Shown here: one piece after another, positions 1 to 64,000 of the stretch
How positions within the stretch are numbered: the stretch's first letter is position 1
How the letters are laid out: the number at the start of each line of letters is the position of its first letter
From: Candidatus Caenarcanales bacterium
GTDB lineage: Bacteria > Cyanobacteriota > Vampirovibrionia > Caenarcaniphilales > Caenarcanaceae
Length of the DNA stretch: 64,000 bases
Reading direction: 5' to 3'
Assembly: GCA_030065015.1 (NCBI GenBank)
Contig: JASJDU010000020.1
Coordinates: 1,978 to 65,977 of the forward strand
Made by a program: the position numbers and the translations under genes
Notes under the pieces: generated by a model
What the model was told of the DNA's origin: nothing
Seen by the model: only the letters and a program-made list of their open reading frames with translations
The model's database searches: none

Positions 1-414
1 ATTATTGGGATCCAAACCTTTTATCTCAAGTAGTTTATCCAAGTTTTGTGCGGCTATTTTATTCCTTTCCATAAAAAAGACCGCTCTTCGCATTAGAGTA
101 ATTGCCCGGTCGTAGTTTTTCCGCTCGGCCATTTGCTTACCATAATTGTTATAAGAAGTGCTTAGGCTTTCTGCAAAACGGTTGGTATCTTCAGGATTTA
201 ACTTCCAAGCTTCATAGAATGCTTCAACTGCCGCTTGAAAATCCCCCTGATTGGCCAACTCCACTCCCCTGTTTGCCCAGCTCTTTGCAACCGGAGATGG
301 AGAGTATTTATTCTGAATCATCGAGGGACTTTGCCCCTGAGAGGTAACTGCCTGAGGAAAGGTCAAAACTGCTAATCCCAAACAGCACAAAGCAAATTTG
401 TTACATCTAATCAT
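1..414 (-). CDS. Secreted TPR-like protein, N-terminal part; the ORF runs off the left window edge (partial)
   Basis: My translation of the minus strand gives an ATG at 412-414 and an open frame down to position 1 (138 codons, no stop). It reads MIRCNKFALCCLGLAVLTFPQAVTSQ (signal-peptide-like) then TPR-like helices (GDFQAAVEAFYEAWKLNPED). The ORF track omits it because no stop falls inside the window. Confidence 0.5.
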   Translation of the reverse strand, partial: MIRCNKFALCCLGLAVLTFPQAVTSQGQSPSMIQNKYSPSPVAKSWANRGVELANQGDFQAAVEAFYEAWKLNPEDTNRFAESLSTSYNNYGKQMAERKNYDRAITLMRRAVFFMERNKIAAQNLDKLLEIKGLDPNN

Positions 415-540
415 TTATCAAGATGGCTGAAAGTTACTAAATATTAAAAAGATAACACTTATGAACCAAATAGCTAAATCATCCAACTATCTACCTTAAC
501 CCCCAAAGCAAAAACTCGGTCAAATAAATACAACTAGCGG

Positions 541-680
541 AATACGCCGTTAAGAATCCTGGTTCTGGAAGGCGTATGTTTCCGGAGCCAACAAAATTCG
601 GGGTTCGGGCTGCGGCAGCCCGGGAGCGGGATCGTTAAGGGCCGGCGGCAGGCCCTTAACACCAATCAACTAAAACTATT
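541..680. other. GC-rich intergenic island with several stable hairpins; a terminator or structured RNA element lying between two minus-strand genes
   Basis: Read directly from the sequence. There is a perfect 10-bp stem gttaagggcc/ggcccttaac with a 7-nt loop at about 634-660. A second stem cgggctg/cagcccg with a 3-nt loop lies at about 607-623. A third is CUGGAA/UUCCGG with a 10-nt loop at about 563-584, and a fourth is atacgcc/ggcgtat. On the minus strand the hairpins are followed by AATTTTGTT. The local GC content contrasts sharply with the AT-rich surroundings. Confidence 0.4.
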
Positions 681-717
681 ACAAACCAGCTAAAAAATCC
701 AAAGACTCACCAAAGAC

Positions 718-2148
718 TCATTTCAATTTACTTTTCAATATAAACATCGATGTTGAACTGAGAATAGAAGGTTTTTCTCCAACACATAAGTCACAAATTC
801 CACATTGATTTTGTTCCTGCAGATTAGAAGTTAAAACCTGCTCTAAATTTTGCCATCTACAACCTTTAGTATTGGATATCCAATCGAGTGACTGCCTCGC
901 AAGTTTTTTAAAGTCAACTTGAAACCCATCTCGGTTGTACTTAACCTGCATAAAATTATTTTCTTCTGGAGAAGGATTAAAATCATCTTCACAAATAAGC
1001 AGATGAGACTCCTTATAAGAAGCAGTATATTTACCGGACGATTCATTATTATTCAAAGTTGATTTCAATACATGAATATCCTTATAAAATTCAGTCAAAC
1101 TGGCTGGAACTGAATAATGAATCAGCCTATAAATATCAGGTCTCGCAATACCTTCCATTAAAGAGCTAGAGGCTATAAAAATAGGACACGGATCATTTAA
1201 GAAATAATCCAAAGCTTCCGCTCTTTGTTCCATTGGCAGTGCCTTGTGCAAGGCTCTAATTGTAGTATCCGGCAACTTATCTCTCAAAAAGTTTATTAAT
1301 TCACTCAGATCTTCATTTTGAGGCACATATACTAAGGTTGGTTTTTTGTCCTTTAAGAGCTGAGCTAAATGCTTCCTTTTATCCAATCGAGAAAAGCAAT
1401 ACTTTGTCTTTAAACTAACACCTTTTAAGCGAAAACTCTCTTGAATTACAGCAGTATTTGGGAAGAAACGCATAAAATGCTGCACTGTTTCTTTTGAACA
1501 ATTGCAGGATAATCCCAAAATTGGTTTCTTAAGTTTTTTAACTAAAGTTATTGCTTCCTGGTATTTTTCTTTAAATATGGCATTGGTCCTCGAAAACAAT
1601 TCAAATTCGCAAAGAACAACTCTGTCTAGTCTTTCTAAGACTTTTTTAGAATTCTTGAGCACCTGCTTGCCCAGATCTGTTTCCTCCATCTTTTTATAGT
1701 GTTGAATGGCAGAGGAGTTCAATCCAGAAGAAAACCAATATAAAAAGCTTTCTGGTGTTACAAACAAAAGTCTATATTCACCTTTCGCTATTTCTTCCAA
1801 CAAATGCCTGGCTTGATTTGGGAATAAATCGCTGGTTAAGCAAGCGATTTTCTTGAACTCCCTAGAATCCTTATGAGAATTAGCCTCCCTCTGAACAGAA
1901 GATACCGAGGGCAAAATCACAACTGTTAAATCAGTTTCTTCATTTTCGAAAGCAGCTTGCTTATAATACTCAGCATGATTCGCAAAAAGACTAATAATAA
2001 TTGAATCTACATTATTTTTTATTTGATTGAACACCCTGTCGTTCGTTTGAGAAGGAACAACCTTAGAAAAACTTAATTTTCTTTTGTTTTGAGCTTTATC
2101 GCTTTGATCTTCAGAAGACAATTCTTTATCGGTTATAGGCAATTGCAA
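718..2148 (-). CDS. RecQ-family helicase homolog with degenerate catalytic motifs; predicted to be ATPase-dead
   Basis: It is collinear with E. coli RecQ from recall. The motif Ia region LTVVILPSVSSV matches LTVVVSPLISLM, GEYRLLFVTPE matches GQIRLLYIAPE, and the helicase-C region matches. The Zn-binding cysteines are retained (CRWQ...CGICDLC). The Walker A GGGKS has become ANHAE, DEAH has become CEFE, and the motif VI RAGR is absent. The frame is one uninterrupted ORF. Confidence 0.6.
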   Translation of the reverse strand: MQLPITDKELSSEDQSDKAQNKRKLSFSKVVPSQTNDRVFNQIKNNVDSIIISLFANHAEYYKQAAFENEETDLTVVILPSVSSVQREANSHKDSREFKKIACLTSDLFPNQARHLLEEIAKGEYRLLFVTPESFLYWFSSGLNSSAIQHYKKMEETDLGKQVLKNSKKVLERLDRVVLCEFELFSRTNAIFKEKYQEAITLVKKLKKPILGLSCNCSKETVQHFMRFFPNTAVIQESFRLKGVSLKTKYCFSRLDKRKHLAQLLKDKKPTLVYVPQNEDLSELINFLRDKLPDTTIRALHKALPMEQRAEALDYFLNDPCPIFIASSSLMEGIARPDIYRLIHYSVPASLTEFYKDIHVLKSTLNNNESSGKYTASYKESHLLICEDDFNPSPEENNFMQVKYNRDGFQVDFKKLARQSLDWISNTKGCRWQNLEQVLTSNLQEQNQCGICDLCVGEKPSILSSTSMFILKSKLK

Positions 2149-2227
2149 TAAAAGATGTTAAACTGGTATTAATCAAATAATAAGATTCATATAATATCAA
2201 TTTTTTAATTTTTTTCCTTTATATTTA

Positions 2228-3475
2228 ATGATACGCAGCATATACAACTCTTCCCAAAGTGTATATTCTTTGCCGAATACTCCTAACAGGTTGCGCGGCA
2301 AACAACCCACACGTATGTGTTCTGCTCAAGGTTCAAGACAAACACAAAGGCTTTATTCCGCCCCAACTGTTAATCAACCAGTAAACAATCAACAGGCTAG
2401 TCTTCCTCCTGGATATTATCCAAATTTGGGAATAGTGCCCCCTGGCTCTCAAGTTCCAACCCAACAACCAGATTCTGGTGACGAAGAGGAGAAAGTAGCT
2501 CCTTGGATTGATGCTTTAATTCCACCTAAGAGTGAAGTGAAAAAATATGAGAAAGTAATAGCTGGAATGAATAATTTACCTGATGACAATCCTTATGACA
2601 ATATAGCTGAACCCTGCATCTCAAACCAAGCATACGAAGTGAAACCAAATGCAGAAATGAAAGAAGTGATATCCGACGTGGATAAAGACATTCGTGAAAG
2701 TCAATCTAACGGAGAACAGATTCTCACTGCTTATGATCCAGCAACACACGCTTATATTGAAGTTGTTAACAGAACTGGTACCCGCTTGAACATAAGAGAA
2801 GTGAAGAAATTGATTGTAATGAAAAGACACGGTGATAACGATTGGATCAACGCATATGTTGATGGTGTTCAATTCCACGAATTACTTCATGAATATGTAC
2901 TTTCTCAAATACCGGATGTGCAAATTGATAAATTCGATCAAGGAGTCAGATTCGTTATGGAGGGAGATGTAAATGATCCCGAAAATCTCAATTTCGAAGT
3001 AACTACCTTCGGACAAACTGTTTTTTATGCCGATGAGATATTTAACAAAACGGACAAGAATGAAGAAAAAGTCGCAACCCTGCAACAACAATATAACCAA
3101 GCACAAGCTCAAGGGTTTAGAAGTTGGACAGAGAATACATTCACTGAATTAATAAACAACCTAAAACAAATGCTCGGAGAGCTTCAATACTTAGCTAAAG
3201 AGGCTACTTTACTGGGACAAGCAGCAGTTGCACCATTAGCACTTCACAATACAATATACAATGAGCATGAGGTACTCTCCGCTTCAGATAAAGAAAGGTA
3301 TGCAGAAGCATCTCAATTAAAAGATCGAATTAATAATTTAATTAGCCAAGTAACTAATTTCATTGGAGTTGTAACAAATACTTGGAACAATTTTGCTGGT
3401 AAAACATCACCGGTAGCAGAAAACAGAATTGTTCCGTTTGAGAGAACCCGTCAAGCCGTTACGTCTGGAAACTGA
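2228..3475 (+). CDS. Hypothetical protein with a Q/P/N-rich low-complexity N-terminus
   Basis: A long ORF of 415 aa, transcribed divergently from the RecQ-like gene. I recognise no domain. Confidence 0.45.
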   Translation: MIRSIYNSSQSVYSLPNTPNRLRGKQPTRMCSAQGSRQTQRLYSAPTVNQPVNNQQASLPPGYYPNLGIVPPGSQVPTQQPDSGDEEEKVAPWIDALIPPKSEVKKYEKVIAGMNNLPDDNPYDNIAEPCISNQAYEVKPNAEMKEVISDVDKDIRESQSNGEQILTAYDPATHAYIEVVNRTGTRLNIREVKKLIVMKRHGDNDWINAYVDGVQFHELLHEYVLSQIPDVQIDKFDQGVRFVMEGDVNDPENLNFEVTTFGQTVFYADEIFNKTDKNEEKVATLQQQYNQAQAQGFRSWTENTFTELINNLKQMLGELQYLAKEATLLGQAAVAPLALHNTIYNEHEVLSASDKERYAEASQLKDRINNLISQVTNFIGVVTNTWNNFAGKTSPVAENRIVPFERTRQAVTSGN

Positions 3476-4013
3476 AACCACCTTTATTCTTCTCTAGTGT
3501 TTTTATTGACTCTTCTACTAAAGTGAGCATTGCATTGATGGTTTTACTACTATTTTTTCTTCTTTCTCTTCTCTGTTTCTTTCTTTCGCTTTTTCTTCTC
3601 TTTTGCTCATCGGGATCAATATCTTCAAGAGAATCTTCTTCAAATTCCTCTGTAATAGCTTTGAGAATTTCTTTTTCTTCTTCCGCGGATATTGGGAACT
3701 TTTTAGATAAAAGTTCTTTCAAGCAAGAAAAAGCACAAAAGGCCAAAGCCTGCCTAGAATTTGGTGGAATTTTAAGCTGATTTAATACTTGTTGAATTTG
3801 TGGATCTTTGAAAGATTTTTCTAAAAGTTGACTTAGTTTTGAGACAACTTTATGAGGGGGTAATTTAAAAAGACCAGAGAGTTCTGATTCTTGAGATGAA
3901 GAAATTAAGTTTGTGCCCTCTTTGTTTCCAGCTTGCTTTTTCAACTCGGGCTTAGCTAAAGGATTAAATTTATCCGGAAAGAAATTTGGCCCACCAATTT
4001 TACTTGGATCCAT
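3459..4013 (-). CDS. Hypothetical highly charged K/E/R-rich protein
   Basis: An ORF of 184 aa. Its 3' end overlaps 2228..3475 convergently by 17 nt. The C-terminus has an RKKQRRERRK basic patch. Confidence 0.4.
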   Translation of the reverse strand: MDPSKIGGPNFFPDKFNPLAKPELKKQAGNKEGTNLISSSQESELSGLFKLPPHKVVSKLSQLLEKSFKDPQIQQVLNQLKIPPNSRQALAFCAFSCLKELLSKKFPISAEEEKEILKAITEEFEEDSLEDIDPDEQKRRKSERKKQRRERRKNSSKTINAMLTLVEESIKTLEKNKGGFSFQT

Positions 4014-4184
4014 AATGATTCAATTAAACCTAAAAGTTTTTGATATTCAACTGATTAGTTAAATAATTCTCTCAGATAGAGATACAGTTTTGTTGCAAAT
4101 ACATAATAACTAAGAGCTATCAAAAATGCCAAAAGCAAGACAATTGAAAGTCTTAATGAATATATTTTAATCTCTCAATTGAAA

Positions 4185-4946
4185 CTACTGATTTAAAGAG
4201 AAAAGTTTTTTTGTATTTTCAGTTGTTATTGAATCCACCTCTTTATCTTCAATACTATGAATTTCCGCCAGCATTGAATTAACCTCAGTTACAAAAACTG
4301 GTTCATTACGTTTACCTCTATGTTTTTGTGGGGCTAGAAATGGACAATCAGTCTCAATGAGAGTTCTACTTAATGGAATATTTCTTGCTTCTTCACGAAG
4401 TTTTTTTGAGTTCTTGAATGTTAAGCATCCAGAAAAAGATGTATAAAAACCTAGTTCCCAAAACTTAGCAGAATATTCAGCATCACCAGTATAACAATGC
4501 ATCACTCCACCGCCCGGATCCTCTTCTCTAAGTATTTTGAGAGTATCTTCAAATGCATCTCTGCAGTGAATTATTAAAGGAAGCTTGAGTTCTTTAGCTA
4601 ACTTACAATGCTTTCTAAAAACCGTTTCTTGCACATCCAAGGGGCAATCCTTATGGAAATAGTCTAATCCAGTTTCTCCAATCGCGATAATTTTATCTTT
4701 GTACTTTAAAATATCCGACTCACATTCGTCGCTCCAATGATGAGCATCACAAGGATGAACTCCAGCACTGAGGTGGACCATGGAATATTGTTCTTGCAAA
4801 TCGAACATTTTTTCAAGATCTTTAGTGTGAACACAAGAGTGAATGAAAGCTTCTACTTTATTGCTTAAAGCTCTCTCGATAACTTCACTACGATCATAGT
4901 CAAAAGACTCCCAAATTAAATGTGCGTGACTATCTATCATTTCCAC
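4185..4946 (-). CDS. tatD: TatD-family metal-dependent hydrolase/DNase
   Basis: It begins MEMIDSHAHL, and the HxH start with conserved His/Asp/Glu ladder is typical of TatD, at the usual length of 253 aa. Confidence 0.85.
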   Translation of the reverse strand: MEMIDSHAHLIWESFDYDRSEVIERALSNKVEAFIHSCVHTKDLEKMFDLQEQYSMVHLSAGVHPCDAHHWSDECESDILKYKDKIIAIGETGLDYFHKDCPLDVQETVFRKHCKLAKELKLPLIIHCRDAFEDTLKILREEDPGGGVMHCYTGDAEYSAKFWELGFYTSFSGCLTFKNSKKLREEARNIPLSRTLIETDCPFLAPQKHRGKRNEPVFVTEVNSMLAEIHSIEDKEVDSITTENTKKLFSLNQ

Positions 4947-5080
4947 ACTATAACAAAATAGAGTTTAATAATTAAAAATTAACGGGCTAAAGTTAATCAA
5001 CTAAAGAATTTTATGTCAATTCCACTTCGTTATAATTAATTGGATTTGACGTTTAAAGTAGAGTAAAAAAACCGAGGCTA

Positions 5081-6343
5081 ATGCTAGACCTAAAACTAAT
5101 TCGCAAAGATCCAAATTTTGTTAAGCAAGAACTTTCCAAGCGTTCAAAAGATTTAGCCTCTTCAATCGATCAAATTTTGACCATCGATGAAGCAAAAAGA
5201 GAAGTTCAGAAACAATCGGATGATCTTAAATCGCAAAGAAACTCATTAAGTAAATCGGTTAAATCCAAAGAAGCTGCAGAAAAAGTTAGAGAAGAAGTCC
5301 AATCAATCAACCAACAAATCACCTCTCTTGACAATGAATTGAAGGACTTAGACGAAAGATTAACTAATATTGCACTCTTAATACCCAATTTACCTCAAAA
5401 CGATGTTCCCTTAGGCCAAAATGAAAGCGAAAATTTAGAGATAAAACAATGGGGCAATCCAATCTTAATCGATAATCCTAAACCTCACTACGAAATTGCA
5501 GAAGAGCTCGGTATTTTAGACTTTGAAAACTCTTCGAAACTTGCCGGCTCGCGTTTTAGCACTTTCATCGGTAAAGGTGTAAAGCTACAGAGAGCTTTAA
5601 TTCAATTTATGCTTGATGAGGCTGCCAATAACGGTTATTTAGAGCTATCTCCACCTGCAGTTATTAACGGTGATAGTCTTCAAGGAACAGGACAAATACC
5701 TAAGTTCAGAGAGGATCTTTATCGAATAGAAGGATTAAATCAATATTTAATTCCAACTGCCGAAGTTCCTTTAACAGGATTTTATGCCGGAGATAAGCCC
5801 CTCCTAAACAACGAAATACCCAAGCGTCTTTGTGCTTACACTCCATGTTTCAGAAGCGAAGCTGGTGCTGCGGGCAAAGATACCAGAGGCTTAATTCGTC
5901 AGCACCAATTCGATAAAATTGAATTGGTTCACATATGCAAACCAGAAGACAGTGAAGAAGAGCACGAGAAACTGGTAAAACAGGCTGAAAGCATTTTAGA
6001 AAAGCTAGAATTACCCTATCGAAAAATGTTACTTTGTACTGGAGATATGGGCTTTTCCGCGGCAAAATGCTATGATTTGGAGGTTTGGTTTCCATCTCAA
6101 AATACTTACCGAGAAATAAGCAGTTGTTCGAATTGTTCTGATTTCCAAGCAAGAAGACTTAATCTCAAATTCAAGAGAGATTCTAAAGGAAAACCGGAAT
6201 TTCTGTACACTCTCAACGGTTCAGGACTAGCGGTTGGACGCACCTGGGCTGCCATTGTGGAAAATTATCAATTACAGAATAAAGGTTTTAGAATTCCCCA
6301 GGTACTTCAGAAATACCTAGGTGGATTAGAAGTTATCGATTAA
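5081..6343 (+). CDS. serS: Seryl-tRNA synthetase
   Basis: It has an N-terminal coiled-coil arm and a class II core, with TAEVPL, FRSEAG and GSGLAVGRT motifs. Length is 420 aa. Confidence 0.95.
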   Translation: MLDLKLIRKDPNFVKQELSKRSKDLASSIDQILTIDEAKREVQKQSDDLKSQRNSLSKSVKSKEAAEKVREEVQSINQQITSLDNELKDLDERLTNIALLIPNLPQNDVPLGQNESENLEIKQWGNPILIDNPKPHYEIAEELGILDFENSSKLAGSRFSTFIGKGVKLQRALIQFMLDEAANNGYLELSPPAVINGDSLQGTGQIPKFREDLYRIEGLNQYLIPTAEVPLTGFYAGDKPLLNNEIPKRLCAYTPCFRSEAGAAGKDTRGLIRQHQFDKIELVHICKPEDSEEEHEKLVKQAESILEKLELPYRKMLLCTGDMGFSAAKCYDLEVWFPSQNTYREISSCSNCSDFQARRLNLKFKRDSKGKPEFLYTLNGSGLAVGRTWAAIVENYQLQNKGFRIPQVLQKYLGGLEVID

Positions 6344-6364
6344 AGATTTTACTCATTGAAACCA

Positions 6365-7318
6365 CTAGCCAAATAATTCAGAAACCATTCTAAATGCATT
6401 TAGTCCCACCGGGGCTAAAAGTAATAAGACAATTGGCAGAACTATAAAGACAATCGTTTGAGTAGACATTTTGGTGGGGATTTGAGCAATTTCAGATTCA
6501 ATCATCTGCTTACGCCTTTCCCTAAAGAAATCCGACATTTTAAAGAGAGCTTCCGCAACACTACCACCAGTTTTTTCACTTTGGTTTATTAAAGAAGTAA
6601 AGTAACGTATGTTCTTCGATTCACTTCTGTCAACTAATCTTTTCCAAGATTCTTGTCTGTCCATTCCCAAGTTCACATCCGATTGCCAGGCCAAAAAATC
6701 TTCTTTCACAGGTTTAAGCAAGGGATCATCTTCTAAATCTACGAGAATGTAACCAGCCGCAATATCGAAGCTAACACCAGCAATACAACAATTTGCAAAA
6801 AGATCGATAATATCCGGCAATGTTTTATCAATTTTATAAGAACGATCTTTAATTTTCCTATTCATTTCAGTACTCGGAGCTAGATAGAAAAGAAGACCCA
6901 AGCACAATGCAACAGCGAGGCCAGCAAACAAATCAACCCCAGTAAAAACAATCAAAATTCCCAGCCCAACTCCGGTTACTGCACCAGCAATTTGTTGAAA
7001 AAACAACGCAATATGATCATGAGGACGCCTCATACCAGCTTTGTTGAGCATAGTAAGCTTCTCTTGACTCGGAACAGGTGCTAATTTCCCAATCATATTG
7101 ACCAAGTCTTTATTTAAAGTATCTAAAAAACTTTCTTGAGGCTCTCTAGATTCCAAAAGACCTTGATCTTCAAAATTTTCTTGAATTATTGCAATTCTTC
7201 TATTTAAAGTTTCAGAACTTGTAGCGTTAGTTTGCTTTTGTTTACTTTGTACCATCATAAAGATGATGACACCGCAAATAACCAAAAGAATAAAAAAGCC
7301 GATGATAATTAAATTCAT
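6365..7318 (-). CDS. tadC: Tad/Flp-pilus-type secretion inner-membrane protein (GspF/T2SSF-like), TadC position
   Basis: A polytopic membrane protein, third gene of the tadA-tadB-tadC order. Confidence 0.6.
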   Translation of the reverse strand: MNLIIIGFFILLVICGVIIFMMVQSKQKQTNATSSETLNRRIAIIQENFEDQGLLESREPQESFLDTLNKDLVNMIGKLAPVPSQEKLTMLNKAGMRRPHDHIALFFQQIAGAVTGVGLGILIVFTGVDLFAGLAVALCLGLLFYLAPSTEMNRKIKDRSYKIDKTLPDIIDLFANCCIAGVSFDIAAGYILVDLEDDPLLKPVKEDFLAWQSDVNLGMDRQESWKRLVDRSESKNIRYFTSLINQSEKTGGSVAEALFKMSDFFRERRKQMIESEIAQIPTKMSTQTIVFIVLPIVLLLLAPVGLNAFRMVSELFG

Positions 7319-7323
7319 AATGG

Positions 7324-8322
7324 TTAAGTATCAATTGACTTCACAGTTTTATACATCACATTAATTCCAATGCAATACCAAACAAAAGAAATGAAAGCAA
7401 TAAGCTTTCCTATCGGTATTCCACCAGGATCCCATGAGAAAAACTCAGAGTAAGCCTCCGGCCATGCAAATGCTAGTAAGGGTATTACAATCCAAGGAAA
7501 CGAGGCTAAGATACAAATACCCATTATGTTCTCGGAAATAGCTATATTAATTAGTCCTTGCAACCTAAACCTTTGAACAATTACACGAGATAAAGTAGAT
7601 AAAATGGGTGCAAGCGCTGAACCAGTTTGATTTGCAACTTTAATTGCAATTACAAATATGAGCAAATTCTTTGAGGGTATCCTTGTTTTAAAACGATCGA
7701 GAGCCGTATTCATATCCGTTCCGAGACCCAATTCAGTAGCTAAAATACCCATTTCTGTTGCAAGAGGAGGTTCGGAACCTTCAGCAATGAACTTAATGGA
7801 GCTCATAAAGGTACCACCCGCTTTCATACTGGCGGACATAACATCAAGCCCAACACCAAATTGTTCATCAAAAATAGTTACCCTTTTTCCAATATGCATA
7901 TTGAGTATAAAGTAGGCCAAAACCGGTACTAAAAAAACCACACATATTGAAAAGAATATTGCCCAAAGACCAAAAGTACTTTGCAACAGCCACATTGGCA
8001 AAAAGCCGGTTACTATTGTTATAAAAGCAACAATAAGCGACCATTCTAAAGCTTTAATTTTGTACCCGGCTTGAAGAATTTTGTCTCCAAGAAGTGGAAA
8101 TCTGTCGGTGAGTCGAGAATCAATATGTTCAATAACACTTTGTTGATACTCAGCGAACTCAGCACTTACTGCTTCATCCTCCATTCCTCTAGATTGTGCA
8201 GCAAAAGTTTGACGGATACGGTCTTCAGTATACTCTTTTTGAGTCAAGTCCATATAAAACTTGGCTGCAATACCGAGAATAATGGCGGAAAAAACAATTA
8301 TTATTATGGAAAGCAAATCCAT
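7324..8322 (-). CDS. tadB: Tad/Flp-pilus-type secretion inner-membrane protein (GspF/T2SSF-like), TadB position
   Basis: Membrane protein; the cytoplasmic segment FDEQFGVGLDVMSASMKAGG resembles a T2SSF domain. It sits 5 nt upstream of tadC. Confidence 0.6.
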   Translation of the reverse strand: MDLLSIIIIVFSAIILGIAAKFYMDLTQKEYTEDRIRQTFAAQSRGMEDEAVSAEFAEYQQSVIEHIDSRLTDRFPLLGDKILQAGYKIKALEWSLIVAFITIVTGFLPMWLLQSTFGLWAIFFSICVVFLVPVLAYFILNMHIGKRVTIFDEQFGVGLDVMSASMKAGGTFMSSIKFIAEGSEPPLATEMGILATELGLGTDMNTALDRFKTRIPSKNLLIFVIAIKVANQTGSALAPILSTLSRVIVQRFRLQGLINIAISENIMGICILASFPWIVIPLLAFAWPEAYSEFFSWDPGGIPIGKLIAFISFVWYCIGINVMYKTVKSIDT

Positions 8323-8338
8323 ATCTATTATTCCTATA

Positions 8339-9748
8339 TCAAATTAACCGACGAGGACCTTGGGCCTGTTGCTTGGCCGATTGACCTGAGACATCCGGAG
8401 CAAAAAGATCCATTGGAACATCTATTCCGTTTGCCCTTAAGTGTTTAACTGCATTTGGTAAAACCCCTGTTGGCATAAACTGACCGACAATTTTGCCATT
8501 TTGATCAACACCGGTTTGCTTAAAAACAAAGATATCCTGAGTTGTTATAGTTTCTCCTTCCATTCCAACAATTTCACTTATTTGCTTTATTCTCCTGCTT
8601 CCATCAGAGAATCTTGATTGCAAAGCAACAATGTTAATTGTTGAAGAGATCATCTCCCTTACAGTCTTTAAAGGAAGATCGATACCACTCATTAAAACAA
8701 GTGTTTCAAGTCGTTTTAAAGTATCTCGAGTTGTATTTGCATGCAATGTGGTCATAGATCCTTCGTGGCCAGTGTTCATAGCCTGCAACATATCTATTGC
8801 TTCTCCGGAACGACACTCACCTACTACTATTCGGTTGGGTCTCATACGTAATGAGTTTTTTACTAAATCTCTAGCGGTTACCAATCCTTGTCCTTCAGCA
8901 TTTGCAGGTCTAGTTTCAAGCCTAACAACATGATCAATATAGTGATGCAGTCGCAGCTCTGCAGAATCTTCGATTGTAATTATACGTTCTTCATTCGGAA
9001 TGAATGCCGATAACGCATTTAGAGTAGTTGTCTTACCGGATCCAGTTCCGCCGGCAACCAAAAGATTCAATTTACCTTTGACACACATTGATAGGAACTT
9101 AGCCATTTTGGGTGTCAAAGCTCCAAATTGCACCAAGTCATCCATCAGCAAGGCTTTTTTAGGAAACTTACGGATCGTCAGAATACATCCATCTAGAGCC
9201 AGAGGAGGAATAATAGCATTGACACGAGATCCATCAGGTAAACGGGCATCCACCATTGGGCTGGCATGATCCACTCTTCTGCCTATTCTCAAAGTAATTC
9301 TTTTAATTACGTGGAGTAGATGGGTTTCATCCTCAAAAATAATTTCTTTGAGTCTTATACACTTTCCATCTTTTTCTACATAAACGGTCTTAAAATTGTT
9401 GACCATAATTTCAGTAATTGTGTCATCTCTCAAAAGAGGTTCCAACGGACCGAAACCAAGAACTTCGTCAGTGAGCTCACTGATCATCATGGCTTTTTGT
9501 TCAGGGCTTAAAGGAATACCCTGTCTGGCAGCTAAAGCATTAACTATTTGTCCAATTTGCTGTTTAACTTCGTGCTGATTTACATCTCCTGCTAAATCTT
9601 CAGGAGCAATTTCATTGAGTAATTGACTATGTAATTCTTTACGAAGCTTGTAATAAGCAGGTGTTTTCAGATTTTGTTGTCCACCACCAATGATTTTACT
9701 CTGCTCTTTAATAGCCTTAATCCTATCCATTACATTAGGATCTGACAT
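8339..9748 (-). CDS. cpaF: CpaF/TadA-type secretion ATPase (VirB11/GspE superfamily)
   Basis: Walker A VAGGTGSGKTTTLNAL. Length 469 aa, with the typical CpaF architecture. Confidence 0.85.
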   Translation of the reverse strand: MSDPNVMDRIKAIKEQSKIIGGGQQNLKTPAYYKLRKELHSQLLNEIAPEDLAGDVNQHEVKQQIGQIVNALAARQGIPLSPEQKAMMISELTDEVLGFGPLEPLLRDDTITEIMVNNFKTVYVEKDGKCIRLKEIIFEDETHLLHVIKRITLRIGRRVDHASPMVDARLPDGSRVNAIIPPLALDGCILTIRKFPKKALLMDDLVQFGALTPKMAKFLSMCVKGKLNLLVAGGTGSGKTTTLNALSAFIPNEERIITIEDSAELRLHHYIDHVVRLETRPANAEGQGLVTARDLVKNSLRMRPNRIVVGECRSGEAIDMLQAMNTGHEGSMTTLHANTTRDTLKRLETLVLMSGIDLPLKTVREMISSTINIVALQSRFSDGSRRIKQISEIVGMEGETITTQDIFVFKQTGVDQNGKIVGQFMPTGVLPNAVKHLRANGIDVPMDLFAPDVSGQSAKQQAQGPRRLI

Positions 9749-9910
9749 TGAACACCTCTCTAAAAATTTATTTTGAAAATTAAAATAATGACTCTATTAC
9801 AGAAAATTCCCTACTCAAAGACATTTACCAATAAAGCTTTCCCTAGGAGAATGAATGTAAAGGGGTTACCATAAACATTTGTACTATCAAAAGGAAATCA
9901 TTCAGAACAA

Positions 9911-10402
9911 ATGTCATACAAATCGACCATTGAGCTTTTCAAAGAGGATATGAAGTTTTCAGCAGGACACTTTACGGTTTTTTCTGCAAGTGAGCGTGAA
10001 AGGTTACATGGACATAACTTCAAAGTACAAACAAACTTAACTTTTGAAGTTCCAGAAGACGGTTTACCTGGTGATTACAATATCTTTAAAAATAAAATCC
10101 GGCAATTGTGTAAAAATCTGGATGAATATTTTTTGTTACCAGAAAAATCCCCTCATCTTCGGTTTCAAGAGATTAATGAAAAACAAATTAAAGTACATCA
10201 TTCAAATGATGAATTAGTTTTTTATAAAAAAGACATAAAATTACTACCCATATCCAATACGACGGTTGAAGAGTTATCCTTTTATCTCACTTCAGAGATA
10301 ATTGCTGATAAACAACTTTTGAACGAATATAAGATTTCATTCATTGAAGTTAAAGTTTCATCTGGAGATGGACAGTTTGGTTGTTATAAGTGGGAAATAT
10401 AA
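9911..10402 (+). CDS. 6-pyruvoyl-tetrahydropterin synthase (QueD/PTPS) family protein lacking the usual catalytic Cys
   Basis: It has the Zn-ligand pattern FSAGHF ... RLHGHNF, as in QueD (CGRLHGHSF), but shows ERERLHGH with no Cys. The stop overlaps the next gene's start (TAAATG). Confidence 0.65.
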   Translation: MSYKSTIELFKEDMKFSAGHFTVFSASERERLHGHNFKVQTNLTFEVPEDGLPGDYNIFKNKIRQLCKNLDEYFLLPEKSPHLRFQEINEKQIKVHHSNDELVFYKKDIKLLPISNTTVEELSFYLTSEIIADKQLLNEYKISFIEVKVSSGDGQFGCYKWEI

Positions 10403-11152
10403 ATGAAAAAAAATTTAGCTATTGTTACAGGATCTTCCAAAGGAATTGGAAAAGGAATAGTTAATGAGTTTTTAAAAGATGATTCTTGGCAAGTTCTTGG
10501 CACCTCTAGATCTGGTAATAAAGAGTTAAAGAACAACCCAAATTTCACAGAAATAATCTGCGATCTACTTCAACCAAAATCCATAGACATTATCAAGGAC
10601 CAAGTTGAAGAGATATCCGAAGAATTCGATTCGATAAGTTTCATTCACAACTTTGGAATGACTGCTTACTATAACGTTCTGGATACACCTGAAGAAGAAT
10701 GGGAAAAAATTTTCAAGGCTAATTCAACTATTCCTTTTCAATTTACAAAATACTTAAGTCCTTTAATGAATGAGGGAAGCTCTCATATTTTCATTGGCTC
10801 AACATTGAGCACCATGGCAGTACCCAACGCCGCTGCTTATATTGCCTCCAAACATGCACTTGCGGGTTTAATGAGAGCTACAGCTGTGGATCTAGCACCC
10901 AAAGGAATAAGAGCCAATTTAGTTTGTCCAGGATTCACCGAAACTGAAATGGCAGAAAAGATTGTGCATAACAATGCACAATCATGCAATATGGATGATA
11001 GCAACTTCAAATCAATCCTAGAGAGCAAAACCCCTTTAAAGCGCTTCCTCACGATCAATGAAATAGGAAAGCTAGTGGTATTTCTTGCAAATAACCCAAC
11101 CATTAACGGAGAAATTATTCATATTAATGGTGGATTCGGATTATTAAATTGA
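10403..11152 (+). CDS. Short-chain dehydrogenase/reductase, possibly a sepiapterin-reductase-like partner of the PTPS
   Basis: It has the TGSSKGIGKG Rossmann motif and a YIASK (YxxxK) catalytic motif, and is translationally adjacent to the PTPS gene. Confidence 0.75.
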   Translation: MKKNLAIVTGSSKGIGKGIVNEFLKDDSWQVLGTSRSGNKELKNNPNFTEIICDLLQPKSIDIIKDQVEEISEEFDSISFIHNFGMTAYYNVLDTPEEEWEKIFKANSTIPFQFTKYLSPLMNEGSSHIFIGSTLSTMAVPNAAAYIASKHALAGLMRATAVDLAPKGIRANLVCPGFTETEMAEKIVHNNAQSCNMDDSNFKSILESKTPLKRFLTINEIGKLVVFLANNPTINGEIIHINGGFGLLN

Positions 11153-11515
11153 GTTACAAACCTCATGAATCATTTCTATAACTAAATTGCTTAATTCTTC
11201 TGAAGATAAGCTTTCAAAATGCTTCCATAATAAATTAACGTATTCTTCCTGGGCTTTCAACTCTGGATATGCTCTAAATAACAGTTCAGGAGTGGCATAT
11301 GATCTATAACTATTAATAGCTCTTATTAAGTCTAAGGATTGGCTGAGTTCAGTTACGGTTTTTTCAGGAAGACCGGCATTTTGTATCCCTTGTTCACAAG
11401 AACCCAAAAAACGAAACCACAGTTCACTGTTATAGTCAATTACTTTATTTAAATCATCGAACTGATGCTCTCTCATTAAATTCACCTTGAAACTACAATA
11501 TTTATTTGATTTCAA
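11144..11515 (-). CDS. Hypothetical small protein
   Basis: ORF of 123 aa, convergent with the SDR gene. Confidence 0.35.
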   Translation of the reverse strand: MKSNKYCSFKVNLMREHQFDDLNKVIDYNSELWFRFLGSCEQGIQNAGLPEKTVTELSQSLDLIRAINSYRSYATPELLFRAYPELKAQEEYVNLLWKHFESLSSEELSNLVIEMIHEVCNSI

Positions 11516-11758
11516 GGTAATGCGCGAAATTTAAAATTTGATTTAGAAGTTAACCAGGTAGAGACTTCAAAGTATCCAAAATCGTTGATTTGCAGTTAAT
11601 TGACCACTTTGTATGCCTATAATAGAGTGATGTTATCCCTAAAAAAGTAGTTACTTACTTGTCGTGTTTGGCTATAGTTTGAGAATAGAACTTCCATAAA
11701 CTATGAGTAAGGTTTCAATGTTGTTGCTAGACTTTATTTAGCCAATAAGGTTTCAAAG

Positions 11759-12778
11759 ATGAACGTTAATAATCTCATAAAAAAAGAAGGAAAAGCCAAA
11801 GTTGTTGAAATTGACGAAACAAGAGGCTTTTGCAAGATTGAATTTAAGGATTCTTTAACAGCATTCAACGGCCAAGAATTTCAAGAGCTTGAAGGCAAAG
11901 GCTCAATAAACGCAACTATTTCGTCTCTACTTTTTGATTTTCTAAACAAGCAAAAAATTAAAACTCACTTTATAAAGCAATTATCAACTAGCTGTGTTGA
12001 AGTGGAACCACTCAAAATGATTCCTCTCGAAGTAATTGTAAGAAACTATGCAGCAGGGAGCTTCTCAAAGAGACTTTCAATCAAAGAAGGTAATCCTCTC
12101 AAAAGCTCATTAGTGCAATTTCATTTAAAAGACGACTCACTCAACGATCCACTGTTAACAGAAAATGAAATTTACGAACTGGGTGTTGTATCCCAAAGCT
12201 CACTTAAAAAAATTAAGAATAATGCTTTGCTCATTAATTGGCTTTTAAAGGGACTTTTTGAGCAAGCTGATATTTGTTTAGCCGATATAAAACTAGAATT
12301 TGGTTTCAATAAAAGCAATGAGATTATACTCGCGGATGAGCTCAGCCCTGACAATATGAGATTATGGGATGAATTTGTAGAAGGCCAAGAAATAAAGAAA
12401 CTAGACAAAGATCGTTTTAGAGAGGGACTTGGCTCAGTCTATGAAAGTTATAAAAAAGTATTAGAAAAACTCACAGAATCATTAGCGAACCCCTTTCAAA
12501 CAGAAAAAACACCAGTAAAAGTTAATTTATATATAACCCCACAAGAAGGTTTATTGGATCCAACGGGAAGGACTTTAACTTCAGCCACGAATCAACTTGG
12601 ATTCAGTGAAGTAAATGCTGTATCTGCGGGTAAAGTTTTAAGCTTAGAACTAAATGATTTGAGAGTAAATTTAGTTGAAGATTTATGCGAGCGAATCTTA
12701 GTAAGCCCTGCTTCAGAAAGCTATGAATATGAACTAATTCAACAAGAACAAATTGAGAAAATACAAAATAAAACATAA
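11759..12778 (+). CDS. purC: SAICAR synthetase fused to a C-terminal PurS-like domain
   Basis: The N-terminal 240 aa are PurC-like. The C-terminal ~85 aa (VKVNLYITPQEGLLDPTGRT...GFSEVNAVSAGKVLSLEL...ESYEYEL) match the PurS fold motifs. Confidence 0.8.
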   Translation: MNVNNLIKKEGKAKVVEIDETRGFCKIEFKDSLTAFNGQEFQELEGKGSINATISSLLFDFLNKQKIKTHFIKQLSTSCVEVEPLKMIPLEVIVRNYAAGSFSKRLSIKEGNPLKSSLVQFHLKDDSLNDPLLTENEIYELGVVSQSSLKKIKNNALLINWLLKGLFEQADICLADIKLEFGFNKSNEIILADELSPDNMRLWDEFVEGQEIKKLDKDRFREGLGSVYESYKKVLEKLTESLANPFQTEKTPVKVNLYITPQEGLLDPTGRTLTSATNQLGFSEVNAVSAGKVLSLELNDLRVNLVEDLCERILVSPASESYEYELIQQEQIEKIQNKT

Positions 12779-12811
12779 ATTAGGAAGCATTTAAAAGGTT
12801 ATCGATATTTA

Positions 12812-13672
12812 ATGAACTTTCTTTCCAAAGGTGTTGTTTCAGGTATTGCTGCGGCTTTGAGCTTTAGCTTAATGATTTTATTCGTTAAGCTTGCCAAAGG
12901 AATTCCGGCACAAGAAACAATCTTTTTTCGGAGCATATTTACTTTAATTGCCTCGGTAATAGTCTTAAAACAACAAGGTTTAAGTATTTGGGGACAAAAA
13001 GAAAATAAAATATTTTTACTTGGGCGAGGATTGGCTGGATATGTAGCTTTATCCGCATATTTTTTTAGTGTAAGAGAGTTACCGATAGCGGTAGCATCTT
13101 TAGTTCAATATATGTCTCCAGTATTTTCTGCAATTTTTGCATTTTTATTTTTAAGAGAAGATTCCTCTTTCAGACAATGGTTATGTCTTTTAGTTGGTTT
13201 TATTGGCATTGGTTTTATTTCAGGAGTAATTCCCAATGGGAATCTCAATACGTCTACCAATGGTGTCTATTGGATTTCCTGTCTATTTAGCGCTATTTTG
13301 AGTGGAGTGGCTTATGTTTTTGTGCGTAAACTAACAACTTTAAAAGAAAGCCCCGAAGTAATTATCTTTTATTTTCCCCTCGTCTCAATACCTTTTTCGT
13401 TAGTTTCAACAATCAATAACTGGGTTTTACCTTCTTTCAATCAATGGATTTATTTATTGGGTGTTTGTGTTTATTCTTATCTCGGCCAGATATTTCTAAC
13501 TTACAGCCTCAAAATGGAGAGAACCGCTGCCGCAACAAACACTCTTTACCTTGGTTCAGTTTTTGCAACAATCTGGGGCATTAGCTTTTTATCAGAGATC
13601 CCAAGCTGGAACTTCTATATTGGTGCACTCTTAATAATAGGTTGCCAATTACTTTTTGGACGAAAGAAGTGA
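12812..13672 (+). CDS. EamA/DMT-family transporter
   Basis: Ten predicted TM helices arranged as two EamA repeats. Confidence 0.7.
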   Translation: MNFLSKGVVSGIAAALSFSLMILFVKLAKGIPAQETIFFRSIFTLIASVIVLKQQGLSIWGQKENKIFLLGRGLAGYVALSAYFFSVRELPIAVASLVQYMSPVFSAIFAFLFLREDSSFRQWLCLLVGFIGIGFISGVIPNGNLNTSTNGVYWISCLFSAILSGVAYVFVRKLTTLKESPEVIIFYFPLVSIPFSLVSTINNWVLPSFNQWIYLLGVCVYSYLGQIFLTYSLKMERTAAATNTLYLGSVFATIWGISFLSEIPSWNFYIGALLIIGCQLLFGRKK

Positions 13673-13774
13673 GAGCCAATTTAGTCTGTCTCTGAACTTA
13701 TCATAATAGTTGGTTCCCATTATGAGTCTGAAAGCAAGCCAATTGCTTATGTTAAATTTATAAGACCTGTCGAT

Positions 13775-14020
13775 GTGAGTGATCCAACATTGGAATCAGA
13801 ATTAAAAGATTATTGGACACACATAAAAGAATTAACAACCGGTGGACAGATTGCAGATTATTCAACAAGTAAAGGTACATCACAAGGTTTCATTCAGTTG
13901 AGAACTAAAGGCAGCGGAACCTCACAAAGCACTTGCCCAATAACAGGCAAAAAGTTCAAGAGAAGAGCCTTTTATGCAACAAAATCTTTTCTAACATATG
14001 TTTGGGGGGTTATGAGCTAA
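13775..14020 (+). CDS. Small hypothetical ORF translationally coupled to dam (TAATG overlap)
   Basis: Its longest start is GTG at 13775. The TAA stop at 14018-14020 overlaps the dam ATG at 14020-14022. I recognise no domain. Confidence 0.3.
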   Translation: MSDPTLESELKDYWTHIKELTTGGQIADYSTSKGTSQGFIQLRTKGSGTSQSTCPITGKKFKRRAFYATKSFLTYVWGVMS

Positions 14021-14892
14021 TGGTATTAGACCTCAAAAACAGAGCTAAACCAATAATTAAATGGGCTGGAGGAAAGTCAGGATTATTAGCTCAATTCAAA
14101 GAATACTTTCCGAAAGAATGTAATAGGTATATTGAACCGTTCCTTGGTGGTGGAGCTGTTTATTTGTCTTTAAAACAAGGTATACCCGCAATCGTTAACG
14201 ACTCAAATGCAGAAATCATTAATCTATACAAGGTAACAACAAATTCCCCAAATGAATTAATGGAAAATCTAGACTTCTTAGCAAACCAATATTCAGAGGA
14301 GTTTTATTACAACCTAAGAAGTCAATTGCCAAAAGATAAAGTTGAAATGGCAGCTAGAGCCATATTCCTTAATAAAACAGGATTCAATGGTTTGTATAGG
14401 CAAAACTCCAAAGGTTTTTTCAATGTTCCTTTCGGGAAACGTATTAAATGCCCAGAACTTTATGTAAAAGACAATTTGTTAAATGTTTCGAATCGTTTGA
14501 AGCAGGCAGAAATAAAAAGTCAGGATTTTGAAGAAATAATTGATGAAACTAAAGAAGGAGATCTGGTTTATTGTGATCCACCTTATGAACCATTGAGTAG
14601 AACTTCTTCATTTAACGCATATCAAGCAAATGGCTTTTCCCAAACTGAACAAATCAGGTTGAAAGAAGCTTGTGAAAGAGCAGCTAATCGAGGAGCAATA
14701 GTTCTGATTTCGAATTCTTCAGCCAAATTTATTTTGGACTTGTATAAGAACTTTGACTTGAAGACAGTCTCTGCAAAAAGGGCGATTAACAGCAAGGGAA
14801 GTAAGAGAGGCAATGTTGATGAGCTTCTTGCAATAACACTAATCAAGCCTTTGGGTAAAGACAACAAATTATTGAGTACTATGAGTGTCTAG
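14020..14892 (+). CDS. dam: Dam-family DNA N6-adenine methyltransferase (D12 class)
   Basis: The sequence IIKWAGGKSG ... VYCDPPYEPLS ... VDELLAI aligns with E. coli Dam (FLKWAGGK, VYCDPPYAPLS, VDELLAL). The true start is the ATG at 14020, not the longer ORF beginning at 13933. Confidence 0.85.
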   Translation: MVLDLKNRAKPIIKWAGGKSGLLAQFKEYFPKECNRYIEPFLGGGAVYLSLKQGIPAIVNDSNAEIINLYKVTTNSPNELMENLDFLANQYSEEFYYNLRSQLPKDKVEMAARAIFLNKTGFNGLYRQNSKGFFNVPFGKRIKCPELYVKDNLLNVSNRLKQAEIKSQDFEEIIDETKEGDLVYCDPPYEPLSRTSSFNAYQANGFSQTEQIRLKEACERAANRGAIVLISNSSAKFILDLYKNFDLKTVSAKRAINSKGSKRGNVDELLAITLIKPLGKDNKLLSTMSV

Positions 14893-15128
14893 AAAGAGTC
14901 CATCAAGAGAAGTGTGTAAAAGGAAAAAGAAATCTATCATGAATCAGTACTGATCTTTTTTAGCTTCCATTTCATCGCCTTTATGTATTTATTCAACTTT
15001 TATACCTAGTCGGTAATAACCATTCAATTAACAATCTTAAAGAAACGTGCGGATGGTTTAGCCTGGAGGACTGAAAAGGGTCTACGAGGAAGGGGAACAA
15101 GAGCTTAGAAGTATATCCACATTGAGAA

Positions 15129-16460
15129 ATGTTACTTAAAAAGGAACTATTTTCTAAATCATTTTCAGCTGTTCCTTTTGGCATCTTTAGAAATTTCATA
15201 AGAATAACTTTGCTCCTTTCTCTTTTTTTAACTAGCTTCAATGTTGAACTACAAGCAAGTACTTCTTCGTCAAACGTACTACTTCTTGGCGTTACTTTGA
15301 ACGATTTATCTTTCGAGGATGCTCAAAGATTCAGCAAACACAATGTATTAGAAAGAGCCTTTACTAGTGGAGACAATGTAAAAGATCTCGTTAAACAAAG
15401 TAGACCTATTGCCGTAATAATAAAACAACCTTCCGGTGGCATTTATGAATACTCACCAGATGGCTCATTAATTAAACAACTTTCACAAAAAAGTGAAATG
15501 AAGAAAGTGATGGAAATGCAAAGAACCAGCAATCTTCCAACGGAAATACAAAACCAAGGATTTACACATCGTGCTACTAATTTGCCAAGAAGTAATGCAC
15601 CCCCCTTTATGGGGCAACAATTTCCAAACATGCCAATGAGGTATCCAACAACTCCTCCTCCAATGAGGCCATGTACAGTCTGTAGACCAATTGGGTCTTC
15701 TCCCCTCAAAAAAATGCCAATGTTTGGACCTTATGACATAAAGCATTCATATAGAAGTGCTTCAGTACCAATAGCAATGGCTCCAATGATGATCCCAAAC
15801 AGCCAACCTTCATCAATTCAACAACCAGCTTACAATCCTCAAACACCACAAAATCGACAAGTACTGACTTCTTTCAATCAACAAAGACACTCACCATTAA
15901 ACAATCGTCCCAACTTGGTTCCACCACCTTCATTCTCAACTAGAACTATGAATGCCCCATTTCCCGGAGCCGAAATTCCGTCCAATGTATTCCCAGGTAA
16001 ATCCGAATATAGTTACCTACCAGGAGAAGGAGATAATGATCCACCACAAGGAATTGCTCAAAGTCGTCAAGTTTTAAAACAATTAGCCGGTCTTGCACAG
16101 AATAACGCCTACCCATTTTGGTTTGATAACTTCCTACAAACAGACGCTAATGCAACTCAATTCTTAGGTAATAATGTCGGGGGAGCGGCAGTAGGAACAA
16201 ATGCAGGATTCCCCACTCTCAACTTTACGGCCGACACAACTGCAAATGCAGCCGTTGTTGGAAGCCAATGGACTCAAACCGGGGTTGGAATTGGTTCTTT
16301 ATTAATTGACTCCTTCTTAGAAGGCCGTGAAATTCAAGCAAGAAGAGCGGCAAGAAGAGCAGATGCAGCTGGAAGTGCCTATTACTATTACCCTAACAAT
16401 GCAAACACCTACTATCCTTCAACACCATACCAACCGATTCCAAATCGAAATTGGTATTAA
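15129..16460 (+). CDS. Secreted low-complexity P/Q/N/Y-rich protein
   Basis: It has an N-terminal hydrophobic segment and long P/Q/N/M-rich tracts, and ends with a YYYYPNNANTYYPSTPYQP tail. Confidence 0.5.
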   Translation: MLLKKELFSKSFSAVPFGIFRNFIRITLLLSLFLTSFNVELQASTSSSNVLLLGVTLNDLSFEDAQRFSKHNVLERAFTSGDNVKDLVKQSRPIAVIIKQPSGGIYEYSPDGSLIKQLSQKSEMKKVMEMQRTSNLPTEIQNQGFTHRATNLPRSNAPPFMGQQFPNMPMRYPTTPPPMRPCTVCRPIGSSPLKKMPMFGPYDIKHSYRSASVPIAMAPMMIPNSQPSSIQQPAYNPQTPQNRQVLTSFNQQRHSPLNNRPNLVPPPSFSTRTMNAPFPGAEIPSNVFPGKSEYSYLPGEGDNDPPQGIAQSRQVLKQLAGLAQNNAYPFWFDNFLQTDANATQFLGNNVGGAAVGTNAGFPTLNFTADTTANAAVVGSQWTQTGVGIGSLLIDSFLEGREIQARRAARRADAAGSAYYYYPNNANTYYPSTPYQPIPNRNWY

Positions 16461-16475
16461 GAATTCGATTAAAAT

Positions 16476-17105
16476 CTACATTGCAGAACCATTGAGGAAT
16501 TGAATTGGACCATTGTAACGATTGGTTTTATCAACAGGATCGGGAACTGCATAAGGATCATCAAATAAATTCACTTTGCCCAAAGTAAAGAGCCAGACAG
16601 TACCTTTTCCTAAAGTAATAACATCTTTACCAGCTCCAACAAACAACTTCCCAGTTCCCATTGCCAACATATGAACCAAGCCTCGGTTCTTTAGATTCCA
16701 ATCTAAACGAGCATCAACTTCTTCAATTCTCGCTTTCATTACCTCCTGCTCAGTTCTTAACGATCTAACTTCGTTTTGAAGCATAGTCAACTCACCTCTA
16801 AAATCATTTATGAGAGAATTCATTCTTCTCAAATCATCAACTGATACCGAATTGGGGTGACTCTCCACCCATTTGACTAATTTATAGATTTCAGCGGCAG
16901 CTTCCTCTCTTGTAATGTTTTTTTTAGGTCTGAATCTACCGTCAGGATATCCAACAAGAACACCATATTTATTTGAGAGCTCCATTATAGCTTGATAAGA
17001 CCAATCATCTTGCTTCAAATCACTATAAGAAAAGGATGGAAGAACAAAGGCCAATATAAACAAACAACTAATAAAAAAAGAATCTAATCTAATGAGTGAA
17101 TTCAT
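16476..17105 (-). CDS. SLH-domain protein with a coiled-coil C-terminal region
   Basis: A signal peptide is followed by DDWSYQAIMELSNKYGVLVGYPDGRFRPKKNITREEAAAEIYKLV, which fits the S-layer-homology consensus. Confidence 0.65.
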   Translation of the reverse strand: MNSLIRLDSFFISCLFILAFVLPSFSYSDLKQDDWSYQAIMELSNKYGVLVGYPDGRFRPKKNITREEAAAEIYKLVKWVESHPNSVSVDDLRRMNSLINDFRGELTMLQNEVRSLRTEQEVMKARIEEVDARLDWNLKNRGLVHMLAMGTGKLFVGAGKDVITLGKGTVWLFTLGKVNLFDDPYAVPDPVDKTNRYNGPIQFLNGSAM

Positions 17106-17539
17106 TAATAGCTACTTTAAAAGACTTCTATATCAATGAATATTAAATCAAAAGCCTTAATTTATGTCTTCTGAAGACCAAACTTTACTCAACAGTTACG
17201 CAGGGATAATTTCACGAGTTATTCTCCAAAAGCTCTTCTCAAAAAGGCTAAAAAAGAAATTCAGCCAACCAACTTTATATTTAGACAAAAACACTGAATA
17301 TCAACGATTTCCGGATAATCCCTAATATACTTTGGGCTTATTTAAATTAACTTGAAGTCTTAACAATGGCAAAACCAAATCACTAAGCTGTGTTGGAGTT
17401 AGTTAATACTCTCTCACAATCAATATATATCCATTTTGATTTTGCTATGGTTGTAATATTTCAAGCATTACATACTTTGGATTACTCGCCTAATATAAAA
17501 AATTCAAATAAAGCTTTTCATTAATACCTTGAATCAATT

Positions 17540-18202
17540 ATGGTAACCCCGGACCTTTCCACAATACACGTCTTTGGCTTTCTCTGGGCAGGGATTTGTG
17601 GTGCTCTCATTGGCTTAGAGAGGGAAGCAAGAGATAAAGGTGCCGGTTTAAGGACACACACTCTAGTCAGTCTAGGTTCCTGCCTTTTCACAGTCATCTC
17701 AATTGAGAGTGTTTCTGGATTAAGTAACGGAGATCCAACTAGAATCGCAGCACAAATTGTCAGTGGGATAGGTTTTCTTGGTGGTGGAGCAATCATTCAA
17801 GAAAGAGATAAGGTTCATGGTTTAACTACTGCAGCAACCGTTTGGATTTCCGCTGCAATTGGTATGGCTTGCGGAATGGGACAAATTCCATCAGCCATAT
17901 TAGTAACATTAATGACGTTGATTTTCTTATTCGTCTTTAGAAGAGTCTCTAAAACACTTAGGAAACCTCGTTTAACTTGGTTGCTTACAATAAGGTTAAA
18001 TAGTGAAATATTAGATGTATTAGACCTAGAACACAAAATTGAAAATACAGTAAAAGCCCAAGGCTTCAGACTTCTTGAATTAACAGAAAAAACCGACAGA
18101 CTGGAGCTAGTTGTAAAAGGAAGAGGCAAACTGTCATCCTTAACAAAGCACATAAAAGAGACCAGTAAAGAAAATCTTGAAATTGACCTGAGAGAACTCT
18201 AG
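17540..18202 (+). CDS. mgtC: MgtC/SapB-family membrane protein
   Basis: It contains GLEREARDKGAGLRTHTLVSLGS, the MgtC-family signature region. Confidence 0.8.
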   Translation: MVTPDLSTIHVFGFLWAGICGALIGLEREARDKGAGLRTHTLVSLGSCLFTVISIESVSGLSNGDPTRIAAQIVSGIGFLGGGAIIQERDKVHGLTTAATVWISAAIGMACGMGQIPSAILVTLMTLIFLFVFRRVSKTLRKPRLTWLLTIRLNSEILDVLDLEHKIENTVKAQGFRLLELTEKTDRLELVVKGRGKLSSLTKHIKETSKENLEIDLREL

Positions 18203-18219
18203 TTCTCATCCAATGAAGT

Positions 18220-18504
18220 TTACTCCTCTGGAGCACAGGGTGGAATTTCAGCTTCATCTCGATGGAACTCAACCTGGCTACTATCCTTAATTAACCTTGA
18301 ATCATTTAACACATCAACAAAATCCATCATTTCACCAACCTCTTTCAATTTGAATTCAAGCATTGAAATTCTTTCCTCTAGAAACCTCTTATAGTGATAG
18401 AGTTCATTGAGTTGCTCGGTTATATCTCTAAATTCTTCGCTTAAACGCATAAATTTATTTCTTAAAGTTAATGGACAAAAACCTTTAAAAGCCTTACAAA
18501 ACAT
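18220..18504 (-). CDS. Hypothetical small protein
   Basis: ORF of 94 aa with coiled-coil-like character. Confidence 0.3.
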   Translation of the reverse strand: MFCKAFKGFCPLTLRNKFMRLSEEFRDITEQLNELYHYKRFLEERISMLEFKLKEVGEMMDFVDVLNDSRLIKDSSQVEFHRDEAEIPPCAPEE

Positions 18505-18693
18505 CTCTCGGCATTAATACACAATATCTTTAGATGAATATCTAGATTGAGCTGATCTTTGGTGCCTTTACTAAAAAACTAAGCAATTTACACAATATCG
18601 AGATGTAAAGCAAATAGCTAATATGCATTCAAAAGATGAGTCAAGAACTCTTTAAAAGCAAGCTTCAAGTAAATTAGCTAAAATGAATTCATT

Positions 18694-19407
18694 ATGATAG
18701 TTATTGTAATTCCAGCGAGACTCAAAAGTACAAGGCTTGAGAGAAAACCCTTAGCAATGATCGGTGACTACCCAATGTTATGGTGGACTTGGAAAAAAGC
18801 ACAGAAGAGTAAACTCGCTAATAAAGTCATTATTGCAACTGATAGTACTGAGATTGTTGATCGAATGACTTCATATGGAGCTGAGTGCGTTATGACTCCA
18901 GAGGATTGTAAATCAGGATCCGATAGGATTTATCAAGCGACAAAAGATTCCCCGGAAGCAGAAATCATTGTTAATTTGCAAGGTGACGAGCCATTAATGA
19001 ATTTAGATACTCTCGATGGTTCAATAGAAACACTCCTCAGCAACTCCGACTGTGAAATTGCAACAGCTGTTTCGCCATTTAAAGACGTTAGCGATTGGGA
19101 AAATCCTAACAACGTGAAAGCTGTTTTCAATCAAAAGAATAAAGCAATATACTTTTCCAGATCTCCTCTAAAAAACGGCTTACTCCACATTGGGCTTTAT
19201 GTATATAGAAAAAGCTCTTTAGAAAAGTTTTGTAAATTAAGTCCATCTCCACTGGAAAATGCAGAACAATTAGAACAGTTAAGAGCAATAGAAAATGAGA
19301 TTCCAATTTATGTTTATAAAATTCATAATACTGAAATGGAACATTTTGGTATTGACACCCAGGAAGATCTAACAAGAGCTAGAGAAATATTATTATCCAC
19401 TAAATAG
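18694..19407 (+). CDS. kdsB: 3-deoxy-manno-octulosonate cytidylyltransferase (CMP-KDO synthetase)
   Basis: It has the IPARLKSTRL N-terminus and LQGDEPLM motif, at 237 aa. Confidence 0.85.
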   Translation: MIVIVIPARLKSTRLERKPLAMIGDYPMLWWTWKKAQKSKLANKVIIATDSTEIVDRMTSYGAECVMTPEDCKSGSDRIYQATKDSPEAEIIVNLQGDEPLMNLDTLDGSIETLLSNSDCEIATAVSPFKDVSDWENPNNVKAVFNQKNKAIYFSRSPLKNGLLHIGLYVYRKSSLEKFCKLSPSPLENAEQLEQLRAIENEIPIYVYKIHNTEMEHFGIDTQEDLTRAREILLSTK

Positions 19408-19597
19408 ATTTTAGATCCAGAGTTTTGATAGGCTTAGAATATCAACTCCAAATTAATCTTTTGGTACCAAGTTTCTCCCTATGAATTCGATAGTTTACTG
19501 AGATTTGCCTATAATCAAAGACATAAACTTGCTTGAAAAAGTAAATAACGGATAGGATCAAATAAATACCTAAAGAAAACAAAATTAACTGCTTATC

Positions 19598-20209
19598 ATG
19601 AAATGTTTTTCTTTTTTATTAACAATAAGTTTGATTCTCTCATCAAACTTTTCAGCTAACGCTCAGAACAGTAGTCCTTACAATTTTGGAGAAAATACGT
19701 ATGGTGAGGATTACTTAAGTACACCTCCCAAATCAGCACCATCATCAAAATTTAACGATACGGATTATTCTCTTGGACCCGATACTCAAAGTCCATACAA
19801 CTCACTAGACAATCCAGGAGACAGTGAGACACTCAGCACACCTCTAGATTCAAATTTCAGTTCAAACTCCACCTCAGGAGAACCTCCTTATACCCTTAAT
19901 GATCCCGAATATGGGGCTGAAGGAACAAGCTCTCCAGGTCCTTTTGAAAAAGTAGGACAATGGATTCAAAGAAAAACCAATCGACCAACCGGACAACCAG
20001 AGCTTGACTTAGCAAATCAAAGAATTCAAGCGGGGAAAGCAAGAATCAAAGCGGTTAAAGCAAGACAAAAGCTTGAAGATCATATAGCAGACTGTGGTTC
20101 CGAAACGGATAAATTGAAAAGAGAACTGCAAAGGGCAGAAGAACAAGCAAGCCTTTTAGAAAATCAAGTTAGATTTCAAGAATCTAATTCTGAAGAAAGC
20201 ACTTTCTAA
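19598..20209 (+). CDS. Secreted S/P/N-rich protein with a C-terminal coiled coil
   Basis: Signal peptide MKCFSFLLTISLILSSNFSANA, a low-complexity middle, and a K/R/E-rich helical C-terminus. Confidence 0.5.
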   Translation: MKCFSFLLTISLILSSNFSANAQNSSPYNFGENTYGEDYLSTPPKSAPSSKFNDTDYSLGPDTQSPYNSLDNPGDSETLSTPLDSNFSSNSTSGEPPYTLNDPEYGAEGTSSPGPFEKVGQWIQRKTNRPTGQPELDLANQRIQAGKARIKAVKARQKLEDHIADCGSETDKLKRELQRAEEQASLLENQVRFQESNSEESTF

Positions 20210-20457
20210 AACTCAAAATATAATCAAGCTTAAAGAAAAACGATTAATCAAGTATTAACATTGCCCAAGATTCCTTATTACACAGACTTTTTGTAATAAA
20301 TAGTGGATGAATTTTTAAATTTACACTTTAGAGTAAACCTTCACGGTCTTACAATATAAATACTCTAATCTTTAAGTCTAGGGTGTTCATACCAGTCTTT
20401 TTGGGTTAGTGGGATTTGAAAACGTATATTTCCTTAAATTATCAAAGGGGAGTAAAA

Positions 20458-20874
20458 ATGATTCTTAAAAAATTAACTTTAGCTTTTTGTTTTCTGGCAT
20501 TAGTTGGGCTAGGGATACCAAGCACACCGGTTAAGGCTGACGCCGGTTTAACATTGGGAATCATCGGCACTGCCCTTGGTGGTTCTGCACTGGGCTTGGG
20601 TCTTGCAAATAGATACTCTCTTTGGAGAAATAGACGCAGATTTGGTGGGCCTGGATTTGCAGCATATCCAGCTTACTATGGTGGCTATACAGCAATGCCC
20701 GTAGCTGGTGGCTGTGGAACAGCGTGCTATGCACCTCAAACCGTTAGTTGTTACCGTCCAGTTGTAAATTATGTTCCAGTCACTTATACCGTGCCAGCAC
20801 CAGTAAGTTGCTGTCCACCAGTAGGCTGTAATGCTCCCGTTGGATGTGGTGCCACTTACGGTTTATTTAGATAA
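20458..20874 (+). CDS. Small membrane or secreted protein with a glycine-zipper helix and a Cys/Pro/Tyr-rich tail
   Basis: Strong SD (AAGGGGAG) 7 nt before the ATG at 20458, then a signal peptide, GIIGTALGGSALGLGLA, and a CCPPVGCNAPVGCG tail. The longer ORF from 20416 would use a TTG start. Confidence 0.5.
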   Translation: MILKKLTLAFCFLALVGLGIPSTPVKADAGLTLGIIGTALGGSALGLGLANRYSLWRNRRRFGGPGFAAYPAYYGGYTAMPVAGGCGTACYAPQTVSCYRPVVNYVPVTYTVPAPVSCCPPVGCNAPVGCGATYGLFR

Positions 20875-21196
20875 ATCCCTCAAACTTAAAGCATACATTA
20901 AGAAATAAGATTGACCAAATTGAGGTGTTAATATAATGCTTAAATTGGCTTTCTTATTTTCTAGGAATTTGTAAGAGTATTAATTTTTCCCCAAAACAAG
21001 CAAGACAAAATACAAAGTATAGCGGCTAAATTACAAATCAACTCTTATGAAACTATATGAATTAAAAATATAAATAAATTATCAAAGTTAAGAACAAAAT
21101 ATACAAAATATGCCTCGCAAGACATATTAAGATTATATGATTGAAATATAGAATAGATTTTTATCTTAATTTATAAATTCAGGGGTTGATACTTTA

Positions 21197-23548
21197 ATGC
21201 AAGTTACAAAAAGAAATAATCAATTAGAGCCATTCAAGAGACAAAAAATAGAGAAAATACTTTTCAACGCAGCAAAAAGTATTGAAGGAATTAGTAGTGA
21301 AATAATTCTTACAGATATTGAATTACAGCTTTTCGATCGAATAACAACTAAAGACATTCACAAAGGTTTAATAGCCACTACGCTTCAACATGTACAATCA
21401 GAACCTCAATATAGTGACTTAGCATCCAAACTTTTATTATTCGATATTTATAAACAATCTCTCGGCAAATACTCCTTTGATGACCTAGGTAAAGCTTATA
21501 GAGATGTATTTCCAGCTTATATAAGAACTGCCATCGAGAAAAAGTTGTTGAGCCCGATCCTCCTTGAAAAGTTTGATCTTCAAAAGCTTGCAAGTGCAAT
21601 TGATCATAAAAACGACAATTTATTTAAATTCAACGGCCTATTCACTCTTTCAGACAGATACTTAATCAGAGACTTTAAAGATAATGAAAGGATTTTAGAA
21701 GCACCTCAATTTTTCTGGATGAGGGTTGCAATGGGTGTCTCATTGAACGAAGAGAATCCAACAGAGTGGGCAATAAACTTTTACAACAAAATGAGCAAAC
21801 TCGAATATCTTGCAGCTACGCCGACTTTATTCAATAGCGGAACACTTTATCCTCAACTAAGCTCATGTTTTGTTCTAGACCTCCCAGATAGTATTGAGGG
21901 AATTGCCGATGGAATTAAAGATGTGATGTTCCTCGAGAAGCACTCAGGAGGCATCGGAATGAATGTCTCTAGACTCCGTTCGGCTGATAGTGTTATTGAA
22001 TCAATTCAAGGTAAATCATCAGGACCAGTTCCATTTCTCAAGATGTTTGATTCCGTTGTGGCAGGGGTCTCACAAGGTGGACGACGTCGAGGCAGTATGG
22101 CAATTTATGTAGAACCTTGGCATCTTAACATTGAAGATTTTATTCGTCTCAAAGCAAGAACCGGAGATGACACACAAAGACTGCGGGTACTAAACACAGT
22201 AATATGGGCTAATGACGAGTTCTTTGAAAGAGTTAAAACCGATCAACCATGGTATTTATTCGATCCTAATGAAGTAAAAGATCTTTGTGATTTATACGGA
22301 GATGAATTCCAGAAAAGATATTTGGAATATATACACCTAGCACAAAGAGGAGAACTACAAAATTACAGAGTTGTAAAAGCAAAAGACTTATTCAATAAAA
22401 TTTTAACGGCCTTAATTGAAACAGCTCACCCCTGGATAACTTTCAAAGATGCAGCAAATAAAAACTGCCCAATAAATCACAAAACATTGGTTCATTCAAC
22501 AAATTTATGTACAGAAATCTTTTTACCTACCGATGCTCAAACAACTGCAGTTTGCAACCTTACGAGTCTCAACCTATCTCGTCATTTGAACGAAAACAAA
22601 TCCGACTTTGATTACGATAAGATTCGTGAATCCGTAAGATTGGCAGTTAGGCAGTTGGATAATGTAATTGATGTTAATTATTACCCAACTGATAAAGCAC
22701 GCAAAGGAAATCAAGAATATAGACCGGTAGGTTTAGGGGTGATGGGATTTGCAGATGCTTTAGAACAATTACAAGTACCATACGGTAGTGAAGTAGCTGA
22801 AAATTTAACAAATAGAATCTTCAAGATTATGAAAGAAGAGTCTATTAATACTTCATCAGAGTTAGCAAACGAGAGAGGCAATTTCCCCGAATATAAAGGA
22901 AGTGCTTGGGACAAACAAGGAACTCCGATGAGAAATGGAACTTTAATGGCGGTAGCTCCCACCGTGACCATTTCTATGATTGCGGGAACAAGCCAAAGCT
23001 TAGATCCTAATTACAGTAATTTCTTCACTCGAAATAATATTGCTGGAAAGTTTGCAGAATTCAATATAAACCTTGTAAATGTTCTTAAGACATTAGGGCT
23101 CTGGGAGCAAGTACACCAAGATGTTTTATTAGCGTCTGGATCTATACAAGAAATAAAAGATATTCCAGATCACATAAAAGAAGTTTTCAAAACTGCTTTC
23201 GAATTGGATCAAAAAGCAGTAGTAAAAATAGCTTCCATTGCTCAAGAACATATAGATCAAGGTATTAGTAGAAATCTATACTTTGATACTAAAAATATTG
23301 AAGAATTAACTGAGATTTATATGTATGCTTGGGAGTCAGGTTTAAAGAGCACTTATTACGCATTCTTCTCTCCATCAGCAAAAACAGAAGGTAAGTTTTT
23401 ATATAAAGAGGATAAGAAAGAAACAGAGCCTAAACTCAAGACAGAATCTTCAATAACAAGCAGCAATCCAGCAAAGAAAGAAGAGCCTGTAGCTTGCAGC
23501 TTAAACCCCAATGATCCAGAATTCGAGCATTGCGAATCTTGTCAGTAA
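21197..23548 (+). CDS. nrdA: Ribonucleoside-diphosphate reductase large subunit (class-I-like) with an N-terminal ATP-cone
   Basis: ATP-cone VTKRNNQLEPFKRQKIEKIL, then ATPTLFNSGT...QLSSCFVL and STNLCTEIFLPT active-site motifs, and C-terminal cysteines. No nrdB lies adjacent. Confidence 0.8.
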   Translation: MQVTKRNNQLEPFKRQKIEKILFNAAKSIEGISSEIILTDIELQLFDRITTKDIHKGLIATTLQHVQSEPQYSDLASKLLLFDIYKQSLGKYSFDDLGKAYRDVFPAYIRTAIEKKLLSPILLEKFDLQKLASAIDHKNDNLFKFNGLFTLSDRYLIRDFKDNERILEAPQFFWMRVAMGVSLNEENPTEWAINFYNKMSKLEYLAATPTLFNSGTLYPQLSSCFVLDLPDSIEGIADGIKDVMFLEKHSGGIGMNVSRLRSADSVIESIQGKSSGPVPFLKMFDSVVAGVSQGGRRRGSMAIYVEPWHLNIEDFIRLKARTGDDTQRLRVLNTVIWANDEFFERVKTDQPWYLFDPNEVKDLCDLYGDEFQKRYLEYIHLAQRGELQNYRVVKAKDLFNKILTALIETAHPWITFKDAANKNCPINHKTLVHSTNLCTEIFLPTDAQTTAVCNLTSLNLSRHLNENKSDFDYDKIRESVRLAVRQLDNVIDVNYYPTDKARKGNQEYRPVGLGVMGFADALEQLQVPYGSEVAENLTNRIFKIMKEESINTSSELANERGNFPEYKGSAWDKQGTPMRNGTLMAVAPTVTISMIAGTSQSLDPNYSNFFTRNNIAGKFAEFNINLVNVLKTLGLWEQVHQDVLLASGSIQEIKDIPDHIKEVFKTAFELDQKAVVKIASIAQEHIDQGISRNLYFDTKNIEELTEIYMYAWESGLKSTYYAFFSPSAKTEGKFLYKEDKKETEPKLKTESSITSSNPAKKEEPVACSLNPNDPEFEHCESCQ

Positions 23549-23555
23549 CAAAAAT

Positions 23556-23596
23556 AAAAAGCCTAAGATACTTTTCAACTGTCTTAGGCTTTTCTC
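23556..23596. terminator. Bidirectional rho-independent terminator between convergent genes
   Basis: Perfect 11-bp stem aaagcctaaga/tcttaggcttt (23558-23568 and 23582-23592) with a 13-nt loop, flanked by an A-run upstream and a T-run downstream. Confidence 0.6.
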
Positions 23597-23598
23597 AA

Positions 23599-24375
23599 CT
23601 ATCTTCTCCAAGAAAAACCTAAAGGTCTTTGGTTTGAAATTGGTATTGCTTTTGGATTATTGTTAGCAGTTGTAAGGCCCCCTTGTCTACTAAAAACTCT
23701 TCTAAACCAATTGGACATTCCACCACTTCCAACAGTTTGTTTTGGACCGTTCAAGATTCCTAAAACAGCTGAGTTTGGTTCTTTTCCTCTTTGAATTCCT
23801 GTATTGGAATCAGGGTTGAGAACTATTCTAGGATTCCTTCGATAGTTAAGCTTATTGGAATTACCCAAGTTCATTGCACTATTACGTTGAACCAAATCAG
23901 CTGGTTGACCGTATTGTGGTTTATAAGCTTGGTAGGTTCCATTTTGACCATAAGGACTAGGATATGCTTGTTGTTGCATCATTGCAGATGGCATTTGTTG
24001 ACCATACGGATTATTAGATTGATATGGATTCGTATAAGGCTGTGCAAAAGAAGCAACTGGCTGAGTTGGTTGTATAACAGGTGCTTGTGGGATTGGAGAG
24101 GCTTGATTCAAAATTGCTTTCTGTCCAGAAAGATAAACCCCATTGCCTGGAACATAAGCACTTGCACTTTGTTGACCATTAGGACTAGAGATCTGCTGAT
24201 TAGCCAACTGCGATGGGATATTAAGACTACTGGATGCAGCTGGGCTCATAACCGCCTGTGGGCCATAGGCACTATTGTAAGGTGCAGATTGAGTATAAGA
24301 TGCAGTCAACAATAGTGAATTCACTAAAAAGCTTATTATTAATCTATTTCTTGATTTGTTCATTGACTTCTTCAT
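23599..24375 (-). CDS. Secreted Q/P/Y/N-rich low-complexity protein
   Basis: Signal peptide, then NPYGQQ / PYGQNGTYQAYKPQYGQP repeats. Confidence 0.5.
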   Translation of the reverse strand: MKKSMNKSRNRLIISFLVNSLLLTASYTQSAPYNSAYGPQAVMSPAASSSLNIPSQLANQQISSPNGQQSASAYVPGNGVYLSGQKAILNQASPIPQAPVIQPTQPVASFAQPYTNPYQSNNPYGQQMPSAMMQQQAYPSPYGQNGTYQAYKPQYGQPADLVQRNSAMNLGNSNKLNYRRNPRIVLNPDSNTGIQRGKEPNSAVLGILNGPKQTVGSGGMSNWFRRVFSRQGGLTTANNNPKAIPISNQRPLGFSWRR

Positions 24376-24612
24376 TTTCTAGAGGGCCTTATAATGTAAC
24401 GTTACAATATATTGTATTTAGGAACAAGAATTACTAATTAAAATAAGCCCATTTGCAATAACCCTTAAACTCTAATGATGAAAATTCGGAGTGAAAGTTC
24501 CTCAAGAAATGAGTTAGGATGTATATTAATAAAGTTCATGCGAAGAGCTATATTGAACAACTTTCACTTTTATTCAGTTAAGTTGTGAGTTAATGCTTGT
24601 TTTAATTATAAT

Positions 24613-25902
24613 ATGGTTTGTGTTGTAATCTCTGGTGGTCAATGGGGTGATGAAGGTAAAGCAAAAATTACTGATTTGCTTTCGGATAAAGCTGACTTTA
24701 TTGTTAGATACCAAGGAGGAGCTAATGCTGGACACACGGTATCCACAAAAGAGGGTCTTTTCAAGTTTCATTTAATACCCTCTGGAATTTTATTTGACAA
24801 TAAAACTTGCATCATTGGCCCTGGAACAGTAATTGAGCCAGGCTTTCTAATTAATGAAATTGAGAATTTAAAAAAACAAGGTATTAACCTACAAGGCCTA
24901 AAAATTTCTGGATTAGCTCACATCACAATGCCTTGGCATATTGATATTGATAAGGCTGCAGATACAGTAGGATCCACAGGAAAAGGCATTGGCCCAACTT
25001 ATACTGATAAAGCTAAAAGGCACGGTATTCAGCTTCATGATTTACTATCAGAAAAAACTTTAAGAGAAAAATTACAAAGGGTACTTCCAAAACAAAACCA
25101 AGCACTTCAAAAAATACACAATTTAAATGCTTATAGTGAGGATGAAATAGTAGAAAAGTATCTCAAGTACGGAGAATTCTTTAAACCCTATCTAGGAGAC
25201 GTTATTAACGATCTATATAAAGCAAGAAAGGATGAAAAAAATATTCTGTTTGAAGGTGCCCAAGGGACATTATTGGACATTACTTTCGGCTCTTATCCTT
25301 ACGTAACCAGTTCAACACCGGTTTCTGGAGGAGCTTGTGTAGGCTCCGGAGTCGGCCCAACAATTATTGACAAATCAATAGGTGTTTTCAAATGTTTTTC
25401 TACAAGAGTAGGTGACGGACCTTTCCCATCCGAATTAGCTTATGATAGTCAAGAGGCAATTAAACTGCGACAAGATGGCACTCAATGGGCAGAATTTGGA
25501 ACTACAACCGGGAGAATGAGAAGAGTCGGGTGGTTTGATGCAGTTTTAGCAAAATATGCAGTTAGAGTTAATTCTTTTACTGGAATAGCACTAACCAAAC
25601 TTGATACTTTAGATAGCTTTGATGAAATAAATATTTGTATAGCCTACTTAAACAAAGAGACAGGTGAAATGATTCAAGAATTACCTTATGCAAGCTCATC
25701 ATTACTTTCTCAATGTGAACCAGTTTTTCAGTCTTTTCCAGGCTGGAATGAGCTGATACATGGATCCAAATCATGGGATAGCCTCCCTAGCAAAGCGCAA
25801 AAATATGTTGAGTTAATAAGTAGGACTCTTGAAACCCCTGTAAATATAGTGAGCACAGGACCAGATCGAGAGCATAGTATTTTTCTTGATGACATTTTTT
25901 AA
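24613..25902 (+). CDS. purA: Adenylosuccinate synthetase
   Basis: GGQWGDEGKAKITD P-loop, GHTV, and GTTTGRMRRVGWFD motifs. Confidence 0.95.
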   Translation: MVCVVISGGQWGDEGKAKITDLLSDKADFIVRYQGGANAGHTVSTKEGLFKFHLIPSGILFDNKTCIIGPGTVIEPGFLINEIENLKKQGINLQGLKISGLAHITMPWHIDIDKAADTVGSTGKGIGPTYTDKAKRHGIQLHDLLSEKTLREKLQRVLPKQNQALQKIHNLNAYSEDEIVEKYLKYGEFFKPYLGDVINDLYKARKDEKNILFEGAQGTLLDITFGSYPYVTSSTPVSGGACVGSGVGPTIIDKSIGVFKCFSTRVGDGPFPSELAYDSQEAIKLRQDGTQWAEFGTTTGRMRRVGWFDAVLAKYAVRVNSFTGIALTKLDTLDSFDEINICIAYLNKETGEMIQELPYASSSLLSQCEPVFQSFPGWNELIHGSKSWDSLPSKAQKYVELISRTLETPVNIVSTGPDREHSIFLDDIF

Positions 25903-26017
25903 GCAAACACTTATGACCTAGCTCTTCAACTATTCTTAAATTAACCAATTAGCTAGTAATATATTTAGTCTTTTTTGCTTTAATAGAAGAATAGATATTG
26001 CCTAACTACTTATAAAA

Positions 26018-26710
26018 ATGATTAGAGTTTGTTTTTCTTTACTCACCTTTGCACTGTTAACGTCCCTCATTGTGGATCTGCCATCTTTTTCTGGCGATAG
26101 AGAAACTGCAAAGGTACAGTTGGCCACTGCTGCTCTAAGAGAAATCACAAAGATTCCCGAAAAAACAATACCTCCAAGTCTCTTAAAAAATGCTTATGGA
26201 ATAGCGGTCATTCCTGAGATATTTAAAGTTGGATTTGTTTTAGGAGGTCAAAGAGGAATAGGAATATTAACTATAAAACAAGTTAATGGAAATTGGAGTT
26301 ACCCTACTTTTATTAGCTTAACCTCTGGCAGTATAGGTTATCAGGGAGGCGCCCAACTCAGTGATGCAATTCTTGTATTCAAAACCCCAAAAAGCATTAA
26401 ATCAATTAGGGATGGTAAGTTCACACTTGGTGCAGATGCCTCTATAGCAGCTGGTCCAGTGGGAAGGAAAGCAACTGCAGCCACTGATTTGAAACTAGAC
26501 GCTGAAATTTATTCATATTCTCGTAGCAAAGGTTTATTTGCGGGGGTTTCGTTAGAGGGAGCTTCACTAAAAATAGATTCCAAATCCAATGAAAGATATT
26601 ACAAGAATAAATATGTTTCGACTAACCAAATACTCTCCTCAAAAGCAGTTAGGTTACCAAATAGTGGAAAACAGTTCTTAAACGAAATTTATAAACGTGT
26701 AGATCATTAG
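26018..26710 (+). CDS. SYLF (DUF500/Ysc84-like) lipid-binding-domain protein, secreted
   Basis: A signal peptide is followed by the typical AYGIAVIP...GGQRGIGIL...SIGYQGGA...GADASIAAGPVGR pattern. Confidence 0.6.
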   Translation: MIRVCFSLLTFALLTSLIVDLPSFSGDRETAKVQLATAALREITKIPEKTIPPSLLKNAYGIAVIPEIFKVGFVLGGQRGIGILTIKQVNGNWSYPTFISLTSGSIGYQGGAQLSDAILVFKTPKSIKSIRDGKFTLGADASIAAGPVGRKATAATDLKLDAEIYSYSRSKGLFAGVSLEGASLKIDSKSNERYYKNKYVSTNQILSSKAVRLPNSGKQFLNEIYKRVDH

Positions 26711-26739
26711 AGAAGACTAATCTAATTAAACTTAAACCC

Positions 26740-27417
26740 TCAATTTAATAAACTAAGAATGTCTTGATAGACTTTATTCATATTTTGATTACCATCGATT
26801 GAATTAAGTAAGTTTTTTTCCTGATAAAAACTTATCAATGGAGCTGTTTCCTTATTGTAAGTGCTTAATCTCGCTTGAACAAGTTCTTTTTTATCATCAT
26901 CTCTTTGATAAAGAGCGGAACCGCACAAGTCACAAATATCTTTTTCTTTAGGTGGAGAAAAAGTTGAGTGATAAACTGCACCACAATTCTTATTTGTACA
27001 GTTACGTCTTCCAGTAATCCTTTCAACTAACTTATCATCATCCAAACTAATTGCAATTACAGAGTCTAAATTCAGATCATTGTCTTTCAACAGATTATCC
27101 AACGATTCAGCTTGGACAATATTTCGTGGAAAGCCATCCAATAAAAAATGTTTTTCTTGTTTTTTTATTTCTTCAAGCTTACTCAATATTAGACCGATGA
27201 CCAGAGAGTCAGGAATCAGTTTACCTTCTTTAACATATTCCTTTGCTTCAATACCTAAGTCCGTTTCATTTTTGATTGCCTCTCTGATCAAGCTTCCAGT
27301 ATCTATCTTAATTAAATTACTGAAATCCTTAGCTAGTCTTTGAGCTTGAGTTCCTTTGCCAGCACCAGGAGGACCTAACAATAAAAGGTTTTTTGAGAAT
27401 TCACTTTGTTGTTTCAT
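26740..27417 (-). CDS. adk: Adenylate kinase with a Zn-ribbon lid
   Basis: GPPGAGKGTQ P-loop and CxxC...CxxC lid. Confidence 0.95.
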   Translation of the reverse strand: MKQQSEFSKNLLLLGPPGAGKGTQAQRLAKDFSNLIKIDTGSLIREAIKNETDLGIEAKEYVKEGKLIPDSLVIGLILSKLEEIKKQEKHFLLDGFPRNIVQAESLDNLLKDNDLNLDSVIAISLDDDKLVERITGRRNCTNKNCGAVYHSTFSPPKEKDICDLCGSALYQRDDDKKELVQARLSTYNKETAPLISFYQEKNLLNSIDGNQNMNKVYQDILSLLN

Positions 27418-27419
27418 GA

Positions 27420-28910
27420 TTACTTACTTAAAAGGGTTCGAACTTGATACTGGTGAGCTTGAGTATAAGCAATAATTTGAGTGTGTAAATCTATTGCAAC
27501 ACCAACCATAATAATGAGAGAAGTACCTCCAAGAGCTCCCAAAGTTGTCACTTCACATAATTTTTCAACATGTATGGGAAGAATTGTTATTAAGCCAATC
27601 AAGCAAGCTCCAATGAAGACAATTCTATTTAAAACTTTTTCTATATATTCAGCAGTAGGTTTACCGGGTTTAATACCCTGAATAGCATTTCCTCCTTTTT
27701 GTAGGTTTTCTGCCATATCTTTTGGGTTAAGAAGAATAGAAGCATAGAAAAAAGCAAACAAAATAATCAAAGAAATATAAAACAACGAATGCTCCCAGGT
27801 AGAATAAGCAAATAACCTGTCGCAAAATCCTCCAAGAGCTTCAAATATTTTATTAATAGGATTTACTGACAAAATTGGAGCGAATATATTGCCAAAAAAT
27901 TCACCTTCCACAAAGATTTTCCTGAAACTAGCAGATATAGATAAATTGGGTTGTCCCGTTGCAAAAGTGAACAACTGAAGAGGCATATACATCGTTGCAC
28001 TTGCAAAAATCAGTGGGAGAACTCCAGCCGGATTAACTTTCAAAGGAAGATAATGACCACTGACGTTAGCATAAGAAGACATGGGAAAAGACGAAGAACC
28101 ACCACCTCCCATATTACTTCTAGCACCAACTATTAATAATTTTCGAGAACCCTCTTGAATGTATATAATAGCCAAAACTATAAGAGCAAAAAACACAATT
28201 AATGTAATCAAACCCCAAGTTGGAGTAGTTCCAGATTCCCAAGCTTGTAAAGTTTGACCAAACATCTGAGGTAACCGAGCGGCTATTCCAGCAAAAATTA
28301 AAAGAGAACCGCCATTACCAATTCCAAATTCACTGATTAGTTCTCCAATCCACATAACAAAAGCACTTCCTGCCGCCAAACTAATAATCGATTTTAGATA
28401 AAAAAGCCAAGCCGCCTCTTCAGGAGAAGCTAACCCTGATAAATATAACCACCTTGTTAAAGCGAAAGATTGAATTATCGCTAACAGAATCGACAGTCTC
28501 CTAACCCACTGTTGATATTCTTTCCTTCCCGACTCACCCTGTTCCTGTTGAAGAGCTTTTAATTGAGGGAAAACTTCATTAAGGAGTTGCATCATGATTG
28601 AAGCCGTAATATAAGGCCCAATACCGAGAGCAAAAACGGATAAATTACTTAAAGCTCCTCCTGCAAACAAGTCAACCAAACCTAAAAGGTTACTACTCAG
28701 CAGATTACCAGCCTTACTCATCATATCATGGTTGATTCCAGACAGAGGTATTTGAACGCCGAGTCGATAGAATGCAAGTAGTCCAATAGTCATAGAGACT
28801 CTCTGAAGAAGTCCTGTTTGAACAAAAGAGTCCCACGACGGGATCTGAGATGAAACTGAAGTAGTTTTCTGGCTACCTTTTTGAAATTTGCTTTTTGTTA
28901 AATTTGACAC
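27420..28910 (-). CDS. secY: Preprotein translocase SecY
   Basis: Ten TM helices with conserved SecY segments. The longest ORF may over-extend the N-terminus. Confidence 0.9.
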   Translation of the reverse strand: MSNLTKSKFQKGSQKTTSVSSQIPSWDSFVQTGLLQRVSMTIGLLAFYRLGVQIPLSGINHDMMSKAGNLLSSNLLGLVDLFAGGALSNLSVFALGIGPYITASIMMQLLNEVFPQLKALQQEQGESGRKEYQQWVRRLSILLAIIQSFALTRWLYLSGLASPEEAAWLFYLKSIISLAAGSAFVMWIGELISEFGIGNGGSLLIFAGIAARLPQMFGQTLQAWESGTTPTWGLITLIVFFALIVLAIIYIQEGSRKLLIVGARSNMGGGGSSSFPMSSYANVSGHYLPLKVNPAGVLPLIFASATMYMPLQLFTFATGQPNLSISASFRKIFVEGEFFGNIFAPILSVNPINKIFEALGGFCDRLFAYSTWEHSLFYISLIILFAFFYASILLNPKDMAENLQKGGNAIQGIKPGKPTAEYIEKVLNRIVFIGACLIGLITILPIHVEKLCEVTTLGALGGTSLIIMVGVAIDLHTQIIAYTQAHQYQVRTLLSK

Positions 28911-28951
28911 TCAATCAATTGTTAAGAATGATTATCGAAATAAAATATGGA

Positions 28952-29407
28952 CTAAGAAATTTTCTCTAATGAACCACCGGCTTTGCTCACTTTGGTTTCT
29001 GCTGAAGATGAAAATGCATGTGCTTTTATTTTCAGTGGTGTTTTCAAATCACCATTAGCAAGTATCTTCAATCCGCCATTTTCCAATTTCTTTATTACTT
29101 TAGATTCTAAAAGTAATTCCGGTGTTACTTCTATTTCTTTATCAAAACCAAGAGACTCAATATCAGCTAAGTTAATTATTGTATAACTTTTTTTATTGGG
29201 AGTTGATATATACTGATGCTTTGGAAGTCTGCGATACAAAGGAGTCTGCCCTCCTTCAAATTGTTTTCTAATTGAACATCCAGCTCTCTGTTTTTGTCCA
29301 TTATGTCCTCTTCCAGCAGTTTTCCCACCATAGCCTGCACGTCCTCTAGACTCTCTTTTCTTTTTTCTCTTCGAACCTGGTGAAGGTTTTAAATCTGATA
29401 AATCCAT
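28952..29407 (-). CDS. rplO: 50S ribosomal protein L15
   Basis: Basic G/R-rich N-terminus, 151 aa. Confidence 0.9.
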   Translation of the reverse strand: MDLSDLKPSPGSKRKKKRESRGRAGYGGKTAGRGHNGQKQRAGCSIRKQFEGGQTPLYRRLPKHQYISTPNKKSYTIINLADIESLGFDKEIEVTPELLLESKVIKKLENGGLKILANGDLKTPLKIKAHAFSSSAETKVSKAGGSLEKIS

Positions 29408-29478
29408 TATTCATACTCCAATATTATTTTATTTATAAAGGCTAGGCTTCAACATTTTAACTAATTTTTATAAATAAG

Positions 29479-30087
29479 TTAAGCTGGAATCGCAACCTGT
29501 CCTCTTAATTGTCTAATTTGACTCTTTGTTTTCAATTTAGTAATTGCATCTTGTAAAGCACCCAATACGTTAATTGGGTTTGTTGAACCAACTGTTTTAC
29601 AAACAACATTATGTAAGCCAGCTGATTCTAAAGCCATCTTTATTGACCAGCAAGCTATCAACCCTGTTCCTTTTGGAGCTCTAAAAAGATTTACAACCGT
29701 TGAACCATGATGACCAGTTATATCATGAGGAATAGAGCCTTGATCGAAAGGAATCCTTGTAAGTTTTTTCTTAGCATTTTCAATTGCTTTTCTTATTGCA
29801 TCGACCACTTCTGCAGCTTTTCCAAGGCCAACTCCTACATTACCCTTCATATCTCCAATAACAACAAGAGCAGAAAAGCTTAAATTCTTACCACCCTTAA
29901 CAACTTTTGTTACGCGGCGAATTTGTACAACTTTCTCAATCCATTCGTTGTCTTTTTCATTTCTCTGCTGGCCTCCAAAAGAATCTTTTGATCTTCTTGA
30001 ATTTCTACCTTCTTGGTTATTACCATCTCCTTTAGAGTTGGATTTTTTATGTTGTCCTGGTCCTTTGGAAAATTTTTGTGAGTTCAT
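29479..30087 (-). CDS. rpsE: 30S ribosomal protein S5 with an N-terminal basic extension
   Basis: The S5 core RVTKVVKGGK...GLGK plus a ~45 aa G/R/K-rich extension. There is no rpmD (L30) in the 71-nt gap to rplO. Confidence 0.9.
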   Translation of the reverse strand: MNSQKFSKGPGQHKKSNSKGDGNNQEGRNSRRSKDSFGGQQRNEKDNEWIEKVVQIRRVTKVVKGGKNLSFSALVVIGDMKGNVGVGLGKAAEVVDAIRKAIENAKKKLTRIPFDQGSIPHDITGHHGSTVVNLFRAPKGTGLIACWSIKMALESAGLHNVVCKTVGSTNPINVLGALQDAITKLKTKSQIRQLRGQVAIPA

Positions 30088-30096
30088 AATAGTTCC

Positions 30097-30465
30097 TTAA
30101 AATTCTAAGCCTCCTTGTCTCGCAGACTCAGCGAGAGATTTAATTCTTCCATGATATAAGTGTCCACCTCTATCAAAAACAACTTGTTTAATATTTTTCT
30201 TAATTGCTTTATCTGCAATTAGCTTACCAACTAATTCAGCCGCTCCACAATTGGCACCGTGTTTTGTCTCTTTTTTTATAGTTTTATCCAAGCTAGAAGC
30301 TGCTGCTAAGACATTTCCTGTTTCATCATCGATAATTTGCACATATATGTGTTTTCCACTTTTATGTGCAGATAACCTCGGCTTGCTAGAATCACCTGAA
30401 ATTTTTTTTCTTACACGGATATGTGCTCTATTAAGAATTCTTTTCTTTGTAAAGTTGGCGGACAT
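30097..30465 (-). CDS. rplR: 50S ribosomal protein L18
   Basis: 122 aa with typical L18 sequence. Confidence 0.9.
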
Positions 30466-30478
30466 AATTAACTACCTT

Positions 30479-31024
30479 TTATTTTTTACCTGACTTACCT
30501 TCTTTTCTTCGTATCTTTTCACCATCATACATAACACCTTTACCTTTATATGGTTCAGGAGGCCTAGCCATACGGACTTCAGCCGCAAATTGGCCTACTT
30601 CATCCTTTTTAATACCAACTATCTCAACTGTAGTCTGGTCTGGACAAGTGACTTGCAAATCATCCGGAATCTCAAACTCAATGGGGTGACTATAACCTAA
30701 CGCCATGACCAATACTTTTCCTTTGATCTGGGCCTTATAACCAACACCAACTAGTACAAGTTTCTTTTTAAAACCATTTGTTACACCTTCAATAGCATTC
30801 CCAAGGAGACTACCGAAAAGACCATAAAGAGCTTTAACATCACCGTGTGGATTCTCTTCTGGAGGCTTAATAGAAGCAAATCCATTTTCAACGATTAAAG
30901 AAAAACCTTCCTTTAACTTTATTGATATTTCACCTTTGGGTCCTTTAACCTTAATAAGCTCATCAGCCTGGTTAACTTCAACTCCAGATTCTAGCTTATT
31001 TGATTTTTTTCCTATTCTTGACAT
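30479..31024 (-). CDS. rplF: 50S ribosomal protein L6
   Basis: 181 aa. MSRIGKK start. Confidence 0.9.
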   Translation of the reverse strand: MSRIGKKSNKLESGVEVNQADELIKVKGPKGEISIKLKEGFSLIVENGFASIKPPEENPHGDVKALYGLFGSLLGNAIEGVTNGFKKKLVLVGVGYKAQIKGKVLVMALGYSHPIEFEIPDDLQVTCPDQTTVEIVGIKKDEVGQFAAEVRMARPPEPYKGKGVMYDGEKIRRKEGKSGKK

Positions 31025-31043
31025 AATTCTTTATCCTAATTTA

Positions 31044-31445
31044 TTACCAGACGGTACAAATAACCTCTCCACCAAGTTTCCTTTTCTTAGCTTCTTGGTC
31101 GGTAATAATACCCTCACTTGTTGTATACAAAGAAATACTGTGTTGAGGATATCCGGTTATTTTATTGCTGTGTGAACTATAGAATCTACAACCAGGCTTA
31201 CTTTGTCTTCTAATGCCTAAAATTGCTGGCTCACCTTTATTAACATACTTTAGATAAATTACTATATCTTTCTTAATAGAATCAGTCTCCTGAACTTCCA
31301 CAGAGTGAATAAACCCCAACCTATCTAAGCACTTTGCTATTTCTTCTTTAATCTTAGAATGTGGAACTTTAATATATTTTTTTCTACCAAGCAATCCGTT
31401 ACGGATTCTTGTAAGCATATCTGCGATTGGATCTGAATGAGTCAC
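31044..31445 (-). CDS. rpsH: 30S ribosomal protein S8
   Basis: The core begins ...DPIADMLTRIRNG. The likely start is the in-frame GTG, making the product about 133 aa. The ORF track's longer form would run into rpsN. Confidence 0.85.
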   Translation of the reverse strand: MTHSDPIADMLTRIRNGLLGRKKYIKVPHSKIKEEIAKCLDRLGFIHSVEVQETDSIKKDIVIYLKYVNKGEPAILGIRRQSKPGCRFYSSHSNKITGYPQHSISLYTTSEGIITDQEAKKRKLGGEVICTVW

Positions 31446-31467
31446 TTTAATATATTCACAAGTAGGG

Positions 31468-31674
31468 TTACCAACTAGACTTTTTAACACCAGGAATTAA
31501 TCCTTCATGTGCCATCTCTCTAAAACAAATACGACAAATACCAAAGTCTCTAATAAAGCCTCTTGGTCTGCCACATTTCCAACATCTATTTCTAAGACGC
31601 GTTAAGGGAAGCTTACCTTTTTCGGCTAGACTTTGCTTCTTCTTTTCTCTTTGTTTAGTTGCTTTCTTTGCCAT
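31468..31674 (-). CDS. rpsN: 30S ribosomal protein S14, short zinc-binding (type Z) form
   Basis: 68 aa with CWKCGRPRG...CRIC cysteine pairs. Confidence 0.9.
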
Positions 31675-31834
31675 AAAGATATGTTATGAATCGAGCAATA
31701 AAGTATATCTTGTTTTTCGTAAAAATCAAAGTTTTCTGAAAAATTTTGAAGACTTTAATGAATATATTTTTGTTTAAAGGCCTGAATAATATGAATGAAA
31801 CAGGAAAGCAATTCATGAATTGGATTTAAAAAGA

Positions 31835-31909
31835 TGGAGCGAACGAAGGGATTCGAACCCTCGACCCCTTCCTTGGCAAGGAAGTGTTCTACCACTGAAC
31901 TACGTTCGC
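31835..31909 (-). tRNA. tRNA-Gly(GCC), CCA encoded
   Basis: The minus strand reads GCGAACGTAGTTCAGTGGTAGAACACTTCCTTGCCAAGGAAGGGGTCGAGGGTTCGAATCCCTTCGTTCGCTCCA. This folds as a cloverleaf with a 7-bp acceptor stem, a TTGCCAA anticodon loop and a GTTCGAATC T-loop. Confidence 0.9.
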
Positions 31910-31959
31910 ATTTAAGAATTAATGCTAAAAATAATGGAATCGTATAAATTACTTCAATT

Positions 31960-31988
31960 ATTTTTATTCAGGCAAAATATTTTGACAA
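31960..31988 (-). promoter_or_regulatory. Candidate sigma70-type promoter for the tRNA-Gly/rpsN transcription unit
   Basis: On the minus strand there is TTGTCA, a 16-nt spacer, then TAAAAAT, about 45 nt upstream of the tRNA 5' end. This is pattern match only. Confidence 0.25.
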
Positions 31989-32047
31989 TTTATATCTCAA
32001 AAGCGCAAGTCAATAATTCTAGAAATTATATTTAAGCATTTTTATTT

Positions 32048-32983
32048 ATGAAAAATAATGAAGAAAAGAAAACAAAATCCGGGTTTATAGCATTACTTGG
32101 CAGGCCTAACGTTGGCAAATCATCTCTCATGAATGCTTTGCTTGAACAAAAAATAGCTATTGTGAGCCCTAGAGTACAGACAACACGCACAAAAATACTG
32201 GGAGTTTACAACTATCCAAATAATGAAGCACAAGCTATTTTCCTAGACTTACCAGGAATGCATAAGCCAATTGACAAGCTCAGCGAATCATGTCGAAAAA
32301 TCACACTGGATGGTGCAAAAGAGGCTGATTTAATTATTTTCATGAGCGAAGCAAACTGCCCGCCCGGCAAAGGAGATACATGGATTAGCAAGTGGCTAAT
32401 GGAAAATTGTTCAGGGACCTCTCTCTTAATTGTTTTAAACAAAAAAGATTTAGTAAGGACTCATTCTCTGGAAACAAAATACACAAACCAATATCTTGAC
32501 CTCTTCAAAGGGTTCACCCAAGAGCCTAAAGTAATAACAACTTCATGCTTTGATGAAAAAAGTTTGAAGGAGCTATTGGACAGAATCTTATTGATTTTAC
32601 CGGAAGGTCCTTTCTATTTTCCAGATGATATTCCAACTAATCGTTCTTTAAGATTTTTAGCTTGTGAATTAATTAGAGAACAAGTCTTACTGCTTACGAA
32701 TGAGGAGGTTCCACACTCATGTGCTGTTGAAATAGTTGAATTTCAAGAAAATGAAGAGAAACAACTAACGACAATAAGGGCAAACATTTTGGTAGAGACA
32801 GAATCTCAAAAATCTATTTTGGTTGGTAAAAAAGGATCGAAAATAAAAGAAATCGGAAGCAACTCTAGAAAAGAGATAGAAGAATTGCTCAACTCTAAGG
32901 TTTTCCTAGAATTGAAGGTTAAACAAAGCAAAACTTGGAGAAACAATCCTCGTAAACTTAAAGAACTCAACCCCATTGATTGA
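32048..32983 (+). CDS. era: GTPase Era
   Basis: GRPNVGKSSL G1 motif, DLPG, NKKD, and a C-terminal KH domain. Confidence 0.9.
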   Translation: MKNNEEKKTKSGFIALLGRPNVGKSSLMNALLEQKIAIVSPRVQTTRTKILGVYNYPNNEAQAIFLDLPGMHKPIDKLSESCRKITLDGAKEADLIIFMSEANCPPGKGDTWISKWLMENCSGTSLLIVLNKKDLVRTHSLETKYTNQYLDLFKGFTQEPKVITTSCFDEKSLKELLDRILLILPEGPFYFPDDIPTNRSLRFLACELIREQVLLLTNEEVPHSCAVEIVEFQENEEKQLTTIRANILVETESQKSILVGKKGSKIKEIGSNSRKEIEELLNSKVFLELKVKQSKTWRNNPRKLKELNPID

Positions 32984-33000
32984 AACTTGTTTTAGAAAGG

Positions 33001-34845
33001 TTAGAAATATAAACTATCGATCTCTTTCTCATAATTTTTTTGAATAATTCTTCTTTTAATCTTCATTGTATGAGTCAATTCATCTTTCTCCTGGCTAAAA
33101 GACTTGGGTAGGATTAAAAACTTTCTTACTTTTTCATGTTCAGCCAAATGTTCACAGGCCTTATTCATTTCATTTTTAATAAAGTTATTAACCTTGGAAT
33201 CTCTAATGAAATGTTCCCATTCGTTTTGAGTCATCTCTTCTTGATTTCCTTTAAAGTTTTCAATAATTGAGCCTCTCTGTAAAGTTATTAAGGCACAAAG
33301 CCAATTTTTCTTGTCACCGAAAACAGCAGCTTGTTCAATAAAAGGGCTAGAGCATAATTTATCTTCAATATAAGTTGGAGCAATTTTTTTTCCACCAGAA
33401 GTAATTATCAAATCTTTTTTACGACCAATAATGAAAACATTTCCTTTTTCATCTATTCGCCCCAAGTCACCGGTTTTAAACCATCCATCCTCTGTAAAAG
33501 AATCTCTTGTTGCATCTATGTTATTCCAGTATGCTTGGAAGATAATTTCCCCTTTGGCAAGAATTTCGTCTTCTTCAGAAATCTTCAACTCAACCGAAGT
33601 TAATGGCTTACCCACACTTCCATATTTAACACTATTCAAAGAATTGGCACAGAGAATACCTGTAGTTTCCGTTAAACCGTAACCTTCTATTAGATAAAAG
33701 CCAATTGCATGAAAAAATTCAATACATTCCTGAGAGAGAGGCGCTCCTCCTGAAATTATTACTTTCAAGCTTGGACTTATACGATCCTTAATTTTTTTGA
33801 GTACTAACTGATAAACAAGTTTATGTAATAAGACCACTAGAAGTCTCACAAATTCATTTCCAGAAGTAAATTCAAGTTTTTTCAAGAAGATTGCCATGGA
33901 AATAGAGACTTTAACTATATTTCTGGTTGTTTTAGGCAATTCTTCAATTTGCCTGGAGACTTTAGTTCTAAGCTTCTCCAGAATCAAAGGAACAGCAAGA
34001 ATAATAGTTGCCGGTGCTTCCTTTAAATATTGACCAACTAATTCAATCCGGTTACAAAAGTATATAGGACAACCTTGGCTCAAAAAATACCATTGACCCG
34101 CAATACGTTGAAATATATGAGCAGAAGTTAGAAAAGCGAGAAGAGAATTTTCATTTTTATCTCTAATTGGAACTGTATTTGGAATACTATGGGTTTGGAA
34201 AAGAATATTTTTATGAGTGAGAACAACTCCTTTCAATTGACCACTAGTACCGGAAGTATAAACAATTGTTGCAACATCATCTTGAGACAAAGACTCATAT
34301 CGCTCACGAACTATATTAATAGTTTCGTTTAATTCATTTTCTCCGATAGATTTATACTCTTGAAAGTTAATTACTGGAATATTAAGACTTAAGTTACTTG
34401 CTTCAAATTCGTCAAAAACGATAATTTTCTCAATTGTTGTTTCTTCTACAACTTGAATGACTTTATCCAACTGTTTTTTATCTTCTACAAATAGTATTTT
34501 TGCAGCAGAGTTATTGAGCAAGAATTTAATCTCAGCAGGAGTACAAGTGTGGTACAAAGTGGTTGTTACAGCTCCTGCAGACATAATACCAATATCGGCA
34601 ATGGTCCACTCAATTCTAGTGTTAGAGAGAATTGCTACTTTATCTCCCTTTTTGGTATTGTCATCAATTAATGCAGCAGCGGTTTTAGAAACCTCTAACG
34701 AAAGCTCTTGCCAAGACACTGCATAAAACTGATTTCTTTCTCTTCGATTTTCCTGTTGATTAGTATATGCTGCCACGGTGGAAATACAAGTTTGCGCCTT
34801 TGAAAAGAACATATCTGGCAAGTTTTTGTACTTTGTAATTTCCAT
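33001..34845 (-). CDS. Long-chain fatty-acid-CoA ligase (AMP-binding superfamily)
   Basis: YTSGTSGQLKGV AMP-binding motif and a GYGLTE motif. Length 614 aa. Confidence 0.85.
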   Translation of the reverse strand: MEITKYKNLPDMFFSKAQTCISTVAAYTNQQENRRERNQFYAVSWQELSLEVSKTAAALIDDNTKKGDKVAILSNTRIEWTIADIGIMSAGAVTTTLYHTCTPAEIKFLLNNSAAKILFVEDKKQLDKVIQVVEETTIEKIIVFDEFEASNLSLNIPVINFQEYKSIGENELNETINIVRERYESLSQDDVATIVYTSGTSGQLKGVVLTHKNILFQTHSIPNTVPIRDKNENSLLAFLTSAHIFQRIAGQWYFLSQGCPIYFCNRIELVGQYLKEAPATIILAVPLILEKLRTKVSRQIEELPKTTRNIVKVSISMAIFLKKLEFTSGNEFVRLLVVLLHKLVYQLVLKKIKDRISPSLKVIISGGAPLSQECIEFFHAIGFYLIEGYGLTETTGILCANSLNSVKYGSVGKPLTSVELKISEEDEILAKGEIIFQAYWNNIDATRDSFTEDGWFKTGDLGRIDEKGNVFIIGRKKDLIITSGGKKIAPTYIEDKLCSSPFIEQAAVFGDKKNWLCALITLQRGSIIENFKGNQEEMTQNEWEHFIRDSKVNNFIKNEMNKACEHLAEHEKVRKFLILPKSFSQEKDELTHTMKIKRRIIQKNYEKEIDSLYF

Positions 34846-34955
34846 AAGTTCGTTTGTTAAAGTTACAATGCTAATTCTAATAAAGCCGGAAACTTTTTTG
34901 TTTCAAAGGCTTTCTAATAACTTAGGTTATTGCTAACAACCAGTCACAATAAATT

Positions 34956-35801
34956 ATGCTTTTTTCAAAACATTCATTTAAAAAATTAGGTTTCGGATTA
35001 TTGATAAGTACATTTGCTCTATTATCACCCTCTTTCGGTCAACCTTCCAATCAAGAAGAAAGAGAGCAATTGAATGACACTCAAAAAGCTGAATTAAAAA
35101 GCCAAGAAATACAATTAAGATCTCTTTTGCTGAAAAATCCTCAAATAGCAGAAGCTCATTTAAACCTGGGTAACATTTACTGGAAACAAGGCAGGGATGG
35201 AAAGCCAATTAGACATTACTTAGCCGCAATTAAGTTAAATCCAAATTACGCAGAAGCCTATTACAATCTTGGAAATGTTTTTTTCGAACAAGGTGAGCGT
35301 GAGCAAGCTTACGAAGCTTATAAGAAATCCACAGAATTAAAGCCAAATTTTGCACTAGCCTTCAACGGTCTAGGGAATTCTTTACTTGATGACAAAAAAT
35401 ACAATCAAGCCATTGAAAACTACAAGCATGCAATTCAATTAGATCCAAATTACAAAGAAGCAATTTACAACCTTTGCACCTCTTATATTTACTCAGCCAA
35501 ATACTTAGAAGCAGTTAATGCTTGTCAAAGAGCGGCAAATACAACAAATGATTCAAGAGCTTGGAATAATTTGGGTAACGCATATTTCAGAACTAAGCAA
35601 TTTGATTTAGCGCTTAGAGCCTATAATACTGCACTAGAGTTAGATCCTGAATTACCAGAGGCTCACTTTAATATTGCAGCGATTAGTCTAGTTCATACAA
35701 AAAACAAAGAGGAAGCATTAAACAGAGAGAAAATTCTCAAAGTCATAGATCCTCAAAAAAGTCATAAGCTTTCTTCATTAATTAAATCTTCAAGAATCTA
35801 A
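34956..35801 (+). CDS. Secreted TPR-repeat protein
   Basis: Signal peptide plus about six TPR units (AEAYYNLGNVF, ALAFNGLGNS, and similar). Confidence 0.7.
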   Translation: MLFSKHSFKKLGFGLLISTFALLSPSFGQPSNQEEREQLNDTQKAELKSQEIQLRSLLLKNPQIAEAHLNLGNIYWKQGRDGKPIRHYLAAIKLNPNYAEAYYNLGNVFFEQGEREQAYEAYKKSTELKPNFALAFNGLGNSLLDDKKYNQAIENYKHAIQLDPNYKEAIYNLCTSYIYSAKYLEAVNACQRAANTTNDSRAWNNLGNAYFRTKQFDLALRAYNTALELDPELPEAHFNIAAISLVHTKNKEEALNREKILKVIDPQKSHKLSSLIKSSRI

Positions 35802-35895
35802 TCAATGAAGGCTAATTAGTCAAATAGTCAAAACCACTTTACAAATCCGAGGTAAATGGAATAGGCTTCAGTCAGGTTGATGTTATTTAAATTTC

Positions 35896-37560
35896 ATGAA
35901 GTTATCAGAATACGTTTTTAAAAGATTAGAGGATCTTGGTATTGACAATGTATTTTGTATTCCCGGAGAATCGGTACAAGAATTATATAGAGCTTTAATA
36001 AATAGCCCTTTAAACAATATACTTCTTTCACACGAACCATCAGCAGGTTATGCTACCGATGCGTATTCTAGACTAAAAGGAATCGGTGCAGTTTTAGTGA
36101 GTTATGGAGTAGGCTCTTTGAATATGGTTAACGCAGTTAGCCAGGCCTATGCCGAAAGTTCTCCGATGATTGTCTTAAGCGGTGGCCCAGGAATGGCCGA
36201 AAGAAAAAAGTATTCATTACTTCATCACAAAGTTAGAACATTTCAAACTCAACAAAGAGTTTTTGATGAAATTACAGCTGCTAGCTTAATAATAGAATCG
36301 CCGGAAGAGGCAGCAATTAAGCTGGAAACAGCCTTCCAAACAGCACTAAGATACAAAAAACCAGTTTATGTAGAAATTCCAAGAGATATTTGCAACTGCA
36401 AAATTGGTGCACAACCTATTTTAAGCCAATTCGACGAAGACTATGACGCAGATACTGTCAAAGAAGCTCTAGAAGAAGTTGTTGAACTCCTCAACAAAGC
36501 CCAAAAGCCTGTAATTCTAGCTGGAGTTGAAGTATCTAGAATTAAAATGCAAGACAAACTAATTGAATTTATCGAAAAAACGGGTCTTCCAGTTTGTACA
36601 ACTTTGCTCGGGAAGTCATTAGTATCAGAAAGCCACCCTCAGTCTTTAGGAACTTTCTTTGGAACTCTATCCAATAAAGCTGCAGGTCATTACCTAGAAT
36701 CATCTGATTTAATTCTGTCACTAGGATCAATTCTCAGCGATGTAAACCTTGGAATGTTTACTTTCCAATTTGATAGAACAAAGATGATCGAAGCACGTAT
36801 AGATCACCTAAGGGTCAAACATCATCATTATCCCGAAATGACTCTTAAGAACTGCATTCAAGGATTACTTGAACACAAAAATATTAAAAAAAGGAATATT
36901 GATATTCCAAAGCCAAGAAAATCGCATATTGCCAAAGAAATTCCATCAGAAAGAATCACCGTTAATAATGCAGAAACGGTATTAAACAAATTTATCAATC
37001 GTGACAATACACCAACCTATCGTATTGTCAGCGATGTTGGAGATTGTCTCTTTTTAACTCAGGGACTACACACAAATACAATTTCAAGCTTTTTATCTCC
37101 TGCCTATTATTTAAGCATGGGATTTGCGGTTCCGGGAGGAATTGGCGCCCAAATTGCAGATCCATCTCAGCGTTCATTGATTGTAGTTGGAGATGGAGCA
37201 TTTCAAATGACTGGAATGGAGATTATTAGCGCTACAAGATTAGGACTCAATCCAATCATCGTTGTTTTGAATAACGGTGTTTACGCAACTTTAGATAAAG
37301 TTGAATTAGATCCTCTTCCAGAATCATACAAAATTGGGAAATACGAATACTTTAAAATGGCTGAAATCTTCGGTGGGATTGGGTTAAAAGCCGATACAAC
37401 AGATGAATTTGAAAAAGCATTAAATAAAGCAGAGAAAAAACATTCAAATGATTTAGTGCTAATTCAATTGAATTTAGATGAAAACGACGTCTCAGACGTT
37501 CTTAAGTCATTTGGGGCAAAAATGGGACAGTCTAATCAAGAAGCTTCTTCAATAGAATAA
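35896..37560 (+). CDS. Thiamine-pyrophosphate-dependent 2-keto-acid decarboxylase (IPDC/PDC/ALS family)
   Basis: TPP-enzyme N-terminal, central and C-terminal domains, and a GDGAFQMTGMEI TPP-binding motif. Length 554 aa. Confidence 0.8.
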   Translation: MKLSEYVFKRLEDLGIDNVFCIPGESVQELYRALINSPLNNILLSHEPSAGYATDAYSRLKGIGAVLVSYGVGSLNMVNAVSQAYAESSPMIVLSGGPGMAERKKYSLLHHKVRTFQTQQRVFDEITAASLIIESPEEAAIKLETAFQTALRYKKPVYVEIPRDICNCKIGAQPILSQFDEDYDADTVKEALEEVVELLNKAQKPVILAGVEVSRIKMQDKLIEFIEKTGLPVCTTLLGKSLVSESHPQSLGTFFGTLSNKAAGHYLESSDLILSLGSILSDVNLGMFTFQFDRTKMIEARIDHLRVKHHHYPEMTLKNCIQGLLEHKNIKKRNIDIPKPRKSHIAKEIPSERITVNNAETVLNKFINRDNTPTYRIVSDVGDCLFLTQGLHTNTISSFLSPAYYLSMGFAVPGGIGAQIADPSQRSLIVVGDGAFQMTGMEIISATRLGLNPIIVVLNNGVYATLDKVELDPLPESYKIGKYEYFKMAEIFGGIGLKADTTDEFEKALNKAEKKHSNDLVLIQLNLDENDVSDVLKSFGAKMGQSNQEASSIE

Positions 37561-37613
37561 AAACTCAGAGGATTATTAAAGGAGCTAGTTTTGCAAGCAG
37601 TTGAAGTTTAAAC

Positions 37614-37880
37614 TTAAGCAGCCAAAGCAGCGATTGGTTCAATATTAACTACTTTTCTACCTCTTTTGTCGGTGAACTTCACTTTACCTTCAATAAGAGA
37701 ATAAATTGTAAAGTCTCTGCCCAAACCAACGTTTTTACCGGGCTTAAACTTTGTACCAACTTGGCGAATAATAATTTCTCCTGCATTAACTTTCTGGCCA
37801 CCAAAACGCTTTACACCTCTGCGTTTTGCGTTACTATCTCTTCCGTTTTTACTGGAACCACCAGCTTTTTTACTTGCCAT
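37614..37880 (-). CDS. rpmA: 50S ribosomal protein L27
   Basis: [10 protein letters not shown]...RGVKRFGGQ. There is no rplU adjacent. Confidence 0.9.
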
Positions 37881-37956
37881 AGTTGATTGTTAATTTATTT
37901 TTCGAGAGTTAATTAGAATAACATACTAAACTCATTCCCCTCAAGATTCAACCTGT

Positions 37957-37986
37957 GGATATTAAATTCGGCCATATTTAATATCC
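37957..37986. promoter_or_regulatory. Perfect 11-bp inverted repeat (ggatattaaat / atttaatatcc) with an 8-nt spacer, upstream of rpmA
   Basis: Seen directly in the sequence. It is AT-rich and has no T-tract after it on the minus strand, so it looks more like an operator than a terminator. Confidence 0.3.
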
Positions 37987-38006
37987 CTACAGATACACTC
38001 AACAAC

Positions 38007-38543
38007 TTATAAGAAATTTCTTATTGTTTCTAAACCTTCGAAGTATTCTGGAGAAAGAACCATATCTACCTCTTTATTTGGTAAAGCAGAACCTTTCTTC
38101 GGTATATTACTTGTTGGTTTAGGTACTATATAGCATTTAAATTGAACACTTTTGGCATCTTCTATTACTCCAGATACTTCTCTTGTTAAGTATGGTGTTC
38201 TAAAACCGCCCATGTAATCAGGCTGCTCACTGGTCCAGAGAGCAGATTTATCCGAGAAGTTCACAAAAGCAGAGCATGACAAAATAGTATATTTGGCAAC
38301 GTTATTCAAATCAAAACTTATATCAGGGTTATTGGAAAGACCTGTAACATTAGTTTTAGAGCAAAAAAGATAAGTCCTGAGCAATGGCTCTCCCTTGTGA
38401 AAGTATTGCTCATGTTTATCTTTCTTACATTCATCATCACTTATTTGAACATGTCCCTCTATTGTGATTGTCCTGGGATTTTGATTATTAATAAAACGTT
38501 GAGGAATATTTAAGGATGGTCTTAAATGAGCAACAGAGATCAT
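38007..38543 (-). CDS. Hypothetical protein
   Basis: ORF of 178 aa. I could not place it in a family. Confidence 0.4.
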   Translation of the reverse strand: MISVAHLRPSLNIPQRFINNQNPRTITIEGHVQISDDECKKDKHEQYFHKGEPLLRTYLFCSKTNVTGLSNNPDISFDLNNVAKYTILSCSAFVNFSDKSALWTSEQPDYMGGFRTPYLTREVSGVIEDAKSVQFKCYIVPKPTSNIPKKGSALPNKEVDMVLSPEYFEGLETIRNFL

Positions 38544-38710
38544 AATCGAAGTTTATAGAATGAATAAATTAAAAACTTTTTCAAATTTACAACGTTCAGG
38601 GAAATAACTTCTATAAACTCAGTTTAATCTTTCAAAGTTTTCAATTCTACTTTCTGCAAAATAGTCAAATATAATAGTTATTTGACTATTTTGAATTTAA
38701 TTGGAAGAGA

Positions 38711-39628
38711 ATGTTTTTTAGAGCAAAAACTAAAAAGTTAATTGAAACTTCTTTGCTTTATTTACTTTTTATAAGTGCTACTCAACCTATATATCCAAGT
38801 CAATCAGACTCAAAACAAACAATACAAAATTCTTCTTATTTACAACAAAACCAAGTTCAAAATACTGTTACTCAACACAAAAACAATTCTCAAGAGTCTC
38901 AAAAAACCAAAAAGAAAGACTATCAATTTTTATTAATTAGCCCTTCCTCCAAGGACAAGCAAAATACAATTCAAAGCAAAGTTCTCAAACAAAAAATAGA
39001 AGAAAATCCTTTAGAAAAACTCAGTCAAAATCCTCAAAATGCTGAAGAGTTTTTTAAGAGTGGAATAGCCAAATATAAACTAAAAGACTTCACAGGAGCG
39101 ATTGCGGATTTTGACAAAGCAATTGATTTGAGCCCCAGTCACGGAGAGGCTTATCTATATAGAGGGAAATGTAAAAAACAACTCAACGACCCCAAAAGTG
39201 CTATGGCAGATTTTGAAAAGTCTCTTGAGTTAAATCCCAATAGTGCTAATTATTACTTACAAAGTGGCCTGAGTAAAAGTAAAAACAAGAACTTTCAAGG
39301 GGCAATTCAAGATTACACAAAGGCAATATCGTTCAATAAAGATACATTCCAAGCATACGTAAAAAGGGGAGATGCAAAACTCAATCTGGGGAAGTATCTA
39401 GAAGCAATTAAAGATTATAACGAAGCCATAAGCGTAAAGCCACATTCTCCAGACGCGTATCGAAGAAGAGCCTATGCAAAGTTCAAGCTTAAAAAGTTTC
39501 ACGAATCAATGCTTGATGAAGAAGAAGCCAAAACGTTATACCATTCACAAGGAAACTTTAAAGGTTATAAAAGTGCAGTGGATTCAATCAATATTCTGAG
39601 AGACATAATCAAAAGTTCACGTAGATGA
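38711..39628 (+). CDS. Secreted TPR-repeat protein
   Basis: Signal-like N-terminus, a Q/N-rich linker, then TPR units. Confidence 0.65.
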   Translation: MFFRAKTKKLIETSLLYLLFISATQPIYPSQSDSKQTIQNSSYLQQNQVQNTVTQHKNNSQESQKTKKKDYQFLLISPSSKDKQNTIQSKVLKQKIEENPLEKLSQNPQNAEEFFKSGIAKYKLKDFTGAIADFDKAIDLSPSHGEAYLYRGKCKKQLNDPKSAMADFEKSLELNPNSANYYLQSGLSKSKNKNFQGAIQDYTKAISFNKDTFQAYVKRGDAKLNLGKYLEAIKDYNEAISVKPHSPDAYRRRAYAKFKLKKFHESMLDEEEAKTLYHSQGNFKGYKSAVDSINILRDIIKSSRR

Positions 39629-39640
39629 TTTGTGCTTTCC

Positions 39641-41224
39641 TCAATGCTGAGAATCAACATTCGCTTTATATAAACCGTATTCTATAGACTCACTGATAGC
39701 TTGGAAAGTAGCCTGCAAGATATCCTCATGAAGACCAACTGTATTCCACTTTGAACCCTGGTTATCCATTTCAACATTAACCCTAGTTTTAGCAGCCGTT
39801 CCATCATGGCTATCAACCACTCTAACCTTAAAATCTGTAAGCTTAAAGTCAGCAACTACTTCATAATAATTTCTCAAAGCTTTTCTTAAAGCATTATCCA
39901 ATGCATGCCCGGGGCCAACTCCTAGGCTAGCAGTATGAAGGACTTTTTCTCCGACTCTAATTTGTACCGAAGCTTCCGCAACACTGTCATAACTATCAAA
40001 AACTCTAAAATCAATGATTTCATAATACTTCTTTTTTTTATCTAGCTTCTTTAAAAACAAAAGCTCTAAACTGGCACCTGCCTGTTCAAACTGATACCCC
40101 TCATGCTCTTTTGCTTTAATTTCAATTAATAGCTCTTTTGCAATTCTTTGAGAGTTTTTCCCGAGCTCAATTCCCTTACCTTCAGCAAAATCTATTACAT
40201 TACTGAGCCCAGCTTGCTCACTAACCACTATTCTACTTTTGTTGCCAACTAAATCTGGTATTGTGTGCTCGTAAGTTTCTCTATTCCGAAGCATAGCACT
40301 GGCGTGCAATCCACCTTTGTGCGTAAAAGCAAACCTCCCAACAAAAGGATGCTGACCTCTTGGATTGAGATTTGCAATTTCACTTAAGGAATGACTCGTT
40401 TGAGTCAGTTTAGTTAAATGCTGCTTTGAAGGCAAACACTCACAGTTCATTTTTAAACACAAGTTTCCAATAACACTTATCAGATCAGCATTGCCACAAC
40501 GTTCGCCATAACCATTAATTGTCCCTTGAACTTGAACCGCTCCAGATTCAACAGCAGCTAAAGAGTTGGCAATTGCCAAATCCCCATCATTATGAGCATG
40601 AATACCCAATTGAACACGAGGGAACTTCTTAACAACTTCTTTCACTATTTCATTTATTCGAGTTGGCAAGCTTCCACCATTGGTGTCACATAGCGAAATA
40701 ACATCAACTCCAGAACCAATAGCCGTTTCAAGAACTTTCAAAGAATAATCTGGATTCTCTTCATATCCATCAAAAAAATGCTCAGCATCAAAAATGACTC
40801 GCCTCTTTTTGCTTTTCAAGTGCTCTATTGAATCAGAAATCAACTTCAAATTGTTATCTAAAGTTGTTCTTAACGCTTGTTCAACATGCAAATCCCAAGT
40901 TTTACCAACTATAGTCACAACGGATGTTTCTGCCTTTATCAAGGCTTCTAAGATTGGATCTTCATCACAATTCTCACTATCAACTCTTTTGGTACTTCCG
41001 AAGGCTACAATCTGTGAATTTTTTAATTTTAAATTTTTCACCTCTTGAAAAAATTCAATATCTTTTGGATTTGCACCCGGCCATCCACCTTCAATATAAT
41101 CAACGCCCAACTCATCCAATAAGCTAACTATTTTCAGCTTATCCGCAACTGAAAATGAAATACCATGCATTTGAGAACCATCTCTCAAAGTGGTGTCATA
41201 TATCTGTATCTTATGATTTTTCAT
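39641..41224 (-). CDS. 2-isopropylmalate synthase / (R)-citramalate synthase family (LeuA/CimA)
   Basis: IYDTTLRDGSQ N-terminal DRE-TIM motif, HAHND, and a LeuA dimerisation/regulatory C-domain. Length 527 aa. Confidence 0.85.
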   Translation of the reverse strand: MKNHKIQIYDTTLRDGSQMHGISFSVADKLKIVSLLDELGVDYIEGGWPGANPKDIEFFQEVKNLKLKNSQIVAFGSTKRVDSENCDEDPILEALIKAETSVVTIVGKTWDLHVEQALRTTLDNNLKLISDSIEHLKSKKRRVIFDAEHFFDGYEENPDYSLKVLETAIGSGVDVISLCDTNGGSLPTRINEIVKEVVKKFPRVQLGIHAHNDGDLAIANSLAAVESGAVQVQGTINGYGERCGNADLISVIGNLCLKMNCECLPSKQHLTKLTQTSHSLSEIANLNPRGQHPFVGRFAFTHKGGLHASAMLRNRETYEHTIPDLVGNKSRIVVSEQAGLSNVIDFAEGKGIELGKNSQRIAKELLIEIKAKEHEGYQFEQAGASLELLFLKKLDKKKKYYEIIDFRVFDSYDSVAEASVQIRVGEKVLHTASLGVGPGHALDNALRKALRNYYEVVADFKLTDFKVRVVDSHDGTAAKTRVNVEMDNQGSKWNTVGLHEDILQATFQAISESIEYGLYKANVDSQH

Positions 41225-41296
41225 TTAATAATAGAATTGTTATTTGGCCTTCGAATAATTTTGTTAATAAAAGCTAAGAGTTATTTTCCAAACATT

Positions 41297-42511
41297 TTAC
41301 ACTGCTATTTTCTCAGCATCACCTTGAAGTGATTGAGAATTCAAAAGCAATCTAGAAGATCGAGAGAACAAATATGCACCAAGAGATGCAGTCAAAGGGA
41401 TAGTTAAGATTAACCCAATACTGCCAACTATGGAAAGAATTATTTCTTTAACAACTAGTTCCATATTAAGCAATAATTCTGGGTTAATTTGAGTGAAAAG
41501 AATTAAGGTGGGTAAAGCACTACCAGCATAAGCAAGGATTAAAGTATTCACCATGGTTCCCATAACATCTCTCCCAACATTAATTCCAGATTGAAATAGT
41601 TCCTTAAACTGCTTAGTTGGAGCTGCTATGTGGACTTCATACATTGAACTCGATATTGACATAGCAACATCCATTGCCGCCCCCAATGAACCAATTAAGA
41701 CCGCAGCAGCTATCATTTGATTCACTTGCAGCCCAGGATACTGATAATGCAAGCTTTCCATTTCAACTTCCATAAGACCAGAAAGACGAGCTGCAAAAAC
41801 AGCCCAAGAACCAATTAGTCCCGCAAAAACCACGCCCCCAACAGTTCCACCAACAGCGGCAAGAGCTTTATAGTTAAATCCACTGACCGCTGTTATGGTA
41901 ATTAAGGTACTTAAAACACAAAATAAACTAGCTGCAAATAAAGGAGATATTCCCATCTTGAGACTTGGGATTAATCCATAAAGCATGAACCCACCCATAG
42001 CTAATAAAGATATAAGTGCTAGAGCACCTTTTTTCCCTCCTATAAAAAGTACCAGAAGAAGAAAAGCAATCAGCAAAGCCCAACTCACATTGGTGCGATC
42101 ATAACCTTCTATGTAAATAGCTCCGTCTTCTTGACTAAGTATAATTTTATCCCCTTTTTTCAAGATAACTTGAAAGGACAAATTAGGTGGAATTGAGTTA
42201 ATCGCTTCTACTACTTGTCCCGTAGATGTCTTAATTTGAATTAACTGCTCTCTCTGTTTTTGGCCATTAGGTAATTGAGAGTGATAGTCCATGATCACTT
42301 TTTCAACCTTTCCTTTTTGCAAAGGTCTTACATCTTGCGGCTTCCTAATAGAACTTTGGACTTTAGCTTCTTTTTCGGCTTTTGGACTCGTTTGTGAATT
42401 TGAAGCTTCGGGAAAAAAGGAAATTGATAAAGTCAGAATAATACAAACGATTGTTTTGATAATTACAGCTCTTTTATTCAAATTCATAAAACCAGGATGG
42501 TTACACTTCAA
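41297..42511 (-). CDS. Multi-pass membrane protein with an N-terminal periplasmic domain, possibly YibE/F-like
   Basis: A signal/anchor segment and periplasmic region are followed by about six TM helices. The family assignment is tentative. Confidence 0.35.
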   Translation of the reverse strand: MKCNHPGFMNLNKRAVIIKTIVCIILTLSISFFPEASNSQTSPKAEKEAKVQSSIRKPQDVRPLQKGKVEKVIMDYHSQLPNGQKQREQLIQIKTSTGQVVEAINSIPPNLSFQVILKKGDKIILSQEDGAIYIEGYDRTNVSWALLIAFLLLVLFIGGKKGALALISLLAMGGFMLYGLIPSLKMGISPLFAASLFCVLSTLITITAVSGFNYKALAAVGGTVGGVVFAGLIGSWAVFAARLSGLMEVEMESLHYQYPGLQVNQMIAAAVLIGSLGAAMDVAMSISSSMYEVHIAAPTKQFKELFQSGINVGRDVMGTMVNTLILAYAGSALPTLILFTQINPELLLNMELVVKEIILSIVGSIGLILTIPLTASLGAYLFSRSSRLLLNSQSLQGDAEKIAV

Positions 42512-44678
42512 CTCTATTGGCTCTTTTTAACTCGTCCTTCGATAAGTCCAATATTTCTCCAAACTCCTTTAAATTAATTTGAAGATTCTGCTTTTTAGAA
42601 ACTATTCCTAACTTTTGAGTTTTCAAACCTTGAGCATTTAAGACATTTCCCGGTTTTGTAGTCACTATTGCCCTACTTTGCGACTCACCGAACAAGATAG
42701 AAGCTAATCTTAAAGACTTATGTTTTTCAATTTCAATTTGCACACCAAAATCACTAGCAAGAATTATTTCAGAGAGAGAGATAAGCAGTCCTCCCTCACT
42801 TAAATCATGGCAAGAAAGGATTTCTCCGGAAGATATTTTTTCCTGCAAAAATTGATGAAGTAGTTTCTCTTTACTCCAATCCAGACTAGGACAATCTCTT
42901 TCATTGAAAGTGTCTCCAATTAACCAAATATTGTTACCTTCTTCTTTAAAAGGAATTTTACAAGTTTGTTTGTAGTCTTCGACTAAGCCAATCATTCCAA
43001 TTACTGGAGTTGGCAATATATGTCTTCCATCAGAGAATTCGTTGTATAAACTAACGTTACCACCAGTAACCGGAACATCCAACTCTTCACAAGCTTTTCT
43101 AATACCCTTCACGGACTGCTCCAGATACCAAAAAGATTCAGGTCTTTCTGGGTTTCCAAAATTTAAGTTATTTGTAATTGCTAAAGGCTTAGCTCCAACG
43201 GAAGAGAGATTTCTGGCAGCTTCAGCCATAGCAATCTGAGCGCCGAGATATGGATCTGCTTGAACGTATTTAGGGTTGCAATCCAAAGAAACTGCTAAAG
43301 CCTTTTCACTGGGCTTACCATTTGGTTTTCTCAATCTAAGCACTGCTGCATCAGCTTGACCGGGTTTAGAAATAGTATTCAATTGAACCTGTTGATCGTA
43401 CTGTTCATATATCCACTCTCTTGAACTAAAATCCGAAGAGGATAACCTATCTAAAAGTTCTTTTTGAATTTCTTCTTTATCTAACTTAAAATCAGCTTTA
43501 GAAACTACATTTATTGATACTTTGGGCGCAAGAGATTCTCTAGTATAGATTGGGGCTTGATCGGTTAAAGCTTTAGGAGGTAGTTCAGCTACTAACTCAT
43601 TTTTGTAAAAGACTCTCACCAATTCACTATTAGTAACTTCTCCAACAACCATTGCGGGTAAATTCCACCTTTTAAAAATGGAAATCAACTCATCTTCTTT
43701 ACCCAACTCAGCAATAAATAACATTCTCTCTTGGGATTCAGATAACAAATATTCATGAGGTTCTAGCTCTCCTCGGCTGGGAACTTTATCCAAATTAAGA
43801 TCAATTCCGACATTGCCTTTTGCACTCATTTCACTGCAAGCACAAGTTAATCCGGCGGCACCCATATCTTGGGAAGCAATAACTAATCCAGACTTATAAG
43901 CCTCTAAACACGATTCAATAAGTATTTTACCCATGAATGGATCACCAATTTGAACCGCTGGCCTATCTTTATTACTTTTATTACTCAACCCTGAGCTCGC
44001 AAATGAAGCCCCTCCAAGACCATCTCGACCGGTTTCAGAACCAACGTATATGACAGGGTTGCCAACTCCCTTAGCGGCAGCTGTAACAGGCTGTTCCACT
44101 TCAAGAAGTCCAATACACATCGCATTAACAAGTGGATTACCTTGGTAAGATTCATGATATATGGCTTGACCACCTACAGTTGGAATACCGGTACAGTTAC
44201 CATAATTTGCTATTCCAGCAACAGCATGTGTAATTAAATACCTCGAATGCTCATTGCTGAGATCTCCAAAGTGAAGGCTATTCAAAAAGGCAATTGGCTT
44301 GGCCCCTAAAGTAAGAATATCTCTAAGAATTCCACCTACACCCGTAGTTGCACCTTGAAAGGGTTCAATTGCAGTCGGTCGATTGTGTGATTCAATCTTA
44401 AATGCAATTCTTATTCCATCACCAACATCAACTATTCCAGCATTTTCACCCGGTCCAGCTAAGACTTTTACTCTTTCGCTTTTTGTTGGAAGTGTCTGAA
44501 GCAAGGGTTTAGAGTTTTTATATGCACAATGCTCTGACCACATTACTCCAAACATAGCGATCTCAACTTCATTAGGCTCACGACCAATCAAGTCTTTTAT
44601 TAGTTTATACTCGTCTAATGTAAGCTTGGATTTTGAGAGAATTTCCTCAATATTTTTCTCTAAAGTAGAATTAGTCAA
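42501..44678 (-). CDS. purL: Phosphoribosylformylglycinamidine synthase II (small PurL)
   Basis: 725 aa AIR-synthase-related duplication. It needs PurS (fused to purC here) and PurQ (not in the window). Confidence 0.9.
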   Translation of the reverse strand: MTNSTLEKNIEEILSKSKLTLDEYKLIKDLIGREPNEVEIAMFGVMWSEHCAYKNSKPLLQTLPTKSERVKVLAGPGENAGIVDVGDGIRIAFKIESHNRPTAIEPFQGATTGVGGILRDILTLGAKPIAFLNSLHFGDLSNEHSRYLITHAVAGIANYGNCTGIPTVGGQAIYHESYQGNPLVNAMCIGLLEVEQPVTAAAKGVGNPVIYVGSETGRDGLGGASFASSGLSNKSNKDRPAVQIGDPFMGKILIESCLEAYKSGLVIASQDMGAAGLTCACSEMSAKGNVGIDLNLDKVPSRGELEPHEYLLSESQERMLFIAELGKEDELISIFKRWNLPAMVVGEVTNSELVRVFYKNELVAELPPKALTDQAPIYTRESLAPKVSINVVSKADFKLDKEEIQKELLDRLSSSDFSSREWIYEQYDQQVQLNTISKPGQADAAVLRLRKPNGKPSEKALAVSLDCNPKYVQADPYLGAQIAMAEAARNLSSVGAKPLAITNNLNFGNPERPESFWYLEQSVKGIRKACEELDVPVTGGNVSLYNEFSDGRHILPTPVIGMIGLVEDYKQTCKIPFKEEGNNIWLIGDTFNERDCPSLDWSKEKLLHQFLQEKISSGEILSCHDLSEGGLLISLSEIILASDFGVQIEIEKHKSLRLASILFGESQSRAIVTTKPGNVLNAQGLKTQKLGIVSKKQNLQINLKEFGEILDLSKDELKRANRVEV

Positions 44679-44793
44679 TTTTCAAAACCAACAGCGGAAA
44701 GATACTTTCAACTATAGCGTAACTCTAAAGAAATATATTGTGAGATAGCAAGCTCGGTCACTTCAATACATTAAGAATATAGTAAGCAATTTA

Positions 44794-45192
44794 TCAGTTA
44801 TTAACAGGCTGATCACTTGGAACATCTATTAAAGAGAAGTTGAAAGTTTTTGCTTTTTCATGAAATTCTGGAGTATGTCCCCAAGGCCTTTTGTTATCCC
44901 AGAGCCAAATATGTGTCATTTCATGGAATAGTACTTCACATATTCTTTTAATAGTCTCCTTTGCTAAGAGGTTTTTAGACAAACGAATAACAGGCATAAA
45001 TTGTCTATCAGCAAAAACCGTAAAATCTGCAAATCGATGATAATTCTTACCGGTACCGATACGATCTGACCATTTAATTCTACAAAGTGGAACGGTACTA
45101 TCAAAATGAGTTTGATTGAGTTGATCAAAAAGTGCATACAAAACTGCTTCCGAAAGAATGGCCTGCTCGGCTGTTGCTGTTGTTGCTGTCAC
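44794..45192 (-). CDS. SprT-like zinc-metallopeptidase-fold protein
   Basis: HEMTH motif, 132 aa. Confidence 0.6.
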   Translation of the reverse strand: MTATTATAEQAILSEAVLYALFDQLNQTHFDSTVPLCRIKWSDRIGTGKNYHRFADFTVFADRQFMPVIRLSKNLLAKETIKRICEVLFHEMTHIWLWDNKRPWGHTPEFHEKAKTFNFSLIDVPSDQPVNN

Positions 45193-45230
45193 TGTAATAA
45201 GGTACTCCCAGAAAGACTATTGACGATAAT

Positions 45231-45428
45231 TTATATAGTTTCCTTATCTTTCAAATCATCTTGATCCGCTTTAAATTGCTCATCTGAAGACTTTTGAAAA
45301 GATTTTTTAAAATTCACAAATGCTTCTCCAATTGACTTCCCAAATTCAGGTAGTTTTTTTGGCCCAAAAATTAAAAGACCAATACCTAATAAAACTATTA
45401 TTTCAGGGAATCCAAGGTGCGGAAACAT
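45231..45428 (-). CDS. tatA: Twin-arginine translocase subunit TatA/E
   Basis: Its N-terminus contains GFPEIIVLLGIGLLIFGPKKLPE, the TM and amphipathic helix hallmark. Confidence 0.85.
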   Translation of the reverse strand: MFPHLGFPEIIVLLGIGLLIFGPKKLPEFGKSIGEAFVNFKKSFQKSSDEQFKADQDDLKDKETI

Positions 45429-45683
45429 ATACTAAGAATTTAGACCTAAACATCTTAGCAAGTAAAAGTTGTTTACATTTAATATTTTTTTTATTTTTTG
45501 ATTCACCTTAGTCTAAGAGTTACATCAGTATTTTGAGAATCAAGCATCAATAGAGATAAAGCTATTTATCAAAGCAAAAAGCATCTATAGAAGTTTACTT
45601 TTACAAATTCAAGAAAATTATCAAATACGTTATTGCTCTATTACTGATGTTGTAGAATAATTCATAAGAATAATCAGCATTTA

Positions 45684-46913
45684 ATGTATACAAAGTTCTG
45701 CAAATTTCTTTCTAGATTTTCAAATCATCCAAGCATAAATAGATTGAATAAACATAAGTTAAGTTTATCTTCATTTCTACTAGTCTATTTCATTTCCTTA
45801 CCGGGAATCTCCTTATCACAGAACGAACAAGCTTTATTTCAAGAAGCTTTAACTCTTCTCAAAGATAATTACTATAGCCCAGAGGATATAAAGCGGCTTT
45901 TGACCGAAAAAGCCATTAAAGATTGTAGAGAAAAAAATCAGTCCAGTATCTATAAAGCAATCAATTGCTTAACATCCAAAGTTAAAGATCCCTATACAAA
46001 ATATTTAACTCCTGAAGCAGCTAATAAAGAACTCAAAAGAATCAAAACCTTATCCACTGGACTCGGAATAACAGTAGATCCTATCGATCAGTCCTTAATC
46101 ACAAGGATTCAAACAAATTCACCTGCCGATAGAGCGGGTATCAAGGAAAATGACAAAATCATCTCGATTAACAAAATCCCAATTGAATATCTAAACATTG
46201 AAGAAATCAATCAGGCATTAATTCATGCAGAAGTTGGTAAAAAAACACTTTTAGATTTACAAAGAGGTTATCTATTTTTTTCAGTAGAAATTGAAATGCA
46301 GGAGATACCTATTCTAAGCACTAGATCAAAACTATTGAATAGCGGAATATTTTACATAAAAATAGACGATCTGCTTTCAAAAAGTGCTGCCGATGAAGTT
46401 GAGAATCTCTTACTTTCTAAAGAAGCAAAAAACAGCAACAGCTTAATTCTAGACCTCCGCTCCAACAAAGGTGGTTTGTTAAAAAATGGACTAATAATTG
46501 CAGACTTGTTCATTAAAAGTGGCAAGTTGTTGATAATGATAAGCAATGAAGGAAAAAGAATTTTCACAGCCAAACCCAACACTTTATATTCCAACCCAAT
46601 AGTCATACTGATTAATGGACAAACCGCAAGCTCTAGTGAGGTTATAGCAACCGCACTCAAAGACAACAATATTGCTGTGCTAGTAGGGACAAAATCTTTT
46701 GGGAAAGGGTTAGTACAACAAATTAAAGCATTATCAAACGGCTCCGCTTTGCACATAACCGTGAGTCAATTGCAAACTTCAAAAGGAAGAGTGATCAATA
46801 AAACCGGAATTACACCTGACATTTTTGTTCGCAATGACTCTGAACAACTGAGGGCTGCAATTGGTTATCTCAAGACCATAACTAGGGATCAGATTAATTC
46901 ACAAAATTTCTAG
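45684..46913 (+). CDS. ctpA: C-terminal processing peptidase (S41, CtpA/Prc-like) with a PDZ domain
   Basis: PDZ domain (GLGITVDPID...ADRAGIKENDKI), the S41 catalytic region LDLRSNKGG, and KSFGKG. Confidence 0.8.
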   Translation: MYTKFCKFLSRFSNHPSINRLNKHKLSLSSFLLVYFISLPGISLSQNEQALFQEALTLLKDNYYSPEDIKRLLTEKAIKDCREKNQSSIYKAINCLTSKVKDPYTKYLTPEAANKELKRIKTLSTGLGITVDPIDQSLITRIQTNSPADRAGIKENDKIISINKIPIEYLNIEEINQALIHAEVGKKTLLDLQRGYLFFSVEIEMQEIPILSTRSKLLNSGIFYIKIDDLLSKSAADEVENLLLSKEAKNSNSLILDLRSNKGGLLKNGLIIADLFIKSGKLLIMISNEGKRIFTAKPNTLYSNPIVILINGQTASSSEVIATALKDNNIAVLVGTKSFGKGLVQQIKALSNGSALHITVSQLQTSKGRVINKTGITPDIFVRNDSEQLRAAIGYLKTITRDQINSQNF

Positions 46914-47038
46914 AAAGACAAACCTTGCTTACTAATTCCTGCATGTTAGAAAAGAAGTCTTTGCCAAATGGAACTAAAAAAGCAATAATTAGTTCAAATG
47001 TCGATCTCGGCTTCTTGCTACTCATTTGTTGGTAGTGT

Positions 47039-50000
47039 ATGTTGCAAAACTGGTTAAATTTCCTCCAAAGCTTTCATTTGTCATTACCGAATATTGCATT
47101 TATTCTTATTCTCGGTTTCTGCTTTTTAGCTTGGCAACTGTACACAGAGCTTTTTCATGAACAGTCTTCAAGTAAAAATTACGCCTTCTATCAAAACCTT
47201 CTTAAAAAAATCTCGAGAGAAATAACAAACAAATTCACTCAAAAAGATACAACTAAAGAATCTCAAAACCAACATAATGAAGGAAAGTTTTTTTCCATTA
47301 GAACTGTTATCAGTAAAGAAAAAACGACGGATTCAATTTCAAACGAAGAAGAACCCGAATTCAGTAAAGCAACTTTAAGAAAACAAAGAACAATAGCAAG
47401 TCAAGAAAAAGTTTTCAAAAAAGAACAACCTGAAATAAGAAAAGAAATTGAGAATAATGAGAACAAAAACTCCTCATCAAGACAAAATAAATTCATACAA
47501 AAATACTTTAAAGAAAAAGAAACAGATACTCAAAATTTAAGAATAACGAAGAAATATCCAATTAATTCAAACAGACTTGTAAATCAAAAAAACAAAATTA
47601 ATATTTTGAAAGATTCAACAATTTCACAGTCCAACTTTAATCCACAAACAAATGAAGAATTAAACGAAAAATTGCTTGAAACCAGGATAGACCTGTCAAA
47701 GACAAATTCATCTCAAGACATTAGGTCAACTCGCCCGAATGTCACAACAAACTTTATGGAAAATTTTGTTAGCGAAAACAAAAAAACATTTTTTCCTTTT
47801 TTAGAAATTCAATATCCGGTTATACACAGAAATAAAGAACTGAATTACATAAAAAGCCATTTTCACAAAAATAATTTCTTATTCTTGATTGGTGAAAACG
47901 GAATTGGGAAATCATATCTTGCAAGCTTATATGCAAAGGATATGTTCAACATCAATGAATCTAACGTATTATCCTTTTCTTTTGATCAAAGTATTAATTC
48001 TTTAAATGATGGATTAAAAATCATTTTGACAGAGCAATGTGGACTATCACCAATCAGCATTGAAGATCCCCTACAAACCTTTACCCAGATACTGAACAAT
48101 GAAGAGTTTATTGTTTTATTGAATAACATTGAATTGATTAACAAAAATGACTTAATAAAGCTACTCAATTCAAATGTTATTTGTTCTAAATTGATTCTGA
48201 TCAGCAGTACACTATCGGCCAATTCAATATGCAGACTAGATAATAATTTCAAAAGAAATATATTAGAGATTATTTCTATCAATAATCAAGAAGTTAAAAA
48301 TTTCTTTTTAGAGAAGGTTTCAATTGGGTTTAAAGCAAGCCCAGCTTTAGTTTCAGACCTATTTGAGTTCACAAAAGGGAGTCCTTTCAATTTAATTCTT
48401 TTTTGTTCACTATTAGAAAAACTAATTGAGCAAAATAACAATTTATCTTTAGAAGAAGCCTTTCAGCTAATTTTCTCTTCAAAAAAACATTTAGATAAAA
48501 ACTCAAGCAACTATCTACCCCAGCTGATTTCTTATTTCCTTGAACACTTAACTCAGTCTGAGAAACAAATACTTTTATTCTGCAGTTATATACCAATAAA
48601 CATTTTTTCAAATAGTCTAATTCAATTTATCTTCAACCTATCGGAAAATGAATGTGTCCAAACCTTAAACTCTTTGAAGAACTCTGGATTAATCAGAAAA
48701 GTTTTTTCCAAGCCTTACCAAGAACCTTGTTTTGCGGTTCACAATCTCGTGAAAGAGTTTATCTACAAAGAAAAAAGTATTGCTAGCCTAAACTTCGAAG
48801 AATTAGTACCTAAAATGGCTTTTTATCTTTTAGAAGTCCTCAGAGACGATAAAAGAGTTCAAAACGAAAATACAATATTTTTAGTATCAGCCTTAGACTA
48901 TTGTGTTAGCCAATTGAATGTTAATTTTGACGAAAGAGCACAACTACTTCCAATATTTGAAAAAACAATTGATTACTTCTGTTCAATTGGCTTAAAGCAT
49001 AAGGTACAGAGCGAAATTGTCTCAATCTTTAGAGACAATCTGGAAAAATCGCAAGCTCCAACTGTAAAAGCTTTTTGGACCAGATTACTTGGCCTTTGTT
49101 CATTAGTTCTAGCAAAAGGAAACGAATTCAACGATGCTGAAAGAAATTCTCAGTACATTCACGAGGGAATTTCTCTCTTAAATTCTTCACTAGAAATTTT
49201 TCAGAAGAACTTTAATTTTCTTGAAGAACAAAAAACATATAACGATCTAGGAAACGCCTACTTAACTTTGTCAGAAGAGGAGCTTACTGAAGACAACCTC
49301 ATAAAAGCGGTTGAATATTTCAAGAAAACAATTAAATTGCAGAGTTCTATGAAAATGACTCTCCAAAATGTTAATTCGATTAAGCCGAATAATAACTCCG
49401 TTATGAATTCTTCAACATTTGTTTTATCTCATATAAGTCTTGGTAATTCCTACATGAAACTATATTCTGTAAAACCAAGCGCCTTAACTCTTCACTTAGC
49501 AAGTCAAATATTGATTAAATCTATTCAAGAATTCAGGAAAGAATTGCCCAATAGCATTCTCTCCTCAGTTCACCGCAATATTGCAGATGCTTTTAGATTA
49601 TTAGCCGATCACGAAGAAACAGTGGCTAATTTATGTACAGCAATTGACTCATACAAAGAATCTTTGATTGGAGTTAATGAGGAAATTAAGCCTCTAATCT
49701 TTAACAGCATCGGTTGTTGCTTCTGGAAAATGTCTAAAGTAAAAGATACAAGTAAAAACATAGAACAAGCAATAGCATTTTACAGAAAGACTTTGTCCTG
49801 TCTAATCAATCAACATTCGTCTACAGCAAAAGAATCCATCGAATGTGCTGTAACTCTCAACAACCTTGGAATAGCCTACAAAACCTTATCGCAACTAAAA
49901 GATCCAAACTCAAATAGATCTTTAGCCTTTATAGCCTTCAGAGAGGCACTATCCATCGCAGAGAAAAAAGAGGATTATGAAATAATCAATACCATAAAAA

Positions 50001-58529: not shown

Positions 58530-59795
58530 CTAAACTGCAAAAAGTTCTTTAACTTTGTTTAGTCCATCAACTAAGAGATCAATATCCTCTTTTGTATTGT
58601 AAAAGCTAAAGGATGCTCTAGCGGTTGCAGATACTCCATAAAACTTCATCAATGGTTGTGCACAATGATGTCCAACTCGGATACAAATATTATTTTCATG
58701 ATCGAGTATGGTACCTATATCATGAGCGTGAGCATCATCCATTAAAAAAGAAATCAAACTGGCCTTTTCATCTGCGTTACCAATTATTCTCAACCCATCA
58801 ATATTCAACAATCTTTCAGTTGCGTATTCAAGTAGTTCATTTTCATAAGCTTCTATTTTATTAATGCCTATATTTTGGATATATTTGATTGCTTCTTCCA
58901 TCCCAATTACTTGAGCAATCGGTGGGGTTCCAGCTTCAAACTTCACAGGAGGAGGGGCAAAAGTAGTCTTTTCGAAGCTAACCTTATCTATCATATCTCC
59001 ACCGCCTTGATAAGGAGGGATTGCTTCCAACCACTTTAATTTTCCATAAAGAACTCCCACCCCAGTTGGTCCATATATTTTGTGACTGGAAAAAGTATAA
59101 AAGTCACAACCAATTGACTGAACATCAACTTTAGTATGCGGAGCTCCTTGTGCACCATCAATCAGCACCGGTACATTTTTACCATGAGCAATTTCAACTA
59201 TTTTTTCAATTGGATTAATAGTCCCCAAAACATTAGATATATGACTAATCGCAAGAATTTTTGTTTTATCCGTTATTAACTTTTCTAGCTCCTCAAGAAT
59301 TATTTCTCCTTTTTGGTTTATCGGTACAACTTTGAGATGAGCACCTCTTTCTTCACAAATCATCTGCCAAGGAACAATATTTGCATGATGTTCAAGGACA
59401 GAAATTAAGACCTCATCACCAGCTTGTAAAAATTTGCCTCCAAAGCTTCGTGCAATTAAGTTAATCCCATCGGTACAACCTTTTGTGAAAATAATCTCTT
59501 CTTCAGATTCAGCATTAATAAAATTTGCAACGGTCTTTCTTACGTTGTCAAAAGCGTAAGTTGAATTTTCACTAAGATAATAAAGCCCTCGTCTTACAGT
59601 AGAATTTTCAGAAGAGTAGTAATTGGTTATTTTGTCGATAACTTGCTTTGGTTTCTGAGTAGTTGCCCCATTATCCAAATAAACTATTCTTTTCCCATTA
59701 ACTTCTCTGCTAAGTATAGGAAAGTCTTCTCTGAACTTTTTTGCGTCTAAAACATTCAAATTTTCACTAGTCAACATTTCAGCACTAATTAACAA
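58530..59795 (-). CDS. sufS: Cysteine desulfurase, SufS/CsdA group
   Basis: PLP-binding SSHKIYGPTGVGVLYGK, the catalytic Cys loop (RVGHHCAQP), and 421 aa. Confidence 0.9.
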   Translation of the reverse strand: MLISAEMLTSENLNVLDAKKFREDFPILSREVNGKRIVYLDNGATTQKPKQVIDKITNYYSSENSTVRRGLYYLSENSTYAFDNVRKTVANFINAESEEEIIFTKGCTDGINLIARSFGGKFLQAGDEVLISVLEHHANIVPWQMICEERGAHLKVVPINQKGEIILEELEKLITDKTKILAISHISNVLGTINPIEKIVEIAHGKNVPVLIDGAQGAPHTKVDVQSIGCDFYTFSSHKIYGPTGVGVLYGKLKWLEAIPPYQGGGDMIDKVSFEKTTFAPPPVKFEAGTPPIAQVIGMEEAIKYIQNIGINKIEAYENELLEYATERLLNIDGLRIIGNADEKASLISFLMDDAHAHDIGTILDHENNICIRVGHHCAQPLMKFYGVSATARASFSFYNTKEDIDLLVDGLNKVKELFAV

Positions 59796-59987
59796 AACTC
59801 AAACTAACACCATTTTAGTATCAATTTAAATCTACCTCATTTTTTGCTTATTATCCAAGGGTTTCAAACCATTCACAGATATTAATTTGTTTTAATACCT
59901 TGTATCGCGGTGTTAATGAAAAACATTTTCCATACTCAGAGGAAACACTCCCATCAAAAAATATTTATAAAATAATCGATAAAGATA

Positions 59988-60512
59988 TTGATTGAAGAAA
60001 TGTTTAAAAATTCAATTAAAGTTTCAATCCTTCTATTAGCACTTTTCATAAGCTTTCAGCCCAGTTTAGGGTGGTTTGGTGAAGATAGTGAGGAGTATAA
60101 AAAACAACAAAGCACTCGTCAAAAAGATCTAAAAAGAAGAAAAGACCTAAAAGAGAGAAGGAAACAAAGAAAAGACAAAAGAAACAAAAAGAAAGAAGAC
60201 AATGATGATGGTTTATTCAAGAAACTAAGAAACCGCAAAAAGGAAAGAAAAAATAAAGACAGAACAAGTTTTTGGGAACGAGATAAAGAAAAAAAAGAAC
60301 AAAGAAAAGCTCAAAAAGAAAAAATCAAGTTACTCAAAAAAGAGAACAAATTATTAAAAGAACAAAAAAAATTACAAAACCAACTAAGCAGCCAACCAAT
60401 CAGACTTTATGAATTAAACAAGAAGCCAAGTCTCAAAGAAAAAATAACTTCTAAGTTCTTCAAATCTAAATATCCACAATCTAATAATGTTTTCTATCAA
60501 AGAAAATACTGA
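59988..60512 (+). CDS. Secreted, extremely K/R/E-rich protein
   Basis: A signal peptide, then RRKDLKERRKQRKDKRNKKKED...KEQRKAQKEKIKLLKKENKLLKEQKKLQ. Confidence 0.45.
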   Translation: MIEEMFKNSIKVSILLLALFISFQPSLGWFGEDSEEYKKQQSTRQKDLKRRKDLKERRKQRKDKRNKKKEDNDDGLFKKLRNRKKERKNKDRTSFWERDKEKKEQRKAQKEKIKLLKKENKLLKEQKKLQNQLSSQPIRLYELNKKPSLKEKITSKFFKSKYPQSNNVFYQRKY

Positions 60513-60516
60513 AAAT

Positions 60517-62277
60517 CTAAATAACAGAATGACCGAAAGGCATTGAAGAAATTTCTACTGGCAATTTACCAAGAAATTGATGCCTACCCAACAAACAGTT
60601 TGCAACAGCTACTTCAGCCTCAGAATAATTTTCATAAGCCAATACAAAAGTCTTCATCTTGGGTAACGCCGATATAGCATAGGGATTACCAAACATAATC
60701 ATAATTGAGGGCTTTTTCAAATCCGCCAAGCTTTTTAAAAGATCAACCTGCTCATTTGTAAATTCTATAGAACCTTTAAAAGCAGACACTCTAATAAAAC
60801 CAGCAATAATAATAAGATCAGCTTCCATTAAACGGTTTTTTATGAGATTCACTTCTGTCGAAGAAGTTTTATCAGTGAAATAAAGGTTTTCTGCTTGAGG
60901 ATACTTATCTTTCAGCTCTTGGTACAAGTGCTTTCCAGGGGTACCTTCTCTCCAACCATTCGCTGCATCCAAAACATTTAAGATAACTAGCTTTTTATTC
61001 TTAGATAGTTCAAGTGGTAATATGCCTTCATCATCCTTAACCAAGGTTATTGCGGATTGAATAACTTGGTTCGCAAGTTTTTTATGTGAATCATTGGAAA
61101 CATCCTGAAAATCATCAGAAGCCTTATTAGAGAACTTATAATCATTCATCTCTCCTACATCTCCACTAATATCTTTATACAAACTAGCTTTTGCTGTGAG
61201 AACTTTTCTCACAGACTCATTCAATCTAGCTTCTGAGATTTCTCCATTCAAGACAGCCTGCTTTATTGATTTAAAAGATTCTTCAACATTCACCGGATAC
61301 AGAATGATATCCGCACCCGCTTTTATAGCCATCACACTGGTTTTACCTTCGGGATAATTCTTTGCAATCCCTCCCATCATCATTGCATCAGTAAAAATGA
61401 GCCCTTGAAAATTCAATCTATTTTTCAATAGACCGGTAAGTATTTCTTTGGATAAAGTTGCTGGAAGATTATCTTTAGCGAAAGCAGGCAAAGTAATGTG
61501 TGCACTCATGATTGCAGGCACTCCTTCTTCAATACAGGCATCAAAGGGTTTCAGTTCAATGTCACTCAATCTAGTCCAATCAGCATTTATAGAAGGAAGC
61601 ATCAAATGAGAGTCTTTAACAGTATCTCCATGGCCAGGAAAATGTTTTGCCACTGCAATCCCTTGTCCCTCAGAGAATCCTCTCACATAAGCTCTAGCCA
61701 TTTTTGCAACAACCTCTGCCTCTCCCCCAAAAGAACGAATATTTATTATTGGGTTTTTTGAATTACTGTTCACATCGACGTCTGGATAGAAGTTAACATT
61801 AAAGCCCATTTCTCTGGACTCTTTTGCAACAAGATATCCAATTCTATAGGACATCTCTTCATCGAACGTAGCTCCAATGGCCATTGCTCTGGGCACTCGG
61901 GTTCCATCTTTAAAATAGAAACCCACTCCTCCTTCAAAATCAGCAGCTATTAATAAAGGAAGCTTACTCGCTGCCTGCATTCTTTCAATCAAAGCCCTTG
62001 TTTTCATTGAACTATGCAAAACTTTTTTCCCAATCAAAAAATGGTATCCACCTACTCTAAAATCCCGAATATTCCTCTCAATTTGTTCTTCGTCAACATT
62101 ATCAACTGGTACTGCAGGCATAATTAGTTGTCCAACTTTTTCATCGATCGACATCAACGAAATATATTGATCCACTCTCTGTTCCAAAGAGGTTTGAACA
62201 GCTTTATTTTTCGTCGATAATACAAAGATACAAATTGCAAATAGTACAATAAAAAAAGTAATAGTCTTTCTAGCCAT
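60517..62277 (-). CDS. Glycoside hydrolase family 3 beta-N-acetylhexosaminidase (NagZ-like) with a C-terminal extension, secreted or lipoprotein
   Basis: KHFPGHGDT and the GH3 catalytic region. Signal peptide. Length 586 aa. Confidence 0.8.
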   Translation of the reverse strand: MARKTITFFIVLFAICIFVLSTKNKAVQTSLEQRVDQYISLMSIDEKVGQLIMPAVPVDNVDEEQIERNIRDFRVGGYHFLIGKKVLHSSMKTRALIERMQAASKLPLLIAADFEGGVGFYFKDGTRVPRAMAIGATFDEEMSYRIGYLVAKESREMGFNVNFYPDVDVNSNSKNPIINIRSFGGEAEVVAKMARAYVRGFSEGQGIAVAKHFPGHGDTVKDSHLMLPSINADWTRLSDIELKPFDACIEEGVPAIMSAHITLPAFAKDNLPATLSKEILTGLLKNRLNFQGLIFTDAMMMGGIAKNYPEGKTSVMAIKAGADIILYPVNVEESFKSIKQAVLNGEISEARLNESVRKVLTAKASLYKDISGDVGEMNDYKFSNKASDDFQDVSNDSHKKLANQVIQSAITLVKDDEGILPLELSKNKKLVILNVLDAANGWREGTPGKHLYQELKDKYPQAENLYFTDKTSSTEVNLIKNRLMEADLIIIAGFIRVSAFKGSIEFTNEQVDLLKSLADLKKPSIMIMFGNPYAISALPKMKTFVLAYENYSEAEVAVANCLLGRHQFLGKLPVEISSMPFGHSVI

Positions 62278-62494
62278 TCAATCAACTCAATAAGTAAACC
62301 TTGGTCACAGAATAAAGTTTCCAAAAATCAATTCAATAACAATTAATCTCCAAAAGCAATATATAGACGAATTTATTCAAGGGCAATTACTAATACAGTT
62401 AATTATTTTGCTGGTCTAAAAGCATTAGAAAGCCTGTGTTGGAGGGTTTATCGAAGCACAATTAAAAGTCTTTCAGAAAGGAAGGATTGCTTCG

Positions 62495-63157
62495 GTGAGC
62501 AATATTGAATTACAAATAGGTTCTATAACATCATACTCAGAGGTTGATTTTCCTGGACATCCGTCTTTAGTCATCTCTCTCCAGGGTAGTATCTGGGACT
62601 GTTTTTACTCTAAAAAGCCATTGAAACAATTATTCAAGAAAAAATCCCACTACTCGTGGGGTGATGCACTAATTCAAATCATGAAACATCGCTCATCAAT
62701 TGACTCTATTGTATTTAATGGTGGAGAACCAACAATGCAAGAAGATCTGCCGGAAGCAATTAAACAAGTGAAAGAGATGGGACTTTTAGTATGCCTATAT
62801 ACCTCTGGCCTTTTCCCAAACAAATTATCCAACTGCTTAAATGATATTGACTTAATCTGCTTCGATTTCAAAGCACCTTTCAATAGACAATACGACTTCC
62901 TCAAGAAAGCAGACAATAATCATATACAGCCACTAATAAGCTTTAAGCAAATTGTTGCTTCGGGGAAGCCTTATATAATAAAGACCGATTTTCACTGTAG
63001 TCAAGTCAAACCGCTTGACAGTGAATCTCTAAGCCTCAAACTGAGAAGTCTTAACCTCCATGAAAGAACATACTCAGAATCAAGTCGAAGCAGAAAAACC
63101 AGTTGGAGAAGATATCTCAGATCTCAACAAGTAGAAGATGTTTGCATGATCAATTAA
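62495..63157 (+). CDS. Radical-SAM activating-enzyme-like protein (NrdG/QueE/PflA family) with a degenerate Fe-S motif
   Basis: FNGGEPTMQ matches the glycine-rich SAM motif of the family (NrdG SLSGGDP). Where the CxxxCxxC motif should be, it reads GSIWDCFYS, that is SxxxCxxS. Confidence 0.5.
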   Translation: MSNIELQIGSITSYSEVDFPGHPSLVISLQGSIWDCFYSKKPLKQLFKKKSHYSWGDALIQIMKHRSSIDSIVFNGGEPTMQEDLPEAIKQVKEMGLLVCLYTSGLFPNKLSNCLNDIDLICFDFKAPFNRQYDFLKKADNNHIQPLISFKQIVASGKPYIIKTDFHCSQVKPLDSESLSLKLRSLNLHERTYSESSRSRKTSWRRYLRSQQVEDVCMIN

Positions 63158-63179
63158 GATCTTTAATTACACTCGAAAA

Positions 63180-64000
63180 TCATTCATTAAACAGCTTTCT
63201 CGCATCAGTAATCTCTCCGGTTATAGCAGCAGCAGCAACCATAACTGGGCTCATTAAAACTGTTCTCCCAGAAGGACTTCCTTGGCGGCCTTTAAAGTTT
63301 CTGTTACTACTCGAAGCGCAGAGCTGTCTTCCTTGAAGCTTATCAGGATTCATTGCAAGACACATCGAACAACCAGCTTCACGCCATTCGAATCCTGCCT
63401 CTTCAAAGACTTTATCTAAACCCTTGTTTTCAGCTTCAAGCTTAACCCTCATCGAACCAGGCACAACCAAGGCTTTCACCTTGGAAGAAACTTTTTGACC
63501 TTTAACATATTTGGCTACTTCCTCTAAATCACTGAGGCGACCATTAGTACAACTACCAATAAAGGCAACATCAATTTTTGTTCCAGCTATTGGTTGATGT
63601 TCCTTTAAATCCATATACTCTAAAGCTTCCTTTAAAGTTAACTTATCTTCTTCTTTTACTTCATTTTCAGAGGGAATAAGATCTTCAATGGACATAGCCT
63701 GACCAGGGTTGATTCCCCAAGTCACAGTTGGAGCAATTTCAACAGCTTCTATATTCACAATATCATCATATTCAGCATCACTATCAGAAGCTAGTGATTT
63801 CCAATATTCAACTGCTTTCTGCCATTTCTCTCCCTTGGGAGAATATTCTCTATCTTTCAGGTAATCGAATGTTTTTTGATCTGGGTTAACATATCCAACA
63901 CGAGCACCTCCCTCAATGGACATATTGCAGAGAGTCATACGCTCTTCCATATTCATATTCTCTATAGTTGAACCACCATATTCATAGGCATAACCAATAC
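63180..64000 (-). CDS. leuC: 3-isopropylmalate dehydratase large subunit (aconitase family), C-terminal part; truncated by the window end
   Basis: [17 protein letters not shown] and GSCTNGR aconitase-family motifs. The frame continues past 64000. Confidence 0.8.

What the first reader, a model, noticed from the sequence alone, without database searches (positions are those of the whole stretch)
718..2148. RecQ-like protein that keeps the Zn-binding domain but has lost all ATPase and helicase catalytic motifs
The 476-aa protein is collinear with RecQ motif by motif. The comparison is from recall of E. coli RecQ.

| RecQ motif | E. coli RecQ | This protein |
|---|---|---|
| Ia | LTVVVSPLISLM | LTVVILPSVSSV |
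| Ib | RLLYIAPE | RLLFVTPE |
| Helicase-C | AAAYHAGL...VVATVAFGMGI | IRALHKAL...FIASSSLMEGI |
| Zn finger | 4 Cys (C...CGNCDIC) | 4 Cys kept (C...CGICDLC) |
| Walker A | PTGGGKS | LFANHAE |
| DEAH | DEAH | CEFE |
| Motif VI Arg finger | QETGRAGRDG | KDIHVLKSTLNN |

The frame is intact, so this looks like a maintained catalytically dead RecQ paralog. It would act as a DNA-binding or regulatory pseudo-helicase rather than being a decaying pseudogene. It is transcribed divergently from an unknown 415-aa low-complexity protein (2228..3475), with which it may function.
Basis: partly seen in the sequence, partly recalled or inferred. Interest (0 to 1): 0.55.

Follow-up and report, generated by a model that had tools for sequence, protein, structure and literature searches.

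The report
Conserved dead RecQ-like helicase with partner
This gene encodes a protein with the shape and zinc finger of the DNA-unwinding enzyme RecQ but without its ATP-burning site, and it has been kept intact across a little-studied group of bacteria (Caenarcaniphilales/Melainabacteria), nearly always beside the same unknown HExxH-motif gene, so it is probably a repurposed non-motor protein.

Summary
ORF 718..2148(-) encodes a 474-476 aa protein that aligns in order with RecQ, and its predicted fold matches only RecQ-family cores (RecA1-RecA2-Zn, with no winged helix or HRDC).

Mapped onto E. coli RecQ, motif 0, Walker A Lys/Ser, the Asp and His of DExH and both motif VI arginines are missing. 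All four zinc cysteines are kept. The same losses occur in all 18 family members examined, which share 22-60% identity.

An exhaustive search found only 10 family clusters at 50% identity. Every member that carries a source name is from Caenarcaniphilales/"Melainabacteria". The only unsaturated ortholog pair gives dN/dS = 0.16, so this is a maintained pseudo-helicase and not a decaying gene.

New findings:
- In 10 of the 12 distinct loci examined the gene is divergently paired with an orphan ~350-415 aa protein (window 2228..3475) that carries an invariant HExxH.
- In 9 of those 10 paired loci (partial in one) the two genes flank a conserved ~50-nt intergenic block. It is probably a shared promoter or operator.

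DNA binding, contact with the partner, any protease activity and the presence of a canonical recQ in the same genome were not tested. My best reading is an ATP-independent binding or adaptor subunit that works with the HExxH protein. It is a new variant of a known kind and of moderate interest.

The parts
718..2148 (-). CDS of the RecQ-derived pseudo-helicase, 476 aa from TTG 2148. Alternative starts are 2142, 2121 or 2034.
   Evidence: The fold is RecA1-RecA2-Zn, pLDDT 78, pTM 0.78.
1969..1989 (-). Former motif I (Walker A), LFANHAE in place of PTGGGKS. There is no P-loop Gly, Lys or Ser.
1894..1929 (-). Motif Ia, retained (LTVVILPSVSSV).
1750..1773 (-). Motif Ib, retained (RLLFVTPE). It is the most conserved segment of the family (0.87).
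1627..1749 (-). Family-specific ~40-aa helical insertion between motifs Ib and II (SFLYWFSSG...GKQV...). It is absent from canonical RecQ and very highly conserved (0.80).
1600..1611 (-). Former motif II, CEFE in place of DEAH. The Asp and His are lost and the Glu is kept.
1561..1575 (-). Remnant of the aromatic-rich loop, FKEKY. The positions equivalent to E. coli F158/R159 are kept as [F/Y/H]-K and W154 is lost.
1048..1086 (-). Former motif VI, YKDIHVLKSTLNN. There are no arginine fingers. It leads into a loop of variable length that is disordered in the model and is the least conserved part of the protein (0.22).
784..861 (-). RecQ zinc-binding motif, CRW-x16-CGICDLC. All four Cys are invariant in all 18 members.
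721..768 (-). C-terminal helix that follows the Zn finger and ends in basic residues (…SMFILKSKLK). The protein stops here, with no winged helix and no HRDC.
   Evidence: The comparison with the RECQL5 post-Zn helix rests and is an inference.
2154..2200 (.). Conserved non-coding block inside the 79-bp divergent intergenic region (2149..2227). It holds TATAAT on the partner strand and TTATTA-N17-TAACAT on the pseudo-helicase strand. It is a likely shared promoter or operator.
   Evidence: There are 21 invariant columns across 9 loci, the block is unique in the window, and it has no predicted RNA structure.
2228..3475 (+). Conserved divergent partner, an orphan 415-aa protein. The first ~87 residues are disordered. 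The HExxH sits in a long helix. The C-terminal three-helix bundle is confidently predicted.
   Evidence: dN/dS is 0.19.
2876..2890 (+). Invariant HExxH motif of the partner (HELLH). It appears as H-E-x-x-H in all 10 distinct partner orthologs read.
3459..4013 (-). Third gene, 184 aa, with no family hit and a highly basic C-terminal stretch. It converges on the partner gene. It is conserved at 44-55% identity in 4 loci (window, L008, L004, L007).
1..414 (-). 5' end of a 625-aa TPR protein gene that runs off the window. Its N-terminus looks like a signal peptide by eye. It lies directly downstream of the pseudo-helicase here, in L007 and in L015, where the two genes overlap by 4 bp.

Best explanation
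The gene encodes a pseudo-helicase. It descends from a short RecQ-family helicase (two RecA-like domains plus the RecQ zinc-binding domain, without winged helix or HRDC).

Shown:
- The protein has the RecQ fold and zinc motif.
- It lacks every residue RecQ uses to bind and hydrolyse ATP.
- These losses are shared by the whole small family.
- The family is known only from Caenarcaniphilales/'Melainabacteria' where sources name it.
- The gene is under purifying selection.
- It forms a conserved divergent pair with an orphan HExxH-motif protein, with a conserved intergenic block between them.

Inferred:
- The protein cannot act as a motor. It works as an ATP-independent binding module.
- It most likely still grips single-stranded nucleic acid through the retained motifs Ia, Ib and IV and the aromatic-loop remnant.
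- It uses its new, highly conserved 40-residue insertion as an interaction surface.
- It acts together with the co-regulated HExxH protein, either by recruiting it or by controlling it. That protein may be a zinc-dependent hydrolase.
For: RecQ descent:
- NCBIfam recQ 2.8e-16, recQ_fam 1.6e-12 and Pfam Helicase_C 8.7e-13.
- The alignment to 1oyw runs in order through the protein.
- The AF2 model has pLDDT 78 and pTM 0.78. Its top 50 Foldseek hits are all RecQ-family cores: RECQL5 5e-17, BLM, and bacterial RecQ with TM up to 0.64.

Loss of the ATP site:
- On the real E. coli RecQ sequence, Y23/R27/Q30, K53/S54, D146/H149 and R326/R329 are replaced in the 18 members, and C380/C397/C400/C403 are invariant.
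- The roles of these residues are documented in PMC1616949.

A discrete family:
- The exhaustive profile search gives 10 clusters at E<=1e-34 and then canonical RecQs at <=1e-23.
- Named members are Caenarcaniphilales or Melainabacteria.

Selection:
- dN/dS is 0.16 for L002 against L010.
- In the other pairs pS is saturated (0.64-0.88) while pN is 0.26-0.40.

Constraint has moved within the protein:
- Motif Ib (0.87) and the insertion (0.80) are the most conserved segments.
- The former arginine-finger loop is the least conserved (0.22) and is disordered in the model.

Partner:
- A homologous divergent neighbour is present in 10 of 12 distinct loci, with blastp E from 1e-55 to 2e-9 and hmmsearch E of 3e-33 and 4e-27.
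- HExxH is invariant.
- The partner's dN/dS is 0.19.

Co-regulation:
- The intergenic block has 21 invariant columns in 9 loci despite saturated synonymous sites.
- It is unique in the 64-kb window and has no predicted RNA structure.

Precedent: Deinococcus radiodurans PriA lost ATPase and helicase activity but keeps DNA binding and partner binding.
Against: - No biochemical property was tested, so DNA binding, zinc binding and contact with the partner are all inferred.
- Retention of motifs Ia, Ib and IV could reflect core-fold packing and not nucleic-acid contact.
- The family is only mildly basic (pI mostly 7.2-8.8).
- The specific E. coli backbone-contact residues K222 and K248 are not conserved, although they also vary among canonical RecQs.
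- Two distant members (P0017, P0023) lack the partner within 5 kb.
- Gene adjacency does not prove that the two proteins form a complex.
Confidence: 0.6

Rival explanations
1. The protein is a pure protein scaffold or regulator. It no longer binds nucleic acid, and the RecQ shell serves only as a folding platform whose conserved insertion binds, chaperones or inhibits the HExxH partner or another protein.
For: - The most conserved segment that is unique to the family is the 40-aa insertion, not a known DNA-contact element.
- W154 of the aromatic-rich loop is lost.
- There is no winged helix to hold duplex DNA.
- The net charge is only modest.
- The pairing with the partner is tight.
Against: - Motifs Ia, Ib and IV and the [F/Y/H]-K of the aromatic loop are kept across 22-60% identity. 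That would be unexpected if the nucleic-acid face were free to drift in the way the motif VI loop has.
- Two distant members lack the partner nearby.
Confidence: 0.25
2. The protein is still an NTPase or helicase that uses a non-canonical active site, for example the conserved Asn-His-Ser that replaces GKS together with the retained Glu of motif II.
For: - N-H-[S/A/T] at the former GKS position is conserved in the close clade.
- The motif II Glu/Asp is kept in most members.
Against: - There is no P-loop glycine or lysine.
- The motif 0 adenine-binding residues, the Mg-binding Asp and both arginine fingers are all gone. PMC1616949 reports that the single Lys mutation alone abolishes ATPase activity in RecQ, WRN, RecQ5 and Sgs1.
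- The N-H-S triplet is itself not conserved in the distant members P0016-P0023.
- The former arginine-finger loop is the least constrained region.
Confidence: 0.04
3. The gene is a component of a mobile defence or toxin-antitoxin module related to the RecQ-like PsyrT or DpdF proteins, and the HExxH protein is its partner.
For: PADLOC gives PsyrT 1.1e-15 and DpdF 6.2e-15. NCBIfam gives DpdF 4.5e-11.
Against: - These scores (42-55 bits) are no better than the generic RecQ score, and canonical RecQs hit DpdF far more strongly (121-202 bits).
- The partner and the third gene hit nothing in PADLOC.
- The flanking genes are housekeeping and differ from locus to locus (serS, tatD, coaX, hemA, purL, plsX).
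- The family appears to be inherited vertically within one lineage.
- A defence helicase without ATPase activity has no precedent that I know of.
Confidence: 0.04
4. The protein is a decoy or competitor. A dead paralog would occupy the DNA substrates or protein partners of a canonical RecQ in the same cell and so modulate recombination.
For: - A catalytically inactive RecQ4-family mutant can act in a dominant-negative way through DNA binding (abstract of PMC13586618, listed).
- The fold and zinc domain are retained.
Against: - I could not establish whether a canonical recQ coexists. None was found in the window, and the source names of the top canonical hits were uninformative.
- The winged helix and HRDC are absent. 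From my own knowledge, not checked here, the winged helix is also where bacterial RecQ binds SSB.
- This rival does not explain the conserved HExxH partner.
Confidence: 0.06
5. The gene is a decaying pseudogene or a one-off degenerate copy in this genome.
For: None beyond the motif loss itself.
Against: - The ORFs are intact and the substitutions are the same in 18 lineages.
- dN/dS is 0.16.
- The AF2 fold is confident.
- Synteny and the promoter block are conserved.
Confidence: 0.01

Closest known systems
Bacterial RecQ catalytic core (E. coli RecQ 1OYW/1OYY, D. radiodurans RecQ 4Q47/4Q48, C. sakazakii RecQ 4TMU)
   Same: - It has two RecA-like domains followed by the RecQ zinc-binding domain, with the motifs in the same order.
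- The CR[R/W]…CxxCDxC zinc motif is present.
- Motifs Ia, Ib and IV are recognisable.
- Foldseek E is 1e-15 to 1e-16 with TM up to 0.64.
   Different: - Motif 0, Walker A, the Asp and His of DExH and the motif VI arginines are all absent.
- There is no winged helix and no HRDC.
- A 40-aa conserved insertion lies between motifs Ib and II.
- Sequence identity is only 14-22%, and the scores are far below the family cut-offs.
Human RECQL5 helicase domain (5LB3/5LB5/5LB8, 7ZMP)
   Same: - It is the best structural match (E 5e-17).
- It also lacks a winged helix and has a single alpha-helix directly after the Zn domain. Here a helix at residues 460-473 follows the Zn finger.
   Different: - RECQL5 is an active ATPase and helicase with all motifs.
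- RECQL5 has a long C-terminal extension (KIX, SRI).
- Whether the terminal helix here sits in the position of the RECQL5 'wedge' helix was not checked on coordinates.
Short RecQ-family helicases (NCBIfam TIGR00614 members of ~420-510 aa, e.g. P0025, P0031, P0034)
   Same: - The architecture is the same: P0025 (497 aa) ends just after the Zn finger, and P0031 and P0034 align with RecQ models only up to the Zn region, with at most ~65 residues beyond.
- They are among the top-scoring active relatives in the exhaustive search.
- This is plausibly the ancestral type.
   Different: They keep GK[ST], DExH, TATA and QxxGRxGR, and they score 250-370 bits on TIGR00614 against 47 bits here.
Deinococcus radiodurans PriA pseudohelicase (PMC4504706)
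   Same: It is a bacterial SF2 DNA helicase whose helicase motifs degenerated within one lineage. The protein is maintained and keeps DNA binding and a protein partner. This is the nearest functional analogy.
   Different: - It belongs to a different helicase family (PriA).
- Its role (replication restart, DnaB interaction) is known from the active orthologs.
- Here no active ortholog defines the pathway, and the partner is an orphan.
Zincin-type (HExxH) metallohydrolases, compared with the partner protein only
   Same: The partner has an invariant H-E-x-x-H inside a long helix that follows a beta-sheet.
   Different: - It matches no Pfam, NCBIfam or PDB sequence family and gives no fold match to any zincin.
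- No third metal ligand was identified.
- The model confidence is low.

Membership tests
RecQ family ATP-dependent DNA helicase (TIGR00614 / TIGR01389) | Scores at or above the curated family cut-off | tested here: not met
   recQ_fam scores 47 bits against a cut-off of 219.8, and recQ scores 59.1 bits against 640.2. Active short RecQs score 250-370 bits on recQ_fam.
RecQ family ATP-dependent DNA helicase (TIGR00614 / TIGR01389) | Motif 0, Lx3(F/Y/W)Gx3F(R/K)x2Q, which binds adenine (PMC1616949) | tested here: not met
   The positions equivalent to Y23, R27 and Q30 are not conserved in the 18 members.
RecQ family ATP-dependent DNA helicase (TIGR00614 / TIGR01389) | Motif I, the Walker A sequence Gx4GK(T/S) | tested here: not met
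   The window protein has LFANHAE. The K53 position is A/S/T/R/P/E/D and the S54 position is E/L/F/Y/Q/K across the members.
RecQ family ATP-dependent DNA helicase (TIGR00614 / TIGR01389) | Motif II, DExH | tested here: not met
   The window protein has CEFE. D146 is replaced by C/R/E/N/H/F/T/Y/L, and H149 by E/D/Q/N/Y. Only the Glu position is kept as E or D, in 15 of 18 members.
RecQ family ATP-dependent DNA helicase (TIGR00614 / TIGR01389) | Motif VI with arginine fingers (QxxGRxGR; E. coli R326 and R329) | tested here: not met
   The window protein has KDIHVLKS. The R326 position is I/V/T/F/S/Y/H and the R329 position is S/T/G/Y/Q/K/F/P/E. One member (P0013) has Arg at both positions, but in a non-RecQ context.
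RecQ family ATP-dependent DNA helicase (TIGR00614 / TIGR01389) | RecQ-Ct zinc-binding motif C(R/H)(R/H)xnCxxCDxC | tested here: met
   The window protein has CRW-x16-CGICDLC. All four Cys are invariant in 18 of 18 members. Zinc binding itself was not measured.
RecQ family ATP-dependent DNA helicase (TIGR00614 / TIGR01389) | Fold of two RecA-like domains plus the Zn domain | tested here: met
   The AF2 model has pLDDT 78 and pTM 0.78. Its top 50 Foldseek PDB hits are all RecQ-family cores.
RecQ family ATP-dependent DNA helicase (TIGR00614 / TIGR01389) | Winged-helix and HRDC domains (typical of bacterial RecQ but not universal in the family) | tested here: not met
   The protein ends 21 residues after the last Cys. 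There are no RQC or HRDC Pfam hits. RECQL5 and the short RecQs also lack these domains.
RecQ family ATP-dependent DNA helicase (TIGR00614 / TIGR01389) | ATP-dependent 3'-5' DNA unwinding | not testable with these tools
   This requires purified protein. The sequence predicts no activity.
Pseudohelicase (functional class; e.g. D. radiodurans PriA, yeast Utp25) | Helicase fold with degenerate ATPase motifs, maintained by selection | tested here: met
Pseudohelicase (functional class; e.g. D. radiodurans PriA, yeast Utp25) | Demonstrated lack of ATP hydrolysis together with a retained binding function | not testable with these tools
   This is the biochemical criterion used for DrPriA.
PsyrTA / Dpd defence systems (RecQ-like PsyrT, DpdF) | Specific match to the system's helicase, plus the cognate partner genes nearby | tested here: not met
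   The PsyrT (55 bits) and DpdF (53 bits) hits are generic RecQ-like matches. The neighbours hit nothing in PADLOC. The genomic context is housekeeping.
Zincin metallopeptidases (for the partner, window 2228..3475) | HExxH metal-binding and catalytic motif in a helix | tested here: met
   The motif is invariant in all 10 partner orthologs and lies in predicted helix 206-225.
Zincin metallopeptidases (for the partner, window 2228..3475) | Zincin fold and a third metal ligand, or a match to a peptidase family | tested here: inconclusive

The most novel reading that the evidence does not exclude
The pseudo-helicase and the orphan HExxH protein would form a previously undescribed two-protein system specific to Caenarcaniphilales and related Melainabacteria. 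The ~180-aa basic protein might belong to it as well.

In this reading a motor-less RecQ shell senses a nucleic-acid structure such as ssDNA, a fork or a G4. It then recruits or switches on a novel zinc hydrolase, for example to remove DNA-bound proteins or to cleave a regulator. The system would be expressed from a dedicated, conserved bidirectional promoter.
Probability: 0.2. Interest if true: 0.7.

Novelty: new variant of a known kind. Interest (0 to 1): 0.5.

Why it matters
RecQ helicases are defined by their motor activity. In the models studied, a single Walker A lysine mutation abolishes ATPase and helicase activity (PMC1616949).

This would be a natural, lineage-wide RecQ derivative that removed the whole ATP site. 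It kept the zinc domain and the nucleic-acid-side motifs, and it gained a new conserved insertion. That pattern would suggest the RecQ scaffold has a selectable function that does not depend on the motor. In my literature searches I found pseudohelicases derived from PriA and from DEAD-box proteins, but none derived from RecQ.

It also points to an orphan HExxH protein family and a conserved regulatory element that would otherwise go unannotated in a poorly known bacterial lineage.

There is a practical consequence too. Automated pipelines label these proteins 'ATP-dependent DNA helicase RecQ'. That could wrongly credit these genomes with RecQ activity in metabolic or repair reconstructions.

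Tried and rejected
- **AFDB50 fold search.** The library was not available.
- **Genome scan with the 19-member alignment.** The alignment was too diverse to give search patterns. I repeated the scan with the 13 close members.
- **Canonical recQ in the same genome.**
  - tblastn with two canonical RecQs found nothing in the 64-kb window.
  - Source names of the ten top-scoring canonical hits did not include Melainabacteria.
  - A literature search on Melainabacteria and RecQ was uninformative.
  - The question stays open.
- **E. coli DNA-contact residues K222, S245, K248, D312 and W347 as a test of retained DNA binding.** I rejected this test because these positions also vary among canonical RecQs.
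- **The intergenic block as a structured RNA or a LexA box.** There is no consensus structure. No cyanobacterial, E. coli or Cheo-type SOS box was found.
- **Generic promoter and terminator scan of 300..4300.** The counts were at or below chance.
- **Defence-system reading.** Rejected.
- **dN/dS on most pairs.** It was unusable because synonymous sites are saturated. Only L002 against L010 was informative.
Full report
**1. The observation**

An identical database protein, P0001 (474 aa), starts two codons further in.

Sequence searches establish RecQ homology but not RecQ membership:
- Pfam finds only Helicase_C (8.7e-13, residues 257-354) and no DEAD/ResIII domain.
- NCBIfam gives recQ TIGR01389 at 59 bits against a cut-off of 640, and recQ_fam TIGR00614 at 47 bits against a cut-off of 220.
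- The best PDB sequence match is E. coli RecQ 1oyw.

**2. Motif status, checked against real sequences**

I aligned the protein with canonical RecQs from the searches. I then aligned it with E. coli K-12 RecQ taken from the annotated genome. The roles of the residues are those given in PMC1616949.

| Element (E. coli numbering) | State in the 18 family members |
|---|---|
| Motif 0: Y23, R27, Q30 | not conserved |
| Motif I: K53, S54 | replaced in all members (window: LFANHAE) |
| Motif II: D146, H149 | replaced in all members (window: CEFE) |
| Motif II: E147 | kept as E or D in 15 of 18 |
| Motif III: TATA | becomes LSxN |
| Motif VI: R326, R329 | replaced (window: KDIHVLKS) |
| Zn ligands: C380, C397, C400, C403 | invariant in 18 of 18 |
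| Motif Ia (LTxVIxPxS), Ib (TPESF), IV (TLVYV) | retained |
| Aromatic-rich loop: F158, R159 | retained as [F/Y/H]-K |
| Aromatic-rich loop: W154 | lost |

The one nuance is that only the ATP side of the helicase is erased. The nucleic-acid side is largely kept.

**3. Structure**

AlphaFold2 on the 13-sequence family alignment gives pLDDT 78 and pTM 0.78. The first 30 residues and the former motif VI loop (363-371) are disordered.

Every one of the top 50 Foldseek PDB matches is a RecQ-family core. RECQL5 is best at 5e-17, followed by BLM, RECQ1, WRN and bacterial RecQs with TM up to 0.64.

The protein ends 21 residues after the last zinc cysteine with a single helix, so it has no winged helix and no HRDC. 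RECQL5 likewise lacks a winged helix and has one helix after its Zn domain. Some active short RecQ-family helicases also stop just after the Zn finger, for example P0025 at 497 aa. A short RecQ is therefore the likely ancestral architecture.

**4. It is a family, not an accident**

The word-indexed search found 13 relatives at 43-60% identity and then dropped straight to canonical RecQs at about 20%.

The exhaustive HMM search of 1.84 billion representatives found 10 clusters at E<=1e-34, nine of them matched over nearly the whole length of the profile and one a 145-aa fragment. Canonical RecQs begin only at <=1e-23. Members as distant as 22-37% identity (P0016-P0023) show the same losses and the same four cysteines.

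Wherever a source gives a name, the organism is Candidatus Caenarcaniphilales or 'Melainabacteria'. The one exception is a bin labelled Synechococcales (L010). The window's own assembly is GCA_029976255.1, a Caenarcaniphilales MAG.

**5. Selection**

For the one ortholog pair whose synonymous sites are not saturated (L002 against L010, 75% amino-acid identity), dS is 0.92, dN is 0.15 and dN/dS is 0.16. In all other pairs pS is 0.64-0.88 against pN of 0.26-0.40.

Conservation has been redistributed within the protein:
- Motif Ib (0.87) and a family-specific ~40-residue helical insertion between motifs Ib and II (0.80; SFLYWFSSG…GKQV…) are the most conserved segments.
- The former arginine-finger loop is the least conserved (0.22) and varies in length.

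This is the pattern expected when the old active site is released from constraint and a new functional surface is gained. It refutes the pseudogene reading.

**6. Genomic context: the new information**

In the window the gene is separated by 79 bp from a divergent 415-aa ORF (2228..3475).

A homologous gene of about 350-415 aa occupies the same divergent position in every closely related locus: L002/L003/L011, L004, L005/L006/L009, L007, L008, L010 and L012. It also occurs beside the distant members P0016 (L013) and P0019 (L015). That makes 10 of 12 distinct loci in which upstream sequence was available. The two exceptions are the very divergent P0017 and P0023.

Features of the partner:
- It has no hit in Pfam, NCBIfam, PHROGs or PADLOC.
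- Its dN/dS is 0.19.
- Only 11 columns are invariant across nine orthologs. Three of them are the H, E and H of an HExxH motif, which reads HELLH in the window at 2876..2890.
- The two further orthologs read HEFSH and HEGSH.

Its AF2 model is weak (pLDDT 59). It shows:
- a disordered N-terminal stretch of ~87 residues,
- the HExxH inside a long helix that follows a beta-sheet, and
- a confidently predicted C-terminal three-helix bundle.

Two further genes are linked less consistently:
- A 184-aa protein with a strongly basic C-terminal stretch (3459..4013, minus strand) converges on the partner in four loci.
- A TPR protein whose N-terminus looks like a signal peptide lies directly downstream of the pseudo-helicase in three loci, with a 4-bp overlap in L015.

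**7. A conserved intergenic element**

The divergent intergenic regions share a block of about 50 nt (window 2154..2200). Read on the pseudo-helicase strand it is TTGATATTATA-N5-CTTATTATTTG-N-TTAATA-N3-AGTTTAACAT. It has 21 invariant columns across nine loci, even though synonymous sites between these lineages are saturated.

- It occurs once in the 64-kb window, and near-matches are at chance level.
- It has no predicted RNA structure.
- It contains no recognisable SOS box.

It carries a near-perfect TATAAT on the partner's strand, about 33 nt upstream of the ATG. On the other strand, the invariant TTATTA-N17-TAACAT has -35/-10 spacing.

My inference is a shared bidirectional promoter or operator, and hence co-regulation of the two genes. 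If TAACAT is the -10 element, transcription would start near position 2148. That makes the annotated TTG starts doubtful and favours TTG 2121 or GTG 2034. The N-terminal ~45 residues are in any case unconserved and disordered.

**8. What it most likely does**

Shown:
- The protein is RecQ-derived.
- Its ATP site is dismantled.
- It is maintained by selection.
- Its known distribution is restricted to one lineage.
- It is genetically coupled to an HExxH orphan through a conserved control region.

Inferred:
- It acts without ATP as a binding module.
- It probably still engages single-stranded nucleic acid through the retained Ia, Ib, IV and aromatic-loop elements.
- It uses the new insertion as a protein-interaction surface.
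- It works with the HExxH protein.

The closest functional precedent is Deinococcus radiodurans PriA. That pseudohelicase lost ATPase and unwinding activity but keeps DNA binding and its DnaB interaction.

The main rival is a pure protein scaffold or regulator with no nucleic-acid role (about 0.25). The remaining rivals are all unlikely, for the reasons given under the rival explanations:
- a non-canonical ATPase,
- a defence module (the PsyrT and DpdF hits are generic),
- a decoy for a canonical RecQ, and
- pseudogene decay.

**9. Membership, novelty and verdict**

The protein fails the defining catalytic features and the curated score cut-offs of the RecQ family. It should not be annotated as an ATP-dependent RecQ helicase, although JGI/IMG does so for several members.

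It is RecQ-derived by fold and zinc motif. Literature searches returned PriA and DEAD-box pseudohelicases but no RecQ-derived one. I rate it a new variant of a known kind, with interest 0.5.

The structural and evolutionary case is solid, and it would moderately surprise a helicase specialist. The function is still inferred, and the organisms are known to me only as metagenome-assembled genomes.

Whether these genomes also carry a canonical recQ could not be determined with the available tools. That question decides between 'paralog' and 'sole RecQ descendant'.

Noticed in passing
window 2154..2200 (intergenic region 2149..2227): A non-coding block of about 50 nt is conserved in 9 ortholog loci even though synonymous sites are saturated. 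It has TATAAT on the + strand and TTATTA-N17-TAACAT on the - strand. It is unique in the window, has no predicted RNA structure and contains no SOS box. It is a likely bidirectional promoter or operator.
   Followed up: yes
window 3459..4013 (-): A 184-aa protein has no family hit and a very basic C-terminal stretch (KRRKSERKKQRRERRK). It overlaps the 3' end of the HExxH gene by 17 nt. It is conserved at 44-55% identity in L008, L004 and L007 at the same position, so it may be a third member of the module.
   Followed up: partly
window 1..414 (-); L001:11729-13606; L007:9469-11334; L015:2609-4453: A TPR protein of about 620 aa, with an N-terminus that looks like a signal peptide, lies directly downstream of the pseudo-helicase in three lineages. 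In L015 the two genes overlap by 4 bp, which suggests an operon. An exported TPR protein beside a presumably cytoplasmic RecQ-like protein is unexplained. ORF 102..347(+) is probably spurious, because it lies antisense within this gene.
   Followed up: partly
partner orthologs: L008:3805-5046, L002:6687-7877, L007:6761-7909, L012:4648-5826, L013:3668-4894: Several partner orthologs carry an N-terminal CxCxxC motif inside the otherwise disordered region. Examples are CLCSAC, CSCASC, CACNVC, CNCSYC and CSCPIC. In the window copy it is degenerate, with a single Cys. It could be a second small metal-binding element.
   Followed up: no
L011 and L012 (contigs CANLFK010000007.1 and CANLFK010000029.1 of MAG ZE-3nov15-135): One MAG carries two copies of the pseudo-helicase-partner pair on different contigs, only about 48% identical to each other. 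This could be a mixed bin of two Caenarcaniphilales populations or a real duplication.
   Followed up: no
family members P0007, P0008, P0009, P0013, P0171: JGI/IMG names these proteins 'superfamily II DNA helicase RecQ' or 'ATP-dependent DNA helicase RecQ', although they lack the ATP-site motifs. This is a systematic misannotation.
   Followed up: yes
window 47039..50113 (+) and 15129..16460 (+): Two large ORFs (1024 aa and 443 aa) have no Pfam hit at E<=1e-5, in an otherwise housekeeping region (RNR, PurL, SecY, LeuA, GH3).
   Followed up: no
window 6365..9748 (-): A Tad/type II secretion-like cluster (two T2SSF-domain genes and a T2SSE ATPase) lies a few kb from the finding. It is not conserved next to the orthologs.
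   Followed up: no
L002:4530-5829: Three consecutive HicB-HicA antitoxin-toxin pairs lie in tandem, about 2 kb from the pseudo-helicase ortholog.
   Followed up: no
L010 (JAAFJH010000100.1): A contig carrying the Melainabacteria-type pair is filed under a 'Synechococcales cyanobacterium' bin. This is probably a binning or labelling error. If the label is correct, the family would extend into photosynthetic cyanobacteria.
   Followed up: no
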